NCBI GenBank assembly: GCA_963736115.1
Contig: CAVTNR010000009.1
Coordinates: 64,001-128,000 of the forward strand
Length of the DNA stretch: 64,000 bases
Direction: 5' to 3'
Source: an uncultured bacterium
GTDB taxonomy: Bacteria; Zhuqueibacterota; QNDG01; DTFT01
Each line of letters begins with the position of its first letter. Within the stretch, counting starts at the first letter, position 1. Shown here in pieces: positions 1-64,000 of this stretch. Under the pieces are notes generated by a model. It was not told where the DNA came from, made no database searches, and saw nothing but the letters and a program-made list of their open reading frames with translations. Made by a program: the position numbers and the translations under genes.

Positions 1-1267
1 CGTCGTCGCCCTCGCGGAGGCGGAATTCGAGGCGGTTGAGCGTGCCTTCGAGGATTTTCCGGTCCAGGCCTCTGTCCGCGACGTCTCGCAGGGTCCGGAA
101 CACTACCTCACGGAACCGCGGCGCATCCGCGGGATCGGCGTTCTGCACCGTGATGGTGAACACGTTCTGCTGCAGGTCGTCCACCGAGGCATTGACCTCC
201 CGGCCGATCTTCGCCTCCTGGAGCGCGAGACGCACCGGGCCCGACTCCTGGTTCACGAGCATGTCGCGCAGAACCTGCAGGGCCATGACCAGACTGCGAT
301 CGGTGTTGAGGCCTGCCGCGAAATTCAGGGACAGGTAGGTCCGGTTTGCCGTGCTGTCGCCCTCGGACACGGGATAGAACGACTCCGCCTCCCGCAGCCC
401 GTCGAAAGGTTTCTGGAGGGGGATCTCGACGGCGATGTCTGTCCGTTCAAAAGCCGACAGGTACTCGGTATCGATGAACGCCAGTTCCTTCTCGACGTCC
501 GCGTCGCCGTAGAGGAAGATATAACTGTTTTCCGGATGGTAATACCGCCGGTGGAAGCCCAGAAACGCCTCGCGCGTCAGCGCCGGAATGGCCGGGGGAT
601 ATCCGCCGGATGAATACCGGTACGCGTTGTCCGGGAACAGCCGTTTCATCACCTGATAGTCGAGTTCCCGGAGCGCGCTGGAGAAGGCGCCCTTCATTTC
701 ATTATACACCACTCCCTTGACGGTCAGAGGAGCGGCCGCGTTCGTCAGCTCGTAATGCCAGCCTTCCTGCATCAGTATGCGCGGGTCCTCGGTTATGAGG
801 GGATTGAACACCGCGTCGCAATAGACGTGCATCAGATTGAAGTAGTCCTTCTCGTTCATGCTCGCCACGGGATAGACGGTCACGTCGTTGCCCGTCATGG
901 CATTGAGAAACGTGTTGAGAGACCCCTTCGAGAGCACGTCAAAGGGGCTCTTTACGGGAAAACGCTTCGAACCGTTCAGAACCGAATGCTCCATGATGTG
1001 CGGCGTGCCGCAGTCCGACTCCGGAACGGTCTTGAAGGCGATGCTGAAGGTCTTGTTCGGATCATCGGCCGTGATCTTCAGCGCGCGGGCCCCGCTCTTC
1101 ACATGCTCGAACAGCAGGCACTCGGCGTTCACTTCCTTGACGAACCGTTTCTCGACCAGCTTGAACCCGTGAACGGTTTTTCCGATCTCGAGACCCGCGT
1201 GCAGGCCGGCGGCCCGGGTGAGGCACAGGACGCACGTGAATGCGGCGAAGCGTGATGTTGCTTTCAT
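1..1267 (-). CDS. Insulinase family (M16C, PreP-like) zinc metallopeptidase, secreted; truncated by the window edge
   Basis: Manual translation from ATG at 1267: MKATSRFAAFTCVLCLTRAAGLHAG (signal-like), then GTPHIMEHSVLNGSKRFPVKSPF..GSLNTFLNAMT..TVYPVAS.NEKDYFNLMHVYCDAVFNP, with the inverted zinc motif HxxEH. Absent from the ORF track because it runs off the left end. Confidence 0.92.
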   Translation of the reverse strand, partial: MKATSRFAAFTCVLCLTRAAGLHAGLEIGKTVHGFKLVEKRFVKEVNAECLLFEHVKSGARALKITADDPNKTFSIAFKTVPESDCGTPHIMEHSVLNGSKRFPVKSPFDVLSKGSLNTFLNAMTGNDVTVYPVASMNEKDYFNLMHVYCDAVFNPLITEDPRILMQEGWHYELTNAAAPLTVKGVVYNEMKGAFSSALRELDYQVMKRLFPDNAYRYSSGGYPPAIPALTREAFLGFHRRYYHPENSYIFLYGDADVEKELAFIDTEYLSAFERTDIAVEIPLQKPFDGLREAESFYPVSEGDSTANRTYLSLNFAAGLNTDRSLVMALQVLRDMLVNQESGPVRLALQEAKIGREVNASVDDLQQNVFTITVQNADPADAPRFREVVFRTLRDVADRGLDRKILEGTLNRLEFRLREGDD

Positions 1268-1335
1268 CAGAAAAATCTCCCGGTTGAAATGGTAAATACG
1301 AAAATCGTGAAGAACCGAGTCAAACAGACGCCAAC

Positions 1336-1371
1336 AACCTCCCGCGGGTTCGGTCAAACCCGCGGGAGGTT
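1336..1371. repeat. AACCTCCCG...CGGGAGGTT palindrome (REP-like / terminator), family copy
   Basis: aacctcccgcgggttcggtcaaacccgcgggaggtt; related copies at 21129, 25250 and 53097. Confidence 0.7.
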
Positions 1372-1382
1372 TCATGTCTTTC

Positions 1383-1411
1383 GTTGGGGCGACGCGCTGC
1401 GTCGCCCCAAC
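1383..1411. repeat. GTAG-type REP palindrome
   Basis: gttggggcgacgcgctgcgtcgccccaac; related copies at 21649, 21767, 33219 and 46177. Confidence 0.7.
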
Positions 1412-1472
1412 AGGTTGGTTCCTGCAACGCACCTGAAAAATGATAACCCGATGACCCCGGGGTCGATGAAGG

Positions 1473-3906
1473 TCATTTCACCAGCGCGATCTTCCTCGAC
1501 GCCGTAAACCCTTCCGCCTCCATGCGGACGACGTAAATGCCCGAAGCCAGACCGGAAGCATCGAGACGTTCGGTGTGGTTTCCGGCGCTGAAACGGCCGT
1601 CCGCCAGAACCGCAGTCAGCCGTCCGGCCGCGTCATAAACCTTCAAAGTCACGCGCCCCGCACGGCCGATCCTGAACGGCACAGCGGTCACGGGATTGAA
1701 CGGATTCGGATAATTGCGACCCAGAGCGAAACCGGACGGCAGGTCCGATTCCGCACCCACATCATCCGGCCCTGAAGCGAGTGTCAGGTGCCCGAGGGTT
1801 TCCGCGGCTTCCCACAGTGCTCCCAGGGGCCATTCGCCGGCATACCCGTAATGATACGCGTAGAAATTTCCCGGGTCCGAAACGGCCACCGCAAACCCGA
1901 CCGTCCCGCCCGGCGCAAACGCATGCGGCGAATCGTACAATGGAAGCGCGCATTCGTAGTGAACCGGGTGACCCTCTCCGAGAATCGCACTGTGGCCGGG
2001 AACCACGGCCACGGCCGAGTTCCCTCTGAGTCCGTCCGGATACGTCCCCCAGTACCCCAGAAATCCCATGCCCGCGGGCATGACGCCCCACAGACCTTCA
2101 TCGCTGGGCCCGGAGGCGGGCCAGATTCCGTCGTGATTGATGTCGAACAAAAGCCCCAGCGTCGTGGCAGGTTCGGCATTCGTATCATTCATATCCCACA
2201 CTGCGATATACAGACTGTCCGCATCGTTCATTACGCACAGCCCCGCATCGCTGAGCCCGCTTGGCTCTGAAATGGGAATCTCCGTCGAATCGAACCATTC
2301 GCCGAGCGCTAAAAAACCGTCCACTGTCGGAGGTCCGTCGCACCAGACCGACCGGATGACATGCCCGCCCGCCGCCGGCGTCACCGGGCCGACTGTCGCG
2401 GATAGAGAGCCGGTGATATCCGGCCGCACACTGTAGTAATACGACCGGCCGTTCTCAGCCGTGAAATCAATGAAATCGCGCATCCGCTCCGGAAAAGGCC
2501 GGGTGGTGAGGTCCACCGTGGCGAGCAGCGGCTTCTCGCCTTCTGCGCTCTCGGAGCGGTAGATCAGGTACCGGGCCGGATTCGCTCCCCCGAAGGGCGG
2601 CTCCCAGGAAAGAGGCACCCGGCCGTCGAATCCGGATCCCGCGGTGAACGCCATCGGCCGGGTTGTCGTCAACCGCGTGCCGTACACGTCGAAATCCGTG
2701 CCGTTCCTGCGGTCATACCAGACCATCTGGATGATGCCGGAACCGTCCGTGGCCGCGTTCGGGCCGAATTGGAGACCTGCGGTGTCATTGATGGGCATGC
2801 TCGGCAGGCTGAACTCGCCGGCCGCGTTGCATGCCCGGAAGTAGATGTTCCAATCGCCGGCGGAATTCGCTGACCAGAGGAATACGGTGCCGCCGTTGTC
2901 GAACGGAACCACCGCGAGTTCCCCCACGAAGCCGAACTTCAAATCCTCGTCCACGAAAAACGGCCCAAGGATCGGGTTCCCGCCTGAATCATACTTGCAG
3001 GCCTGGCGCCGCAATTTACCGTCACCGTAATCCGTGATCCAGAACACAGTCGCGCCCCCGTCCGATCCGACGGCCACCACCGGACCCAGACAGGAAATCG
3101 CGGCCGGATCGGACCTCGGCGCGACCTGAAAGGGATTCCCGATGGGGCCGGTTTGGAGGTTGAAGCGGCTGGCCATGATCCGATTCCCGGTCAATCCCGT
3201 GCCTTCCTGCCATACGATCCAGACATCCCCTTTCGGCGAAACGTCGACGGCCGCGTAGACCTGGCCGCTGTCCGACTGCGGATGAACCAAGCCGCTGCCC
3301 GCCGGATTTCCTCTCCGGTTGAAAAACTGGGCCATCACATCCCCGTTGGCGTCCGCGCGTTTGTCCGTCCATACTGCCACGACGCCGCCCGAATCGACGG
3401 CCGCTAGGGACACGCCGCCATTCTGCACCGCGCCCGCGCCTTCGTCGATCCGGAAATTCCCGCCCTTCGGCCTTCCATTGGCGTAGTACCACTGGCCGTA
3501 CACGTGCGATTCCGATCCGGAACCCGCGTCCCATGCGACCAGAAAATGGCCGTAACCATCCATGGCCACGTCGCAATTCGGTATCACATTGCCGTGCTCC
3601 GCGTCGTTCACCTTTATATTTCCGAGTGTCCCGAAAGGCTGACCCCTTTTATTGAAGAGCTGGAAAAAGATATCCGTGACACCGTTCCGGTTGTCCGGCC
3701 ACGCGATCACCGTGAGCCCGCCCTTGTGCATGCTCGATCGCGGGCCTGGACTGGTCCGCGGCAACTGCGTCATCGTTAATCTTCTGGTCGTCTATCTGGA
3801 CGTGCCCGGGGAAAGCCTGAGTCCGATCCGTAGCTCCCGATGTCGCCCACAGAAGCGACAGCAACACTGCTCCACTGATCCTTCCAAACGCTTTTACAGG
3901 ATACAC
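1473..3906 (-). CDS. Secreted protein: W-x-D-x-R repeats, Fn3-like and DOMON/CBM9-like domains, T9SS-type C-terminal sorting domain; one-base frameshift near 3736
   Basis: ORF 3649..3906 gives the signal peptide (GTG start, GAGGAGG RBS). Removing one G in gcgatc(g)agcatg joins DQSRPAI to SMHKGG of ORF 1473..3773. C-terminus NYPNPFNPVT...GIYVVRMEAEGFTASRKIALVK. Confidence 0.8.
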
Positions 3907-3991
3907 GGGACCCTCCTCATATTGTGGGGTGTACAGTTCTCTCTCGGCCAGGGGGTTCGCGGACTGATTCCGACCCCGGGGTCGATCTGCT

Positions 3992-5500
3992 TCACTTCAC
4001 CAGCGCAATCTTTCTCGAAGCCGTGAACCCCTCCGCCTCCATGCGGATGACGTACACGCCCGACGGCAGGCCGGTGGCGTCGAATCGGACCTCATGAACG
4101 CCCCGCTGATAAAAGGCATCCGAAAGGATGCGAACTTCCGTTCCCCTGTCATCATACACCCGCAGAATCATACGGCAGGGGTCATCGACTGAAAATGGAA
4201 TCGCAGTCGACGGATTGAAGGGATTGGGATAATTGGGATACAGTCTGAATCGACCCGGCGCCAGAGGCGTTCCCGAATCAATGCCTGTCGCGCCGCAAAT
4301 GCTGTCCTGAAGGGCGAAGAGCCGGGCGGCCCACCGTGCGTTGTCCTCCCCGTACTGAAGGGAAGCGACAGCCGTCATGCCTTCGGTGTACCCGTTCCAT
4401 GAATTGAACGTCAGTCCCTCAGGCTTCAGGTCCCGGACGATCCGCGTCTGCGCGTTACGCCAGTTTTCGTTGTTCCCGTAATTCACGGATCCGGGGAAAA
4501 CGACGTGCGCGTCGTAACCCGGAGTGGCGTCGAAGAAAAACGGAACGCCGGACCGTATCCACTCGGATGCGAATTCCCTTTTCCATGCGGCCAGAATCCC
4601 CTCGTCCGCGGTTCCGCACCAGATTTCAGACAGGAAACACTGTACGGCCAGCACGGAAGCGGTCTCCGCCAGGGCAGGCCCGTCCGATCGAGCCGAGGGC
4701 CTGTACGATCCGGGCGCATAGGTGTCCGGCGGCAGTACGTCGAGCGTGAATCCGATGCGAACGCCGGTATCCTCGAAAATTCTTTCCGCCGCCCGGTCGA
4801 ATCCCTCCGCGAACGTTGAAGCGTCCATCGGCTGTTGATTGGACGCGGCATGGAGAATGCATACCGCAACCCGTTCCGATCCGCTAGCATCGTACAGGCG
4901 GGCCCATTTGCCCGGCCACTCCGGATTTTCTGGATGAAGCAGATACCGTCCGATGAGATCCTCAATCCGGGCGATCAGCGCTGGAGCCGGGTCCGTGTTC
5001 TCCCCGGGGAAACAATCCATGAACGAGAAGGCCGTGGAATTGGGCGTGGCGGCGCTGGATTCGAGACAGGGGAGAATGAACAGCGGTTTCCCGACCGCAC
5101 TGTCGAAAAGCTCGTCATGCGCGTACGTCGACGTCTGCATCGGCGACCAGTACGCCCAATTGTCCGTCCCGCGGGGACCCCAGTAGGACATGGTAACCGT
5201 GTTCACGCCTGCGTCGATCATGGTTTGCAGTGCAAAGCCCCGGTATTCCGGCCTTTCGGACCAGCCGAGATGCCGGCTGTCGGCCGGATGCACGGTGTAC
5301 AGGCCGGTGTTGTCGGACGGGTCGGCCTCATAGAACTGCGCGCCGTTGCGCCAGTTCCCGGCGAAGAAATACACGCTCTTCACCGGCAGACCCTCGAACC
5401 CCGGATTGGCCAGCCTTCCGGGTGTGCCCGCGTGCAGTCCGGGAACAAGAACGAATACCGACAGCCAGGATATCAGCCGGCTTGAACCTGGGCGGTTCAT
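3992..5500 (-). CDS. Secreted glycoside hydrolase-like protein (GH99/DUF5010-like TIM barrel) with T9SS-type C-terminal domain
   Basis: Signal peptide; motifs AGVNTVTMSYWG, TPGYD and FNSWNGYTEG; C-terminal YPNPFNP...RKIALVK. Confidence 0.7.
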   Translation of the reverse strand: MNRPGSSRLISWLSVFVLVPGLHAGTPGRLANPGFEGLPVKSVYFFAGNWRNGAQFYEADPSDNTGLYTVHPADSRHLGWSERPEYRGFALQTMIDAGVNTVTMSYWGPRGTDNWAYWSPMQTSTYAHDELFDSAVGKPLFILPCLESSAATPNSTAFSFMDCFPGENTDPAPALIARIEDLIGRYLLHPENPEWPGKWARLYDASGSERVAVCILHAASNQQPMDASTFAEGFDRAAERIFEDTGVRIGFTLDVLPPDTYAPGSYRPSARSDGPALAETASVLAVQCFLSEIWCGTADEGILAAWKREFASEWIRSGVPFFFDATPGYDAHVVFPGSVNYGNNENWRNAQTRIVRDLKPEGLTFNSWNGYTEGMTAVASLQYGEDNARWAARLFALQDSICGATGIDSGTPLAPGRFRLYPNYPNPFNPSTAIPFSVDDPCRMILRVYDDRGTEVRILSDAFYQRGVHEVRFDATGLPSGVYVIRMEAEGFTASRKIALVK

Positions 5501-5655
5501 AGGATTCCCCGCTTGATTTTATTTGACGGCAACCTTTTTAAAGGCATGCTCCGGGCCTACAATAATTTTAGGTATCGATAAGATTGGTCCCGCGCAGCGG
5601 GAAGGTTCGAAGACTCACGCTCCGGGAGATTCTCAACCTCCCGGAGCGTATTATT

Positions 5656-7464
5656 TCACCTGACCAGTGCGATCTTCCGGCTCGCCGTGAATCCTTCCGC
5701 TTCCATGCGGACGACGTAAATCCCCGACGGCAGGCCCGATGCGTCGAAGCGTACGGCGTATTCCCCCGCGGGATGATGGCCATCAGCAAGCGTCCGGACC
5801 TCCCGCCCCATGCCGTCCAGAACGATCAACCGCATTCGGCCGGAAGATGGGATGCCGAACCGGATCACAGTCGCTGCGTTGAATGGATTCGGAAAATTCG
5901 CGGATAAAAAATAATCCCGGGGATAGCCGGAGGGTCGGGCTTCCACGCTTGCGGCCCGTACCGGCGGGGAAAATTCCGATGTGTTGCCCGCCGCATCCGT
6001 GGCGGTGGTGGTGACAAAGGGTCCCTCCGGATTTCCGTTCCAGATGAAATGTCCGTTCCCATCCGCGGTCGCGGTACCTTCATACACCCTTCCCTGTCCG
6101 GACGAATCGGAAAAAATTTCGACTGTTCCGTGCGGAACCGTATATCCTTCCGCGCCTGAAGCGCTCGCCAAAAGAGACGGGGGAGCAATCGCCCCGTTGG
6201 CATTGCCGAATAAAACGATGCCGCCATTGAAGTTGTTCGAAATGGAGTTTTGCGTGATTCTATTGTACCGCGTTGAATCGAACTGCATGAAAACGCCAAA
6301 GGCGTTGAACCGGACAACATTCGAAGGCCCGATCTGGTTTGCCCTCGGACCGTTGTAGATGCAGACTCCGCCGTACCGGTTCGGCAGGGCCGCGTTCCCG
6401 GTGACGTCAGTGCCGATCCGGTTCCCAATGACCCGGTTGCTGTCGGTGCCTGCCGTGTAGATGTAAACGCCGTACGCGGAGTGCCCTGAAATCAGATTGG
6501 ATTCTCCCGGCTGGTCGCCTCCGATCAGGTTGCAGCTTGCCCCGTTGCTGATTGCCACACCGTTGTCCGAGTTTCCGGGGGCCCGCAGGCCATCCATGTC
6601 AGTGCCGAGAAAATTTCCCTGTACGATGTTGCCTCGCGTGCGTTTGTTCCCGGAAATCGCGATTGCCTGGTCCCCGCATCCGGTGATGACATTCCTTTCA
6701 CCCGGCTGTCCGCCGCCGATCCGGTTCCCTTTCGCATCCGAGATCAGGATGCCGTCGCCGGCATTGCCGAGGACATCCCTTCCCATCCGGTCGAGGCCGA
6801 TAAGATTCCCGATTACCACGTTGCTGTCGGATTGCTGGATTTGAATGCCGAGTCCCCGGCTTCCGGAAATGACATTTCCCGCTCCGGCAGACGCGCCGCC
6901 GATGGTATTATGACTGGCGCCCTCTCCGATGACGATTCCAGTCTGGTTGGTCGATTCGAGTGTGTCCAGTCCCGAAAAATTCGTGCCAATGAAATTTCCT
7001 TCGATTCGATTGTACCTCGCTTCTGCGCCCCCGATAAAAATCCCCTCCCCGAAAAAACACGATAGGATCAAATTCCGGATGACGTTTCGAGAGGAATGGA
7101 TTTCGAATCCGAACGAGACGGAGGAGCCGACTCTCCCCTGGTAGCCGGAAAGGAATATCTCCGGACCGTCGGGATTCGTATCCCCGTGAAGCGACGCTTG
7201 AGTGGCGCCGTCGATAACCGTTCCATCATCGGTCAGAGGCGGCAGGTTCGAGAAAGGCTCGATAAACCAGCACATGCCGTTGTATGTCATGCCTGTTTCC
7301 GGGATGTCGAAGCCGATGGTGTCCGGTCCGGCGTGGCTATTGGCCTGTAGGATGGCCTGCCGGAGCGTCCCGTTCCCAGTGTCCGCGGTGGTGGTGACTG
7401 TGTAGGTTTCAGCGAAAAGCGCGCCTGTCCAGGCAAGGACGATGAAGAGAAATCTTCTTTTCAT
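5656..7464 (-). CDS. Secreted right-handed parallel beta-helix repeat protein with T9SS-type C-terminal domain
   Basis: Signal peptide; VTTTADTGNGTLRQAI cap; repeated GNxIG/GNVISG; AGNTSEFS; NFPNPFN C-terminal domain. Confidence 0.85.
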   Translation of the reverse strand: MKRRFLFIVLAWTGALFAETYTVTTTADTGNGTLRQAILQANSHAGPDTIGFDIPETGMTYNGMCWFIEPFSNLPPLTDDGTVIDGATQASLHGDTNPDGPEIFLSGYQGRVGSSVSFGFEIHSSRNVIRNLILSCFFGEGIFIGGAEARYNRIEGNFIGTNFSGLDTLESTNQTGIVIGEGASHNTIGGASAGAGNVISGSRGLGIQIQQSDSNVVIGNLIGLDRMGRDVLGNAGDGILISDAKGNRIGGGQPGERNVITGCGDQAIAISGNKRTRGNIVQGNFLGTDMDGLRAPGNSDNGVAISNGASCNLIGGDQPGESNLISGHSAYGVYIYTAGTDSNRVIGNRIGTDVTGNAALPNRYGGVCIYNGPRANQIGPSNVVRFNAFGVFMQFDSTRYNRITQNSISNNFNGGIVLFGNANGAIAPPSLLASASGAEGYTVPHGTVEIFSDSSGQGRVYEGTATADGNGHFIWNGNPEGPFVTTTATDAAGNTSEFSPPVRAASVEARPSGYPRDYFLSANFPNPFNAATVIRFGIPSSGRMRLIVLDGMGREVRTLADGHHPAGEYAVRFDASGLPSGIYVVRMEAEGFTASRKIALVR

Positions 7465-7678
7465 TAATTCTCCCTCCGGTGTGGTTTTAATACCGGCATT
7501 GAATGATCATCAGCAGGAAAGAGATTCCGCCGACACAGCTCCCCCATCCTTCACCGGGGACAGGCGCACGGCCTCGGACCGGACCCATGAGTGCCCGTCC
7601 ACGGCGATAAAAGCGGTTCTGAAAACGGGAGTCAACCATGCGAGTCTGGCCATCGGCTCACCGGATGCCATATTCAGT

Positions 7679-7833
7679 TGCCATTCTCGATTCCGGGGAA
7701 ATCCAATTCGGCATCAGATGGACGAGATCGGTTTCTACCGACGACGGGTCGTTCCGAATGACGTCCCCGGACGAGGGAGAAAAATGGATCCCGCTCCCGG
7801 ATCAAGTCCGGGACAAGTCCCGCGGGGATGACA
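7679..7833. repeat. Degenerate RPE/REP-like palindromic element (GTCATTCCCGCG...GGAATCCA / TGGATCC...GATCAAGTCCGG...GATGAC family)
   Basis: tgccattctcgattccggggaaatcca ... tggatcccgctcccggatcaagtccgggacaagtcccgcggggatgac; related half at 38274. Confidence 0.5.
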
Positions 7834-7929
7834 CACAAAAAGGATGGTTGAAAAAAACCGATTTATAAAATTCCATAAACAAACGAATTGATTTCACAAA
7901 CGCGAAGTCTCAAACACAGCCGCATCAAA

Positions 7930-9906
7930 CTAATCCATCATCACCATCTTGCGCACGGCCGTGAATCCGGCCGCGTCCATGCGCAGGACGTACACGCCGG
8001 ACGGCAGGCCGGAACCATCGAACGCCACCTCGTATTCGCCGGACGGACGGAAACCGGATACCGGCGTGGCTACCCGCCTCCCGGTCACGTCAAACACCCG
8101 GATCTCGACGCGCCCGGCTGTCCGCAGACCGAACCGGATGACCGTGGCCGGGTTGAACGGGTTCGGCCTGTTCTGCGCCAGAAAGAACGACGCGGGAGGA
8201 CCGGTCCTTTCCTCCGGGACAGCGGTCAGCAGGAACGCGGCCGAGAATTCAGAGGTGTTCCCGGCCGTGTCCGTCAACGTGGCCGTGACATAGGGTCCTG
8301 AAGGAACGCCGGGCCATGTGAAATGACCCGATGCGTCCGCGGTCACCGCGGCCTCGAACTTCCGGCCCTCATCCGTAGAATCCGAAAAAATTTCGACCCG
8401 GCTTCCGGCCGGCGCCGTGCCTGTCACCGGATTCAACGAAGTCAGCACAGGCGGGTCGAGATCCAGGTTCCCACCCTCGGACGTCCGGATGCCGAGCCTG
8501 CCGTTGCTGTGTATGCTGTTCCAGGTGACCGCATTGGCGATCGTCCCGGACTTGGCGATGGACACGCCGTTCCCCTGGTTGAAGGCGATGGTGTTGAGCG
8601 GGCCGACCCGGTTGCCGACCGCACCGGAACTGACCGAGACGCCTTCCTGGAAATTGGCGGCGGGAGAGACTCCGTCCGCCGCGGTCCCGATCCGGTTCCC
8701 GATCACCAGGTTTTCCCGCGTGCCAATGCCGTAGATCTGGACGCCGTTCCCGAGATTGCCTCCGATCACGTTCGCCTCGCCCTCGGCGGATCCCCCGATC
8801 CGGTTGTGTTTCGGTCCCATGGTGACCGTAATGCCGTTCTCCCCGTTGCTCATGGCAGTGCGGCCGGTCCCGTCCAGCCCGATGCAATTGCCCTGCACCC
8901 GGTTCGAGTCGCAGCGTTCGCCCCGGAGCACGATGCCGGAAAACAGGTTTCCTGAAATGATATTCCGGCCGGAATCCCCGGGTCCGCCGATGCGGTTTGC
9001 CGAGACACCGATCAGCAGAATGCCGTCGTCCCCGTTTCCGATCGACCGGCTCCCGCCGGGCGCCGGACCGATGAGATTTCCGACGACCGAATTCAGCGTG
9101 GTTCCCGTTCCCGTGATGAGGATCCCGTTCTGGCGGTTTCCCGAGATGACATTTCCCGGTCCGATGATATTCGACCGCACGCCGTTGGTCAGGGCCACGC
9201 CCTTGCCGTTGGACAGGGCGCCGGACCCGTCCGCGCGGACGCCGATGTAGTTCCCTTCCACGCGGTTATCTGAGGACAGATAGGTGATTTCGAGTCCTTC
9301 ATCCGAGTTGCCGCCGATCACGTTGCGGTCCGGAATCCCGGATCCGCCGATCCGATTCCGGTCGCCGTCCTCGATCAGCAGGCCTCCGTCCGATACGCCC
9401 ATGGAAACAGTTCCGGTCGGATCGCACCCCAGGTAACAGCCGGCCACATGGTTGCTGTCACCCGTGATGTACACCTGGCGGTACCGGAACCGGTGGACCA
9501 CGCAATTCCGGATCGTATGCCCGCTGCCCGACAGGATCAGGCCGCTGGCGTTCCCGGCCGATCCACCGTCGATGACGATTTCGGGCCCTTTGGGATTGGA
9601 ATCGGATCCGATGGAAGCCGTCTGTGTTCCTCCGTCGACAAGCGTGCCTCGGTCGAGGAATGGGGGCAGTTCAGAGAGCGGCCGTATGTTCCATGCGCCT
9701 GTGGACAGATCCAGCCCGGGATCCGCGATGGGAATGCGGAAAACAATTGTATCCGGGCCGGCATGGGTGTTTGCGTCCAGAATGACCTGACGCAGAGTGC
9801 CTGCGCCTGAATCCTCGGTGCTCGTGACGGTAAACTGCGCGCCGAGGCCAGGACCCGTCGCAATCAACACAGCGGAAAAGCCGAGAAATAAAAGCATTCT
9901 CTTCAT
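7930..9906 (-). CDS. Secreted right-handed parallel beta-helix repeat protein with T9SS-type C-terminal domain; paralog of 5656..7464
   Basis: Same architecture: VTSTEDSGAGTLRQVI, GNxIG repeats, AGNTSEFS, QNRPNPFNP C-terminal domain. Confidence 0.85.
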   Translation of the reverse strand: MKRMLLFLGFSAVLIATGPGLGAQFTVTSTEDSGAGTLRQVILDANTHAGPDTIVFRIPIADPGLDLSTGAWNIRPLSELPPFLDRGTLVDGGTQTASIGSDSNPKGPEIVIDGGSAGNASGLILSGSGHTIRNCVVHRFRYRQVYITGDSNHVAGCYLGCDPTGTVSMGVSDGGLLIEDGDRNRIGGSGIPDRNVIGGNSDEGLEITYLSSDNRVEGNYIGVRADGSGALSNGKGVALTNGVRSNIIGPGNVISGNRQNGILITGTGTTLNSVVGNLIGPAPGGSRSIGNGDDGILLIGVSANRIGGPGDSGRNIISGNLFSGIVLRGERCDSNRVQGNCIGLDGTGRTAMSNGENGITVTMGPKHNRIGGSAEGEANVIGGNLGNGVQIYGIGTRENLVIGNRIGTAADGVSPAANFQEGVSVSSGAVGNRVGPLNTIAFNQGNGVSIAKSGTIANAVTWNSIHSNGRLGIRTSEGGNLDLDPPVLTSLNPVTGTAPAGSRVEIFSDSTDEGRKFEAAVTADASGHFTWPGVPSGPYVTATLTDTAGNTSEFSAAFLLTAVPEERTGPPASFFLAQNRPNPFNPATVIRFGLRTAGRVEIRVFDVTGRRVATPVSGFRPSGEYEVAFDGSGLPSGVYVLRMDAAGFTAVRKMVMMD

Positions 9907-9968
9907 GAGGTGACGGCCCTCCAGAAATGTTATTCTCCGAAAAATCGATCAGGCAAGATGTGTAATAT

Positions 9969-9996
9969 ATAGTACAAAATTATACATGAAAGTCAA
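9969..9996 (-). promoter_or_regulatory. Putative sigma-70 promoter for the secreted-protein cluster
   Basis: Minus strand TTGACT-N16-TACTAT, about 60 bp upstream of ATG 9906. Confidence 0.5.
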
Positions 9997-10023
9997 GAGT
10001 TTTATTCCGGCATCCCATGCCGC

Positions 10024-10470
10024 TCACTCCGGCTTCCACCGGATCTCCAGGGCCGGCGCGTCTTCGGGCCGCGGGCGGAATCCATGCTTCCCGTAAAAAC
10101 CGGACTTGCCCTTCGCGCTGAACAGCTGAATATCACGTATGCCCGCGGACCGGCAGCGTTCGACCAGCCGTCTCAGAATCTCGGATCCGATTCCCCTGCC
10201 CTGCCGGTCCGGAGCGACGATCATGTCGAGAATAAGCGCATGCACCACACCGTCGCAGATCGCGCGGCCGAATCCGACAAGGCGGCCGGCCTCATGCGCG
10301 GAAACCACGGCCCAACTCGCCTCAACCGCGAGAGCCAGATCTCCGGCGCTCAACCCGTAATCCGCATTCCAGCCTGTCGTTTCGAAAAGCGCGAAAAACG
10401 AAGCTGGATCGGGCGGATCCGATGAATACACTACCGTGATGATTTCCATCTTTCCGGTCGATTCTGTCAC
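10024..10470 (-). CDS. GNAT family N-acetyltransferase
   Basis: LVGFGRAICDG, motif A QGRGIG, FYGKHGF. Confidence 0.9.
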   Translation of the reverse strand: MTESTGKMEIITVVYSSDPPDPASFFALFETTGWNADYGLSAGDLALAVEASWAVVSAHEAGRLVGFGRAICDGVVHALILDMIVAPDRQGRGIGSEILRRLVERCRSAGIRDIQLFSAKGKSGFYGKHGFRPRPEDAPALEIRWKPE

Positions 10471-10772
10471 AAATATCCCTCCTTAAATTCGGTAATTCAA
10501 GGCGATATTGCCCCGGCAAAATTTTCCTTTTCCTGCATTTTGAAATTCACCTGGCTAAAAAGCTTCCTCATACTACTATACATATGATAAATATGACTAT
10601 TTAAATTTATCACATTTCCTGCGGCCTGTAAAGCTGTTTTTCGGCCATTAATGAAAACTCTCCATAAAATTTCAATTGACTTTAACGCCAGAAGTGACGA
10701 ATTTGTAGGGTCATAGGGCTTCTGACGGTCCGGTCGGACTTCCCGCCCTTTAAGATAGAATTTTTAATGACT

Positions 10773-10790
10773 TTGGCACGACTTATGCAT
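10773..10790 (+). promoter_or_regulatory. Sigma-54 (-24/-12) promoter for the HEAT/HD-GYP/kinase operon
   Basis: TTGGCACGACTTATGCAT matches TGGCACG-N4-TTGC with exact GG-N10-GC spacing and one mismatch; about 70 bp upstream of the start, in an AT-rich intergenic region. Confidence 0.7.
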
Positions 10791-10855
10791 TAATGTAATA
10801 TACTCATTATCCAGAAGCAGACAGCTGAACTGAACCATCCCTCTCCACGATCGAG

Positions 10856-13071
10856 GTGCGCATGGCGGTGAGTTCGACGGAAAAGGAAACGGCATTACTG
10901 GATGAGGTGATCAAGGATTTCCGGATCGCCATGAAAAACAGCCTCATGTATGTGGCGAACCACCCCATCTGCATTCATTCCATCGACAACCTCAAAAACA
11001 CACTGGCCAAGTGGTTTCAGCTCCATTCCGGGCTTGAGTTCGGCATCTCCTCCGGTCAGATCTTCTATCAGGACAAGCCCATCCGCGAGAAGGACGAGGT
11101 CCACGCGGAAATGGCGCGGTTCCTGCATCTCCGCGGCATCATCGGCCTCGCCATCGAATCGGGTGTCGACACGGGCGAATTGCAGCAATTTTTCGGGCTC
11201 GTCCGCCAGGACCGCAAGGCCATCCAGGCCGCGGGCGGCATCCGCAAGAGCATCCCCCAGGGCGGCCACATCCAGGTCAAGGAAATCGATTACTCCAGCC
11301 TCCTCCAGAGCGCTTATCAGGGCGGCACGGCCACGGAAGAGGGAAAAATCTGGCAGTTCCTGTTCAACATCGCCGAGGAGAGCAAATCGGGCGAACTGCC
11401 GCCGTCCAAAATGGAATTTCTGAACGACTTCTTCAAGGACTCGAAGCGATCCGCCAAGGCTTTGAACAAGGTGTACCGCGACGCGATGTCCCAGATGCAG
11501 GACGACAACGCCGCGCAGGACATCCGGGGGGCCATGGGCCAGATCTGCTCGTACCTCGAGAAAAACTCCTCCGAAGACGCCAGGGAGCTCAAGGTCAAGC
11601 TGATGAATGTCATCTCCCAGCTGCATCCGGACCTGATCGAGACCCTGTTCGAGCGCGCGACCGACGAGACCGGCGGATACGACCTGGTGGAGTCGATCAC
11701 CAAGGACTTCTCCGAGGACTACATCGCCGAGTTCATCGAATCGCTGATCAGCAGCGAAGACACGTTCAACGAGAACCTGCTCAAGGTGTTCGACAAGCTG
11801 GCCCCCGGCCAGACGAAGGCCAACAACGTGGTTTCGATGGTGGCGGACCGCCTGTTCCGCAAACGCGTCATCAATCCCGACACGCTCTCGGCGCTGCAGA
11901 TGTCCATCATGGAGATCTTCCGCAAGCACCCCGAGAGCGATTTCATGAACCAGATCTACAAGATCACCGTCGATGCGGTCATGAACAAAAAGATGGACAC
12001 GCTGGTGTACATGGCCCGACTGTCGCCGATGATCAACAAGTTCGTCCAGTCCATGGAGGGCGAACAGCTCAACACGGAAAAAATCTGGCTGCTGCTCAAC
12101 ATTCTCTGGCTCGAAAACAACCCCGAGGAGTTCAGTAAGTTCGCCGGCACGCTTGTGTCCGCGATGCCGGGCCTGCTCGACAACAAGGACATCGTCCACA
12201 TCCGCGAGATCGTGGAGTTTTTCACCGAAAAGATCAGGCCCGAGCAGCGGAAAACACGAAGCTGGGCGCCGAGATCCGCGACGCGCTCAGCCGCATCACG
12301 AACAAGAAGACCATCGACAGCATCATCTCCGTCATCCCCGAAGCCACGCAGAAGGACCTCGAGGACATCGTCTACACCCTCATCCGGTCCGAGGCCGAAT
12401 GCGCCCGGACCCTGGTGGACGCCTTCATCGCCGAGCGCAATCCGGCCCACCGGCATAAGTTCTGGTTCATCTTCTCGATGATGAAGAACGAGGTGACCCG
12501 CGAGGCGGTGAACCGGCTGGAGTACGGCGAGCCGAACCTGGTGAAGGACCTGTTCCTGATCCTGAAGGAATGCGATCCGAAAAAAGCGCACCTGGCCGCG
12601 AAGAAATACATCAGCCACAAGAACGCCCAGGTCCGATGGGAAGCGCTCGACGCGCTGGACCCGAAATCGCCCGAAGAAACGGAAGCCGTGGTCAAAATCT
12701 ACCGGCGCGAAAAAAACCGCTCCGTGAAGAAGAAGGCCGGGTCCGTGATCCTGCGCACCGGGAATCCCGATTCGATCGGGTGGATGTTCGCGTCCTGCGA
12801 GAAGGACGTTTTCCATCCGGACAACCTGCCGGAACTGGTCGAATTGTGCGGCCAGGCGCGGGCCGAGGCCGCCTTGCCGCACCTGCAGCGGCTGTACCGG
12901 AAGCCGCCCCTCTTTTATTTCGGGAACCGGGAGGATCTGCGGTCCGCGCTGATCACCAGCGCCGGACGCCTGAAAACCGCCGACGCGCTCGAACTGGTCC
13001 GCCTGGGGCTGAAAGACAAGAACCGCCGCGTCCGCGAAACGAGCGAAATCATCATGAAACTCGACGAATAA
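10856..13071 (+). CDS. HEAT-repeat domain protein; one-base frameshift near 12252
   Basis: ORF 10856..12481 joins the frame of ORF 12415..13071 if one A is added to cggaaaacacg (RKNTKLGAEIRDAL). C-terminal HEAT-like repeats HKNAQVRWEALDAL and DKNRRVRE. Confidence 0.75.
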
Positions 13072-13098
13072 ACCGTTCGTCCCATCCGGAGTCTTTCC

Positions 13099-14520
13099 AT
13101 GACGGATCCCATTCAGAACCGAATCGACATCGAGGAATTCATCACCTGCCTGGCGCGCGCCATGCAGATGTCCCAGGTCTACGGAGACAGCCACGACCTC
13201 ACGACCGAGGCCATGGACCGCCTGCTCGACCGCCTCAAGGCCCTGCAGTCCGACCGGGACGAAGTCACTATCGGCATCATCGGAGACGAGCTGGCCTACG
13301 GGAGCCAGCCCCTGTTCGATTACAGCCAGAACAAGAAAACCTTCATCCAGTTCCTCAAGAGCCGGGGCGTCAAGAAAATCACGTTCGCCCGGGGCGTCGA
13401 GAAAACCGAGGCCGCGAAAGCCGTCCGCCTCCTGATCACGAAAAACCAGAAGATCGAAACCATGGAGGACGCGCGGGCCGCCCTTTCGGCCGCGGGCATC
13501 CGGCACATCGCGCTCGGCGACCTCCGGCCGGCCGAAGAGGAAACGGTCGAAAAAATCCGGCCGGAATCGACCCGCCGCAAGACATTCCGCAGCTACAACC
13601 AGAGCATCGAATTCCTCACGCAGACCTTTCAGGATCTGAAGACCAACCAGAACCTCAACGTCGACAGCGCGCGCCAGATCGTCGAAGGCCTGATCAAGAA
13701 CATGCTCCAGAACAAGAATCTGCTGCTCATTCTGTCCTCGATCCGCGGGCACGACGAAAACCAGTTCATGCACGGCGTGAACGTGGCGATCTTCACTCTG
13801 CTGCAGGCGGAGGTGCTGGGCCTCGAGGAAAAATACCTGATCGACATGGGGATGGCCTCCCTTCTGCACGATGTCGGCAAGCTGGCCGTGTCGCGCGACC
13901 AGCTCCAGGATCTGGAGGGCAAGACCCGGACCGAATGGACGCCCGAGGACGAGAAGATCGTCATGACCCAGGACATCGCGGGCGCCAAGATTCTGCTCGA
14001 AACCGAGGGTATTCCGGTGCTGGCCGCCATCGTCGCCTTCGAGCACGGTATGCGGTACGACATGAAAGGTCCCCAGCGGAAAATCTACGGAAAATCGCTG
14101 AACCTGATCAGCATGATGCTGTCCATTTCGGACGCCTACGACAAGCTCCGCCGGAAGCCGGCCTATTACGAGGAGGGCGGTCCCGAAAAGGCCTACGAGG
14201 AGATGATGTCCGAATCCAACAAATTCTTCCACCCGGACCTGCTGGAAAACTTCTTCAGCGCGATCGGCGTCTTTCCGCCGGGGACCCTGGTGGAGCTGGA
14301 TTCGGGCGAAGTCGGCCTGGTCATCCAGTCGAGCATGCTGGACAAACGCCGGCCGCAGGTTGAAATCATCTACGACAGCACGGGCACGCGTTACCCCGAA
14401 CCCCGCATCGTCAACCTGGTCGAGAAGGACAAGCGCGGGCAGTACAAGCGTTCCATCGTCCGCTCCATCCCCCCCATGGGGCAGTTTGAAATTCCGGAGA
14501 AGTACAAACCCGAATCATGA
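13099..14520 (+). CDS. HD-GYP-like domain protein, degenerate
   Basis: HGVNVA, LLHDVGK, DAYD and GVFPPGTLVELDSGE; EHGMRYDMKGPQ replaces the canonical HHERxDGxGYP. Confidence 0.85.
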   Translation: MTDPIQNRIDIEEFITCLARAMQMSQVYGDSHDLTTEAMDRLLDRLKALQSDRDEVTIGIIGDELAYGSQPLFDYSQNKKTFIQFLKSRGVKKITFARGVEKTEAAKAVRLLITKNQKIETMEDARAALSAAGIRHIALGDLRPAEEETVEKIRPESTRRKTFRSYNQSIEFLTQTFQDLKTNQNLNVDSARQIVEGLIKNMLQNKNLLLILSSIRGHDENQFMHGVNVAIFTLLQAEVLGLEEKYLIDMGMASLLHDVGKLAVSRDQLQDLEGKTRTEWTPEDEKIVMTQDIAGAKILLETEGIPVLAAIVAFEHGMRYDMKGPQRKIYGKSLNLISMMLSISDAYDKLRRKPAYYEEGGPEKAYEEMMSESNKFFHPDLLENFFSAIGVFPPGTLVELDSGEVGLVIQSSMLDKRRPQVEIIYDSTGTRYPEPRIVNLVEKDKRGQYKRSIVRSIPPMGQFEIPEKYKPES

Positions 14521-16283
14521 CGCTTTCCTCCAAAACAGCGGCCGTCATCGCCGCCTTCGGGGCCGGCTGGGCCTGCCTTGCGGCCGCCGGCCTGTGGCTC
14601 GGGGTTCCGGCATGGGCGATTCTGCTCTCGGCCCTTCCGTCCGCCGCCGCCGCGGGCTTGACCGTATCACGGATGGTCCGGCGGCCGCTGGAACGCCTCC
14701 TCCAGGCGGCCGAGATCGCGGCCAACGGCGACTGGAGCGTTCCGATCGAGGTCCGGGGAGAGGACGAGACCGGCCGGCTGGCGAAATGCCTGCTTACCCT
14801 CACCGAGGAGCTGAGGCGCAAAAGCGATTCCACGGACGCGCTCGGCGCCGAAACGACCCACCGCCGCGAAACGGAACGCGAACTCCGCGAACGCGAGGAG
14901 TACTACCGGAGGCTGTTCGAATACTCGAATGACGCGGTGTTCATCACGGACTTCGACGGACGCATCCTCGAAATCAACAACAAGGCCTGCGCCATGCTCG
15001 GAACCACGCGGGAGGAGCTCCTCCGGATCCCGTTCATGGACCTCCAGCTTGCCGAGGAGACCGGCCGCTCGAAAGCCGCCTACAAGACCGGAACGCAGAC
15101 CGGCTCAATCCGCTACGAAACCCGCTTCAAGGCCGGCGACGGCGAACCGATCGATGTTGAGGTCAGCGCCAGCATCGTCGAGATGAAGAAGGGCATTCTG
15201 CAGAACATCGTCAGCAACATCACCGAGCGCAAGGAGGCCGAGCGGAACCTCCGCGAATCGGAGGAAAAATTCCGCACCTTCATGGAAACGGCCAGCGACC
15301 TGATGTTCATCACCGACGCCGAGGGCCGCTTCAGCTGGATGAACCAGGCCATGCTTTACACGTTGGGATACGCCCGGGAGGAGCTGATCGGCGTCCCCTT
15401 CGCGGAGGTGCTGGACCGGGACCATCTGGAATCCGCGCGCATGAAGCGGCGACAGTTCGTCGAGTGGGGCGAAAACATTCACCAGCTCGTCTGGGAGACC
15501 AAGACCCGGAAAAAGATACACGGCGAAATGAAGACGACCGCCATTTACGACAACGACGGCAAGTTCCGCGGACTCCGGGGCGTCTTCCGGGACGTGACCG
15601 AGCGGAAAAAGGTCGAGGAATCCCAGCGCCTGGCCGAGCTGGGAAAGCTGGCCTCCGACATGGCCCACGAGGTCAACAACCAGATCGCCGTGATCGCCAC
15701 TCGGGCGGCCGTAGCGAAAATGCGCAAAAACGCGCCCGGTGAGGTCGACAAGGACCTGTCCGTGATCGTATCGCAGTGTGAGCAGGTCAAGGACATCGTC
15801 AAACGGCTGCTGATGTTCTCAAAACCGAGCCGGGGCGACTTCCGCCCGCAGAATCCGGCGGATGCCCTCCACCTCGTCGTCCAACTTCTGGAAGACCAGT
15901 TCCGCAAGCACAATGTGATCCTCGAAACGCGGATCGAGTCCGGACTCCCTCCCGTCCGAATGGACGAGAAACAGATGCAGGAGGTGTACATGAACCTCCT
16001 GCGAAACGCGTTCGAGGCCATGCCGGATGGCGGCGCGATCACCGTCACCGCGGCTCCGGACGGGGACACGGTCCGCATCGATTTCGAGGACCAGGGAACC
16101 GGGATCTCCGAAGCCGACATGGCCCGTGTGTTCGACCCCTTCTTCACGACGAAAGAGAACGGCACCGGACTCGGCCTGTCGGTCTGCTACGGCATCGTCC
16201 AGGCGCACAAAGGGGATCTCAAGTACAGAAGCCGCGCCGGCAAGGGCACTACAGCGACGCTGATTCTTCCCTCCGCGGACTGA
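14517..16283 (+). CDS. Membrane sensor histidine kinase (HAMP, two PAS, HisKA, HATPase)
   Basis: Two TM segments; HAMP (GEDETGRLA); two PAS domains; H-box AHEVNN; NAFEAM, DQGTGI, FDPFFTTK, GTGLGL. Confidence 0.93.
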   Translation: MTLSSKTAAVIAAFGAGWACLAAAGLWLGVPAWAILLSALPSAAAAGLTVSRMVRRPLERLLQAAEIAANGDWSVPIEVRGEDETGRLAKCLLTLTEELRRKSDSTDALGAETTHRRETERELREREEYYRRLFEYSNDAVFITDFDGRILEINNKACAMLGTTREELLRIPFMDLQLAEETGRSKAAYKTGTQTGSIRYETRFKAGDGEPIDVEVSASIVEMKKGILQNIVSNITERKEAERNLRESEEKFRTFMETASDLMFITDAEGRFSWMNQAMLYTLGYAREELIGVPFAEVLDRDHLESARMKRRQFVEWGENIHQLVWETKTRKKIHGEMKTTAIYDNDGKFRGLRGVFRDVTERKKVEESQRLAELGKLASDMAHEVNNQIAVIATRAAVAKMRKNAPGEVDKDLSVIVSQCEQVKDIVKRLLMFSKPSRGDFRPQNPADALHLVVQLLEDQFRKHNVILETRIESGLPPVRMDEKQMQEVYMNLLRNAFEAMPDGGAITVTAAPDGDTVRIDFEDQGTGISEADMARVFDPFFTTKENGTGLGLSVCYGIVQAHKGDLKYRSRAGKGTTATLILPSAD

Positions 16284-16399
16284 GCGCCGGTCCGTTCAAT
16301 CGGGCGGCCATAAGCCTGTTGATTCTGGTTCCAATTTTTCTGGATGATCGGAGATTTGGCTTCTGGCCGCTCCGGCGGGTCTGATTCCCCCGGTCCCGT

Positions 16400-16480
16400 C
16401 CCGCTGCGCGGGATCAATCGACAGATTCCGGTTATTGAAGACGATGCGGGATCAAGCGGCAGACGCCGGCTATTGAAGGC
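16400..16480 (+). repeat. Two tandem copies (38-bp period) of the GCGGGATCAA...TATTGAAG module
   Basis: gcgggatcaatcgacagattccggttattgaagac and gcgggatcaagcggcagacgccggctattgaaggc; same ends as the module nested in the MITE copies. Confidence 0.55.
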
Positions 16481-16561
16481 ATCGCCGGACCCAGCAATGA
16501 GATTTGTTCGTTATTGAAGGCCCGCCGCGAGCGGCGGGGTCATTCATCCCGGGGACACCGC

Positions 16562-18349
16562 ATGGCCCAATCCGTTCCGGATCATCAGGATCTCGAAGTC
16601 ATTGTCCAGCACAGCGGCGACGGCCTGCTGGTGGTCGACGAGGACGGCCTCATCCGCTTCCTCAATCCGGCCGCGGCCGCCTTTCTCGGCAAACCGGCCG
16701 CCGATCTCATCGGCCGGCCCTTCGACCATCCCCACCGCCCGGGGCCGCCTGTTGAGATCTCCATTGTCCGCGGCAACGGCAAGCCCGGCGTCGGAGAACT
16801 CCATGCCGTGGACATCCCGTGGCAGGGAAAGGCCGCCCGCCTGGTGTCCATCGGGGACTTCTCCGAGCGCGCCCTCTTCGACCGCCTGCAGGACGACTTC
16901 ATCAGCAATGTCTCGCACGAGCTCCGCACGCCCCTCACGGCCATCCGCGAGGCGGTGTCGCTGATGCGAGACGGCATCCTGGGATCCGTCACCGATGAGC
17001 AGGTCAAATTTCTCACCATGTGCATCCGAAACGCGGACCATCTCCGGAGAATCGTCGATACGATCCTCGACATCTCCAAGATCGAGGCCGGCCGGATCCG
17101 CATGGCGAAGAAGAACTGCGCGCTCACGGAAATCGTCCAGGCCGTGGTCGAGGCCTTTCAGCCGGTCGCGGCCCGCAAGGGACTGTCCCTCGGTCTCAGT
17201 CCCGGGGCGGATCACGCGCAGGTGTTCGCCGACCGGGACCGCATCACGCAGGTGCTGAACAACCTGATCGGCAACGCGATCAAATTCACGTCCTCCGGCG
17301 CAATCGCCGTGTCGGTCGAGGCATCGGACGGACAGGCGGTCTGTTCCGTGTCCGACCCCGGGCGGGGCATCGCCGAAGAAGATCTACCGAAGGTGTTCGG
17401 GAAATTCCAGCAGTTCGGCGCTCTCGCCGATCCGGCCAACAAGGGCACCGGCCTGGGGCTGGCCATCTCGCGCGAAATCGTGCGGCTGCACGCCGGCGAC
17501 ATGTCCGTCCGGAGCGTTCTCGGGCAGGGCAGCACCTTCTCGTTCACCCTTCCCGTATACCGCCCCGAACTGGAGGTGCATGATCACATCGGCGCCCGGA
17601 TAGCCGATTCGAAGAATCCGTTCCTCCTCTTCTGCGTCCACCTGAACGATCCGGCGCCCATCATCAAAGCCGCCGGGCCGGAATGGCTCGACAAGGTCGC
17701 GCACCGCATCCACCGCACACTCGAGCCGGGTTTCCGCTCAGTCTCCGCCCTGCGGCTCGAGCCCGACCGCATTTTTCTGACCCTGGAGGCCCCGCAGGCC
17801 GGCGGCATGCCGGCGCGCCGCCGCCTGCTCCGCGGCGTCAAGGAGACCTTCTTCAATATGGGAGTTGACGACGAGACGGATTTCTCGTACGGCATCGCGG
17901 CCTACCCGCGCGACGGTGAATCGCCCGAAGCCCTGGCCGCGGCCTGCGCGGGCGGCCTGGTCCGCGAGCAGACCGAACGGCTCGACCAGACCATTCTCAT
18001 CGTAGATGACGAAAAGGCCCTCACCGAGGCCACGCAGATGCTGCTCGAAATGTTCGGGTACCGGAGCATCCAGATCGCGCACAGCGGCATGGACGCTTTC
18101 GAGGTGCTCAAGCGCACGATTCCCGGCCTCATCATCCTGGACATGAAAATGCCCGGCATGAGCGGACATGAGGTGATCGGCCGGCTGAAGGAGTCGCACG
18201 AGACGAAGGATATCCCCATCCTGATCATGTCGGGCTTTGAAGTGGAGATCGGGCGGTTTCTGGAGTACATCAACCGCAAGGCCATCCTGACGATCAACAA
18301 GCCGGCGGAGCCGGAAATCCTTCGCAAGATGGTGTACTATTTAATCTAG
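16562..18349 (+). CDS. Hybrid histidine kinase (PAS, HisKA, HATPase, degenerate GGDEF-like domain, REC)
   Basis: SHELRTPL, NAIKFT, GTGLGLAI; GGDEF-like fold with RLEPDRIF and FSYGIAAYPRDG; REC ILIVDDE...LDMKMPG...KP. Start taken as ATG 16562. Confidence 0.9.
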   Translation: MAQSVPDHQDLEVIVQHSGDGLLVVDEDGLIRFLNPAAAAFLGKPAADLIGRPFDHPHRPGPPVEISIVRGNGKPGVGELHAVDIPWQGKAARLVSIGDFSERALFDRLQDDFISNVSHELRTPLTAIREAVSLMRDGILGSVTDEQVKFLTMCIRNADHLRRIVDTILDISKIEAGRIRMAKKNCALTEIVQAVVEAFQPVAARKGLSLGLSPGADHAQVFADRDRITQVLNNLIGNAIKFTSSGAIAVSVEASDGQAVCSVSDPGRGIAEEDLPKVFGKFQQFGALADPANKGTGLGLAISREIVRLHAGDMSVRSVLGQGSTFSFTLPVYRPELEVHDHIGARIADSKNPFLLFCVHLNDPAPIIKAAGPEWLDKVAHRIHRTLEPGFRSVSALRLEPDRIFLTLEAPQAGGMPARRRLLRGVKETFFNMGVDDETDFSYGIAAYPRDGESPEALAAACAGGLVREQTERLDQTILIVDDEKALTEATQMLLEMFGYRSIQIAHSGMDAFEVLKRTIPGLIILDMKMPGMSGHEVIGRLKESHETKDIPILIMSGFEVEIGRFLEYINRKAILTINKPAEPEILRKMVYYLI

Positions 18350-18360
18350 GAGGAAACGCC

Positions 18361-18738
18361 ATGCCCAAGATACTGATCGCAGACGATGATCCGGACATTC
18401 TCGCCACGCTCGAGATACGGATGAAAGCCAACGGCATCCAGGTCGTGACTGCTTCGGACTGCAACCAGGCGATCAAGCTCGCCTACGCGGAGCAGCCCGA
18501 CCTGATTCTCATGGACATCAAGATGCCGTCGATCGGCGGAATCGCGACGCTGGACAACATGAAGATGTACGCGAGGACCAAGAATATCCCCGTGATATTC
18601 ATCACGGCGTTTCCGGGTCAGGAAGTGCGGGAAAAAGCCATGGAACTCGGCGCGACGGACTTCATCGCCAAGCCCTTCGATTCCGAAGAGCTGATCGCGA
18701 AGGTGAAGAAGATTCTGAAAATGGACATGGACGGCTGA
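18361..18738 (+). CDS. Single-domain response regulator (REC)
   Basis: ILIADDD, PDLILMDIKMP, FIAKPF; RBS AGGAGG. Confidence 0.95.
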   Translation: MPKILIADDDPDILATLEIRMKANGIQVVTASDCNQAIKLAYAEQPDLILMDIKMPSIGGIATLDNMKMYARTKNIPVIFITAFPGQEVREKAMELGATDFIAKPFDSEELIAKVKKILKMDMDG

Positions 18739-18798
18739 CCGGCTCCTCCCAGCCCCGGACATCGGCCTCATGCCGGCCGCGGCCGGTTCCGTCCCTCT

Positions 18799-19533
18799 TC
18801 AGGCCAGGCCGGGCGACAGCCGTTCGATGAAACGCTCCCGCTGGTTCAGAAAATCGCGGGTGACCCGGTATTGCTCGGTTTCCTCGTAGGCAAGGAGTCG
18901 CGCGGGGACCGCGTCGAAGCAGTAAATCACCGCGCCCGGGCAGGAAAGCAGGATGGGCGAATGAGTGGCGGCCACGAACTGGGCGTCCCCCCGGGCCGCG
19001 GCCCGGATCAGGAGCCGGAGGAGGCGGATCTGGTTTTTGGGTGAAAGCGCGGTCTCCGGCTCGTCCAGAAGGTACAATCCGCGGCGGCTGGTCCGCGACT
19101 CGAAGAACGAGAGCAGCGACTGGCCGTGCGACTGTTCCAGCAGAGATTTCCCGCCGAAATATTCCAGCATCCCCGGATCCGCGTGCGCCCACTCGTCCAG
19201 GATCTCCGCGAAATGCTGAAACAGCTGGGATGAGAAAAAGGATCCCGGCACTGTTCCCTCCGTCCATTCCGGCCGCACCACGCGGTGCAGATCATTCTCG
19301 TACCGGTTGGTCCGGAAGCGCGTGCGTTCGCCGTTCTCCCAGATATGGATGCCGCAGGACCGGGCCATGGCTTTAAGCAGGGTCGATTTCCCGGAACCGT
19401 TCTCGCCGGTGAAAAACGTGACGGCAGTCGGAAATTCCACGGATTTCAGCTGACGGAACGCTTCCAGATTGAAGGGATACCATTCGGAAGTGGGGAATTT
19501 TTCCCGGTCGATAAAGATCCTTCTGACATGCAT
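18799..19533 (-). CDS. AAA_21/ABC-type ATPase (COG3910-like)
   Basis: Walker A GENGSGKST, SHGQS signature, Walker B LYLLDEPE, ATHSPIL. Confidence 0.9.
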   Translation of the reverse strand: MHVRRIFIDREKFPTSEWYPFNLEAFRQLKSVEFPTAVTFFTGENGSGKSTLLKAMARSCGIHIWENGERTRFRTNRYENDLHRVVRPEWTEGTVPGSFFSSQLFQHFAEILDEWAHADPGMLEYFGGKSLLEQSHGQSLLSFFESRTSRRGLYLLDEPETALSPKNQIRLLRLLIRAAARGDAQFVAATHSPILLSCPGAVIYCFDAVPARLLAYEETEQYRVTRDFLNQRERFIERLSPGLA

Positions 19534-19743
19534 GGGTCGGCTCCTCTTAAACCATTGAAAGTTATTGCGATAAACGTAAATGTCAAGAAAAAATTCCCGT
19601 GAAATCGAAAATATTCCTGTTTTGACGAATATTTTAGCTGGATATTCGCCTATTAATGAAAAATATTGATTTTTTCGAATTTTTATCTTATATTTTTCCC
19701 TTTAATACCCGCAAATTTCACTCTTATAGATGAGGGGAATCCC

Positions 19744-21105
19744 ATGTCCAGTTTCGTCAACGATGTGATGGCCGAAGTCAAGGCGAAAAATCCGGCCGAG
19801 CCCGAGTTTCACCAGGCCGTTCAGGAAGTCGCCGAATCCGTTGATCTGGTTTACGAGCGTCATCCCGAATACCGCGCCGCGAAAATTTTCGAACGCATCA
19901 TCGAGCCGGAGCGCCTCATTATGTTCCGCGTCGCATGGACGGACGACCGTGGCGAGGTCCGGATCAACCGGGGATTCCGCATCCAGATGAACAGCGCCAT
20001 AGGCCCGTACAAGGGCGGCCTTCGCTTCCATCCGTCGGTGACGCTCGGCATCCTGAAATTCCTCGCATTCGAGCAGGTGTTCAAGAACAGCCTCACGTCC
20101 CTGCCCATGGGCGGCGCCAAGGGCGGATCGGATTTCGACCCGAAGGGCAAGAGCGACAGGGAAGTCATGCGGTTCTGCCAGAACTTCATGAACGAGCTGT
20201 ACCGTCACATCGGACCGGACACGGACGTGCCCGCCGGGGACATCGGCGTGGGCGGCCGGGAAATCGGGTATCTCTACGGACAGTATAAAAAGCTCGTGAA
20301 TGAATTCACCGGCGTGCTCACCGGAAAAAGTCTCAGCTGGGGCGGCTCCCTGATCCGTCCCGAAGCCACCGGATACGGCGCCGTCTACATGGCATCCGAG
20401 ATGCTCGCGACGCGTTCCGAAACGCTGAAGGGCAAGGCCTGCCTGGTCTCCGGGTCGGGCAACGTGGCCCAGTACACCGTCGAAAAACTGCTCCAGTTCG
20501 GGGCCAAACCCGTGACTCTGTCCGACTCCAACGGGTATATCTATGACGAGGCGGGAATCGACGCGGAGAAGCTGAAGTTCGTCATGGACCTGAAGAACGT
20601 CCGCCGCGGCAGGATCAAGGAATACGCGGACAAGTACAAGAGCGCGGTGTTCACGCCCATCGATCCCAAGCAGGACTTCAACCCGCTGTGGAACCACAAG
20701 GCCCAGTGCGCGTTCCCGAGCGCCACGCAGAACGAGGTCAGCCGGAAAGACGCCGAGAACCTGGTGAAGAACGGCGTTTATGTGGTCAGCGAAGGCGCGA
20801 ACATGCCCACGGTCGCGGAGGGCGTCACCGTTTTCCTGGACAAGAAAATTCTGTACGCGCCCGGCAAGGCGGCCAATGCCGGCGGCGTGGCCGTGTCGGG
20901 TCTCGAGATGTCGCAGAACAGCATGCGCCTGCCCTGGCCCCGCGAGGAAGTGGACAGCCGGCTGCAGCAGATCATGAAGAACATCCACAAGACCTGCGTG
21001 GAAACGGCTGAGCGGTTCGGCACGCCGGGCAATTACGTCAACGGCGCGAACATCGGCGGATTCCTCAAGGTCGCGAACGCCATGCTCGACCAGGGGATCG
21101 TGTAA
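19744..21105 (+). CDS. gdhA: NADP-specific glutamate dehydrogenase
   Basis: GPYKGGLRFHPSV, LPMGGAKGGSDFDP, DVPAGDIGVG, RPEATGYG, GSGNVA, KAANAGGV. Confidence 0.95.
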   Translation: MSSFVNDVMAEVKAKNPAEPEFHQAVQEVAESVDLVYERHPEYRAAKIFERIIEPERLIMFRVAWTDDRGEVRINRGFRIQMNSAIGPYKGGLRFHPSVTLGILKFLAFEQVFKNSLTSLPMGGAKGGSDFDPKGKSDREVMRFCQNFMNELYRHIGPDTDVPAGDIGVGGREIGYLYGQYKKLVNEFTGVLTGKSLSWGGSLIRPEATGYGAVYMASEMLATRSETLKGKACLVSGSGNVAQYTVEKLLQFGAKPVTLSDSNGYIYDEAGIDAEKLKFVMDLKNVRRGRIKEYADKYKSAVFTPIDPKQDFNPLWNHKAQCAFPSATQNEVSRKDAENLVKNGVYVVSEGANMPTVAEGVTVFLDKKILYAPGKAANAGGVAVSGLEMSQNSMRLPWPREEVDSRLQQIMKNIHKTCVETAERFGTPGNYVNGANIGGFLKVANAMLDQGIV

Positions 21106-21128
21106 CCTTTCTTCTGTCCGTGGAATCG

Positions 21129-21166
21129 AAACCTCCCGGAGGCTCCGAGCCTCCGGGAGGTTTTTT
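21129..21166 (+). terminator. Rho-independent terminator after gdhA (AACCTCCCG palindrome family)
   Basis: aaacctcccggaggctccgagcctccgggaggtttttt: GC stem followed by a U-tract. Confidence 0.75.
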
Positions 21167-21184
21167 GCTCAAGGAGACCTTCCG

Positions 21185-21604
21185 ATGGAAAAAGTGACGA
21201 GAGAAAAACAGCTGAAAATCACGACGGAGAACCGGCCGGGCACGCTCTCCGAGATCACCGGCCTGATCGCCGCGGACGGCGTCAATATCGAGAATTTCTG
21301 CGCCTACTCCTGCGGTGGACAGGCGATTCTGCACCTGATCACGAGCGACAACGGAAAAGCCGGCCGGGCGCTTGAAGGCCGCGGATTCCACATCGAGGAA
21401 CAGGAAGTGATCCTGCTCAGACTGTGGAACCGGCCGGGCACGCTGGCCTCGGTCACGTCTCGGCTGAAGCCGCACGGCATCAATCTGGATCACATCTACG
21501 GGACGAGCTCCATGGCCGGGGAGCGGATCACGGCGGTTTTCTCATCGGACGACAACGAGAAGGCGCTGGAGATTTTCAACTCGCTGGTGGTGGAGGAAAG
21601 CTGA
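21185..21604 (+). CDS. Tandem ACT domain (amino acid-binding) protein
   Basis: ENRPGTLSEITGLIAADGVNIE and NRPGTLASVTSRLKPHGINLDHIY. Confidence 0.88.
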   Translation: MEKVTREKQLKITTENRPGTLSEITGLIAADGVNIENFCAYSCGGQAILHLITSDNGKAGRALEGRGFHIEEQEVILLRLWNRPGTLASVTSRLKPHGINLDHIYGTSSMAGERITAVFSSDDNEKALEIFNSLVVEES

Positions 21605-21648
21605 AGACACAGAAAAATATTTTTGTAAATTAACACATTCCTGTTTCC

Positions 21649-21795
21649 GCAGGGGCGACGCATCGCGTCGCCCCTGCGACGGTGAAACATCCCCCCAACC
21701 ATTGTTTGACAAAAAATCCTTTGATTTCCTAAAAATCTTTAGATACGTTCAAACATCCCTGTTTCCGTAGGGGCGATGCGGCGCATCGCCCCGAC
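21649..21795. repeat. Pair of GTAG-type REP palindromes in direct orientation
   Basis: cctgtttcc+gcaggggcgacgcatcgcgtcgcccctgc (21649) and cctgtttcc+gtaggggcgatgcggcgcatcgccccgac (21767). Confidence 0.7.
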
Positions 21796-21821
21796 AATGC
21801 CGAAAACCCGGAGGAACGGCC

Positions 21822-22115
21822 ATGCACTGCCGCCCGGGATGCGGGGCCTGCTGTATCGGCCTCTCCATCTCCTCCCCCATACCCGGCATGCCGCACGGCA
21901 AGCCGGCCGGGGTCCGCTGTATCCAGCTGACGAAAGACAACCTCTGCCGTCTGTTCGGTTCTCCGGACCGGCCGCCGGTATGCGTCCGCCTGCGGCCGAT
22001 GACCGAGATGTGCGGAGAAACCATGGAAGAGGCGCTGGCCTATCTGGAAAAGCTGGAGGCGGAAACCCGGCCCGGGTCCATTCCCACAGAAGAACCGGAA
22101 GACCGGTTGTCCTGA
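21822..22115 (+). CDS. YkgJ family CxxCxxCC cysteine cluster protein
   Basis: MHCRPGCGACCI...PGMPHGKPAGVRC...CRLFGSPDRPPVC. Confidence 0.9.
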   Translation: MHCRPGCGACCIGLSISSPIPGMPHGKPAGVRCIQLTKDNLCRLFGSPDRPPVCVRLRPMTEMCGETMEEALAYLEKLEAETRPGSIPTEEPEDRLS

Positions 22116-22218
22116 AGGGAAGTCCGACCCGGCCCGCGGCTGTAACCTCTCTCCTGAACCGGCCGTATATAATGATGTGCCTTCCCTCCGCATCCCTTGA
22201 ATGAAGGAGAATCCCGAA

Positions 22219-25200
22219 ATGAAACGCCTGCTCCGGATCCTTCCCCTGGTTGCGCTCGGCTTTCTGGCCGTGCCGCCGGTCTTTTCCGTGGATCTGAACC
22301 TGATCGAAAACCCCGGTTTCGAAAAAACGTCCATTCCGTTCGTATCGGATTTCGAGTCGAGCCGGTTTGAAGTGTCCGGAAAGGCGTTTCACACCGGCAG
22401 GAAATCCCTGCTCTTTTCTCCCCTGAAAGAGGGCGCGGGCGTAGCCATCGACGTGTCCGCGATGGTAAAGCCGGGATTCGCGTATGCGTTCAGCGCATGG
22501 TTCCGCAACGCGGAACTCGGCTGGGGCCAGGCGGACCTGTTTTTAAACGCCGGCAGGGCCGGGAAGAACGAATCCATTCCCATCGGACGGTCGGACTGCA
22601 ATGAAAAGGACTGGAAAGCGTTTTCCGGTCTCTTCGCTGTTCCGCAGGACGCGGATCCCTCGACCTTCCGTATCGTAATCAAAACAGCCTGGGGCATGAA
22701 CGCCTTTTTCATGGATGATGTCGAGCTCCGGCCTTCGCTCCAAATCTCCGTGGAGACAACGGAACCGGCCCTGTGCCTCAGGCTCGGCCCGCCGGACCCG
22801 GACCGGACCGGGATCCGCGGACGCATCGAGATATTCGGAGATGAAGGGAAACCGGTCGGTTCCGCGGACCAGCCGCTGGATGTCCCGCTGAAAACCGTAT
22901 TGCCGGCCGGATTCTATCGAGCGGCCGCCTCATTGACTGATTTGGACGGCAGACGATTCGAGACCGAAGAACCGTTCTTCAGCGGCGAACCGGCCGCACT
23001 CATGGACAGCCTGAACCTGAAATCAGAGGCCCTCATTCAGGAGGCGGACAAGGCCGCCTACCGTGGATGGATCCGGTACCTTCAATACCGGATTTCCTGG
23101 TACCGGAAAACCGAAGGTGATGTTTCCGAAAGGGCGCTTCTCGCAGCCCACCGTCTGGCGGTCTGGATGCGGACGATCCGGGACAATCCTTCCGCGATCG
23201 ACACGTTTTCCGGCGTGCGGGAATGGGCGTACGGCTCACCGGCCGACGATTCGGGTCAGCCATTCAAGATCGCAATACCGGCCGGCTACGATAAAAACCG
23301 GACGTATCCGCTGGTCGTGGTGTTGCACGGATACGGCGGAAACCACCTGGAATACTCCGGCGGCATGGCGAGCCATCCTGATTTCTTCGAGCTCGACGTT
23401 CTCGGCCGTGCCCGCGGGGGCGGATACACCGATCTGTCCGAAGCGGACGTGCTCGACGCGGTCGATTACGTCCGGCAGCACTGGCGCATCGACGACGACC
23501 GCATCCACCTGACCGGCGCGAGCATGGGCGGCGGCGGTACGTTCAAGCTGTCCGTGCGCTATCCGGACCGCTGGGCTTCCGGCCGGCCCGTATGCGGATA
23601 CGGCACCGACCTGCCGTTCCGCAACGCGCTCACCGTGCCCCTGTATTCCACGCACAGCCAGGACGACCCCACCGTACCCGTGCTCGGATCCCGCGCGCCC
23701 CTGCGAAGACTCGCCGATGCCGGCGGCCGAGCCGTCATCGACGAGACCGACGGCCTTCAGCACGCGGCGTGGAATTACACGGAAGGGAACGCGCGCGCGG
23801 CGGAGTGGTCGAAGAGCCAGGTCCGGCCGAAGTCCCGCGACGTCCGCAGGATCGACTTCACGGCTCTGGACCGCAAATCCTGCGGCGCCTTCTGGCTCCG
23901 CATCTCGGAATGGGGGGACGATCCCCTGCCGGCCCGGTTCCAGGCGTCCGCCGGCCCGGACAACCGGCTGTACCTCCGGACGGAAAACATACGGACCTTC
24001 GGCATCCGCATTCCGGATTCTCCGTTCGACCAAACGAAGGATCTGGCCGTATCGGTCAACGGAGCCGTGTTTGTCACGGCTGCCGCGCCCCTTCCGGATT
24101 CCCTGTTCATCAACCGTGAAAAGGGCGTCTGGTCGGTCTCGCCTGTCTGGGCGCGGCGTCCCGCATTCGCGCTCCGCACAGGCGGAGGCGTTCACAATCT
24201 CTATGCCGGCGAACCGCTCCTGATCGTGTACGGCACGGCCGGAACCGATGAGGCCCGCAGGGCCATGGCGCTCGCGGCCGAGGCCGCGTCGAAGAGTCCG
24301 CATCCGCTCTGGGCCGCGGACGGGGGCGATATCAAGGACGGCGTGCCCAGCCATCACAACCTGTACGCCCGGCTGAAAACCAAGCCCGACACCGCGGTCA
24401 CCGCATCGGACCTCGCGGCCTGCCATCTGGTGCTCATCGGCAGACAGGACCAGAACCGGCTGGTGGCGAAAATGGCGGACCGCCTCCCGGTCCGTTTCGA
24501 CGGATGGATCACCTGCTCGGACGGAAAGCGGATACCGGCCGGTAAAGCCGTCATGGGCGTTTACCATCACAATCCCCTGGCGCCGCACCGTCTCATCGAC
24601 TGGGTGTCCGCGGAAAGGCCCGAGGATTACCGTCCCAGTCATTTCCTGCTGAGACTGCAGGACCAGTCCTATTCCGGGCCGGACCTGCTGGTCGTTCAGG
24701 ACGACCCGCCCAGAATCGTCCAGACCCGCAGTTTCACGAGCCGGTGGGAATGGAACACGGAACCGGAAAAAGCCTCCCTTCTGTCGCAGGCCGACTGCCT
24801 GTACGGTAACCTGGTCCGGACCGTGTCCGAGGCCGAACGCAGAGCCGTGGGCGCGGATTTTTCGCTGGCGGCCATGACCGCGCCGCCTCTCTTCGAATTG
24901 TTCACGCCCGGCGTCACCCGCTGGTTCGACATCACGGTGCTGGACCAGAACACGCCGATCGCGGTGTTCAGCCTGAAGGGATCCGAACTGCTCGACTATG
25001 GCGCGGGTTTCACGGGACAGGGATCCGGGATGCGGTTCTACCCCGAACCGAAAGCGGGGGAAATCATCCCCGGACGGACGTACCGTGTGGCGACGGAAGC
25101 CTCCTTCGATATCATGCAGAGGCTCATCAATCTGCGGAACCGCGTACCCGAGGATTTCGAGTTGACGGACGTGAAAGTCCGGCAGGCCGTTCAGCGGTAC

Positions 25201-25221
25201 CTTTTTCAATCAACTCCATGA
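22219..25221 (+). CDS. Secreted multidomain alpha/beta hydrolase (CBM4/9-like N-terminus, esterase/peptidase core)
   Basis: Signal peptide; NLIENPGFE; YPLVVVLHGYG; nucleophile elbow GASMGG; HSQDDPTV and GLQH. Confidence 0.75.
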   Translation: MKRLLRILPLVALGFLAVPPVFSVDLNLIENPGFEKTSIPFVSDFESSRFEVSGKAFHTGRKSLLFSPLKEGAGVAIDVSAMVKPGFAYAFSAWFRNAELGWGQADLFLNAGRAGKNESIPIGRSDCNEKDWKAFSGLFAVPQDADPSTFRIVIKTAWGMNAFFMDDVELRPSLQISVETTEPALCLRLGPPDPDRTGIRGRIEIFGDEGKPVGSADQPLDVPLKTVLPAGFYRAAASLTDLDGRRFETEEPFFSGEPAALMDSLNLKSEALIQEADKAAYRGWIRYLQYRISWYRKTEGDVSERALLAAHRLAVWMRTIRDNPSAIDTFSGVREWAYGSPADDSGQPFKIAIPAGYDKNRTYPLVVVLHGYGGNHLEYSGGMASHPDFFELDVLGRARGGGYTDLSEADVLDAVDYVRQHWRIDDDRIHLTGASMGGGGTFKLSVRYPDRWASGRPVCGYGTDLPFRNALTVPLYSTHSQDDPTVPVLGSRAPLRRLADAGGRAVIDETDGLQHAAWNYTEGNARAAEWSKSQVRPKSRDVRRIDFTALDRKSCGAFWLRISEWGDDPLPARFQASAGPDNRLYLRTENIRTFGIRIPDSPFDQTKDLAVSVNGAVFVTAAAPLPDSLFINREKGVWSVSPVWARRPAFALRTGGGVHNLYAGEPLLIVYGTAGTDEARRAMALAAEAASKSPHPLWAADGGDIKDGVPSHHNLYARLKTKPDTAVTASDLAACHLVLIGRQDQNRLVAKMADRLPVRFDGWITCSDGKRIPAGKAVMGVYHHNPLAPHRLIDWVSAERPEDYRPSHFLLRLQDQSYSGPDLLVVQDDPPRIVQTRSFTSRWEWNTEPEKASLLSQADCLYGNLVRTVSEAERRAVGADFSLAAMTAPPLFELFTPGVTRWFDITVLDQNTPIAVFSLKGSELLDYGAGFTGQGSGMRFYPEPKAGEIIPGRTYRVATEASFDIMQRLINLRNRVPEDFELTDVKVRQAVQRYLFQSTP

Positions 25222-25249
25222 CCGTACAATAAAAAGCCTTTCGCCACTC

Positions 25250-25286
25250 AACCTCCCGCAGGCTCGAACAGCCTGCGGGAGGTTTT
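25250..25286 (+). terminator. Terminator / AACCTCCCG palindrome
   Basis: aacctcccgcaggctcgaacagcctgcgggaggtttt. Confidence 0.65.
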
Positions 25287-25340
25287 CCCCTGCTTCGGCA
25301 ATCGTCCATCGTCATTGTTTTCATCATTTTCCCCTGGCAT

Positions 25341-25368
25341 TTGACCGAAAAATTTAGTACGCTAAGAT
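25341..25368 (+). promoter_or_regulatory. Putative sigma-70 promoter
   Basis: TTGACC-N16-TAAGAT upstream of ATG 25420. Confidence 0.5.
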
Positions 25369-25419
25369 GCGGTAATACAATCATCTGACACGTAATCCGG
25401 CCTGCGAGGCGCCGCCTTC

Positions 25420-28400
25420 ATGCCCCAGAGTTTCAACAAATCCCTTCCCCATGCCGACCCCCTGTGGGTCGAGCACGGCTATGGCACCCGATTCCAGGGC
25501 TTCCAGAACCTCATGCGGATGCGCATCCGCGACATTCTACTCGTGTCGAGCCTTTACGACCTCTTCGTTTTCGAGGAGGACGGCCGGCTCTACGAACTGC
25601 TCCGCAGCAAGTACCAGGGCCTCAATCTCAGTCATTCCCCGGAGCTCACCCGTGTGGGCAACGGCAAGGAGGCCGTCTCCCTGCTCCAGGAAGAGAAGCG
25701 GTTCGACCTCGTTCTCACCACCCTGCACATCGAGGACATGCGGCCCGCGATTTTCGCGAAAACCCTGCGCGAAGCCGGCATCCGCGTGCCCGTGGTGCTC
25801 ATCGCCTTCGACAACCGCGAGCTGTCCGACCTCCTCCTCTACCGCGAAGCAGACGCGTTCGACGACATTTTCATCTGGCAGGGCGATTTTCAGCTCCTCA
25901 TCGCCATCATCAAGAGCCTCGAGGACCGGCTGAACGTGGACCACGACACCCATCTCGTGGGCGTCCAGTCCATCCTGATCATCGAGAACGATGTCCGCTA
26001 CTATTCCTCCCTGCTGCCGCACCTGTACATTGAGATCATGAACCAGTCGCGCCGGCTCATTTCCGAGGGCATCAACCTGTCGCACCGGCAGCTGCGCCAG
26101 CGCGCGCGTCCCAAAATCCTGTTCTGCAAGAATTACGAGGACGCCTGGACCGTCTTTTCCAAGTACAAGGACAACATCCTCGGCGTCATCTCCGACATCG
26201 ACTTCCCGCGCGGGGGCAAGCCCGATCCCGAGGCGGGCATCGATTTCACCCGGGCCCTGAAGCGCGAGAATGCGGACATCCCGGTGCTTCTCCATTCGAG
26301 CCTGCCCAACTCCGAGCGGAAGGCGAACGCGGTCGGCGCCTCCTTTCTGCGGAAGAATTCCCCGACCTTGATCGAGGGACTCCGCCGTTTCCTCATCGAA
26401 CAACTCAGCTTCGGCGATTTCGTGTTCCGCACGCCGGACGGCCGCGAGGCCGGCCGCGCGCAGGACCTGCTCTCGCTCGAGCAGGTCCTGCAGACCGTTC
26501 CCGAAAGCAGTATCGTATACCACTCCGAGCGGAACCATTTCTCCCACTGGCTCAAGGCCCGCACCGAATTCTGGCTCGCGCACAAGCTCCGGCCCCGCAA
26601 GATCAGCGACTATCCCTCGGTGTCCGTGGCCCGGGACGCCCTGATCGCGTCCCTGCGCGAGTACCGTAAGCTCCGACAGCGCGGCATCATCACCGCGTTC
26701 GAGAGCGACTCGTTCGACCCCTATTCCAGCCTGTCCAAGGTCGGGGGCGGCGCTCTGGGCGGCAAGGCCCGCGGCCTGAGCTTTGTCAATATCCTGATCA
26801 ACAACTACAACGTGCAAAACCGCTTCGAGGGCGTCAAAATCTACATCCCGCCCGCGCTCCTGATCGGGACGGACATCTTCGATCAGTTTCTCGACGACAA
26901 CCGACTCCGCGACTTCGCGGTCGAGGAGACGGACGACGCGGAAATCCTCGCCCGCTTCCTGGCCGCGCGTGTTTTCCCGGCGGAAATCATGAACAGTCTG
27001 GCCGCCTTCGTCTCTTTGATCAATGCGCCCCTGGCCGTGCGCTCCTCGTCGGTTCTGGAGGATTCGCACAACCACCCGTTCGCCGGCGTGTACAAGACCT
27101 TCATGCTGCCCAACACGGACCCCGATCCCGCCCGCCGGCTCGCCGAGCTCGTCAAGGCCATTGTGCGGGTGTACGCGTCCATGTTCTTCCGTTCGGCCAA
27201 GGACTACATCCGCGCCACCTCGTTCCGTTTCGAGGACGAGAAAATGGCCGTCATTGTGCAGAAGATGACGGGATCCCGCCTGAACAGCCGGTTCTACCCC
27301 ACCTTCTCCGGAGTCGCGCGGTCGTACAATTTCTATCCGATGGGGCCGCAGAAATATTCGGACGGCATCGCGGCCGTGGCCCTGGGTCTCGGTAAAACCG
27401 TGGTGGAGGGCGGCGCGGCGGTCCGCTTCTGCCCCAAGTATCCCGAGCAGACCGAAGGGAACCTGCTCAACAAGTCGGCGATGAGAAGCGCGCAGACCGA
27501 ATTCTTCGCGCTGGACCTCGAAGCGCGGGATACGCCGGACAGCGAGATGAAGGATTATTTCGTGAAGCCCTATCCCCTGTCGGATGCCGAAACGGACGGC
27601 AGTCTGAACTGGGTCGCCTCGACCTGGTCGGCCGACAACGACGCCCTGACCGACGGGATCGGCCGCCCCGGCCTGCGCGTGGTCTCCTTCGCGCCGATCC
27701 TGAAAAGCCGGGTCTTTCCGTTGACGGACATCCTCGAGCTTCTGCTCGACATGGGCGGCTGGAGCATGGGCACTCCGGTCGAGATCGAATTCGCCGTCAA
27801 CCTGGCCGTGCCGCCGGGCCGGCCGAAGGAGTTCAGCCTCCTGCAGATGCGGCCCATGGTGCTCAACCGGGAGCTCGAAGTCCTGAACCTCGAGGAATTC
27901 CCGCGGGAGAACCAGATCTGCCGGTCCTGCCGGGTCCTGGGAAACGGCATCCTCCGCGACCTGTACGACATCGTGCTCGTGCACCGGGACAAGTTCGAGC
28001 GGGCGAAAAGCCAGGAGACGGCCGCCGAGATCGCCCGGTTCAACGCCCGCCTGACCGGAGAGAACCGGAAATACGTGCTGGTGGGCGTCGGCCGCTGGGG
28101 AAGTATGGATCCCTGGCTGGGCATCCCGGTGACCTGGGACATGATCTCCGGGGCGCGCGCCATCGTCGAGGCTGGATTCCGCGACTTTTCCGTGATGCCG
28201 TCCCAGGGCTCGCATTTCTTCCAGAACCTCAACTCCTTTCTGGTCGGCTATTACACGGTTCCGGAGGAGGATGGGGAAAATTTCATCGACTGGGACTGGC
28301 TGCTCGCCCAGCCGGCCGCGGACGAGTCGCGGTGCGTTCGCCACCTGCGCTTCGAAAAGCCCGTGGTGGTGATGATGAGCGGCCACCAGAATCGCGGCAT

Positions 28401-28437
28401 CATCCTGAAACCGGAGGACCGGCGTGCAGGAACGTGA
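25420..28437 (+). CDS. Receiver-like domains fused to a PEP/pyruvate-binding (PPDK_N, ATP-grasp) domain; PEP synthase-like protein
   Basis: Two degenerate REC-like domains; GGKARGL, AVRSSSVLEDS...FAGVYKT, MAVIVQ, VEIEFA, LLQMRP; no phosphohistidine swivel motif seen. Confidence 0.85.
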   Translation: MPQSFNKSLPHADPLWVEHGYGTRFQGFQNLMRMRIRDILLVSSLYDLFVFEEDGRLYELLRSKYQGLNLSHSPELTRVGNGKEAVSLLQEEKRFDLVLTTLHIEDMRPAIFAKTLREAGIRVPVVLIAFDNRELSDLLLYREADAFDDIFIWQGDFQLLIAIIKSLEDRLNVDHDTHLVGVQSILIIENDVRYYSSLLPHLYIEIMNQSRRLISEGINLSHRQLRQRARPKILFCKNYEDAWTVFSKYKDNILGVISDIDFPRGGKPDPEAGIDFTRALKRENADIPVLLHSSLPNSERKANAVGASFLRKNSPTLIEGLRRFLIEQLSFGDFVFRTPDGREAGRAQDLLSLEQVLQTVPESSIVYHSERNHFSHWLKARTEFWLAHKLRPRKISDYPSVSVARDALIASLREYRKLRQRGIITAFESDSFDPYSSLSKVGGGALGGKARGLSFVNILINNYNVQNRFEGVKIYIPPALLIGTDIFDQFLDDNRLRDFAVEETDDAEILARFLAARVFPAEIMNSLAAFVSLINAPLAVRSSSVLEDSHNHPFAGVYKTFMLPNTDPDPARRLAELVKAIVRVYASMFFRSAKDYIRATSFRFEDEKMAVIVQKMTGSRLNSRFYPTFSGVARSYNFYPMGPQKYSDGIAAVALGLGKTVVEGGAAVRFCPKYPEQTEGNLLNKSAMRSAQTEFFALDLEARDTPDSEMKDYFVKPYPLSDAETDGSLNWVASTWSADNDALTDGIGRPGLRVVSFAPILKSRVFPLTDILELLLDMGGWSMGTPVEIEFAVNLAVPPGRPKEFSLLQMRPMVLNRELEVLNLEEFPRENQICRSCRVLGNGILRDLYDIVLVHRDKFERAKSQETAAEIARFNARLTGENRKYVLVGVGRWGSMDPWLGIPVTWDMISGARAIVEAGFRDFSVMPSQGSHFFQNLNSFLVGYYTVPEEDGENFIDWDWLLAQPAADESRCVRHLRFEKPVVVMMSGHQNRGIILKPEDRRAGT

Positions 28438-28612
28438 AAAAAGTCCCGACACGTGCCCGCATTGCGGAAGGCCCCTCAGCCCCTGGGAGCAGGTGCTGCT
28501 GAGCGTGGATCGCGCCATCATGTGCAAGGGGTGCTGGTACCGGATCATCCTCGACACGTTCGAGGACCGGCTTTCCGAAACCCCGCCTTCCCCTCCCGAA
28601 GAGAGGAGTTAG
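28424..28612 (+). CDS. Small CxxC...CxxC zinc-finger protein
   Basis: CPHCGRPL...IMCKGCW; GGAGG RBS before the GTG start; start overlaps the upstream stop and the stop lies 3 bp before the next ATG. Confidence 0.7.
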   Translation: MQEREKSPDTCPHCGRPLSPWEQVLLSVDRAIMCKGCWYRIILDTFEDRLSETPPSPPEERS

Positions 28613-28615
28613 GCC

Positions 28616-29860
28616 ATGGAATCCTTCAATCCCTTCGAAGTCGCGCAAAAGCAGGTGCTGGAGGCCGCGCATCTGCTGAACCTGGACGAGCCGACGCGGG
28701 AACTCCTGCTCTGGCCCCAGCGCGAGTTCAAGTTCACGGTGCCCGTGAAAATGGATGGCGGTGGAACCCGCGTGTTCCACGGATACCGGATCCAGTACAA
28801 CACGGCGAGAGGCCCCGCGAAGGGCGGCATCCGGTTCCATCCGGACGAGACCGTCGACACGATCCGGGCGCTGGCCTGCTGGATGACGTGCAAGACCGCC
28901 GTGGCCGACCTGCCGCTCGGCGGCGGAAAGGGCGGCGTGGTCTGCGACACGAAACGCATGTCCGAGGGCGAACTCGAGCGGCTGTCGCGCGCCTACGTGC
29001 GCGCCGCGGCCCCGCTCATCGGCCCCGACCGGGACGTCCCGGCGCCCGACATGTACACCAATCCCCAGATCATGGCCTGGATGATGGACGAGTACGAGAC
29101 CCTGACCGGCCGTCACGCGCCGGGTATTCTCACGGACAAGCCCAAGCAGATCGGCGGAACCGAAGGCCGGCGGGACGCCACGGCTCGGGGAGGCGTGATC
29201 ACGGTGCGCGAGGCCTGCCGGGCGCTGAACGTCGACCCGTGCGGCACATTCGCGGTGCAGGGGTTCGGAAACGCGGGCCAGCGGGCCGCGCTTCTGCACG
29301 AGGAGCTTCTGGGCGGCGGAAAATGCATCGCGGTCTGCGACTCGCGCGGCGGCCTGATCGATCCGGACGGGTTCGACGTCCGGGAACTGGTCCAGCACAA
29401 ATTGAAGACCGGGTCCCTGGCCGGATATCCGGGCAAGGCCGTGCCCCGCGAAGCCGTGCTGGAAACCGAGGCGGACATCCTCTACCCCGCGGCCATGGAA
29501 AACGCGATCACGTCCGAAAACGCGGGCCGGATCCGCGCGAAGATCGTGTGCGAGCTGGCGAACGGGCCCACGACGCCCGAAGCGGACCGGATTCTGCACC
29601 GGGCCGGGACTCATGTGATCCCGGACATCCTCGCCAGCGCGGGCGGTGTGACCGTGTCCTATTTCGAAATGGTGCAGGACGCCTATTCCTTTTTCTGGGA
29701 CGAAGCCACGGTTCACGCCCGGCTCGACCGCCAGCTGACGCGGGCCTATCACGCAGTGCAGGAGGCCATGGCTGAAAAAGGCGTTCACCCCAGGCTCGCC
29801 GCGACCACGGTCGCGGTTGCGCGCGTGGCTGAAGCCTGCAAGCTGAGGGGGTGGGTGTGA
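28616..29860 (+). CDS. Glu/Leu/Phe/Val dehydrogenase (second glutamate dehydrogenase, family II-like)
   Basis: GPAKGGIRFHP, LPLGGGKGG, DVPAPD, ATARG, QGFGNAG, ELANGP, PDILASAGGVTVSYFE. Confidence 0.92.
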   Translation: MESFNPFEVAQKQVLEAAHLLNLDEPTRELLLWPQREFKFTVPVKMDGGGTRVFHGYRIQYNTARGPAKGGIRFHPDETVDTIRALACWMTCKTAVADLPLGGGKGGVVCDTKRMSEGELERLSRAYVRAAAPLIGPDRDVPAPDMYTNPQIMAWMMDEYETLTGRHAPGILTDKPKQIGGTEGRRDATARGGVITVREACRALNVDPCGTFAVQGFGNAGQRAALLHEELLGGGKCIAVCDSRGGLIDPDGFDVRELVQHKLKTGSLAGYPGKAVPREAVLETEADILYPAAMENAITSENAGRIRAKIVCELANGPTTPEADRILHRAGTHVIPDILASAGGVTVSYFEMVQDAYSFFWDEATVHARLDRQLTRAYHAVQEAMAEKGVHPRLAATTVAVARVAEACKLRGWV

Positions 29861-29862
29861 AA

Positions 29863-29900
29863 AACGTTAGAACGCTAGCACGTTAAAACGTTCAAACGTT
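29863..29900 (+). repeat. Degenerate 8-bp tandem repeat (AACGTTNN x5)
   Basis: aacgttag aacgctag cacgttaa aacgttca aacgtt, directly after the GDH stop codon. Confidence 0.7.
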
Positions 29901-29985
29901 TCCGCCGTCGCCCTGAGCCGCGCCCGCTTGATTCGCTCCCGAAGGGCCTCCGGGCCGGGAATCCGGTTCCGAAATATCACCTGAA

Positions 29986-30753
29986 ATGGAACGTGCTGTC
30001 ATTCCGGAACATTCAAACGTCTTTCATCGCCCCATGATTCAGATCCTGAAAAATCCCCCCAACCCCTTCTCCGCCCCCCGAGGCGCGGGGAGCGCGGACG
30101 ATTTTCGTGTTCACGTGACCATTGCTTTCGTCATATCCGCTGCTGTTATGTCCCTGTCCGCGGTCCTGCTCCCCAGGGAATGGAGCGACACCCGTCCGCG
30201 GGCCCGGCTGTCGCCGGTCACCGTTCTGCCGTATCTGGATCTCATTCCCCTGGTCAATGCGGACGGCGGGGGCTACGGTTCCTCGACCGGCCCGCCGGAT
30301 CTCTCATCGCTCCAGTCATACGCGAACGCGGTCCCGGTGAAAGAGCCGCCGCCGGACACCAGCCGGTCGGTCCCGGCGGCCGGAGACGGGGGAGACGGAA
30401 CGGGAGGGGGAATGGGATTCGGAATCGGATCCGGCTCCGGCACCGGATCAGGATTCGGGAGCGGTCCGGGCATCGGCATCGACGTTCAGCCGGTGCCGGT
30501 GTGGGAGGTGTTTCCGGAATACCCGGAGCGTGAGCGGAAGCAGAAGGCCCGGGGACTGATCGAACTGGAAGTGCGGGTGGACGACCGGGGTCATGTCGAC
30601 AGCGTGCGCGTGGCTCGAAACGAAACCGGTAATCCGGCGCTCGAAGCTTCGGCCGTACGTGCGGCACGGGAGAGCCGTTACCTGCCCGTTGAAATCAACG
30701 GCCGGCCGGTCGCCTGCTGGTTCAGGCGATCGTACCGGTTCGAGGGCGATTGA
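29986..30753 (+). CDS. TonB family energy transducer
   Basis: One TM segment, Gly-rich linker, TonB_C motifs PEYPERERK..GLIELEVRVDDRG..GRPV; start uncertain. Confidence 0.85.
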   Translation: MERAVIPEHSNVFHRPMIQILKNPPNPFSAPRGAGSADDFRVHVTIAFVISAAVMSLSAVLLPREWSDTRPRARLSPVTVLPYLDLIPLVNADGGGYGSSTGPPDLSSLQSYANAVPVKEPPPDTSRSVPAAGDGGDGTGGGMGFGIGSGSGTGSGFGSGPGIGIDVQPVPVWEVFPEYPERERKQKARGLIELEVRVDDRGHVDSVRVARNETGNPALEASAVRAARESRYLPVEINGRPVACWFRRSYRFEGD

Positions 30754-30771
30754 TAGATAGGAGAACCGTTC

Positions 30772-33066
30772 ATGAAGCGTCCAATCCGATTGAAAAGGCT
30801 CATGGCCGTCCTGGTGCTCGCAGTCGCGGCCGCGGCCTCGGCCGCGCCAAAAAAAACGATGAATCCGGACAGCCTCGTGGCCGCCGGCCGGCGGTTTCTG
30901 AATGACCGGAAGCCCGATGATGCGCAAACCGCGTTCGAAGCGGTTCTGAAAATCCGCCAATCGGATCGGGACGCCATGGCCGGAATGGCGGAGGCGGACC
31001 AGATGCGCTATCGCTGGGGCAACGCGGCCGAATGGTGGGACAAAATTCTCGACCGTGCGCCAAACGACCTGGACGGACATTACGGCCTGGCCGTATGCAA
31101 ACGGGAGATCGGCCGCCGCGTGGTCCTGCTCCAGCGCCATCTGGAATGGAGAAGCGCGGAAAAGCATTTCCGAAGCATCATGCAGGCGGATTCAGGATTC
31201 CGGGACGTTTTGTACCAGATCGCCCTTCTGGAGATGGACCGCGGGCATCACGCGGACGCCATTCTCCTGGCGCACCGCCAGCTGGCCGTGCATCCCAAAA
31301 GCTTCAGCGGCCGTTTGGGCATCTTCCGCGTGTACGACACCGCGCTCACCCACTGGCTGCTGGAAAAGCAGCTCGCGGATTCCGCCGAAACCTGGCTGAA
31401 GGCCCGGACGACATCCCATGACCGCTATTTTCTGGGCGAGCTCTACAGAAGGACAGCCAAACTGCCCCTGGCTGATTCCATGTATGTCTCCCTGCTCGCG
31501 CGTCCGGACAGCCTTCCGCTTCAGCCCGTTCACCTGTCGCGCGCGCGGCTGTTCGCCGAGCGGGGAGAACCCCAGCGCGCGAACGACGCTTACTGGGAAG
31601 CGGTCCGTTCCATTTCCTGCGACCTGGAAGCCGAGTTTCTGAAGCAGGAGATGATGCTCATCGTGAACGAAAAGGAATACGACGTCCTCAAGGGGCCCGT
31701 CCCCTATACGATCCTTCCGGAACTGCTCCGCGCCTTCTGGTTCCGCCGGAATCCTGCGCCTTCCTCTCCCTACAATCTCCGGCTGACGGAACATTTCCGC
31801 CGCATGGTTCACGCGGAGAAATACTACCGGATCGACGGATTCAAGACATCCATCGACCAGATGCATCAGTATCTCAAATTTCCGGGCTGGATTCATGAGA
31901 GCGAAAAGTTCGACGATATGGGGCTCATCTACATCCGGTTCGGCGAACCAGACGACCAGGCCGCGGTGCAGGGCGAACAGGTCGCGACCAACATGTCCTG
32001 GCTGTACAAGGCCAGGGACGACAGCCCGCAGATGGTTTTTCATTTCATGTCGAACACCCCGGGCGTCTGGAGCCTGGTACGCGATCTGAATGATCCGAGC
32101 ATGCTCGAAAACCTCGTGGACTGGGACATCCGGTACCACGAAGCGTCGAGCGGGCCGGACCTGAACCGGTATTCCATGCAGAACCGCCTGTCCGACGAAT
32201 CCGCGAAAACGGTGGAAACGGCATTCCGCACCGACCGACAGTCCTGGTCGACCCGGATGAAAATCCTTTCGGTTATCCCGGGCCTGTACCGGTACCGGTC
32301 CGGCCCATCGCGGGATTACTTCAACTGGGCCTACGGCATCCCCATACCGGAGCTGATGCGCCAGATCGGAGCCCACGACACCGTCCGCATCGAAACCGGC
32401 ATTGAAATCTTCGACCCCAGGCTGAAGTCCGTCTGGAAGGACAGCCACCGTCTGACGCTGAAGGACACGACGGACGCGCGCCTTCGGAACGGCGCGCTGG
32501 TGGATCATTTCGAGTTCGAATTGCCGCTCCGCCGGCACCTGCTCGCCTTCCATGCCCGCGTGGAGGGCACGGAAATCCTGAACGGCTGGAAATACGCCCT
32601 CCCGGCGGACGACTCAGCCCGGAACGATCTCGCCCTCGGCGCGCTCCTGCCCGCATATGCCATCGAACCGAAGACCGAATCAGCCGGCCGGGACCGTTCC
32701 CAACTCAGGATCAGCCCCAATCCCACCGGACGGGCGAGGATTTCCGAGCCCTTGTACCTGTACTATGAAATCTACAACCTGGGACTGGACTCCAAGGGGT
32801 CCGCGGACTACACGGTACAACTCTCCCTTCGCCGGACCGGCGAGGGGAAAACCGTGTTCCAGCGCATCGGAGGGCTTTTCAGCGGCGGCGGAAGCCACCG
32901 CATCTCCATCGAGAACAAACGGACGGGTAAAAACCGGAATGTGCAGGACTACATCGGCATGGACGTGCGCAGCGCGCCGCCCGGCCATTACGAGCTCTCG
33001 CTCAAGGTGACGGACCGTGCGGCCGACCGCCAGGTCTGGACGGTCGTGCCGATCACGCTGAACTGA
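30772..33066 (+). CDS. TPR + GWxTD-like domain secreted protein
   Basis: Signal peptide; TPR-like helices; FWFRRNP...EHFRRMVHA...FDDMGLIYIRFGEPD; C-terminal LYLYYEIYNL Ig-like domain. Confidence 0.75.
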   Translation: MKRPIRLKRLMAVLVLAVAAAASAAPKKTMNPDSLVAAGRRFLNDRKPDDAQTAFEAVLKIRQSDRDAMAGMAEADQMRYRWGNAAEWWDKILDRAPNDLDGHYGLAVCKREIGRRVVLLQRHLEWRSAEKHFRSIMQADSGFRDVLYQIALLEMDRGHHADAILLAHRQLAVHPKSFSGRLGIFRVYDTALTHWLLEKQLADSAETWLKARTTSHDRYFLGELYRRTAKLPLADSMYVSLLARPDSLPLQPVHLSRARLFAERGEPQRANDAYWEAVRSISCDLEAEFLKQEMMLIVNEKEYDVLKGPVPYTILPELLRAFWFRRNPAPSSPYNLRLTEHFRRMVHAEKYYRIDGFKTSIDQMHQYLKFPGWIHESEKFDDMGLIYIRFGEPDDQAAVQGEQVATNMSWLYKARDDSPQMVFHFMSNTPGVWSLVRDLNDPSMLENLVDWDIRYHEASSGPDLNRYSMQNRLSDESAKTVETAFRTDRQSWSTRMKILSVIPGLYRYRSGPSRDYFNWAYGIPIPELMRQIGAHDTVRIETGIEIFDPRLKSVWKDSHRLTLKDTTDARLRNGALVDHFEFELPLRRHLLAFHARVEGTEILNGWKYALPADDSARNDLALGALLPAYAIEPKTESAGRDRSQLRISPNPTGRARISEPLYLYYEIYNLGLDSKGSADYTVQLSLRRTGEGKTVFQRIGGLFSGGGSHRISIENKRTGKNRNVQDYIGMDVRSAPPGHYELSLKVTDRAADRQVWTVVPITLN

Positions 33067-33218
33067 AGGATTCCTCCGGACCGGACGCCTGAGGATAATT
33101 TGAACCGCAATCCCATTACAGGGGTGAGGCGGCTCACCCAGGCCCCCGGGGTCCTGAATCCATCATTCAACCACCCGATTGATCCGTTTTCAAGACTCCC
33201 GGGTCGCATCACTGTGCC

Positions 33219-33247
33219 GTAGGGGCGAGGCGCCGTCTCGCCCCTAC
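33219..33247. repeat. GTAG-type REP palindrome
   Basis: gtaggggcgaggcgccgtctcgcccctac. Confidence 0.75.
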
Positions 33248-33269
33248 GGCACCATGAGGTCAAGCACGT

Positions 33270-33869
33270 ATGCTCCACATCATCGAACTGCTCGGTGTCG
33301 CATTTTTCGCCATGGCCGGCGGCATCGAGGCCGAACGCAAGGGCATGGACCTGGTCGGCATTTACGCGGTGGCCTTTGTCACCGCGCTCGGCGGCGGCAC
33401 GCTCCGGGACGTTCTGCTCGACCGCCATCCGCTGTTCTGGGTGCAGAGCCCGGAGTACGCCCTGTGGATACTGGCCGCTTCCGTGGCCGCGGCCCTGATC
33501 CGGCGGTACAAGAAGAACCCGCTGACCGACCAGGCCGTGCTCCTGCCCGACGCCTTCGGCCTCGGTTTTTTCACTGCGGTCGGGACGGCCGTCGCCTTCG
33601 GGGAATCAGTCCCTCCTTTCATCGCGGTGCTCATGGGCGTTATCACCGCGACATTCGGCGGCGTTATACGGGACATCGTGTGCAACGAAGTCCCGATCAT
33701 TTTCAAACGCGGCCAGCTCTACGCCACCTGCTCGCTTTTCGCCGCCATAGCCTACTGGGCCTGCGAAACCGCCGGTACCGGGGCTGAAGTCGCAATGACC
33801 GTCTGCGTGCTTGTTGCCCTGATTCTCAGGCTCATTGCCGTGCGGTTCAACATCCAACTGCCGCTGTGA
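33270..33869 (+). CDS. Trimeric intracellular cation channel family protein (UPF0126)
   Basis: TALGGGTLRDVLL and TATFGGVIRDIV repeats; DAFGLG. Confidence 0.92.
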   Translation: MLHIIELLGVAFFAMAGGIEAERKGMDLVGIYAVAFVTALGGGTLRDVLLDRHPLFWVQSPEYALWILAASVAAALIRRYKKNPLTDQAVLLPDAFGLGFFTAVGTAVAFGESVPPFIAVLMGVITATFGGVIRDIVCNEVPIIFKRGQLYATCSLFAAIAYWACETAGTGAEVAMTVCVLVALILRLIAVRFNIQLPL

Positions 33870-34624
33870 AGCCTCGGCCAACCATCTACCATCGAATTCC
33901 GACTCCGGGCACTGTCATGAAACCCATGCGCATCCTTGAATCCCTCCTGTTCACCCTGATCCCGGCGCTCCTTCTTTTCATCGCCGTGCGCCTGGCCATC
34001 CCCGCGCTCAGAGCCTGGACCGGCTGGCGGCCTCTGCTCTGCTGGTACCTGTGCGGCGGCTTATTGGTTTTCCTCCCTCTTTTCGCGGCATCCTTCATCC
34101 TGATCCGCCGGGAAATCCGGGCCGGCGGACAGCCGGACCGGATCAGACGTCTCCGCCTGACGAGACCGTCGGCTGCCACTCTGGCCTGGAGCCTCGCGGG
34201 AACTGCGGCTGTCGGCATCATGACCTGGCTGTTCATGCAGGCCGGACAACGCTGGATTCCCGGATTTTCGGCATCTCCCGCGTTTCTCCGCGTCGAACCG
34301 CTCGGACCCGGCGAAACCTGGCTGGTCGCGGCCTGGGTTCCAATGTTCTTTTTCAATATCATCGGAGAGGGACTCTACTGGAGGGGATTCATGTTCCCCC
34401 GCCAGCAGGCCGCATACGGGAACCGGGCATGGATTCTGCACGGCATCTGCTGGACCCTTTTCCATTTCTCCTTCGGATTCTCCCTCGTTTTCATCCTGCT
34501 TCCCATCCTGTTCCTGACACCCTGGATCGTATCCAGAACCCGGAGCACCTGGCCGGACATCATCATACACGGACTGGTGAACGGATCGGGTTTTCTGCTC
34601 GTGGCTTTCGGAGCGGTGCGGTAG
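33866..34624 (+). CDS. CPBP (CAAX protease/Abi) family intramembrane glutamic endopeptidase
   Basis: GEGLYWRG (variant of EExxxRG), WTLFH, IIHGLVN; multiple TM segments. Confidence 0.8.
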   Translation: MKPRPTIYHRIPTPGTVMKPMRILESLLFTLIPALLLFIAVRLAIPALRAWTGWRPLLCWYLCGGLLVFLPLFAASFILIRREIRAGGQPDRIRRLRLTRPSAATLAWSLAGTAAVGIMTWLFMQAGQRWIPGFSASPAFLRVEPLGPGETWLVAAWVPMFFFNIIGEGLYWRGFMFPRQQAAYGNRAWILHGICWTLFHFSFGFSLVFILLPILFLTPWIVSRTRSTWPDIIIHGLVNGSGFLLVAFGAVR

Positions 34625-34853
34625 CCGCCCGGAACGAAAAATCGACCGCGGACCGCGGATTTGGAGTTCCCCACCGCCCTGCTGCGCTGGAGAATGCGCT
34701 CGCTGACAGATTCAGGAAGTTTGTTGGCAATGCACTTTTCAGGTGCGTCGCAACTATCAAGAGTAAAATATTCCTCTCATTGAATGTTTTACCTATTATC
34801 TTTCTTGCTTTCCTTTGATTATTTGATTAACTTTTTCCGCTGAAAACCGCATA

Positions 34854-34970
34854 TAGAAGCTTCCCCGCGGCCAGCCGCGGTGAAGCTTCTATATGTAGTG
34901 AAGAAAATATATTATATTCGCTCGCTTACCCCGCCGCAAGCGGCGGGGATTGCGCGAGCGATCAGATTCA
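34854..34970 (+). mobile_element. Hairpin MITE/PATE-like element without the nested module, in the carB leader
   Basis: agaagcttccccgcgg..cttctat.tgta..gaa.a.a.at.ttatattcgctcgct.accccgccgcaagcggcgggga.tgcgc..gc..tcagattc; collinear with the 61323 copy. Confidence 0.75.
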
Positions 34971-34994
34971 TTCATTCGTGAGGGGAATTGTTCC

Positions 34995-37900
34995 ATGCCT
35001 AAACGCGACGATATCCACAAAGTGCTCATCATCGGATCCGGCCCCATCGTCATCGGCCAGGCCTGCGAATTCGATTATTCCGGCACCCAGGCCTGCAAGG
35101 CCCTGCGGAAACTGGGGTATGAAATCGTGCTGGTCAATTCCAATCCGGCCACCATCATGACCGATCCCGGCATGGCGGACGCCACCTATATCGAACCCCT
35201 GAACGTCGACTACCTCGAACAGATCATCGCCAAAGAGAAACCGGATGCCCTGCTGCCCAATCTGGGCGGCCAGACCGGCCTGAATCTCTCCTCCCAGCTC
35301 GCGAAAAGCGGCATTCTGGAAAAATACGGCGTGAAGGTCATCGGCGTGAACATCGACGCCATCGAACGCGGCGAAGACCGCACCGCTTTCAAGCAGACCA
35401 TGACCACGCTCGGCATCGACATGCCGCGAAAGCGAAGCCGTGAACACACTCGAGGACGCGGAGAAAGTCGCCGAAAAGCTCGGATATCCGGTGGTGATCC
35501 GGCCGGCCTACACCATGGGCGGCACGGGCGGCGGCCTGGTCTACAACGTCGAGGAGCTCCGGACCATCGCCGCGCCGGGGCCTGGCCGCGAGCATGGTGC
35601 ACCAGGTCCTGGTCGAGGAATCGGTGCTGGGCTGGGAGGAACTGGAACTGGAGGTGGTGCGCGACGCCAAGAACCAGATGATCACGGTCTGCTTCATCGA
35701 GAACGTCGACGCCATGGGCGTGCACACCGGCGACTCGTTCTGCACCGCGCCGATGCTGACCATCGACCCCGAGCTTGCAGAAGAAGCTCCAGAAATACTC
35801 CTACGACATCGTCGAGGCCATCGAGGTCATCGGCGGCACCAACGTCCAGTTCGCGCACGACCCGAAAACCGGCCGGGTGGTGGTCATCGAGATCAACCCG
35901 CGCACGTCGCGCTCGTCGGCCCTGGCCTCCAAGGCCACCGGTTTCCCGATCGCCTGCGTCTCGTCCCTGCTCGCCGGCGGCCTGACCCTGGACGAGATCC
36001 CGTACTGGCGCGACGGCACCCTGGACAAATACACCCCCTCCGGCGATTACGTGGTGGTGAAGTTCGCCCGCTGGGCCTTCGAGAAGTTCGAAGGCATCGA
36101 GGACAGGCTCGGCACCCAGATGCGCGCGGTCGGCGAGGTGATGAGCATCGGCAAGAACTACAAGGAGGCCCTGCAGAAGGCCATCCGCTCGCTGGAAATC
36201 GGCCGGTACGGGCTCGGATTCGCCAAGGACTTCAACGAGAAGCCGCTGGACGAGCTGATGAAGCTCCTGGCCGTGCCCACCAGCGAACGCCAGTTCCTGA
36301 TGTACGAAGCGCTGCGCAAGGGCGCGGACGTCGCCGAGCTCTCGGCCAGAACCTACATCAAGGCCTGGTTCATCCGGCAGATGAAGGAGCTGGTGGACCT
36401 GGAGGAGGAGATTCTCACGCACAAGGGCGGCCGCCTGCCGGACGACCTCCTGATCCGGGCCAAGAAGGACGGGTTCGCGGACAAGTACCTGGCCGTCCTG
36501 CTCGGCGTCCCCGAGCAGGACATCCGCGAACGCCGCATCGCGCTGGGCGTGAAGCACGCCTGGGAGCCGGTCCGGGTGAGCGGCGTGGAGAATGCCGCGT
36601 ATTACTATTCGACCTACAACGCTCCGGACGCGGTTCAGGTGAGCAACCGCAGAAAGATCATGGTGCTCGGCGGCGGTCCCAACCGCATCGGCCAGGGCAT
36701 CGAATTCGACTACTGCTGCGTGCACGCCGCGTTCGCCATACGCGACGCCGGGCTCGAATCCATCATGGTGAACTGCAACCCGGAGACCGTTTCCACCGAC
36801 TACGACACGTCTGACAAGCTGTACTTCGAGCCGCTGACCGTGGAGGACGTGCTGGCCATCTGGGAGAAGGAGAAGCCGGAGGGCGCCATCGTACAGTTCG
36901 GCGGCCAGACCCCCCTGAACATCGCCGCCGAACTCGAGAAGGCGGGCGTGAAGATACTGGGCACCTCGCCCGACACCATCGACCTCGCCGAGGACCGGGA
37001 CCGCTTCCGGAAGGTGATGCAGAAGCTCGGGATTCCCCAGCCGGACTCCGGCATGGCGAGCACCTGGAGGAGGCGCTGTCCATCGCCGAGCGCATCGGGT
37101 ACCCCCTCATGGTCCGGCCCTCGTACGTGCTGGGCGGCCGCGCCATGCAGATCGTGCTCGACGAGGCCATGCTCCGGCGCTATGTCGCCGCGGCCGTGGA
37201 CGTCTCGCCCGAACGGCCCATCCTCATCGACAAATTCCTCGAGAACGCGATCGAGGCCGAAGCCGATGCCCTGTGCGACGGCAGGGAAGCCTTTGTGCCT
37301 GCCGTGATGGAGCATATCGAGTACGCGGGCATCCACTCCGGCGATTCGGCCTGCGTGATCCCGCCCGTGGGCCTTCCCCACAAGCACGTGGAGACCATCG
37401 AGGAATACACGCGCCGCATCGCGCTGGAGCTCGGCGTGGTGGGTCTGATCAACATCCAGTACGCGATCGCGAACGGCACCGTGTATATTCTCGAGGCCAA
37501 CCCCCGCGCCTCCCGCACCGTGCCGCTGGTGTCCAAGGTGTGCAACATCCCGATGGCCAAGATCGCCACCCGGATCATGCTGGGCAAGAAGCTGGCCGAT
37601 CTCAAGCTGAAGCGCGTATCGTTCCGGCACTTCGGCGTGAAGGAGGCGGTGTTCCCCTTCAACATGTTCCCGGAGGTCGACCCGGTGCTCGGCCCGGAGA
37701 TGCGCTCCACCGGCGAGGTGCTCGGCCTGGCCGACAATTTCGGCCTTGCCTTCTACAAGTCACAGGAGGCAACCAAGCTCACGCTCCCGCTCGAAGGCAC
37801 GGTTCTCATCACGGTCGCGGACCGCGACAAGGGCGGCGTTCTGGAATCCGCCAAGCGCTTCCAGGACATGGGGTTCCGCATTCTCACCACCGAAGGCACG

Positions 37901-38197
37901 CGGCAGTTTCTGGTGCGGCACGGCGTCGAGTCGACCCGCATCAACAAGGTCAAGGAAGGCCGCCCCCACATCGTGGACGCGGTCAAGAACGGCGAGATCC
38001 AGCTCATCATCAACACGCCCAAGGGCAAACTGTCGGAAGTCGACGACTCCTACATCCGCAAGGCGGCCATCAAGTACAAGATTCCCTACATCACCACGAC
38101 CACCGCGGCCCTGGCCGCGGCCAAGGGCATCGCCGCGCGCCGCGAGGTGCAGACCTCCGTCAAGTCCCTGCAGGACTATCACGCGGAGATCCGTTAA
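34995..38197 (+). CDS. carB: Carbamoyl-phosphate synthase large subunit; four single-base frameshifts (about 35430, 35575, 35775, 37064), probably assembly errors
   Basis: [30 protein letters not shown]; RPAYTMGG; GVHTGDS; [10 protein letters not shown]; [13 protein letters not shown]; RPSYVLGG; EANPRASRT; MGS domain. Pieces lie in ORFs 34950, 35440, 35594, 35775 and 37109. Confidence 0.93.
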
Positions 38198-38273
38198 CCC
38201 GCGGCTTTTGGAACCCCCGGCAGGTGCCGGGTGTTTCTCGAATCGCGAAAACATACTCAGCGCTTGAATGGAT

Positions 38274-38324
38274 GTCATTCCCGCGCAAGTGTCTTTTTCA
38301 TCCGCGCCAGCGGACGGGAATCCA
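38274..38324. repeat. RPE/REP-like palindrome GTCATTCCCGCG...CGGGAATCCA
   Basis: gtcattcccgcgcaag...cggacgggaatcca, with an expanded loop. Confidence 0.55.
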
Positions 38325-38478
38325 TTGTTTGAAAAAACGGGATGGCCGACGCGTCTGCGGGGTATCGCGACCCCGGATGCATGCGGCAGGCATTTCCCCG
38401 ATGCTTTGACACGCATGGAATTGTTTCTTCCGTCCGGTTTTCGCTTCTGACGAAGTCTCAGACCAAAGGATTGAAAAC

Positions 38479-39288
38479 ATGTCCCTATGGCAGGCGCTTC
38501 TCCTCGGCACGGTTCAGGGTTTGACTGAATTCCTTCCGGTCAGCAGTTCCGGCCATCTGGTCCTCTTCCAGCGTCTGCTCGGGCTGGAATCGAACGTCCT
38601 TACATTTGACATCATCGTCCATCTCGCCACATTGGCCGCGGTTCTCGCGGTTTACTGGAAAGATGTGGTCTCGATCCTGAAAAACCCGCTCGGCCGCATG
38701 ACCTGGCTTCTGGTATTGGGCACGATCCCGGCTGTCGCATTCGGCCTCGGCCTGAAGGACACCATCGAGTACCTGTTCCGCTCCGGAAAATCTCTTGGTT
38801 TTGAATTTATCTTCACTGGAATCATTCTCTGGCTCGCTGATTCCCTGAAAACACGGGACAAGGGCGTGCGGGAGACTACGGCCGGAGATGCTCTTCTGAT
38901 CGGATCGGCCCAGGCCCTGGCCATACTCCCGGCCGTATCCCGGTCCGGATTCACGATCGCGGGCGCGCTCTGGCGCGGGCTCGACCGGAAATTCGCGGCC
39001 AAGTTCTCCTTCCTTCTCTCCATACCCGCCATTCTCGGCGCCGCGGTTCTGGATGCGCCCGCGGCCGTACGCATGGTGCGTGAAACCGGAACACTCGGTG
39101 TCCCCACGGTTCCCCTCATTGCAGGATTCATCGCCGCGGCCGTGTTCGGCTGGCTGGCCGTCAAGTGGATGATCCGGATCATCACCACCGGCCGTCTGCG
39201 GCCGTTCGCGATCTACGTTTCAGTGCTGGGCCTGCTGGTCCTTCTTGAGCAGATTTTTTCGGGACATCTTTTCGGAAAACTTTTCTGA
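38479..39288 (+). CDS. uppP: Undecaprenyl-diphosphate phosphatase
   Basis: QGLTEFLPVSSSGHL, PAVSRSGFT, FSFLLSIP. Confidence 0.95.
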   Translation: MSLWQALLLGTVQGLTEFLPVSSSGHLVLFQRLLGLESNVLTFDIIVHLATLAAVLAVYWKDVVSILKNPLGRMTWLLVLGTIPAVAFGLGLKDTIEYLFRSGKSLGFEFIFTGIILWLADSLKTRDKGVRETTAGDALLIGSAQALAILPAVSRSGFTIAGALWRGLDRKFAAKFSFLLSIPAILGAAVLDAPAAVRMVRETGTLGVPTVPLIAGFIAAAVFGWLAVKWMIRIITTGRLRPFAIYVSVLGLLVLLEQIFSGHLFGKLF

Positions 39289-39641
39289 CCTGGTTAAACC
39301 GCCTGCGGTCCGTCCGATTGTTCCGCCGGACGGATCGCTTAATTTTAATTCGGATGTAGAGGTAAATTCATCCGAAATCGCTTTGACTTCAGCTCCCATC
39401 CTTATATATTTGATTTACTTCGTCCCCCTGTTCATGTAAATCGATTTTTCGGCTGATCCACAAATCAGCTCGATCCCGAGTTTTTTTATAAAATTGGATT
39501 TGCGGTGAAATCTCAATGCTTTATTAAACAATATCTTGAGAGTTTTATTCAAAGAATAAAAAATTTGTTCAAATCGATATATTCCCCTATAAAATTCTTT
39601 CAATTAAATAAAAATTTGTTTAAATTAAGGTTTATCCGGAA

Positions 39642-41000
39642 ATGGACATGAACTACATCAGCACAAATGAAAATTCTCCCAAGGTGGACTTTATAACCGC
39701 CCTGTTCCGCGGTCAGGCGCCGGACCGCGGTCTCTACATGCCGGAAACCATCCCCCTTCTGGAGCCGGATGAAATCCGCGCGATGAAATCCATGTCCTAC
39801 CCGGAAATCGCGGAGAGCATCCTGTCCCGTTATCTGTCCGGGCACATTGCCACGGAACGGCTTTCCGCGCTGTGCCGCGACGCGTACGATTTCGACGTGC
39901 CAGTCGAATCCGCGGGAGACCGGCTTTTCATCCTTAGGCTCGACCGGGGTCCGACCGCCTCATTCAAGGATTTCGCAGCCGCCATGATGGCCCGTCTGAT
40001 GTCCGAGTTCCGAGGCGCGGGCGCGAAGCGCCTCGTTGTGCTGACCGCCACCAGCGGAGACACGGGCGGCGCGGTCGCGCGCGCTTTCCACGGAATCCCC
40101 GGCATCGATGTCATTGTGCTGTTTCCTCCCGGCGAAGTGAGCGACCGACAGCGCCGCCAGATGACCACGCTGTCGGGCAACGTGACCGCGATCGCAGTGG
40201 ACGGGAAGTTCGACCACTGCCAGGCCCTGGTGAAAAAAACATTCGCGGATCCGGATCTGCGTTCGATCGACCTGACCTCGGCGAATTCGATCAACATCGG
40301 ACGCCTGCTGCCGCAGTCCGTGTATTACGCGTACGCCTACAGCCGCATCGCCGATCACCCGGAGCCGATGGTCGTCTCCGTCCCCTCCGGCAATTTCGGA
40401 GACATGATGGGCGCCCTGCTCGCCCGCCGCATGGGAGTTCCGATTTCGCGCGTGGTCGTGGCCACCAATTCAAACGACGAAGTGCCGCAATACCTGGCGA
40501 CCGGCGTTTACCGTAAAATCGACCCGTCCCGGGTCTGCATTTCGAACGCCATGAACGTGGGACACCCGAGCAACCTGGCGCGCGTCGTTTCCCTCTATGG
40601 CGGCCGCATGGACGAGACGGGCGCGGTCATCCGTCCGCCAGACATGGCCGCGATGCGGCGCGACCTGTTCGCGGTCAGCGTGAGCGACTCGGAAACGCGC
40701 GACGCCATCCGCGACACCTGGCGAGACAGTCGCATCCTGCTGGAACCGCACGGCGCCGTGGGCTGGGTCGGGCTGAGGCGGTACCTGGAACTCCGGAAGA
40801 CCGGCGGCCGTGAGCTGTGTCTCCCCGTGGAAACGGCCCATCCCGCGAAATTCCCGGAGGAGATCGGGCGTCTGCTCGGGTTCGAGCCCGAGATCCCGCC
40901 CAGTCTCGCCGGTCTCGATGCGGGAAGCGAATCCTGGCTGGACATGCCCGCGGATGATGGGGCGTTCCGGGCCTTCCTCTTGGAAAGGTACGCCGCATGA
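39642..41000 (+). CDS. thrC: Threonine synthase
   Basis: GPTASFKDF (PLP lysine), ATSGDTG, SANSINIGRL, VPSGNFG, ETAHPAKF. Confidence 0.95.
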   Translation: MDMNYISTNENSPKVDFITALFRGQAPDRGLYMPETIPLLEPDEIRAMKSMSYPEIAESILSRYLSGHIATERLSALCRDAYDFDVPVESAGDRLFILRLDRGPTASFKDFAAAMMARLMSEFRGAGAKRLVVLTATSGDTGGAVARAFHGIPGIDVIVLFPPGEVSDRQRRQMTTLSGNVTAIAVDGKFDHCQALVKKTFADPDLRSIDLTSANSINIGRLLPQSVYYAYAYSRIADHPEPMVVSVPSGNFGDMMGALLARRMGVPISRVVVATNSNDEVPQYLATGVYRKIDPSRVCISNAMNVGHPSNLARVVSLYGGRMDETGAVIRPPDMAAMRRDLFAVSVSDSETRDAIRDTWRDSRILLEPHGAVGWVGLRRYLELRKTGGRELCLPVETAHPAKFPEEIGRLLGFEPEIPPSLAGLDAGSESWLDMPADDGAFRAFLLERYAA

Positions 41001-42214
41001 AGACCGTGATCCTGCTCGGAGACGGCATGGCGGATTACCCAGTCCCGTCGCTCGGCGGCCGCACGCCGCTCATGGCGGCCCGCACGCCCGCCATGGACGA
41101 AGTGGCCGCGAAGGGACGCACGGGTCTGTTCCGCACGATCCGAGAAGGACAGCCCACGGGCTCGGCCGTGGCGAACCTCGCCGTGCTCGGATACGATCCG
41201 GACACGGATTTCAGCGGACGCGGCGTGCTCGAAGCCGCGAGCATCGGCCTTCCGTTTGACGGTAACGACCTGGTGTTCAGGGTCAACCTCATCCACGTCG
41301 CGAACGGCCTGATCGCAAGTCATTCCTCCGGCCACATCTCGAACGAGGAGGCGGGCACCCTCATCCGCGATCTGACCGAACCCGTGGCCGCGCTGGGAAT
41401 ACGCCTGCACCAGGGCCTGAGCTACCGCCACATCGGCATTCTTGCCGGCGGCGACACCCGTATCGCCTGCACCGAGCCGCACGACCACATCGGCGAACCC
41501 GCGGCCGATCGGCTGGTCCGCGCCCTGCATCCGGACGCGGAATCCACGGCCGCTACGCTGAACCGGATGATCGCCGAATCGGAGCGTCTTCTGGCCGATC
41601 ACCCCGTCAACCGCGCCCGCGCGGCGGGCGGAAAACCGACGGCCAACCGGCTGTGGCCCTGGTCGGCCGGCAAAAAACCGGCGATGCGTTCCTTCGAGTC
41701 CCTGCACGGCACCAAGGCCGTGGTCATTTCCGCCGTGGATCTGATCAAGGGCATCGCCGTGACCGCGGGAATGGAGGTCGTTTCCGTCGCGGGCGCGACG
41801 GGGCTGTACGACACCAACTACGAGGGCAAGGCGGAAACCTGCCTTCGCGCCCTCCGGGACCGCGACTTCGTGTATGTGCACGTCGAAGCCGCGGACGAGG
41901 CCGGTCATGACCGGAACGTGGAGTTGAAGATCCGCTGTATCGAGGACCTGGACCGCCGCTGTCTCCGCCGCATTCTGGACGGCCTGTCCAGGAGCGGCAT
42001 GGAAGCCGTCATCGCCGTGCTCCCCGACCACCCGACTCCGGTCACGCTCGGTTCGCACGTGCGCGATCCGGTGCCCGTCGCGATCTGGGACCCCCGCGTT
42101 CAGCCGGACGCAGTGACGCGATACGACGAGGAGAGCGTCCGGTCCGGAAGCCTCGGCATCCTGGAGGGATCGGAATTCATCCGTCTGCTGCTCGGATCCG
42201 GTCCGACGAAGTGA
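40997..42214 (+). CDS. apgM: Cofactor-independent phosphoglycerate mutase family (ApgM-like; proposed homoserine kinase)
   Basis: LGDGMAD, GSAVAN, SGRGVLEA, HVEAADEAGH, PDHPTP; ATGA overlap with thrC. Confidence 0.85.
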   Translation: MKTVILLGDGMADYPVPSLGGRTPLMAARTPAMDEVAAKGRTGLFRTIREGQPTGSAVANLAVLGYDPDTDFSGRGVLEAASIGLPFDGNDLVFRVNLIHVANGLIASHSSGHISNEEAGTLIRDLTEPVAALGIRLHQGLSYRHIGILAGGDTRIACTEPHDHIGEPAADRLVRALHPDAESTAATLNRMIAESERLLADHPVNRARAAGGKPTANRLWPWSAGKKPAMRSFESLHGTKAVVISAVDLIKGIAVTAGMEVVSVAGATGLYDTNYEGKAETCLRALRDRDFVYVHVEAADEAGHDRNVELKIRCIEDLDRRCLRRILDGLSRSGMEAVIAVLPDHPTPVTLGSHVRDPVPVAIWDPRVQPDAVTRYDEESVRSGSLGILEGSEFIRLLLGSGPTK

Positions 42215-42292
42215 CCGGAGCCGGTTGTCGGTCCGAGCTTTCGGAATCCGCAACGCAAACGCAAATCAACCCGTATCAGAGGAGCTGACAGA

Positions 42293-43441
42293 ATGGCCAA
42301 CGGCAAACCCGCAGAAGACAAAACCTTTGTGAGGGGTCTCGAAGGCGTCATCGCCGCGGAAACCAACATCTCATGGGTGGACGGCACCCACGGAAAGCTG
42401 TACTACTGGGGATACGACATCCATGACATCGCCGAAAAGGTCACGTTCGAAGAGGTGATCTTCCTTCTCTGGAACGGCCGGTTTCCGAACCGGACCGAAT
42501 GGGAGACCCTGCGGCGGGAGCTGGCATCCGAGATGCGGCTCCCGAGCCAGGTGGTCGACCTCCTCAAGCTCATGCCGCCCAACGCCCATCCCATGCAGGT
42601 GCTCCAGACCGCGGTCGCCATGCTCGGCGTGTTCGATCCCGACTCCGGCATCAACGGCCCGGAAGCGAACCTCCGAAAAGCCAAACGGCTCGTGGCGCAG
42701 GTTCCGACTCTGATCGCCGATCTGCACCGCATCCGGAAAGGGCTTCCGCTCATCTCCGCGGATCCCCAGCTCGGCATTTCGGACAACTTCCTGTACATGC
42801 TGAGAGGCGCGCCGCCCGAGGAGATCGAGCACACAGTCATGGATCTGATCATGGTGCTCCACACCGACCACGGGCTCAACGCCTCGACTTTCGCGGGCCG
42901 AGTGATCGCCAGCACCCTCTCCGACATGCACGCCGCCCTGGCCGGCGCCATCGGCGCGCTGAAGGGCCCCTTGCACGGCGGCGCCAATCAGAAGGTCATG
43001 GAAATGATCCTCCAGATCGGCAAGGTCGACATGGTCCAGGATTACATCGCCGGCATGCTGGATAACCGGCGGAAAATCATGGGATTCGGCCACCGGGTCT
43101 ACCGGACCGAGGACCCGCGCGCCCGGCACCTGCGCAAGTACTCTGAGATGCTGTGCGAAATGCGCGGATTCAAGGAGCTCTACGACATATCCCACAAGGT
43201 CGAGACACTGGTCCGCGAGCAGAAGGGGATTTACCCCAACGTCGACTTCTATTCCGCCACGGTCCAGCACGCCATGGGCATTCCGGCCGACTTCTTCACT
43301 GCCGTGTTCGCCGCGGCCCGAACCGCCGGCTGGGTCGCCCACATCATGGAGCAGTACGCCGACAACCGGCTCATCCGGCCGACCTCGAAATACACGGCCG
43401 AACTCGGCATCCCGTTCACGCCCATGGACCAGCGGTCGTGA
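42293..43441 (+). CDS. Citrate synthase / 2-methylcitrate synthase family
   Basis: GLEGV, DHGLNASTF, GPLHGGAN, GFGHRVY, YPNVDFYS. Confidence 0.93.
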   Translation: MANGKPAEDKTFVRGLEGVIAAETNISWVDGTHGKLYYWGYDIHDIAEKVTFEEVIFLLWNGRFPNRTEWETLRRELASEMRLPSQVVDLLKLMPPNAHPMQVLQTAVAMLGVFDPDSGINGPEANLRKAKRLVAQVPTLIADLHRIRKGLPLISADPQLGISDNFLYMLRGAPPEEIEHTVMDLIMVLHTDHGLNASTFAGRVIASTLSDMHAALAGAIGALKGPLHGGANQKVMEMILQIGKVDMVQDYIAGMLDNRRKIMGFGHRVYRTEDPRARHLRKYSEMLCEMRGFKELYDISHKVETLVREQKGIYPNVDFYSATVQHAMGIPADFFTAVFAAARTAGWVAHIMEQYADNRLIRPTSKYTAELGIPFTPMDQRS

Positions 43442-44703
43442 CCGACCTCGACCTGCTCGGCCGTTTCGCCGTCGCCCTGGGCGTCGGTCTCCTGATCGGC
43501 CTCCAGCGTCAGGTCGCGCTGGCCAAGCCCCGCCAAGAGCTCGCTCTCGGTGTCCGGACCTTCGCCCTGTGCGCGGTTTCGGGTTTCGCGTCCGCCCTGC
43601 TGTCAAACGCGGAGGGGTCGCCCGCCGTGTTCGCCGCCGTGACCGCCATTCTGGGCCTTATGATCGCGATCGGGTACTTCCGTGAAACATCTTCCGGCAG
43701 ACCGGGATTGACCACGCGGGTCGCCGCGATGCTCACCCTCCTGCTCGGCGCGCTGGCCGCGCACGGCAGTCTGACGCTGGTGTCCGCGGTCGGCGTTTCA
43801 ACGACGGCTCTGCTCTCGTTCAAAGGCGAGATGCACCGATTCGCGCGTCTCCTCACGCGGGAGGATCTGTTTGCCGTCCTGAAATTCGCGCTCGTGTCGG
43901 TCGTCGTTCTCCCCGTTCTTCCGGACCGGCCCGTCGGGAGCTACCCGTTCGACGCGCTGAATCCGTACCGGATCTGGCTTTTCGTGGTGCTCATATCCGC
44001 AATCGGTTTTGTGGGCTATGCGCTTGTCAAATGGAAACGCGCGGATCGGGGTATCGCCCTCACCGGCCTGGTCGGCGGACTCGCGTCCAGTACCGCGGTG
44101 ACCTTCAGTTTCTCCGGCCGGAGTCGGACGAGCCCCGCCCTTTCCCGCCTGTTCGCATCCGGCGTGCTTTTGGCCTGGGCCGTCATGTTCGTCCGGATCG
44201 GCGCGGTGCTGGCGGTCGTCAACCCGGGCCTGCTGGGACAATGCTGGCCGTTTCTGGCCGCTTGCACCGCCGCGGGACTGCTCGTTTCCAGCCTGCTGTG
44301 GCGACAGCCATGCAAAAACGCATCCGGCCGCGGCGTGGCGTTCCACAATCCCTTCGAACTGGGGATGTCCCTGAAATTCGGGGCCGTTTATGCCGCGGTC
44401 CTGCTGGTGATGCGCGTCGCCCAGTTCCGTTTCGGAAATTCCGGACTTTACGCGACATCCGTCCTGTCCGGGCTTCTGGACGTGGACGCGATCGTTCTCT
44501 CGACCGCGCGCATGCAGCAGACGGCCGCCGGGCTGACCGCCTCGTCGGCCGCGGTCGCCGTGGCCCTGGCCGCATTCGCGAACACCCTCTTCAAGATGGG
44601 CGTTTGCTGGTTTTCCGGATCGCCGGAGTTCCGCCGCGCGATGCTCCCGGGATTCCTGCTCATCACAGCCGCCTGTCTCGGGCAGGTCTTCCTACTCTTA
44701 TAG
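43438..44703 (+). CDS. MgtC/SapB family membrane protein (DUF4010)
   Basis: ALGVGLLIGLQR..GVRTF..GLTT; GGLASSTAVT; SGLLDVDAI; GTG start overlapping the upstream TGA. Confidence 0.88.
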   Translation: MTDLDLLGRFAVALGVGLLIGLQRQVALAKPRQELALGVRTFALCAVSGFASALLSNAEGSPAVFAAVTAILGLMIAIGYFRETSSGRPGLTTRVAAMLTLLLGALAAHGSLTLVSAVGVSTTALLSFKGEMHRFARLLTREDLFAVLKFALVSVVVLPVLPDRPVGSYPFDALNPYRIWLFVVLISAIGFVGYALVKWKRADRGIALTGLVGGLASSTAVTFSFSGRSRTSPALSRLFASGVLLAWAVMFVRIGAVLAVVNPGLLGQCWPFLAACTAAGLLVSSLLWRQPCKNASGRGVAFHNPFELGMSLKFGAVYAAVLLVMRVAQFRFGNSGLYATSVLSGLLDVDAIVLSTARMQQTAAGLTASSAAVAVALAAFANTLFKMGVCWFSGSPEFRRAMLPGFLLITAACLGQVFLLL

Positions 44704-44787
44704 GACCCGCGGCGCGGTCCTGCCGGATGCAGGCCGGGCGGGCCACCGGGTCGCAAGCTTTTTCAGTCCGTTCAGGAGAATCGTCTC

Positions 44788-46080
44788 ATGAAATCGTTGA
44801 ATCCGCAGGCGGAATCGCTCAACAACCGGATCCGCAATGATAACCCGGCCGTTTACGACCTTCTCTCCGCGAAGGGAAAGGCCGTCTATTTTCCCCATCT
44901 CGGAATCGTGAAGCAGTCCGCGGACGCTCGCGGCAAAGCCATCGACGCCACGATCGGCATCGCCGTTGAGGACGACGGCTCGCCCATGCGGTTCCACGCG
45001 ATCGCCGACCGCCTGCGGGTCGATCCGAAACAGTCCTTCACCTATGCCTCCAGCTACGGCAAACCGGAACTTCGAAAGAAATGGCGGGAAATGATTCTGG
45101 CGAAGAATCCGTCCCTGAAAGGAACGGTCAGCCTGCCGGTCGTCTCCCATGCGCTCACCCACGGGCTCAGCATGGCCGGCTACCTGTTCGTGGACCCCGG
45201 AGACGCCATCCTGCTCCCGGACAAGTACTGGGAGAATTACGAACTGCTCTTCGATCTGGCGTACGGCGCGAATCTCTCCTTCTTCAACACATTCAAAGGG
45301 CAGGGCCTCGACCTGGACGCGTTCGAAAAGGGCCTGAAGGCCCTCGGCCCCAAGAAAATCGTCCTGCTTACCTTCCCCAACAATCCAACGGGTTATACCC
45401 CCACCGAGGCGGAGCAGGAACGCATGGTCCGTCTGCTGACGGCCGAAGCGGAAGCCGGGAACCGAGTGCTCGTACTCGCGGATGACGCTTATTTCGGCCT
45501 GGTATACGAACCCGGCGTGGCCAAAGAATCCATTTTCGCGCGGCTGGCGGACGCCCACGAGAACCTGCTCGCGGTCAAGATCGACGGGGCGACCAAGGAG
45601 GATTACGTGTGGGGTTTCCGGGTGGGTTTCCTGACATACGGCTCGAAGGGGATCACGGCCGAAACCTGCGCGGCGCTGGAGGACAAGACCGCTGGCGCCT
45701 TGCGGGGGAACATCTCCAACGCCTCGCACCTGTCGCAGACCCTCGTGTTCGACGGATTTTCTTCGCCGGATTACGACGCGGTGAAGAAGGAAAAGTTTGA
45801 GATCCTGAAGAATCGGTACCAGCGGGTCAAGGCCGTTCTGGCGGCGAACGGGAAACGGTACGCTGACGCGTTCACGCCGCTTCCGTTCAATTCCGGGTAT
45901 TTCATGTGCGTGGAACTGCGGGAGGGGCTGTCCGCCGAAGCCGTGCGCCAGACCCTGCTCGCGAAGTACGACACGGGCGTCATCGCCCTGGGCCGCCTGA
46001 TCCGCGTCGCCTTCTCAGCCATACCCGCGGAGAAGATCGAGCCGTTGTTCGAGAATATCTACGCGGCATGTAAAGAATAG
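44788..46080 (+). CDS. Aminotransferase class I/II, PLP-dependent
   Basis: FPNNPTGY, DDAYFG, DGATKEDYVWGFRVG. Confidence 0.92.
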   Translation: MKSLNPQAESLNNRIRNDNPAVYDLLSAKGKAVYFPHLGIVKQSADARGKAIDATIGIAVEDDGSPMRFHAIADRLRVDPKQSFTYASSYGKPELRKKWREMILAKNPSLKGTVSLPVVSHALTHGLSMAGYLFVDPGDAILLPDKYWENYELLFDLAYGANLSFFNTFKGQGLDLDAFEKGLKALGPKKIVLLTFPNNPTGYTPTEAEQERMVRLLTAEAEAGNRVLVLADDAYFGLVYEPGVAKESIFARLADAHENLLAVKIDGATKEDYVWGFRVGFLTYGSKGITAETCAALEDKTAGALRGNISNASHLSQTLVFDGFSSPDYDAVKKEKFEILKNRYQRVKAVLAANGKRYADAFTPLPFNSGYFMCVELREGLSAEAVRQTLLAKYDTGVIALGRLIRVAFSAIPAEKIEPLFENIYAACKE

Positions 46081-46108
46081 ATACGATCCCTGTAACCGGA
46101 GAAATTCT

Positions 46109-46205
46109 TACGGCCCGTTCGTCCTGAGCCTGTCGAAGGACGAACGGGCCGTATCTATAACAGGCATCTCTGATTCGTAGCGGCGAAGCGCCGCCTCGCC
46201 CCTAC
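46109..46205. repeat. Two REP-like palindromes (CCTGAGCCTGTCGAAGG type and GTAG type) between convergent genes
   Basis: tacggcccgttcgtcctgagcctgtcgaaggacgaacgggccgta (46109-46153) and gtagcggcgaagcgccgcctcgcccctac (46177-46205). Confidence 0.7.
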
Positions 46206-46215
46206 GATAACTTAC

Positions 46216-46533
46216 CTATCCGATCCCGATCAACATTTTATACTTCTTCGTCCCCCTGATCCGTTTCAGCTCCTTCTCCCGACGCATCGCCTGCTTACGC
46301 GTCCGGAATTCCTCCCGGTAAATCTCTTTCCATCCGGAAAACCGCTTCGTCCACCCCCGGTTCCCGGCTGCATTGTGCTGACGGATACGCTTTTCCACAT
46401 CCTGCGAATACCCGATGTACATTCGGCTTTCGGCGGAGCGGAGAACATAGACTGTGAATGTCCTCCGCTTCCTGCGGACGCCAACAGTCTTAGCTGTTTT
46501 CCGCTTGATAGTGCTCGTTTTCTTCCTGTCCAT
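46216..46533 (-). CDS. Small GIY-YIG nuclease family protein (UPF0213-like)
   Basis: FTVYVLRS..MYIGYSQDVEKRIRQHN...AMRREKELK. Confidence 0.88.
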   Translation of the reverse strand: MDRKKTSTIKRKTAKTVGVRRKRRTFTVYVLRSAESRMYIGYSQDVEKRIRQHNAAGNRGWTKRFSGWKEIYREEFRTRKQAMRREKELKRIRGTKKYKMLIGIG

Positions 46534-46735
46534 GATGCTCCCGCGATTCCGTTCCTGAAAGATAGGACGAACCCGGCAAACAGTCAAGAAATGGAATGAA
46601 GGATCCCGCATCCGGCCTCCGAGTCGAGGGCTACTTAACTTAACATGTTCAGCCGCCTTGCGCGTGAATTTTCGGATTGCTAAATTGTTTGTCGGATTGT
46701 ATCCACCCGGTCCGGCCGCGGCCGTAAAAATGGCA

Positions 46736-46814
46736 TTGAAACTCCCCGCCGCCCGCTTTGCGGGATCAAGCTATTAATATTTATGAATTTTTGAAGACAT
46801 GCAGCGGGCCTTCA
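46736..46814 (+). mobile_element. Partial hairpin MITE with the nested module
   Basis: ttgaaactccccgccg[cccgctttgcgggatcaagctatta...ttgaagaca]tgcagcggg. Confidence 0.6.
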
Positions 46815-47111
46815 AAAAAAATCGAATTGCTTGGTCCGGCGAAGCCGGGTCATGCGCGCGAGATCAGATTGAACAAACCCGGCTTCAAGCCAATTCCAGG
46901 GCCCGGGTAAAAACGTTGAGAAAGTGGAGTGCTTGATACTGTCGTCCATTTCCGGGTAAATCACCCGACTCATTCGGCTTGCAGCGCGAACCCGAATAGA
47001 AACTCAGGCAAGCAGATAAAAAACATCTTGTTTCTTTGATGTTTTTACGATATCTTATATTAATCATAGAGTTTTATATTGGTGACCGGGAAAAAATTCA
47101 GCGGGAAGTGC

Positions 47112-48098
47112 ATGATGAAATTCCATCCTGTTGTTCCGGCTGCAATCATGATGGTTTTCCTCGCTTGCAGTAAAATTGTCGCCCCTGAAGACATCCAGCC
47201 TCCCGAAACGCCCGCAAATTTCTCGCTTCTGGGCGGAGGGGATGGCGAGGCGCGTTTTCGATGGGCAAAAAACGTCGAGCCTGATTTTGACCAGTTCCGT
47301 CTTTATCGAGCTGTTCATGCCGCAGCCCTTTTCCGCATGGTCGCTTCCATCTCGGAAAATGAATATGCAGACCGCTTCCTGTCGTATGATTCAACTTATT
47401 ACTACTATCTGACGGCGGTCGATTTCGCGGGGAACGAAAGCAAACCGACCAACGTGATCGACATTAGACCCATCAATATTTCGTCTCCGCCAAGCCCCGA
47501 AAACATCGTTGTCAACGGACACAACTACCCGAATCTGAAAATAACGGAATGCGTGGTCAGCTGGATTCCCCCCGGGATCAGCGATCTTTTCAAGTTTAAA
47601 ATTTATCGCGGCAATTCGGATGAGTTCCCGGCAGACAACTCGACTTTCCTGGACACCTCGCTTGTCAGTATCTACTACGACCGGCGAGTCAGCCCCGGAA
47701 CACGCTATTATTACCGAATTGTCTGCGTCGACCGCGGCGGTTTGGAAAGCATTCCGAGTCTGCCGGGGAATGACCGCATTCTTGAAACCGTGGAGCAGAA
47801 CGGGCCTGCGAATCGGGTAGTGGTTTCGCCTCCTTTCAGCTTCTCGTGGTCCCCCGTTGACAGTGCGGCCGGATACCGGGTTTTTGTGGCCCTTGCGCCG
47901 CTTTCGAACGTGATCTGGAGCTCGTCATTTACCAAAACCGGAACCGTCGAATTCAATAACAGAAACCTCGCATCCAATCGAATTTATTACTGGTGGGTGG
48001 GCGCCTACAGCAAGAACCCGGAACCCATCGCCCCGGGCGCGGACACGACCGTTGAATTAAATTCCCGAAGCGAAGTCTGGTCCTTTTTTGTCCAGTAA
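47112..48098 (+). CDS. Fibronectin type III domain lipoprotein
   Basis: Lipobox FLAC; YYYYLTAVDFAGNES and YYYRIVCVDRGGLES Fn3 motifs. Confidence 0.82.
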   Translation: MMKFHPVVPAAIMMVFLACSKIVAPEDIQPPETPANFSLLGGGDGEARFRWAKNVEPDFDQFRLYRAVHAAALFRMVASISENEYADRFLSYDSTYYYYLTAVDFAGNESKPTNVIDIRPINISSPPSPENIVVNGHNYPNLKITECVVSWIPPGISDLFKFKIYRGNSDEFPADNSTFLDTSLVSIYYDRRVSPGTRYYYRIVCVDRGGLESIPSLPGNDRILETVEQNGPANRVVVSPPFSFSWSPVDSAAGYRVFVALAPLSNVIWSSSFTKTGTVEFNNRNLASNRIYYWWVGAYSKNPEPIAPGADTTVELNSRSEVWSFFVQ

Positions 48099-48133
48099 TA
48101 CAGCCTTCATTCCGAACAGGGGAGAGGCGGAAT

Positions 48134-49351
48134 ATGCATAACCACAATTGTCATTCCAGTCTACGCATTACTTTATTCTTTCTCCTGTTGTTGATTCCGG
48201 TTTCTCTCTGGTCGATCGACGTCAAAGTCGCCTTGAAAAACGGAAACGAAATCTGCGGGCAGGTCAAGGAAGAAACCGCTGAATACATCGTTGTCGACAA
48301 CGAGATCGGCCAGATCAAAATTTGGAAAAACCAGATTCGACAGCTCGTTTATTCCGACACTCCGTCGATATCTTCCACCGGCGAACAATCGCCGGATGCG
48401 ATGGATATGCTGAATGACCTGGTCATTGTCCACCTGAACAATGAGAGCGTCATTAACGGCCAACTCATCGCCAAGAGTCTCGGTTCGATCCTGATCCGGA
48501 CCGAACTGGGACGCCTCTCAATTGCCAAATCCGATGTCCGTTTGATCGAATATATCAACTCTCAGTTCGCTGAGCGCGGCGAAAAAGTGCTCGTTCAACT
48601 CGTTTCGGGCGCAACAATCCAGGGCTTTCTCCATCATGAAGACCGCGGTTCACTGACCGTGGACAGCGAAATGGGCCGATTGACGATTCCGAAGCCGAAC
48701 CTGCGGAGCATCCAGTATTTCGAAATGGAAGACCGACAGCGCGAATTTCTTCCCGAAACAAAACAATCATTTTCCCGGCCGTCCGAGACCGGCGGCGAAA
48801 TCAAAGCGCCTTCAACCCAAAGGCAGGACATTCTCGCGTTGGGGTATTCAACCCGATTTGGAAATGATTATGGTCTGGGAGGGGTTTTCGCGTATCAAAG
48901 CCGGTTTCACGTTAAAACATTTTCATCTTTTAGCCTATATACCGAGTGTTTTCTGGATCTGGCGATTTTCTCTTTGAAAAAAGATGCGGTTCTGGATCAG
49001 GCGATTCCCGGATCCATCAACGCCACGGGGACAGCCATCGTCTCTTCGTTCGGCGTGGGCGCGCCCTTTCACTTTTATTCCTCCGACGGCTCGCCTTATG
49101 AATTTTTCATCCAGCCCAACCTTGAAATGAACCTGGTTTACACCAGCCTGAAAAAGGAGTATCCTTCCTATCCCAGCCTTAATTCCGAGCTGCGTTCCTC
49201 CGATTTTCTTTTTGGCTTCGGGCTGAACGCCGGAATCGACTATACGCTGAAACCCGAATTGCGTCTCGGATTGTGCTACACCATGCATTTTATTCTGGGC
49301 GAAACGGATTATTCCGGCCTCTGTCTGCGTCTCACCACAAAATTCTTCTAA
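48134..49351 (+). CDS. Secreted protein with three N-terminal Sm-like repeats and a C-terminal outer-membrane beta-barrel
   Basis: Signal peptide; three V.L.NG..I.G...I.V....G.I.I.K..IR.I.Y repeats; amphipathic strands ending in F. Confidence 0.65.
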   Translation: MHNHNCHSSLRITLFFLLLLIPVSLWSIDVKVALKNGNEICGQVKEETAEYIVVDNEIGQIKIWKNQIRQLVYSDTPSISSTGEQSPDAMDMLNDLVIVHLNNESVINGQLIAKSLGSILIRTELGRLSIAKSDVRLIEYINSQFAERGEKVLVQLVSGATIQGFLHHEDRGSLTVDSEMGRLTIPKPNLRSIQYFEMEDRQREFLPETKQSFSRPSETGGEIKAPSTQRQDILALGYSTRFGNDYGLGGVFAYQSRFHVKTFSSFSLYTECFLDLAIFSLKKDAVLDQAIPGSINATGTAIVSSFGVGAPFHFYSSDGSPYEFFIQPNLEMNLVYTSLKKEYPSYPSLNSELRSSDFLFGFGLNAGIDYTLKPELRLGLCYTMHFILGETDYSGLCLRLTTKFF

Positions 49352-49354
49352 GCG

Positions 49355-50188
49355 ATGTCCAACCGAATACTGCTGGCCTGCCTGTGTCTCTCTTTCGGCC
49401 CGGGACGGGCCGCTGAAATTACCCCGTGCCTCTCCAGCAGTTCGAATCAATGGTTCATCTCGGAAGTCTGGGGAGGCACGGCAACGCTTATCAACCCGGC
49501 GGCGCTCGCGACTTCAGCCCGCGATGACGGGCTGTGGCTGTCTTACGCATTCATCGGCGACGAGATGGGCTCTGGCGACAAAGAATTCGGCTTCAGCATC
49601 GGCAATCTCGGATTCGGTTTTCAGAACTACGACATGCGCTCCGGAAACGACACCCTGCCCTGCTATATCTATCGAATCGGCTTGTCCGTGGGCGGCAGGC
49701 TGTTTTCGCTGGGCACGAGCCAGAATTTGACGGAAATTCGTTTCCCGAGCCGTTACCCCCGCCTGTTTACGCTCGATGCGGGATTTGTTTGTAATCCCCT
49801 GTCCGTCGTGAGAATTGCCGGTCTTGTCCGCAATGTCGACGACAATCAGCATCGGGAATTCCGCATCAAACGCGAGTATATCGCGGGTTTCATGCTCCGT
49901 TTCGTCGATGCGGGATTCCGTCTTCTGGCGCAGGCAGCAGCCCATGACCGAATTCGAGGCCTGGATGAAGTCTCCTATCGTTATGGAATCAGCGCATATC
50001 CCCTGAAACGCCTGGGATTGACGCTGATGTCGCTCAGGGAGCCTCATGCCGAAGATCATTTTGCGGCCTTGCTGTCCACGCCTCTGATCGGGGGAGTTTC
50101 CGCCCGATTGGGCCTGTATGCGAAATCCCGACTCCACATCGATGCCTTTTCCATTTCATGCCAGCTACCGCTTCAAACCGGAAATTAA
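49355..50188 (+). CDS. Hypothetical secreted protein, probable beta-barrel
   Basis: Signal-like N-terminus; INPAALA and LDAGF motifs; alternating strands; 3 bp from the upstream stop. Confidence 0.6.
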   Translation: MSNRILLACLCLSFGPGRAAEITPCLSSSSNQWFISEVWGGTATLINPAALATSARDDGLWLSYAFIGDEMGSGDKEFGFSIGNLGFGFQNYDMRSGNDTLPCYIYRIGLSVGGRLFSLGTSQNLTEIRFPSRYPRLFTLDAGFVCNPLSVVRIAGLVRNVDDNQHREFRIKREYIAGFMLRFVDAGFRLLAQAAAHDRIRGLDEVSYRYGISAYPLKRLGLTLMSLREPHAEDHFAALLSTPLIGGVSARLGLYAKSRLHIDAFSISCQLPLQTGN

Positions 50189-50655
50189 CGCTGTCTTGTC
50201 TGGAGTTGAAATATATGCGGGTTTCAACCCGGCTTGAAACCCGCGCGGGCGGAAAGTGGCCATCGATCCTTAACGCCGCGTGAGAACACCCGCCGAACCG
50301 CTCATTTCTTTTGGGGATTCATGAAACGGTCCGGATTGCGCTCGAGTTTCATCCCCAGTTGCGGTTTCAGGAGGACAGGATCCTTCCCCGCACGCGTCCC
50401 GAGGCGCCTGCCCTGGATTTCCGATCCGCTTTTCATCGGGTTTTGATTCGCACCGGAATCTCCGGCCCCGCACAAAGCGGTGGACCTTTCTTGTTTTGAT
50501 AATGAATACCGTATCCGCGTACACGCAATATCCCATGATCACGGCGAATGCAGCCTGCGGATGACCGCATCCCGCGAAACCGGGACCGAACCGTCTTCGC
50601 CGGAATCCGGGATCGTTTTTTCCCGCCCGAAAAAAAGCAATCCCCGGAGTTCACC

Positions 50656-53043
50656 ATGAAAAACAAATTGGGAACCGTCCTTCTCGTGTTGTCCGTGCTT
50701 GGGCTTGTCGCCATCCCCGGGAAAGCCCATGACCGGATCGAGAACGGCGTTTCCGTTCAGCCCGTCAATTTTTCGGAAACCGGCGTGAAAAAACTGATCA
50801 TTCGAGCCCTGGCAGACGACATCATTCAGATTATCCGGACCCCTTCGGATTCCGATCCGGTTCCGACAAGCCTCGTCACGGACAGCTTCAAGCCATCCGG
50901 AAACCGGATCACCGTCGAGGAACAAGGCCCCGAAATCCGTTTCAACACCGGAAAACTCATGATCCTCGTCGATTCCCGGAACGGAGAAATCACCATCCGC
51001 GATTCAAACGACGGAATCATTCTCCGGGAAGGATCCGGACGGATCATCCCCGCGGTTGTCTCAGGAGAAAAAGTCAACCATATTCAGCAGTCGTTTCAAT
51101 GGCTGGAGGGCGAGGCATTGTACGGCCTGGGCCAGCACCAGGAGGGGATATACAACTGGCGGGGTCATTACGTCGAAATGTTCCAATACAACATGAGGGC
51201 CGTGGTTCCGTTCCTGCTGTCCACGAACGGATACGGCATACTCTGGGACAATTGTTCCTATACCAAATTCAACGACACGTCCGCGGGTTCTTTCCTCTGG
51301 TCCGAAGTAGGAGGCGCGATCAGCTACTGCTTCATCTACGGGCCTGAACCGGATGCGGTCATCCGGAATTACCGGAAACTGACCGGTGACGCGCCGATGT
51401 TCCCCAGATGGGCCTACGGGTATATTCAATCGAAGGAGCGGTATCAGTCACAGCAGGAGATTCTGGACATCGCCCGGGAATACCGTGAACGCCGCATCCC
51501 GATGGACGCGGTCGTGCTGGACTGGCAGTACTGGGACGACGGACAATGGGGCCAGAAAAGCTTCAACAAGGAACGCTTCCCCGATCCTACATCCATGATC
51601 CGGACCCTCCATTCCGATTATCACACGCATTTCATGATTTCCATATGGCCGAAGATGTCGAATCGATCATCCGATTATAAAGAAATGATCAAGCATCCGG
51701 GCTTTTTGTATCCAGACAATCAGGATCCGTTTTACGACGCCTTCAATCCAAAAGCCAGGACGCTGTACTGGAAACAGGCGGAGCAGGGCCTGTTCTCGAA
51801 GGGTGTCGACGCCTGGTGGTGCGACGCCTCGGAACCCGAGCTGGACGGGTGGGATCTCAACTGCGACGCTTTCCGGACGAAAATGAAACCCTCGATAGGA
51901 TCAGGCAGCCGCTACATGAACGCTTATTCGCTGGTGCACGCGAAGGGGATTTACGAAAATCAGCGGCAAGTCACAAGCGACAAGCGCGTCGTCAATCTGA
52001 CGCGATCGGCTTTTACGGGTCAGCAGAAATACGCGGCCATCACCTGGTCCGGCGACATCACTGCGGACTGGGACGTTTTCAAGAACCAGATACCCGCGGG
52101 ATTGAATTTCTGCATGTCAGGCATACCGTACTGGACAACGGATATCGGCGCCTTTTTCATCCAATCCGCCCGCGCGGGCGGTCTCGGTACGGGCGGCTGG
52201 TTCAGGAACGGCCGTTTCGACGGGGGTACGAATGACAATGCCTACAAGGAATTGTACGTCCGGTGGTTCCAGTTCGGCGCTTTCTGTCCGATATTCAGAG
52301 CCCATGGCACGGATTTCCCGAGGGAGATATGGCGGTTCGGCGAGCCGGGAACCTGGGCCTATGACGCACTTCTGAAATTCGACAATTTAAGGTACCGGCT
52401 GATGCCCTATATTTATTCGACGGCCTGGAAGGTGACCGACGAAGGATATACGATGATGCGGGGCCTTGCCATGGATTTCGGACAGGACCCGCATGTGTTC
52501 AGTATAGACGACCAATTCATGTTCGGCCCGTCCATTCTAGTGAATCCGGTCACGCAGCCAGGCGTCACTTTTCGTCCGGTCTACCTGCCATTGGATGCGG
52601 ACTGGTATAATTTCTGGACGGGCAAGAAATATTCCGGAGGACAGACCTTTCCGGTTCCTGTTCCTGCGGACGAAATGCCGCTGTTCGTGAGAGCCGGATC
52701 CATAGTGCCGATGGGGCCCTTCATCCAGTACGCTGCTGAATCCGCGGATCCCATCGAACTGAGAATTTATCCGGGCGCGGACGGAGACTTCATCCTGTAC
52801 GAGGATGAGAACGACAATTACAACTATGAAAAGGGAGTCCGCTCCACGATACGCATGAAGTGGGACGATCAAGCCCGAAGGTTGACGATAGGGGGAAGGA
52901 AGGGAGATTTCCCGGGCATGCTCAAGAACCGGACGTTTCATGTCGTACTGGTCGGAGAAAGACGGGGAACCGGCGTCGGGATCACGCCCAATGCTGACAG
53001 GACAGTCTCCTATTCCGGGAACGAACAAACCGTAACATTTTGA
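50656..53043 (+). CDS. Glycoside hydrolase family 31 (alpha-xylosidase-like, DUF5110 C-terminus), secreted
   Basis: YGLGQHQ, VVLDWQYW, nucleophile WWCDASEP, acid/base WSGD, RWFQFGAFCP, LYEDENDNYNYE. Confidence 0.93.
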   Translation: MKNKLGTVLLVLSVLGLVAIPGKAHDRIENGVSVQPVNFSETGVKKLIIRALADDIIQIIRTPSDSDPVPTSLVTDSFKPSGNRITVEEQGPEIRFNTGKLMILVDSRNGEITIRDSNDGIILREGSGRIIPAVVSGEKVNHIQQSFQWLEGEALYGLGQHQEGIYNWRGHYVEMFQYNMRAVVPFLLSTNGYGILWDNCSYTKFNDTSAGSFLWSEVGGAISYCFIYGPEPDAVIRNYRKLTGDAPMFPRWAYGYIQSKERYQSQQEILDIAREYRERRIPMDAVVLDWQYWDDGQWGQKSFNKERFPDPTSMIRTLHSDYHTHFMISIWPKMSNRSSDYKEMIKHPGFLYPDNQDPFYDAFNPKARTLYWKQAEQGLFSKGVDAWWCDASEPELDGWDLNCDAFRTKMKPSIGSGSRYMNAYSLVHAKGIYENQRQVTSDKRVVNLTRSAFTGQQKYAAITWSGDITADWDVFKNQIPAGLNFCMSGIPYWTTDIGAFFIQSARAGGLGTGGWFRNGRFDGGTNDNAYKELYVRWFQFGAFCPIFRAHGTDFPREIWRFGEPGTWAYDALLKFDNLRYRLMPYIYSTAWKVTDEGYTMMRGLAMDFGQDPHVFSIDDQFMFGPSILVNPVTQPGVTFRPVYLPLDADWYNFWTGKKYSGGQTFPVPVPADEMPLFVRAGSIVPMGPFIQYAAESADPIELRIYPGADGDFILYEDENDNYNYEKGVRSTIRMKWDDQARRLTIGGRKGDFPGMLKNRTFHVVLVGERRGTGVGITPNADRTVSYSGNEQTVTF

Positions 53044-53096
53044 CATTCACCGCCCACGGTTTCAATGGTGGGCTGCCGGCTCCTTGTGGTCGCATA

Positions 53097-53139
53097 AAGC
53101 CTCCCGCGGGTTTTGAAAATCCGCGGGAGGCTTCTTTTT
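53097..53139. terminator. Bidirectional terminator between GH31 and AraC (CCTCCCG palindrome family)
   Basis: aagcctcccgcgggttttgaaaatccgcgggaggcttcttttt. Confidence 0.7.
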
Positions 53140-53193
53140 GACAACATCGGACTTTGGATTCGTTGGACGCGTGCGCGTCGCTACAGCCCGGTC

Positions 53194-54210
53194 TCAGAGC
53201 GGCTTCACGGGCACGCAGATGTCGATGATGTGCTTGTGCTCCGGATGCTCGGACGGGTCATTGTGGCACCACTCATAACACGGTCCGTCCGCGGGCTGAT
53301 AACCGCTCTTCGGCAGCCAGTCGCCGCACACAAAATCCCAGGCCTGCTGGAACTGGTCCTGGGAAATCTCGAAATGCGCCAGAGCATACCGGCCGGCGGG
53401 GATGTTCATCTTTCCGATCTCCCCCCCGACCGCGGTGTCCGGAGGAACGGTGATGCAGACGCTGGTCCTCAGGTTCTCCTCGTCCGTAATTTCGGGATCG
53501 TCGTGGTACACGCTGAGGCACTTCAAGTCCGGCTGAGCCATCAGACCTCTCGGCCCGGCCCATGTCATGAGTTTCGACCACAGCGATTGGAACAGTTTGG
53601 AGTTCCCCTTGTACGGCCCGATGTGCCGCACGTACGCCAACGTCATCACGGGCATGTCGCGAACCTCGACCTTCACATTTTTCGCGTTCAGCATGTTTCG
53701 TCTCCTTTTATTCTGCGGGTGGATGGGATCGTCCGGCCCGCGGGCGCCTGCGCCGGCCGTGTCGAAACCAATATACCCGCTTGAGACGAAACGATCTTTC
53801 CGGTTCTTGCGATCCGTTTTTCCGTTCTTGCTTTTCGCTTGACCGATCTTGCGAAGGCCGCGATATCCCCCAGCCCGCCAGGCGCTCGCGCTCATTCCGA
53901 AATATCCCCGGAACAGCCTCGCGAAAGGCGCGGATCCGGAAAAACCGCAATCCAGGGCTATTTCCGTGACGGACTTTTTCGGATTCGCGACCAGTATAGC
54001 TGCCGCCTTCTCGACCCGGAGCCGCTGGATGAACCGGCTCAGGGTCTCTCCCACCATGGCCCGAAAGATGCGGTGGAAGTGGAAGGGGGAGAAGTTCGCG
54101 ACTTCGGCGAGTTCGTTCAGCCGCAGGGGCCTGTCGAGGTGAATCTGGATGTAATCCATGACGCGGTTGATCCGCGCCCGGTAATCCTCTTCATGGATGG
54201 AAAGGTTCAT
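53194..54210 (-). CDS. AraC family transcriptional regulator with C-terminal GyrI-like effector domain
   Basis: LAEVANFSPFHFHRIF, VTEIALDCGFS HTH; GyrI-like AYVRHIGPY, YHDDPEIT, IPAGRYA, WLPKSGY. Confidence 0.93.
   Translation of the reverse strand: MNLSIHEEDYRARINRVMDYIQIHLDRPLRLNELAEVANFSPFHFHRIFRAMVGETLSRFIQRLRVEKAAAILVANPKKSVTEIALDCGFSGSAPFARLFRGYFGMSASAWRAGGYRGLRKIGQAKSKNGKTDRKNRKDRFVSSGYIGFDTAGAGARGPDDPIHPQNKRRRNMLNAKNVKVEVRDMPVMTLAYVRHIGPYKGNSKLFQSLWSKLMTWAGPRGLMAQPDLKCLSVYHDDPEITDEENLRTSVCITVPPDTAVGGEIGKMNIPAGRYALAHFEISQDQFQQAWDFVCGDWLPKSGYQPADGPCYEWCHNDPSEHPEHKHIIDICVPVKPL
53692..53852 (-). promoter_or_regulatory. Putative intragenic AraC-activated promoter with internal RBS and ATG
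   Basis: GCAAGA x3 at 21-bp spacing (53847, 53826, 53805); TATATT at 53770-53775; AAAAGGAGA at 53701-53709; in-frame ATG at 53694. Confidence 0.55.
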
Positions 54211-54259
54211 GCGTTGATTCCCTTGGGCTTGTCGAGTATACTGATGCGGGACGGTTAAT

Positions 54260-54330
54260 ATTTATTGAAACCGATGAATCGGTTTCAATACATTCCCAAT
54301 CCTTCGCCCACGACTGAAGTCGTGGGCTGC
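54260..54330. repeat. IS200/IS605-end-like hairpins
   Basis: tattgaaaccgatgaatcggtttcaata and gcccacgactgaagtcgtgggc; related gcccacggtttcaatggtgggc at 53052. Confidence 0.5.
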
Positions 54331-54417
54331 AATCATGACGACCGACCGCAAGCTCAGAAGAGAAGCCTCCCAAGGATTTTCCAAACCAATAGGAGGCTTC
54401 GTGTATTTACATAAACG

Positions 54418-54450
54418 AAAAAAGGATCAATGACTGATTGATCCTTTTTT
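54418..54450 (-). terminator. Terminator downstream of tRNA-Met
   Basis: aaaaaaggatcaatgactgattgatcctttttt. Confidence 0.8.
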
Positions 54451-54455
54451 CTTCG

Positions 54456-54528
<73 letters not shown>

Positions 54529-54547
54529 ATCGTTGTAAAGCCTATAC

Positions 54548-54575
54548 AGTATAACGTTTTTTGCCCAAAAGTCAA
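54548..54575 (-). promoter_or_regulatory. Sigma-70 promoter of tRNA-Met
   Basis: TTGACT-N16-TATACT. Confidence 0.7.
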
Positions 54576-54648
54576 GCCCTAATTTGCATTTTCCCGGTTT
54601 TTACCCCCATAACGGGCTTTCCGGACGGGAAAACCGGACGCAGGCGGT

Positions 54649-57600
54649 TCAGGCGGCCGCAACCTGGGCCGGTCTGGGCATTTCCTCATCCTCCCATTTC
54701 ACGGACACGAGTTTCGACACGCCCTCCTCCTCCATGGTCACTCCGTACATCGCCTGGGCGCACCGCATGGTCCGCTTGTTGTGCGTGACTATGACGAACT
54801 GGGTTTTTTTCGCGTACTCCGCAAGCGCGCTGGTGAACCTTTCCACATTGGCGTCGTCAAGCGGGGCGTCGATTTCGTCCAGGATGCAGAAGGGGCTGGG
54901 CTTGACCTCATACATGGCGAACAGAAGGGAGATCGCGGTCAGCGCCTTTTCGCCTCCGGACAACAGGTCAAGCGCGCGCAGTTGTTTTCCAGCCGGCCGG
55001 GCCAGGATCTCGATCTGGGCATCGAGTACGTCCTCGCCTTCCGCCATCCGCAGATCCGCCTCCCCGCCCTGGAAGAAACGGGAGAACGTCTGCCTGAAAT
55101 TGACGCGGACCTGGTCGAAGACCTCCTGGAACCGCTGGCGCGCCGTCTCATTGATCTTGGTGATGGTTTCCTTGAGCGTCCCCTCCGCGGAGAGCAGGTC
55201 CTCCCGCTGTTGAAGCAGAAAATCGAGCCGAGCCTTCTGCTGCTCGTACTCCTGGAGCGCGGCGATGTTCACCGGACCCAGGTTCTTGATCCGCCGCTTC
55301 ATGTCCTCAATGCCCTTTTCGGCCTCTTCCAGCACGAATGGATCGGGACACGACAGCTTTTCAAGCTCGACGCCGAAGTTCTCCCACAGATGGTTCCGCA
55401 GCGTCAGCACCTGGTGCTCGATCTCTGAAATTTCCATCTGCAGACCGTGTATCTTCTCCGACACTTCCTCCCGGTCGCGCCGGACCTGCCGCACTTCCTT
55501 TTCCTTGGTTTCGAGGGCTTCCCTCAACGCCTGGAATTCCTCCTCGCGCCGCCGCTTCTCGGCCTCCTTGTCTTCCTTCTCCTGAAGCTGTTCGAGCAGG
55601 CGCTGTTCGATGCCGGCCGTCTCTTCCGTGAGCCGCCGGATGTCGGCATCGGCCTGGGCGGTCTCGACGCCCCGCTGGGTGATGGTGGCCTCGATTTCGG
55701 CGAGCAGTTTCTTCGAGCGCTCGATGTCGTAATCGAGATTCTGGGCCTCTCCGTTGTGCCGGACCACCGCGATGTTGAGCCGGTGGACCTCCTCCTCCAT
55801 TTTCTTGCCATCGCCCTCCAGCCGCTCCACCTCGGTCTGGATGTGGGCCGCCAGCGTCTCGTTGCGCTCCCGGTCCTCGAGCAGAGACTGAACGCGGGGC
55901 CGCAGGCCCTCGAGCAGATCGCGTCCCTTCTCGAGCTCCTTCAGCAGTTTGCCGCGCTCCTCCGAATTCCGCTGTAATCCGTCCTGGGCCTTTTCGCCTT
56001 CGACCTGGGTTTTGGTGCGCTGTTTTTCCACAGTGAGAATGCGCGTCTCGAGCTCCCGGACGGACTGCTCGGCGTGTTCGCGCTCCTTCTGGAGTTCGCC
56101 GATACGCGATTCCATCTCCCCCATGCGCTTCTCCGCCTCGGCGTTCTGCCGGACGATGCCGGCGATCCGCTCCTCCAGCTCGGCAATACGCTGCCTGCGG
56201 CCGACGAGGCTCGTGTCCTGCGTGGTGGTCGGATTGTTCTCCAGCACGCCCCAGTCGCTGACCAGCTCGCCCTCGAGCGTGGCCGCGCGGATGCCCAGCC
56301 CGGCCATGGCTTCAATGGACTGTTTCGCGGAATCGAGGTCCCGGACGATGAGCAGGTCGGACAGGAGCAACTGGGCCAGGCTTCGGACCGCGGGATCGAA
56401 ACGCACGAGTTCATCCGCCCAGCCGATGGCTGATGCGCCTTCCGGAAGTTCCGGATGGGGCCTGGGCGCGGGCGCTTTGGAAATACGGTCCAGGGACACC
56501 AGGGCCGCGCGTCCGCCGCCGCCCCGCTTCAGCCGCTCAAGCGCTGAAACCGCCCTGCCGAAATCACTGAACACCACGTAACGGGCCGCCTCACCTAAAC
56601 CGATTTCCACCGCGGGCCTGTATTCCGGGGCCGTTTCGATGAGGTCCGCGAGGACGCCCACCAGGCCTTCGGGATTCTGCTCGAGCAGGCGCTTGGACCC
56701 GTCGCTCATGCCCTCCCGGCTCTCGATGATGTGCTGAATGAAGTTCTTCCGACCCTGAAGATTGTCGAGTTCGCCCTGGTCGCGGAAATACTGCTCCTTG
56801 GCCGCCTCGAGCGACTTGCGGCCGCGTTCAATCTCCTCCGCAGCGCGTTCCATCGCCGCCCGGACCTGGCCGCGCTGATCGGACAAGGCGCTGAAGTCGG
56901 TTTCAACCACCGTGTGGCTTTCGTGAACCCGGGACTGGTCGTTCCGGAAGGCGGCATCCTCCTCGTCCAGCCGCTCAAGCCGTCCCCGGTTGTTGTCCAT
57001 GCGCGCCCGGTGCTGAGTCTCCTCATTGTTGAGGCGGCTCACTTCCTCCAGGCAGCCGATGATCTCCTGCTTCTTCTTGTTGAGATCCAGCCGCTTGAGG
57101 TTCAGGCCCTGCTGGAACACATCGAGTTCCATTTTCTTGTTGTTGAAGAGGCGGCCGGTGCTCGTGATCCTGACCTGCAGGGCCTCTCGTTCGGCCGCGG
57201 CCCTTTCGAGGTGGGTTTTCTGCTCCTCGCGTCGCTGGACGAGGCTCTCCACTTCCTGGCCGTACCGGGTGATGCGGTCCTTCAGTCCTTCGATGCGCTC
57301 GCGGCCCACGCGAAGATCCGTCTCTCCGCGGTGGAGGGTTTCGGTCAGGGCGGTCAAAATTTCCTGCGCGGCGACAAACGCCTTCTCCCGCGCGGTCAGT
57401 TCGAGCCGCACGCTCTCGAGATCCGCCTCCTCCCGGGATATTTCGGTCGTGCTGCCCTCCTTGCGGCGCTGGCAGTCGTCGATCGCCGCGCGAAGCGGCT
57501 CCTCCCGGTTCCGGAACTGGCGGAGCAGGTATCCGCCGCGGTCCAGCTCGAACGCCTTCAGCCGCTCCTCGAGCACCTGATAATGCCGTGCCTTCTGCAC

Positions 57601-58224
57601 CTGTCGGCCCAGCGATCGCACCGTCCGGTCGATTTCGCCGATGATGTCGTTCACCCGGAGCAGGTCCTGCTGGGTGGCTTCGAGCTTGCGTATGGCCGCC
57701 TTGAGGCGGTGCTTGTATTTCGTGACTCCGGCGGCCTCCTCGATGAGTTTACGCCGGTCCTCCGCCTTCTCGCTGATGATGTCCTCGACCATCTTGAGCT
57801 CGATCACGGAGTACATGCCCGTTCCGATACCCGTGTCCATGATCAGGTCATGCACGTCCTTGAGACGGACCTGGGACTTGTTCAGCAGGTATTCACTCTC
57901 GCCGGACCGGTACAGCCGGCGGGTGATGATCACTTCCTTGTAGTCGATGGGGAGCAGGTGCGCCGAATTGTCGAAGGTGAGAGAAACCTCGGCCATACCG
58001 AGCGGCCGGGAAGACTGGGCGCCTCCGAAAATGACGTTCTCCATCCGGTCGGCGCGGAGTACGGAATAGCGCTGTTCGCCGAGCCCCCAACGGAGAGCAT
58101 CCACGATATTGGTTTTACCACAGCCGTTCGGTCCCACCACGGCGGTGATGCGGCCGTCGAAACGCAGTTCCGTCTTGCGGGCAAACGATTTGAATCCGAG
58201 GATGTCGATCTTCGATAATATCAT
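54649..58224 (-). CDS. smc: Chromosome segregation protein SMC
   Basis: [14 protein letters not shown], coiled coils, hinge, [16 protein letters not shown]; start ATG 58224. Confidence 0.96.
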
Positions 58225-58315
58225 GACGAACGGCCGATTCCTTATTGAGAATAAAAATCCCCCTGCGGGAATGATTGGGAGGGGGTATGAGATGGTCCGG
58301 TCGGAAAATCTGTTA

Positions 58316-58344
58316 AATATACCCATTCGTCAAAACGTTGTCAA
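58316..58344 (-). promoter_or_regulatory. Sigma-70 promoter of smc
   Basis: TTGACA-N17-TATATT. Confidence 0.7.
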
Positions 58345-58874
58345 GGGAAATGTTCCCATGAAAAACAGGGTTTTCAAAGGATTTACGTTCACGAAATCGA
58401 TTTCGAAACTTCGCTGCACCCTTCTCTCAGGTTATGTTAAATAATCAGCATAAAATCAGCCTGATCGGCCCGATTTTACTGCTTTCACGATTCTCCAGGC
58501 TTCTATCAAGGGCCGCCGGATTATACAAAAAGGGTTGCTTTTGTGACGGGAATTCTCTAAGTTAATCCCAATAGGGACAATAATTTGTTGTTGAAGGATG
58601 GAAAATAAGAATATATCTTTAATTCTATTCGCTTTGCAGGATTCGCCGGTCATAATCCCGGGACCCTGTCCGGACTGTTTTAACCCCCATTCCTGCGACA
58701 GCACCATTTCCGGCAACCGGAAGTCCCGCTTCACCTCCTTCAATAACCCTGTTTTTCATGATCCTATATACGCAATGACTGTCGATGAAATCAATCCGCT
58801 TCCGACACCGCGATCACTTAAGCTCGGCATCCGACTCAGCCTGAAAACGCCGGCAGAAAGGGCGGAAACCCGGC

Positions 58875-60095
58875 ATGGACGCTGAGGCGCTGGCCGCCAT
58901 GCGCGACGCGGTTCGCCGGGAACTGCTCGGCAATATCCTGCCGTTCTGGATGCGGCACGCGCCGGATCCCGTGCGGGACGGTTTCCGCGGCCGCGTTTCG
59001 AACGATCTTGTGCCGGACGACGCGGCGCCGCGAGGACTGATTGTCAATGCGCGCATTCTGTGGACCTTCTCCGCCGCGCACCGCGTCCACCCCGATCCCG
59101 CCTTCCTGGACATGGCCGATCGAGCGGCCGACGCGCTGATGACCGGTTTCTGGGATACCGACAAAGGCGGCGCATTCTGGATGCTGAACCCGGACGGTTC
59201 GCCTTTCGATCCAAAGAAGAAAATATACGGCCAGGCCTTTTTCATTTACGCCCTGGCCGAATATGTCCGGACCACCGGTGACGCAGCTGCCCTGGAACGC
59301 GGACGGGAGGCATTCGGCCTGGTCGAGCGGCACGGTTATGACCATGCGAACACCGGATATTTCGAGACGTACGAGCGGGACTGGACACTCGCCGCGGACC
59401 TTCGGCTGAGCGCCAAGGACCTCAACGAGGCCAAATCCATGAACACCCACCTCCATCTGATGGAGGCGTACGCCAACCTCTACCGGGTCTGGAAGGACGG
59501 CTTCCTGGCCGGTCGTCTGAGGCAGCTCATCCTCAATTTCAGGGACCGGATCATCGACCGCGAAAAGAACCGGATGATCTGTTTCTTCAACGAAACCTGG
59601 GAGCCCCGCTCCGGTTTGATCTCATTCGGTCACGACATCGAGGCGAGCTGGCTTCTGTGCGAAGCCGCCGACACCCTGGACGACCCGGCTCTATCCGGAG
59701 AGATCCGCGCCATCGCGATTCGGATGGCCGAAGCGGTATACAACCATGGCCGCGACCTGGACGGCAGCCTTTGGTACGAGGCGGACCCCTCCGGCATCGT
59801 CGATTTCGACAAGCACTTCTGGGTGCAGGCCGAGGCTGTCGTGGGTTTTCTCAACGCCTTTCTGCTGTCCGGCGACGGCCGGTACCTCGAAGCTTCGCGC
59901 CTGGCCTGGATTTTCATCGACCGGCACCTGGTCGACCGCACCTACGGAGACTGGGTCTATAGGGTGGACCGGAACGGGAATCCGGCCGGAGACGAGCCCA
60001 AAATATCGGAATGGAAATGTCCCTATCATTCCGGCCGCATGTGCCTCGAAGCAGAGGAGCGCCTGGGCCGGATACTGGAAGGAATCCGCGGGTGA
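58875..60095 (+). CDS. AGE family epimerase, cellobiose 2-epimerase-like
   Basis: NARILWTFS, YGQAFFIY, SMNTHLHLME, SFGHDIE, WVQAE, WKCPYH. Confidence 0.92.
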   Translation: MDAEALAAMRDAVRRELLGNILPFWMRHAPDPVRDGFRGRVSNDLVPDDAAPRGLIVNARILWTFSAAHRVHPDPAFLDMADRAADALMTGFWDTDKGGAFWMLNPDGSPFDPKKKIYGQAFFIYALAEYVRTTGDAAALERGREAFGLVERHGYDHANTGYFETYERDWTLAADLRLSAKDLNEAKSMNTHLHLMEAYANLYRVWKDGFLAGRLRQLILNFRDRIIDREKNRMICFFNETWEPRSGLISFGHDIEASWLLCEAADTLDDPALSGEIRAIAIRMAEAVYNHGRDLDGSLWYEADPSGIVDFDKHFWVQAEAVVGFLNAFLLSGDGRYLEASRLAWIFIDRHLVDRTYGDWVYRVDRNGNPAGDEPKISEWKCPYHSGRMCLEAEERLGRILEGIRG

Positions 60096-60216
60096 AGCGC
60101 ATCAGAAGGAGAACGCTTCAGCGGACTGGGAATTGAACCATTAACCGTTGTCCCGGGCGGCCTTCAGGCACCCCGTGGACGAAACGATTCAATACAAAAT
60201 AGGAGTTATACGCATC

Positions 60217-61152
60217 ATGGCTTCAGAATTTCCCGGCACCCGCCGGACCGAATCCGCGGGCTACACCGACTGTCTGGTTCTCGAAAATGCCGAAGCGCGC
60301 GTGGTTCTCGGGCATCAGTCGGGAGGCCGCGTCCTGGAATACGCCCTCAACGGGCAGAACGTGATTTATCTGGATCCGGAGCAGAACGGAAAGACCTGGA
60401 AAACAGGCGATCCGCCGTACCACCCGAGGGGCGGCCGGTTCGACATCGGGCCGGAGAAACTCATGCCCCCGCATCCCGCGCTGTGGATCGGGGAATGGTC
60501 GTCCGCTGCCACCGGGCCCCGGACCGGCCGGATGATGAGCGTCGTGGATCCGGACACGGGCATTCAGATCATCCGCGACTTCAAGCTGGACGAAGACTCT
60601 TCCCGGCTGTCCTGCCGCCAGACTATGATGAACAAATCAAAGACCGCCGTGGCCCGTCTCTGCCATTGGGGAAGAACCCTGGTGACGGGCGGCGGCATCG
60701 TCGTCATGCCCCTCGGCGAATACAGCCGGTTCCCGAAAAAGTACGTGCTGTACGGCCCGGACGATTCCATTCTGTTCAATCCGTCCGATCCCAACGTGCG
60801 CGAACGCGACGGATACCTGGAAATCCTCGGACCGCCGAAGCATCCCAAAACCGGCATGGATTCGGCCGAGGGCTGGCTCGCCTGCCTGATGCCCCAGAAC
60901 CTGATGTTCCTGAAAAGCTACGCGACCTACCCGGAGCGCGGCTACAATGAAATCGCGGGGCTCACCGTGTCGGTCTGGATGCCCGCGGACGGAAACATGA
61001 TCGAACTCGAGCCCATCGGACCGATGGAAACGCTGAAACCCGGCCAGTCCGCCGTATTCGAGGAGGAATGGTGGCTGGTTCCGTTCGAGTTCCCGCAGGA
61101 CCGGAACGTCGACCTCGCATCCCTTGAAGAGGCCGTGCAGAACGAACTCTGA
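60217..61152 (+). CDS. Hypothetical protein (DUF4380 / galactose mutarotase-like)
   Basis: GGRVLEY, GGRFDIGPE, ELEPIGP; AGGAG RBS before ATG 60217. Confidence 0.65.
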   Translation: MASEFPGTRRTESAGYTDCLVLENAEARVVLGHQSGGRVLEYALNGQNVIYLDPEQNGKTWKTGDPPYHPRGGRFDIGPEKLMPPHPALWIGEWSSAATGPRTGRMMSVVDPDTGIQIIRDFKLDEDSSRLSCRQTMMNKSKTAVARLCHWGRTLVTGGGIVVMPLGEYSRFPKKYVLYGPDDSILFNPSDPNVRERDGYLEILGPPKHPKTGMDSAEGWLACLMPQNLMFLKSYATYPERGYNEIAGLTVSVWMPADGNMIELEPIGPMETLKPGQSAVFEEEWWLVPFEFPQDRNVDLASLEEAVQNEL

Positions 61153-61322
61153 CCGGTTCAGCCCGGCTCCGTTCGGAAGGGGCCGTCCGCAGGCCGCCGG
61201 TTCAGCAACCGGTCCTGGGGACGGCCCCGCACGTCCGGATCTTCTGCGCTTTTCCCCGATTGCGCCACCTCCCGCCTACCCTCTGAGAGTCACCATGACC
61301 GACGGAATCCTCATCCGGCCGA

Positions 61323-61482
61323 TTGAAGCTCCCCGCCGCAAGCGGCGGGGATTCTTCTATCTGTAAAGAAAAGACATTTTATATTCGCTCGCTAACCCCG
61401 GGGCCCGCTACGCGGGATCAAGCTATTATATGTCTTTTTGTTGAAGACAAACCCCGGGGAATGCGCTCGCTGTCAGATTCGC
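61323..61482 (+). mobile_element. Hairpin MITE/PATE-like element with the nested module in its second hairpin
   Basis: ttgaagctccccgccgcaagcggcgggga...tattcgctcgctaacccc[module]ggggaatgcgctcgctgtcagattc; removing 155 bp restores the GNAT frame. Confidence 0.8.
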
Positions 61483-61686
61483 AGAACGGACGTGCCTTCC
61501 TTCAGGGAACTGCTGGACGCCGTATGCCGCGAAAGACGGCATCTCGCCTTTACGGAGGCGCCGCCGCTGGCTGATGGGTACCGGTATGTGACAGACGGGA
61601 TGCGGAAAAAGGACGTACAGATTGTGGCCCTGGCCGGGGTCGAGATTGCGGGATGGTGCGATGTGACGCGGATGGACTTGCCCGGG

Positions 61687-61798
61687 TTGAAGCTCCCCGC
61701 GGCCCCGCTGTGCGGGACCAAGCTATTATATGCCTTCTGGTTGAAGGTAAGCCGCGGGGAGCTTCTATCTGTAGAGAAGAACATATATTATATTCGCT
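61687..61798 (+). mobile_element. Truncated hairpin MITE with the nested module in its first hairpin
   Basis: ttgaagctccccgcgg[cccgctgtgcgggaccaagctattata...ttgaaggtaa]gccgcgggga.cttctatctgta.agaa.a.at.tattatattcgct. Confidence 0.75.
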
Positions 61799-62029
61799 TG
61801 CGCATTCTCCGCCGTGCCCGGGAAAACGGCTTGAGCCGCGTCGAACTGGAGGTGTTCGCGTCCAACGAGATCGCGATCCGGCTTTACCTGGAAGCGGAAT
61901 TTGTCATGGAGGGCAGAAAAATCGGAGCGAGAATACTGGACGGGAGGACCGACGACGTGTGCCTGATGGCGCTGAACCTGCCTGAAAAACCCGGCCCGGA
62001 CTGAGCACCGGATCAGACCCGCATCCGGC

Positions 62030-62581
62030 TCATTCCCATGCAACGTCAAATTCGGTGCAAACGTCCCCTTTCACCATGGACCGGACGATATCGACCCGGA
62101 GAGGCTTGCGTCCGCAGATCTCGACCGCACGTTCGATCCATCCGGCCACGCGGTGCTCCACGAAGGGGTGGATGCCTTCGAACTTCAGGATCTCGATGCG
62201 GCATGCGTTCTTCCCGACCTCGGACACGCGGATCTGGGAATCCTTGTAGTACTGACTGAAGATATGCAGACCGCGCGACAGGCTGAACTGCGGCGATCCG
62301 ATGCGCATGAATATCCTCAGGAATCCCTTCAAGGCGAAGTCCGCGCTGAACCGGCCGATTTCCCAGGCGCCTCTCTCCCGGCCCGCGAAAAACAGGTTCA
62401 CGATGTGCCGGGTCGGCTCCAGGTAGGCGGAGTCGATGGGGTACCAATCGCTGGCCAGGCACCATTCCATGATCTTCTGCGACTCGGGAGGAAGTGAACC
62501 AAGCCATTCATCGTAGCGGTCCGCGAACCGCTCCCGGACGAAGGCCCTGAGTGGCAGAACGGTGGTGCCTTTGACTTCCAT
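62030..62581 (-). CDS. Hypothetical protein (DUF2378/V4R-like)
   Basis: MEVKGT...LASDWYP...AWEIGRFSA...GWIERAVEICG...CTEFDVAWE; GGAGGA RBS. Confidence 0.65.
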   Translation of the reverse strand: MEVKGTTVLPLRAFVRERFADRYDEWLGSLPPESQKIMEWCLASDWYPIDSAYLEPTRHIVNLFFAGRERGAWEIGRFSADFALKGFLRIFMRIGSPQFSLSRGLHIFSQYYKDSQIRVSEVGKNACRIEILKFEGIHPFVEHRVAGWIERAVEICGRKPLRVDIVRSMVKGDVCTEFDVAWE

Positions 62582-62619
62582 GAACGGGTATTCCTCCGGA
62601 TGGGTTGGGTGGGAACGGT

Positions 62620-63015
62620 TTAGTGGACTCGGGGGGAGAGGCCTTCGAGCACCCGCCGGACGACGGGCCCCAGGGTTGCGTTGAGGTCCACGGGTTTGGT
62701 GAAGAAGGGATATCCATACGACTTCTGCTTTTCGAGCGCTTCGATGTCGTTGGTGAACCCGGACATGAGTATGATTTTCTGGCCGGGATTCCGTTTCCGG
62801 ACGGCGTCGGCCAGCGCGAATCCGTCCATGCCCGGCATCCGGATGTCGCTGATGAGCAGGTCCGGCCTCGCGGACTCCCATTTCGCGAGTCCCTCGATGC
62901 CGTCCATCGCGGTCAGGACCCGGTACCCCTCCTTCTGGAGATACCGCTCGAACACGTACAGAATGGGTTCCACGTCGTCCACGACGAGTATAGTATAAGC
63001 GTTTTCCGGTTTCAT
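62620..63015 (-). CDS. Single-domain response regulator (REC)
   Basis: ILVVDD, PDLLISDIRMPGMDG, FTKP. Confidence 0.92.
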   Translation of the reverse strand: MKPENAYTILVVDDVEPILYVFERYLQKEGYRVLTAMDGIEGLAKWESARPDLLISDIRMPGMDGFALADAVRKRNPGQKIILMSGFTNDIEALEKQKSYGYPFFTKPVDLNATLGPVVRRVLEGLSPRVH

Positions 63016-63142
63016 CGCGCTCTCATAATAATACAATATTGGTTAAAATTCAAGCGGAAAAACAGGGGGAACCGCTTTGAAAAATGTGCGGGTTTTGCTA
63101 TATTCCGGAGAACGCATCCATTATTATCGACAGGAGGATTCC

Positions 63143-64000
63143 ATGAACGGTTCGATTTTTTCGCATCCGATGTTCTGGCCCGTCGTCATCTTTCTGGTGT
63201 TCTATTTTCTGATCGGCATCCGTATCGTCCGGCCCACGCACCGGGGGCTGATCGAACGGCTCGGCAAATACCGGCGCTTCGCGAACCCCGGTTTTCACTG
63301 GATTATCCCCGTCATCGAAAAAATGTACCGCGTGAACGTCACCGAGCAGATGGTCGACGCCGAGCCCCAGGAAATCATCACCAATGACAACCTGAACGCC
63401 GCGGTGGACGCGCAGGTCTATTTCAAGGTCAAGCAGGACGAGGAGAGCGTCAAGAATTCACAGTACAACGTCAACCACGTCAATTACCAGATCGTCAACC
63501 TCGCCCGGACCACACTGCGCAACATCATCGGCACACTCACCCTCAAGTCCGCGAACAGCGAGCGCGGCCGCATCAACGACGAACTGCACAAGGTTTTGAT
63601 GAACGAAACCACGAACTGGGGCATCGAGATCGTCCGCACCGAGCTGAAGCAGATCGATCCGCCGAAGGACGTGCAGGAAACCATGAACAAGATCGTCAAG
63701 GCCGAAAACGAGAAGATCGCGGCCATCGATTACGCCACGGCCGCGGAAACCGTGGCCGACGGCCAGAAGCGGGCCTCCATCAAGCAGGCGGAGGGCATCC
63801 GGCAGGCCCGCATCCTCCAGGCCGGGGGCGAAGCCGAGGCCATCCGGCTCGTCAACGAGGCGGCGGACAAGTATTTCGTGGGCAACGCCCAGCTCCTGAG
63901 ACGGCTGGAGATGGTCGAAAAATCGCTCCAGGCCAACGCGAAAATCGTGGTCCCGTCCGGCACGGAACTGGTGAATGTCATCGGTGAAATGGCCGGCGTC
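63143..64000 (+). CDS. SPFH/band 7 (stomatin-like) membrane protein; runs off the window edge
   Basis: Manual translation: GIRIVRPTHRGLIERLGKY...PQEIITNDNLNAAVDAQVYF...LARTTLRNIIG...WGIEIVRTELKQIDPP; AGGAGG RBS. Confidence 0.92.
   Translation, partial: MNGSIFSHPMFWPVVIFLVFYFLIGIRIVRPTHRGLIERLGKYRRFANPGFHWIIPVIEKMYRVNVTEQMVDAEPQEIITNDNLNAAVDAQVYFKVKQDEESVKNSQYNVNHVNYQIVNLARTTLRNIIGTLTLKSANSERGRINDELHKVLMNETTNWGIEIVRTELKQIDPPKDVQETMNKIVKAENEKIAAIDYATAAETVADGQKRASIKQAEGIRQARILQAGGEAEAIRLVNEAADKYFVGNAQLLRRLEMVEKSLQANAKIVVPSGTELVNVIGEMAGV

Follow-up and report, generated by a model that had tools for sequence, protein, structure and literature searches.

An AraC-GyrI-like regulator gene whose linker codons probably double as a nested expression unit for its ligand-binding domain

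We report that a gene for an AraC-type regulator with a C-terminal GyrI-like domain probably comprises two nested expression units, such that the sensor would activate a promoter within its own coding sequence and thereby overproduce its free ligand-binding domain. Inside the region that encodes the interdomain linker, purifying selection acts at the nucleotide level on marbox-like boxes, a -10 hexamer, a Shine-Dalgarno (SD) sequence and an in-frame ATG. The gene lies in a window of 64,000 nt, which is the whole stretch of DNA that was analyzed and comes from an uncultured bacterium; coordinates are positions within this window, and the regulator gene is read on its minus strand.

The regulator gene and selection on its linker nucleotides

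The gene and its surroundings comprise the following features:

53194..54210, minus strand: full-length coding sequence of 338 aa, with an AraC-type HTH, a disordered linker and a GyrI-like domain (open reading frame list, Pfam, AF2)
53872..54141, minus strand: AraC/XylS DNA-binding domain, aa 24-113 (Pfam)
53097..53133, no strand assigned: terminator-like hairpin, bidirectional, 3' of the regulator gene (terminator scan)
54417..54451, minus strand: terminator-like hairpin following the upstream SMC gene (terminator scan, open reading frame list)

By its domain content the protein is an AraC/XylS family transcription factor, with matches to HTH_18 (E 8.9e-21) and HTH_AraC (E 2.4e-16) that both lie above the curated cut-offs, and its GyrI-like domain (PF06445, E 1.5e-38) is complete, covering profile positions 3-155 of 155. 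The closest solved homolog is STM3175 (PDB 7R3W, E 9e-33 across both domains), followed for the HTH domain by SoxS, RamA, Rob and MarA. In the AF2 model of the full-length protein (pTM 0.74) both domains are confident and the GyrI-like part adopts a beta-alpha fold at high pLDDT, while the linker is predicted to be disordered (pLDDT <50 at residues 121-144 and 148-175). Lys, Arg and Ser abound in this linker, which shows a 7-residue periodicity; that it could be a mobile repeat was ruled out by a blastn search of the linker against the whole genome, which returned the linker alone. The terminator-like hairpin after the SMC gene suggests that the regulator gene is a separate unit.

The first-pass annotation had singled out three GCAAGA direct repeats in the linker-coding DNA. 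These are present on the minus strand at 53852-53847, 53831-53826 and 53810-53805, spaced by exactly 21 bp, and the window contains such a triple repeat a single time, whereas none arose in 100 dinucleotide-preserving shuffles. The repeats and their spacing thus stood, but the hexamer as their unit did not: the unit is a marbox-like box of ~20 bp, GCAA-N5-G-N2-AA, as suits a protein whose HTH domain is MarA/SoxS/Rob-like. Across 85 homologs, each box carries a G at +9 and AA at +12/+13 relative to the GCAA core, and a gene has two or three boxes of 21 bp each. The boxes of the window gene, with their scores against a position weight matrix (PWM), are:

53835..53855, minus strand: Box 1 (distal), 21-nt marbox-like unit TTCGCAAGATCGGTCAAGCGA; PWM 20.2 bits; GCAA core at this offset in 63-72 of 85 homologs
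53814..53834, minus strand: Box 2 (middle), AAAGCAAGAACGGAAAAACGG; PWM 20.4 bits, the top score genome-wide; GCAA in 81-84 of 85 homologs
53793..53813, minus strand: Box 3 (proximal), ATCGCAAGAACCGGAAAGATC, with its AA element on the -35 position; PWM 17.4 bits; GCAA in 80-84 of 85 homologs

When the whole genome was scanned with this PWM, which had been trained on 85 sequences including that of the window gene itself, the three boxes were the three best of 6.68 million positions, and tandem boxes were found in this gene only. The box expected of the MarA/SoxS/Rob subfamily is asymmetric, 20 bp long and has a GCAC and an AAA element set 12 bp apart. Compared with the marbox consensus for MarA/SoxS/Rob taken from PMC2453137, the box agrees at positions 1-6, 13, 16, 17 and 19; it shares GCA, R13 and A16-A17, whereas position 7 is A where the consensus has C, and position 18 is mostly G. 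On this comparison the boxes resemble the MarA/SoxS/Rob marbox, with an architecture that appears similar and a sequence that is not identical. Autoregulation of the main upstream promoter through the same box was also considered and is unsupported, with just 8 of 85 upstream regions carrying it.

The annotation had proposed that the repeats, the -10 box, the RBS and the Met would be conserved at synonymous sites while the linker protein diverges. Among 87 non-redundant homologs from many phyla (85 for the box and -10 counts), all four elements are conserved at the nucleotide level, and the amino acids of the linker diverge while specific nucleotides stay frozen. Seven linker columns have a synonymous codon identity of 0.94-1.0, and the codon that follows Tyr146 and holds hexamer position 6 has 0.84; elsewhere the value averages 0.39, with a maximum of 0.72 over 260 other columns. 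The amino acids at the box sites vary (S/R/G, K/N, K/Q), and codon use there departs from that in the rest of the same genes:

Ser: AGC 132/132 at box sites; 29% in the rest of the same genes
Gly: GGC 30/30 at box sites; 36% in the rest
Arg: CGC 60/73 at box sites; 28% in the rest
Lys: AAA 110/110 at box sites; 60% in the rest
Gln: CAA 84/84 at box sites; 32% in the rest

Promoter-like geometry, the internal start and distribution of the module

Between the boxes and the GyrI-like domain lie the remaining elements:

53770..53775, minus strand: candidate -10 element TATATT, codons Tyr146-Ile147 (family logo T78 A83 Y81 n T59 T79 of 85)
53761..53765, minus strand: predicted internal transcription start, ~53763, placed 7 nt 3' of the -10 hexamer
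53701..53709, minus strand: SD AAAAGGAGA, with GGAG at 53705-53702, 7 nt 5' of the ATG (homolog conservation)
53692..53694, minus strand: conserved internal start codon, Met173 (homolog alignment)
53194..53694, minus strand: nested coding sequence, predicted stand-alone 166-aa GyrI-like protein (PF06445 E 2e-39, residues 9-164)
53695..53792, minus strand: predicted RNA hairpin with a 5' arm that precedes the predicted internal start site; in full-length mRNA it would cover the SD (folding)

TATATT is found where the annotation had placed a -10 box. The sixth T of this hexamer falls on a third codon position and is kept across 12 different amino acids (93%, against a background of 23%), and position 5 is T instead of the consensus A in 59 of 85 homologs. 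From the proximal-box G to the TAnnnT hexamer the distance is 35 nt in 82 of 85 homologs. Between the -10 and the ATG the distance varies (27-81 nt) and is most often 42 nt (48 of 81 homologs); an invariant spacing on the one side and a variable length on the other argue for a promoter-like rather than a translation-like arrangement. With the hexamer set at -12 to -7, which assumes the position of the start site, the proximal-box G falls at -47 and its AA at -35/-34, bearing out the claim that the last repeat reaches the -35 position. Rob is described at micF as contacting -47G and -45A, then -34, -35, -37 and -38 (PMC9178005), and as judged from sequence the proximal box and -10 appear to have the same geometry as this Rob-dependent class II promoter. 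A generic sigma-70 promoter scan made no call at the internal site because the -35 region is poor, which is the appearance expected of an activator-dependent promoter.

The strong RBS and the in-frame ATG 7 nt past its GGAG are likewise as annotated, and the 166-aa product contains a complete GyrI-like domain; it also matches the SbmC structure 1jyh (E 1e-8). Of 87 homologs, 64 carry GGAGG or AGGAG and a further 12 carry GGAG or GAGG, against backgrounds of 1.7% and 5.7%, respectively, for these strings at other codon positions of the same genes, and in 67 of 75 the GGAG and the ATG are 7 nt apart. The residues encoded at the SD vary (WR, RR, KRR, GR, QE) over a constant GGAG; the 16S rRNA ends in ...CACCUCCUUUCU. 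ATG occupies the aligned column in 76 of 87 homologs and the following codon in 5 more, with GTG in 2, and five Bacteroidota homologs keep the ATG and lack the SD.

The predicted hairpin at 53792-53695, a feature absent from the first-pass annotation, has a dG of -48.5 kcal/mol (z -4.2; 0 of 200 shuffles equally stable), and in its outer stem of 10 perfect bp GUUUCGUCUC, upstream of the -10, pairs with GAGACGAAAC, which covers the 3' portion of the SD together with the spacer. No consensus structure emerged when 48 ungapped homologs were folded with RNAalifold, suggesting that the strong hairpin is specific to the clade of the window gene; the anti-SD CCTCC lies just 5' of the -10 in only 13 of 81 homologs. 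Over 74 homologs, the SD has a mean predicted probability of being unpaired of 0.50 when the short transcript is folded, of 0.25 when the native upstream sequence is present and of 0.41 when that sequence is shuffled (Wilcoxon p 7e-6), a statistical trend that is weaker than the single strong hairpin and whose p-value, like those of Fisher tests on this set, overstates significance because the homologs share kinship. Searched against Rfam, the linker matched no family at E up to 1.

The family was found in at least 585 species genomes plus many metagenome contigs. An annotation-blind scan for the DNA pattern returned 80 loci, of which 62 are fused family genes and 1 has a GyrI-like ORF at a contig end, while 5 carry the module in non-coding DNA ahead of a stand-alone GyrI-like gene. 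The pattern itself required TAnnnT, GGAG and ATG, so that the location of a hit alone counts as independent evidence; the occurrence of the module in non-coding DNA before separate GyrI-like genes is in this respect an independent argument for an expression signal. Every non-coding example has an upstream gene in the same orientation, and read-through transcription is therefore possible there. In 4 of these 5 the stand-alone gene directly follows a related 302-aa AraC-GyrI regulator that is without internal boxes and without the SD, and the stand-alone paralog shares 52% identity with the GyrI-like domain of that regulator. The GyrI domain of the window gene is 48-50% identical to the regulator-borne domain of the two-gene loci and 41-43% to the stand-alone paralog; an origin by fusion of an HTH to a downstream stand-alone GyrI gene is unsupported by these identities. 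No Pfam family was common to more than 3 of 75 downstream neighbors.

The proposed circuit and its alternatives

We propose that an upstream promoter and a weak RBS would supply a low level of the full-length AraC-HTH/GyrI-like sensor-regulator. The DNA encoding the disordered linker would double as a regulatory region in which three boxes with 21-bp phasing, the proximal one overlapping the -35 of the TAnnnT promoter, would be followed by a 5' UTR, a strong GGAG SD and an ATG with which the GyrI-like domain begins. Upon loading of a ligand on the sensor domain, the regulator would bind its own boxes and recruit RNA polymerase to the internal promoter, and the resulting short transcript would be translated efficiently into the free 166-aa GyrI-like domain. 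This free domain may bind (or inactivate) the same ligand, which would protect the cell and feed back negatively on induction. In read-through full-length mRNA, sequence 5' of the internal start site would tend to occlude the internal SD, and the short protein would thus depend mainly on the internal promoter. We infer that the -10 fires, that the protein's own HTH binds the boxes and that induction depends on a ligand; a sequestering or detoxifying role for the short GyrI-like protein is suggested by analogy with other GyrI-like proteins.

Internal translation alone, as in TipAL/TipAS, would generate both proteins from mRNA of the upstream promoter; TAnnnT would then be no promoter, and the boxes would be operators of other purpose, for instance a roadblock that autorepresses the full-length transcript. 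The SD and the ATG are indeed the most strongly supported elements, TipA and AlbA offer a precedent of two in-frame products per gene (PMC6078987), and the internal site has a poor -35 and drew no call from the promoter scan. We nevertheless regard this reading as unlikely: it leaves the conserved third-position T (12 amino acids) and the near-invariant T1 and A2 unexplained, the boxes keep register with the hexamer rather than with the SD or ATG, folding predicts a less accessible SD in full-length mRNA than in the short transcript, and the box-to-(-10) geometry is that of a known class II promoter. It is improbable, to a much greater degree, that the conserved nucleotides serve in the full-length mRNA as a structural element or a protein-binding site, or are the target of some other host factor. 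Conservation by itself cannot separate DNA from RNA, and the main promoters are without the box in 77 of 85 loci, but the linker has no conserved RNA structure and no Rfam match, and the motif has a marbox-like architecture, which corresponds to the very HTH subfamily encoded by the gene. Moreover, gene and module stay together in many phyla and share no conserved downstream neighbor, so that a separate trans-acting factor would need to be co-inherited. Conservation of the linker purely as protein, namely as a basic DNA-contacting arm with the promoter- and RBS-like strings as by-products, draws on its Lys/Arg/Ser-rich composition and 7-residue periodicity; we consider it scarcely conceivable in view of amino acids that vary over fixed nucleotides, frozen synonymous codons, the predicted disorder of the linker and the presence of the same DNA module in non-coding DNA.

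Given a real nested promoter, the free GyrI-like domain might act mainly as an anti-activator that binds the HTH or the full-length protein in trans and switches it off. The circuit looks closed on itself in that the genome holds no tandem target besides its own boxes, which favors such a role, as does the finding that Cass2 keeps the surface with which Rob contacts its DNA-binding domain (PMC3048380). This explanation too appears rather improbable, since stand-alone GyrI-like proteins and isolated ligand-binding domains are described as protecting by drug binding (PMC10414762, PMC11721078), and the module of the two-gene loci would drive a paralog that is only 52% identical to the regulator's domain. 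Roles as ligand sink and as anti-activator are not mutually exclusive.

Taken together, our findings incline us, by a modest degree, to see these genes as widespread one-gene 'sense-and-sequester' cassettes, in which the codons of the disordered linker would serve as the regulator's own operators, an activator-dependent promoter, a 5' UTR and an RBS. This dual coding would have been kept in more than 10 phyla, and the cassettes would move horizontally without a partner gene. If so, a single ORF carries sensor, cognate promoter and effector, and each member supplies a matched transcription factor/promoter pair. This would be a clear natural case of dual coding, with transcription factor sites, a promoter and an RBS selected inside an ORF, and one that can be read from the freezing of synonymous sites in hundreds of genomes. 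It would also mean that annotation misses a predicted free GyrI-like domain protein in at least 585 species genomes. Relatives such as STM3175 and YgiV are reported to bind gyrase poisons (albicidin and cystobactamids) and to be protective when overproduced (PMC10414762, PMC11721078), and a built-in inducible overproduction of the binding domain would bear on the tolerance of environmental bacteria to compounds of the gyrase-poison type. Because a single 1-kb stretch holds the regulator together with its probable operator and promoter, the family could provide ready-made orthogonal sensor-promoter pairs, and a direct route to the DNA specificity of AraC-family domains from sequence alone.

Comparison with known systems

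We found no description of a nested promoter or internal start in the AraC-GyrI-like family in the openly accessible main texts searched. The matches on internal promoters together with AraC and effector-binding domains concern CsqR and LysR regulators rather than this family, and among the matches listed no GyrI-like paper has a nested promoter in its title or abstract.

Rob of Enterobacteria has the same domain order, an AraC-HTH followed by a GyrI-like domain. In the available accounts, one Rob monomer occupies an asymmetric box of 20 bp that contains a GCAC and a CAAA element, the latter overlapping the -35, and the geometry in the window gene appears similar. The E. coli rob gene, however, shows neither boxes (best PWM 4.6 bits) nor an SD ahead of its domain-border Met125, and Rob controls a large regulon, whereas the regulator of the window has its own gene as the sole tandem target in the genome. 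By sequence comparison the window gene is not a Rob orthologue, as its similarity to Rob is confined to the HTH domain (E 5e-10, residues 14-113).

STM3175 of Salmonella combines an AraC DNA-binding domain with a GyrI-like ligand-binding domain and binds albicidin; its ligand-binding domain alone raises the albicidin MIC when overexpressed, and single-domain and two-domain homologs both occur in nature (PMC10414762). Its linker is short (~10 aa), unlike the one described here, and the accessible text of that paper mentions no internal promoter or start (PMC10414762). YgiV of E. coli is reported to neutralize cystobactamids when overexpressed (PMC11721078); the ygiW-ygiV locus, used as a control, carries no box near its promoters. 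More broadly, members of the stand-alone GyrI-like group are described as binding or hydrolyzing toxic small molecules (PMC5684135, PMC9545259). SbmC/GyrI, Cass2, the cyclopropanoid hydrolases and CtaZ are separate genes, whereas here the GyrI-like protein is predicted to be nested in the regulator gene.

The closest parallel in logic is offered by TipAL/TipAS of Streptomyces lividans and AlbAL/AlbAS, in which one gene gives two in-frame products and the drug-binding domain alone, made in large excess, sequesters the inducer (PMC6078987, PMC3048380). As in the window gene, a single gene encodes an N-terminal HTH and a C-terminal ligand-binding domain; in TipA the latter is also made alone, and in the window gene such a short form is predicted, with an SD and ATG at the domain border conserved in 76-81 of 87 homologs. 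TipA is an autoregulated multidrug sensor of the MerR family with a TipAS fold, and the AraC plus GyrI-like window gene may follow an analogous logic without belonging to that family. The TipA products are described in the available sources as alternative in-frame translation products under an upstream tipA promoter, whereas here a separate predicted promoter and probable activator sites lie within the linker. By this analogy, the logic is most likely like that of TipAL/TipAS, reached with a different protein family and a different mechanism.

Probable signals for expression within the linker of an AraC-GyrI regulator gene

The gene under study encodes an AraC/XylS-family regulator, recognized by domain search, in which an AraC-type helix-turn-helix (HTH) domain is joined by a linker, predicted to be disordered, to a GyrI-like domain. 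It stands alone, with terminator-like hairpins on both sides.

53194-54210, minus strand: AraC-GyrI ORF of 338 aa (ORF list)
aa 24-113 of this minus-strand ORF: AraC-type DNA-binding domain (domain search)
aa 181-336 of this minus-strand ORF: complete GyrI-like domain (domain search)
54451-54417: terminator-like hairpin after the upstream SMC gene (terminator scan)
53097-53133: terminator-like hairpin after the regulator gene itself (terminator scan)
53792-53695, minus strand: predicted RNA hairpin (dG -48.5 kcal/mol, z -4.2)

The first-pass annotation had proposed a promoter inside this gene, and each of its elements lies where it was placed on the minus strand: three GCAAGA repeats at exactly 21-bp spacing in the linker DNA, a TATATT -10 string at 53775-53770 (codons Tyr146-Ile147), the RBS AAAAGGAGA at 53709-53701 and an in-frame ATG at 53694 (Met173). 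The window contains the triple repeat a single time, and 0 of 100 shuffles contain it. The full-length start is preceded only by AAGGGA, a weak Shine-Dalgarno sequence (SD). A generic sigma-70 scan called no promoter at the TATATT site, because the -35 region is poor.

Repeats also flank the gene. Between the SMC terminator and the regulator start, a 16-nt inverted repeat (54260-54293, 94% complementary, ATTTATTGAAACCGAT / ATCGGTTTCAATACAT) might serve as operator of the main promoter. Two palindromic hairpins that resemble each other (CAGCCCAC...GTGGGC), at 54306-54329 and 53052-53075 (minus strand), bracket the gene in direct orientation; these are the only two strict copies genome-wide. Two same-genus orthologs (L002, L003) carry three to four similar flanking palindromes each, and 90 of 94 loci have none. 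The upstream hairpin scores below threshold against Rfam Acido-Lenti-1 (24.6 bits, gathering score 37, E 0.003). These palindromes could be REP-like elements or cassette boundaries.

Conservation of the linker nucleotides across phyla

Among 4005 hits of a protein search, the best 120 are all 309-380 aa long, 55-90% identical and drawn from many phyla. DNA of relatives was collected by searching 41 related genomes and from one genome per species, where at least 585 of 600 candidate stretches encode a relative and 80 were kept. At E <= 1e-20, 94 of the 100 collected loci match; removing partial matches (L007, L011, L013, L014) and exact duplicates (L021, L029, L065) left 87 homologs. By record title, these include Fibrobacterota-like, Chloroflexota, Bacteroidota, Ignavibacteriota, Spirochaetota, Myxococcota, Desulfobacterota, Calditrichota, KSB1, Latescibacterota, Gemmatimonadota, Cyanobacteria and other MAGs, with gene G+C of 0.33-0.72.

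We built an ungapped logo from 85 sequences anchored at the Tyr146 codon, leaving out L056 and L090, which have gaps there. In logo coordinates, G, C, A and A are found at -35 to -32 in 82, 84, 83 and 80 of 85 sequences, at -56 to -53 in 81, 83, 83 and 84, and at -77 to -74 in 72, 63, 70 and 64. Every GCAA core has a G at +9 (67, 68 and 60 of 85) and AA at +12/+13 (79-82 of 85 in the two proximal boxes). Codon choice follows the nucleotides: codon 1 of the box is Ser, Arg or Gly written as NGC, with AGC for Ser in 132/132 cases (29% elsewhere in the same genes), GGC for Gly in 30/30 (36% elsewhere) and CGC for Arg in 60/73 (28% elsewhere), while codon 5 is AAA for Lys in 110/110 (60% elsewhere) or CAA for Gln in 84/84 (32% elsewhere). 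The hexamer beginning at the Tyr codon reads T (78), A (83), T/C (56/25), any base, T (59) and T (79 of 85). Its last T is a third codon position in codons for 12 different amino acids, against 23% T at background third positions. In sigma-70 -10 elements, T1, A2 and T6 are the positions of greatest weight.

Where two homologs carry the same residue, codon identity has a mean of 0.39 and a maximum of 0.72 over 260 columns outside the linker; it reaches 0.94-1.0 at linker columns 120, 121, 124, 127, 131, 134 and 138, and 0.84 at column 147. AlphaFold2, run on a 26-sequence alignment, gives confident domains (pTM 0.74) and pLDDT below 50 for residues 121-144 and 148-175, so that the frozen nucleotides fall in a segment without a predicted fold.

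The internal start is similarly retained. The Met173 column holds ATG in 76/87 homologs, with ATG one codon later in five more, GTG in two (L053, L068) and no start in three (L012, L085, L097); L056 is unaligned in the linker region. A scripted count, which includes unaligned L056 and L053 with a scored ATG inside the SD, finds an ATG within four codons in 83/87. The SD before this start is GGAGG or AGGAG in 64/87, GGAG or GAGG in 12 more and AGGA alone in one; three have no start to score. The background, taken over every other codon position in these genes, is 1.7% for GGAGG/AGGAG and 5.7% for GGAG/GAGG. GGAG and ATG are separated by 7 nt in 67 of 75 homologs, as in the window, and GGAG is kept while the residues over it vary (WR, RR, KRR, GRK, QE). 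The window genome's 16S rRNA has the usual CCUCC tail, and SD 5-mers are about five-fold enriched before its long ORFs by a crude first-ATG heuristic (12.5% vs 2.3%). The seven homologs scored without an SD comprise two scoring artefacts (L056, L053) and five homologs that are Bacteroidota by record title.

Those five Bacteroidota MAGs (L041, L048, L092, L095, L099) keep the internal ATG and have TGGAAA or TGGAAT in place of TGGAGG; GGAGG is still present in most other Bacteroidota members. Bacteroidota are known to rely only weakly on the SD.

The linker nucleotides are almost certainly under selection for expression signals, and codon identity, codon choice and SD counts bear out the expectation that repeats, -10, RBS and Met would be conserved at synonymous sites despite residue change. 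We call the combination of tandem boxes, TAnnnT -10, GGAG and ATG the module. The module is missing from two more distant AraC-GyrI homologs of related genomes: L012 (G013:C47) has no element of it, and L013 (G032:C130, a partial match outside the 87) has no long linker; the module therefore marks a subfamily rather than all AraC-GyrI proteins.

Promoter-like geometry and copies of the module in non-coding DNA

The distance from boxes to hexamer is fixed in at least 94% of sequences, whereas that from hexamer to ATG varies from 27 to 81 nt (42 nt in 48/81; 81 nt in the window's clade), an architecture that argues for a promoter. After STM3175, the nearest solved relatives of the HTH domain are SoxS, RamA, Rob and MarA, and the box agrees with the marbox consensus, as quoted in PMC2453137, at positions 1-6, 13, 16, 17 and 19, differing at position 7 (A, not C) and mostly also at 18. 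In the Rob-micF class II complex (PMC9178005), contacts to the robbox GCAC element fall at -47G and -45A, and the CAAA element overlaps -35 with contacts at -34, -35, -37 and -38. On the assumption that the hexamer occupies -12 to -7, the G of the proximal box falls at -47 and the AA of the same box at -35/-34; boxes 2 and 1 (middle and distal) lie two and four helical turns farther upstream.

Across 6.68 million positions of the window genome (87% complete), a position weight matrix from 170 boxes, two of them the window's own, scored 12 sites at 15 bits or more, the top three being the gene's three boxes; no tandem boxes 21 bp apart were found elsewhere in this 87% complete genome. A strong single box (16.9 bits) lies outside the window, on contig C12 of the same genome (C12:104992, minus strand); it precedes, by about 70 nt, the HTH-coding part of another AraC-family gene (C12:104609-104920).

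When metagenome contigs were searched for a pattern defined on DNA alone (two boxes, 21 N, TAnnnT, N10-40, GGAG, N7, ATG), at least 120 stretches matched, 80 of them made into loci. Since the pattern itself demanded TAnnnT, GGAG and ATG, the locations of matches are informative and the presence of those strings is not.

62 of the 80 loci: fused family genes
1 of the 80: GyrI-like ORF whose upstream frame runs off the contig
5 of the 80 (L124, L127, L134, L151, L181): module after a stop codon, in non-coding DNA before a stand-alone 157-159-aa GyrI-like gene
12 of the 80: other pattern matches

Four of the five non-coding cases form a two-gene arrangement on metagenome contigs:

L181:1075-2945
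L124:6590-9760
L134:3218-6085, minus strand
L151:12688-14896, minus strand

Here, a VOC/bleomycin-resistance/glyoxalase-like gene is followed by a 302-aa AraC-GyrI regulator. After the regulator's stop codon, an intergenic stretch carries the boxes, the -10 and the SD, and beyond it lie the stand-alone GyrI-like paralog and then an aldo/keto reductase with an Fe-S domain. The regulators, 52-54% identical to the window protein in the HTH domain, have a short linker, no boxes and no SD before the border Met, and their sensor domains share about 52% identity with the stand-alone protein. Such non-coding copies lend independent support to the module as an expression signal. Sequence comparison establishes that the DNA elements are under selection, what geometry they have and that they also occur as an intergenic module, and on these grounds it supports the nested promoter that the first-pass annotation had put forward.

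At L119:1399-1973 (minus strand), a module in non-coding DNA precedes a 160-aa TrmO-like gene with a TrmO_N domain; it adjoins a convergent 313-aa AraC-GyrI regulator and has an ABC-2 permease gene on its own upstream side. The module may therefore drive effector types other than GyrI-like proteins. Matches at L125:2784-2878, L150:2776-2870 (identical to L125 across the region compared) and L128:1103-1205 lie in AT-rich intergenic DNA upstream of ~700-aa ORFs, and may reflect chance or another AraC-type promoter.

A proposed sensor-effector circuit and its known counterparts

The nested-module gene is a self-contained unit. No Pfam family is common to the genes downstream of 75 homologs (at most 3/75, these being same-genus relatives), and 37 downstream neighbours lie in the same and 40 in the opposite orientation. 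At the RNA level, the hairpin predicted in the window pairs a 10-nt stretch, located before the -10, with the spacer and the 3' part of the SD, and its 5' arm would be missing from a transcript starting after the -10. We found no family-wide consensus RNA structure among homologs. Across 74 homologs, GGAG is predicted to be unpaired with a mean probability of 0.50 in the short transcript; the value is 0.25 when the native 102 nt upstream are included and 0.41 when that upstream sequence is shuffled (Wilcoxon p 7e-6, for homologs that are kin rather than independent and mononucleotide shuffles). This is no more than suggestive of upstream sequence masking the internal SD in the full-length context.

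We infer promoter activity, self-binding, ligand control and a sequestering role as follows. The full-length sensor would be produced at a low level; ligand on its GyrI-like domain would lead the HTH domain to engage the boxes in its own linker DNA, the proximal box serving as class II site of the nested promoter. The resulting short mRNA, with its strong SD exposed, would yield a free GyrI-like domain that binds ligand, protects the cell and damps induction. That the short protein is made appears very likely, and an internal promoter is its probable source; the full model of nested promoter, self-activation and ligand-binding free domain is a reasonable expectation, held slightly less firmly.

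The proposed mechanism fits reports that the ligand-binding domain of STM3175, the closest solved homolog, alone raises the albicidin MIC (PMC10414762) and that YgiV overproduction neutralises cystobactamids (PMC11721078). The promoters of E. coli ygiV lack the box. Assignment as a Rob orthologue was rejected (E. coli rob is without the module), as was membership in the TipA class, because the families differ. Searches of openly available full-text articles turned up no account of AraC-GyrI regulators with a nested promoter or an internal start. The proposed logic is that of TipAL/TipAS and AlbAL/AlbAS, as described in PMC6078987 and PMC3048380. The two-product, self-induced drug sensor is the known part, and what appears to be new is a probable operator array, promoter and RBS written into linker codons and conserved across phyla.
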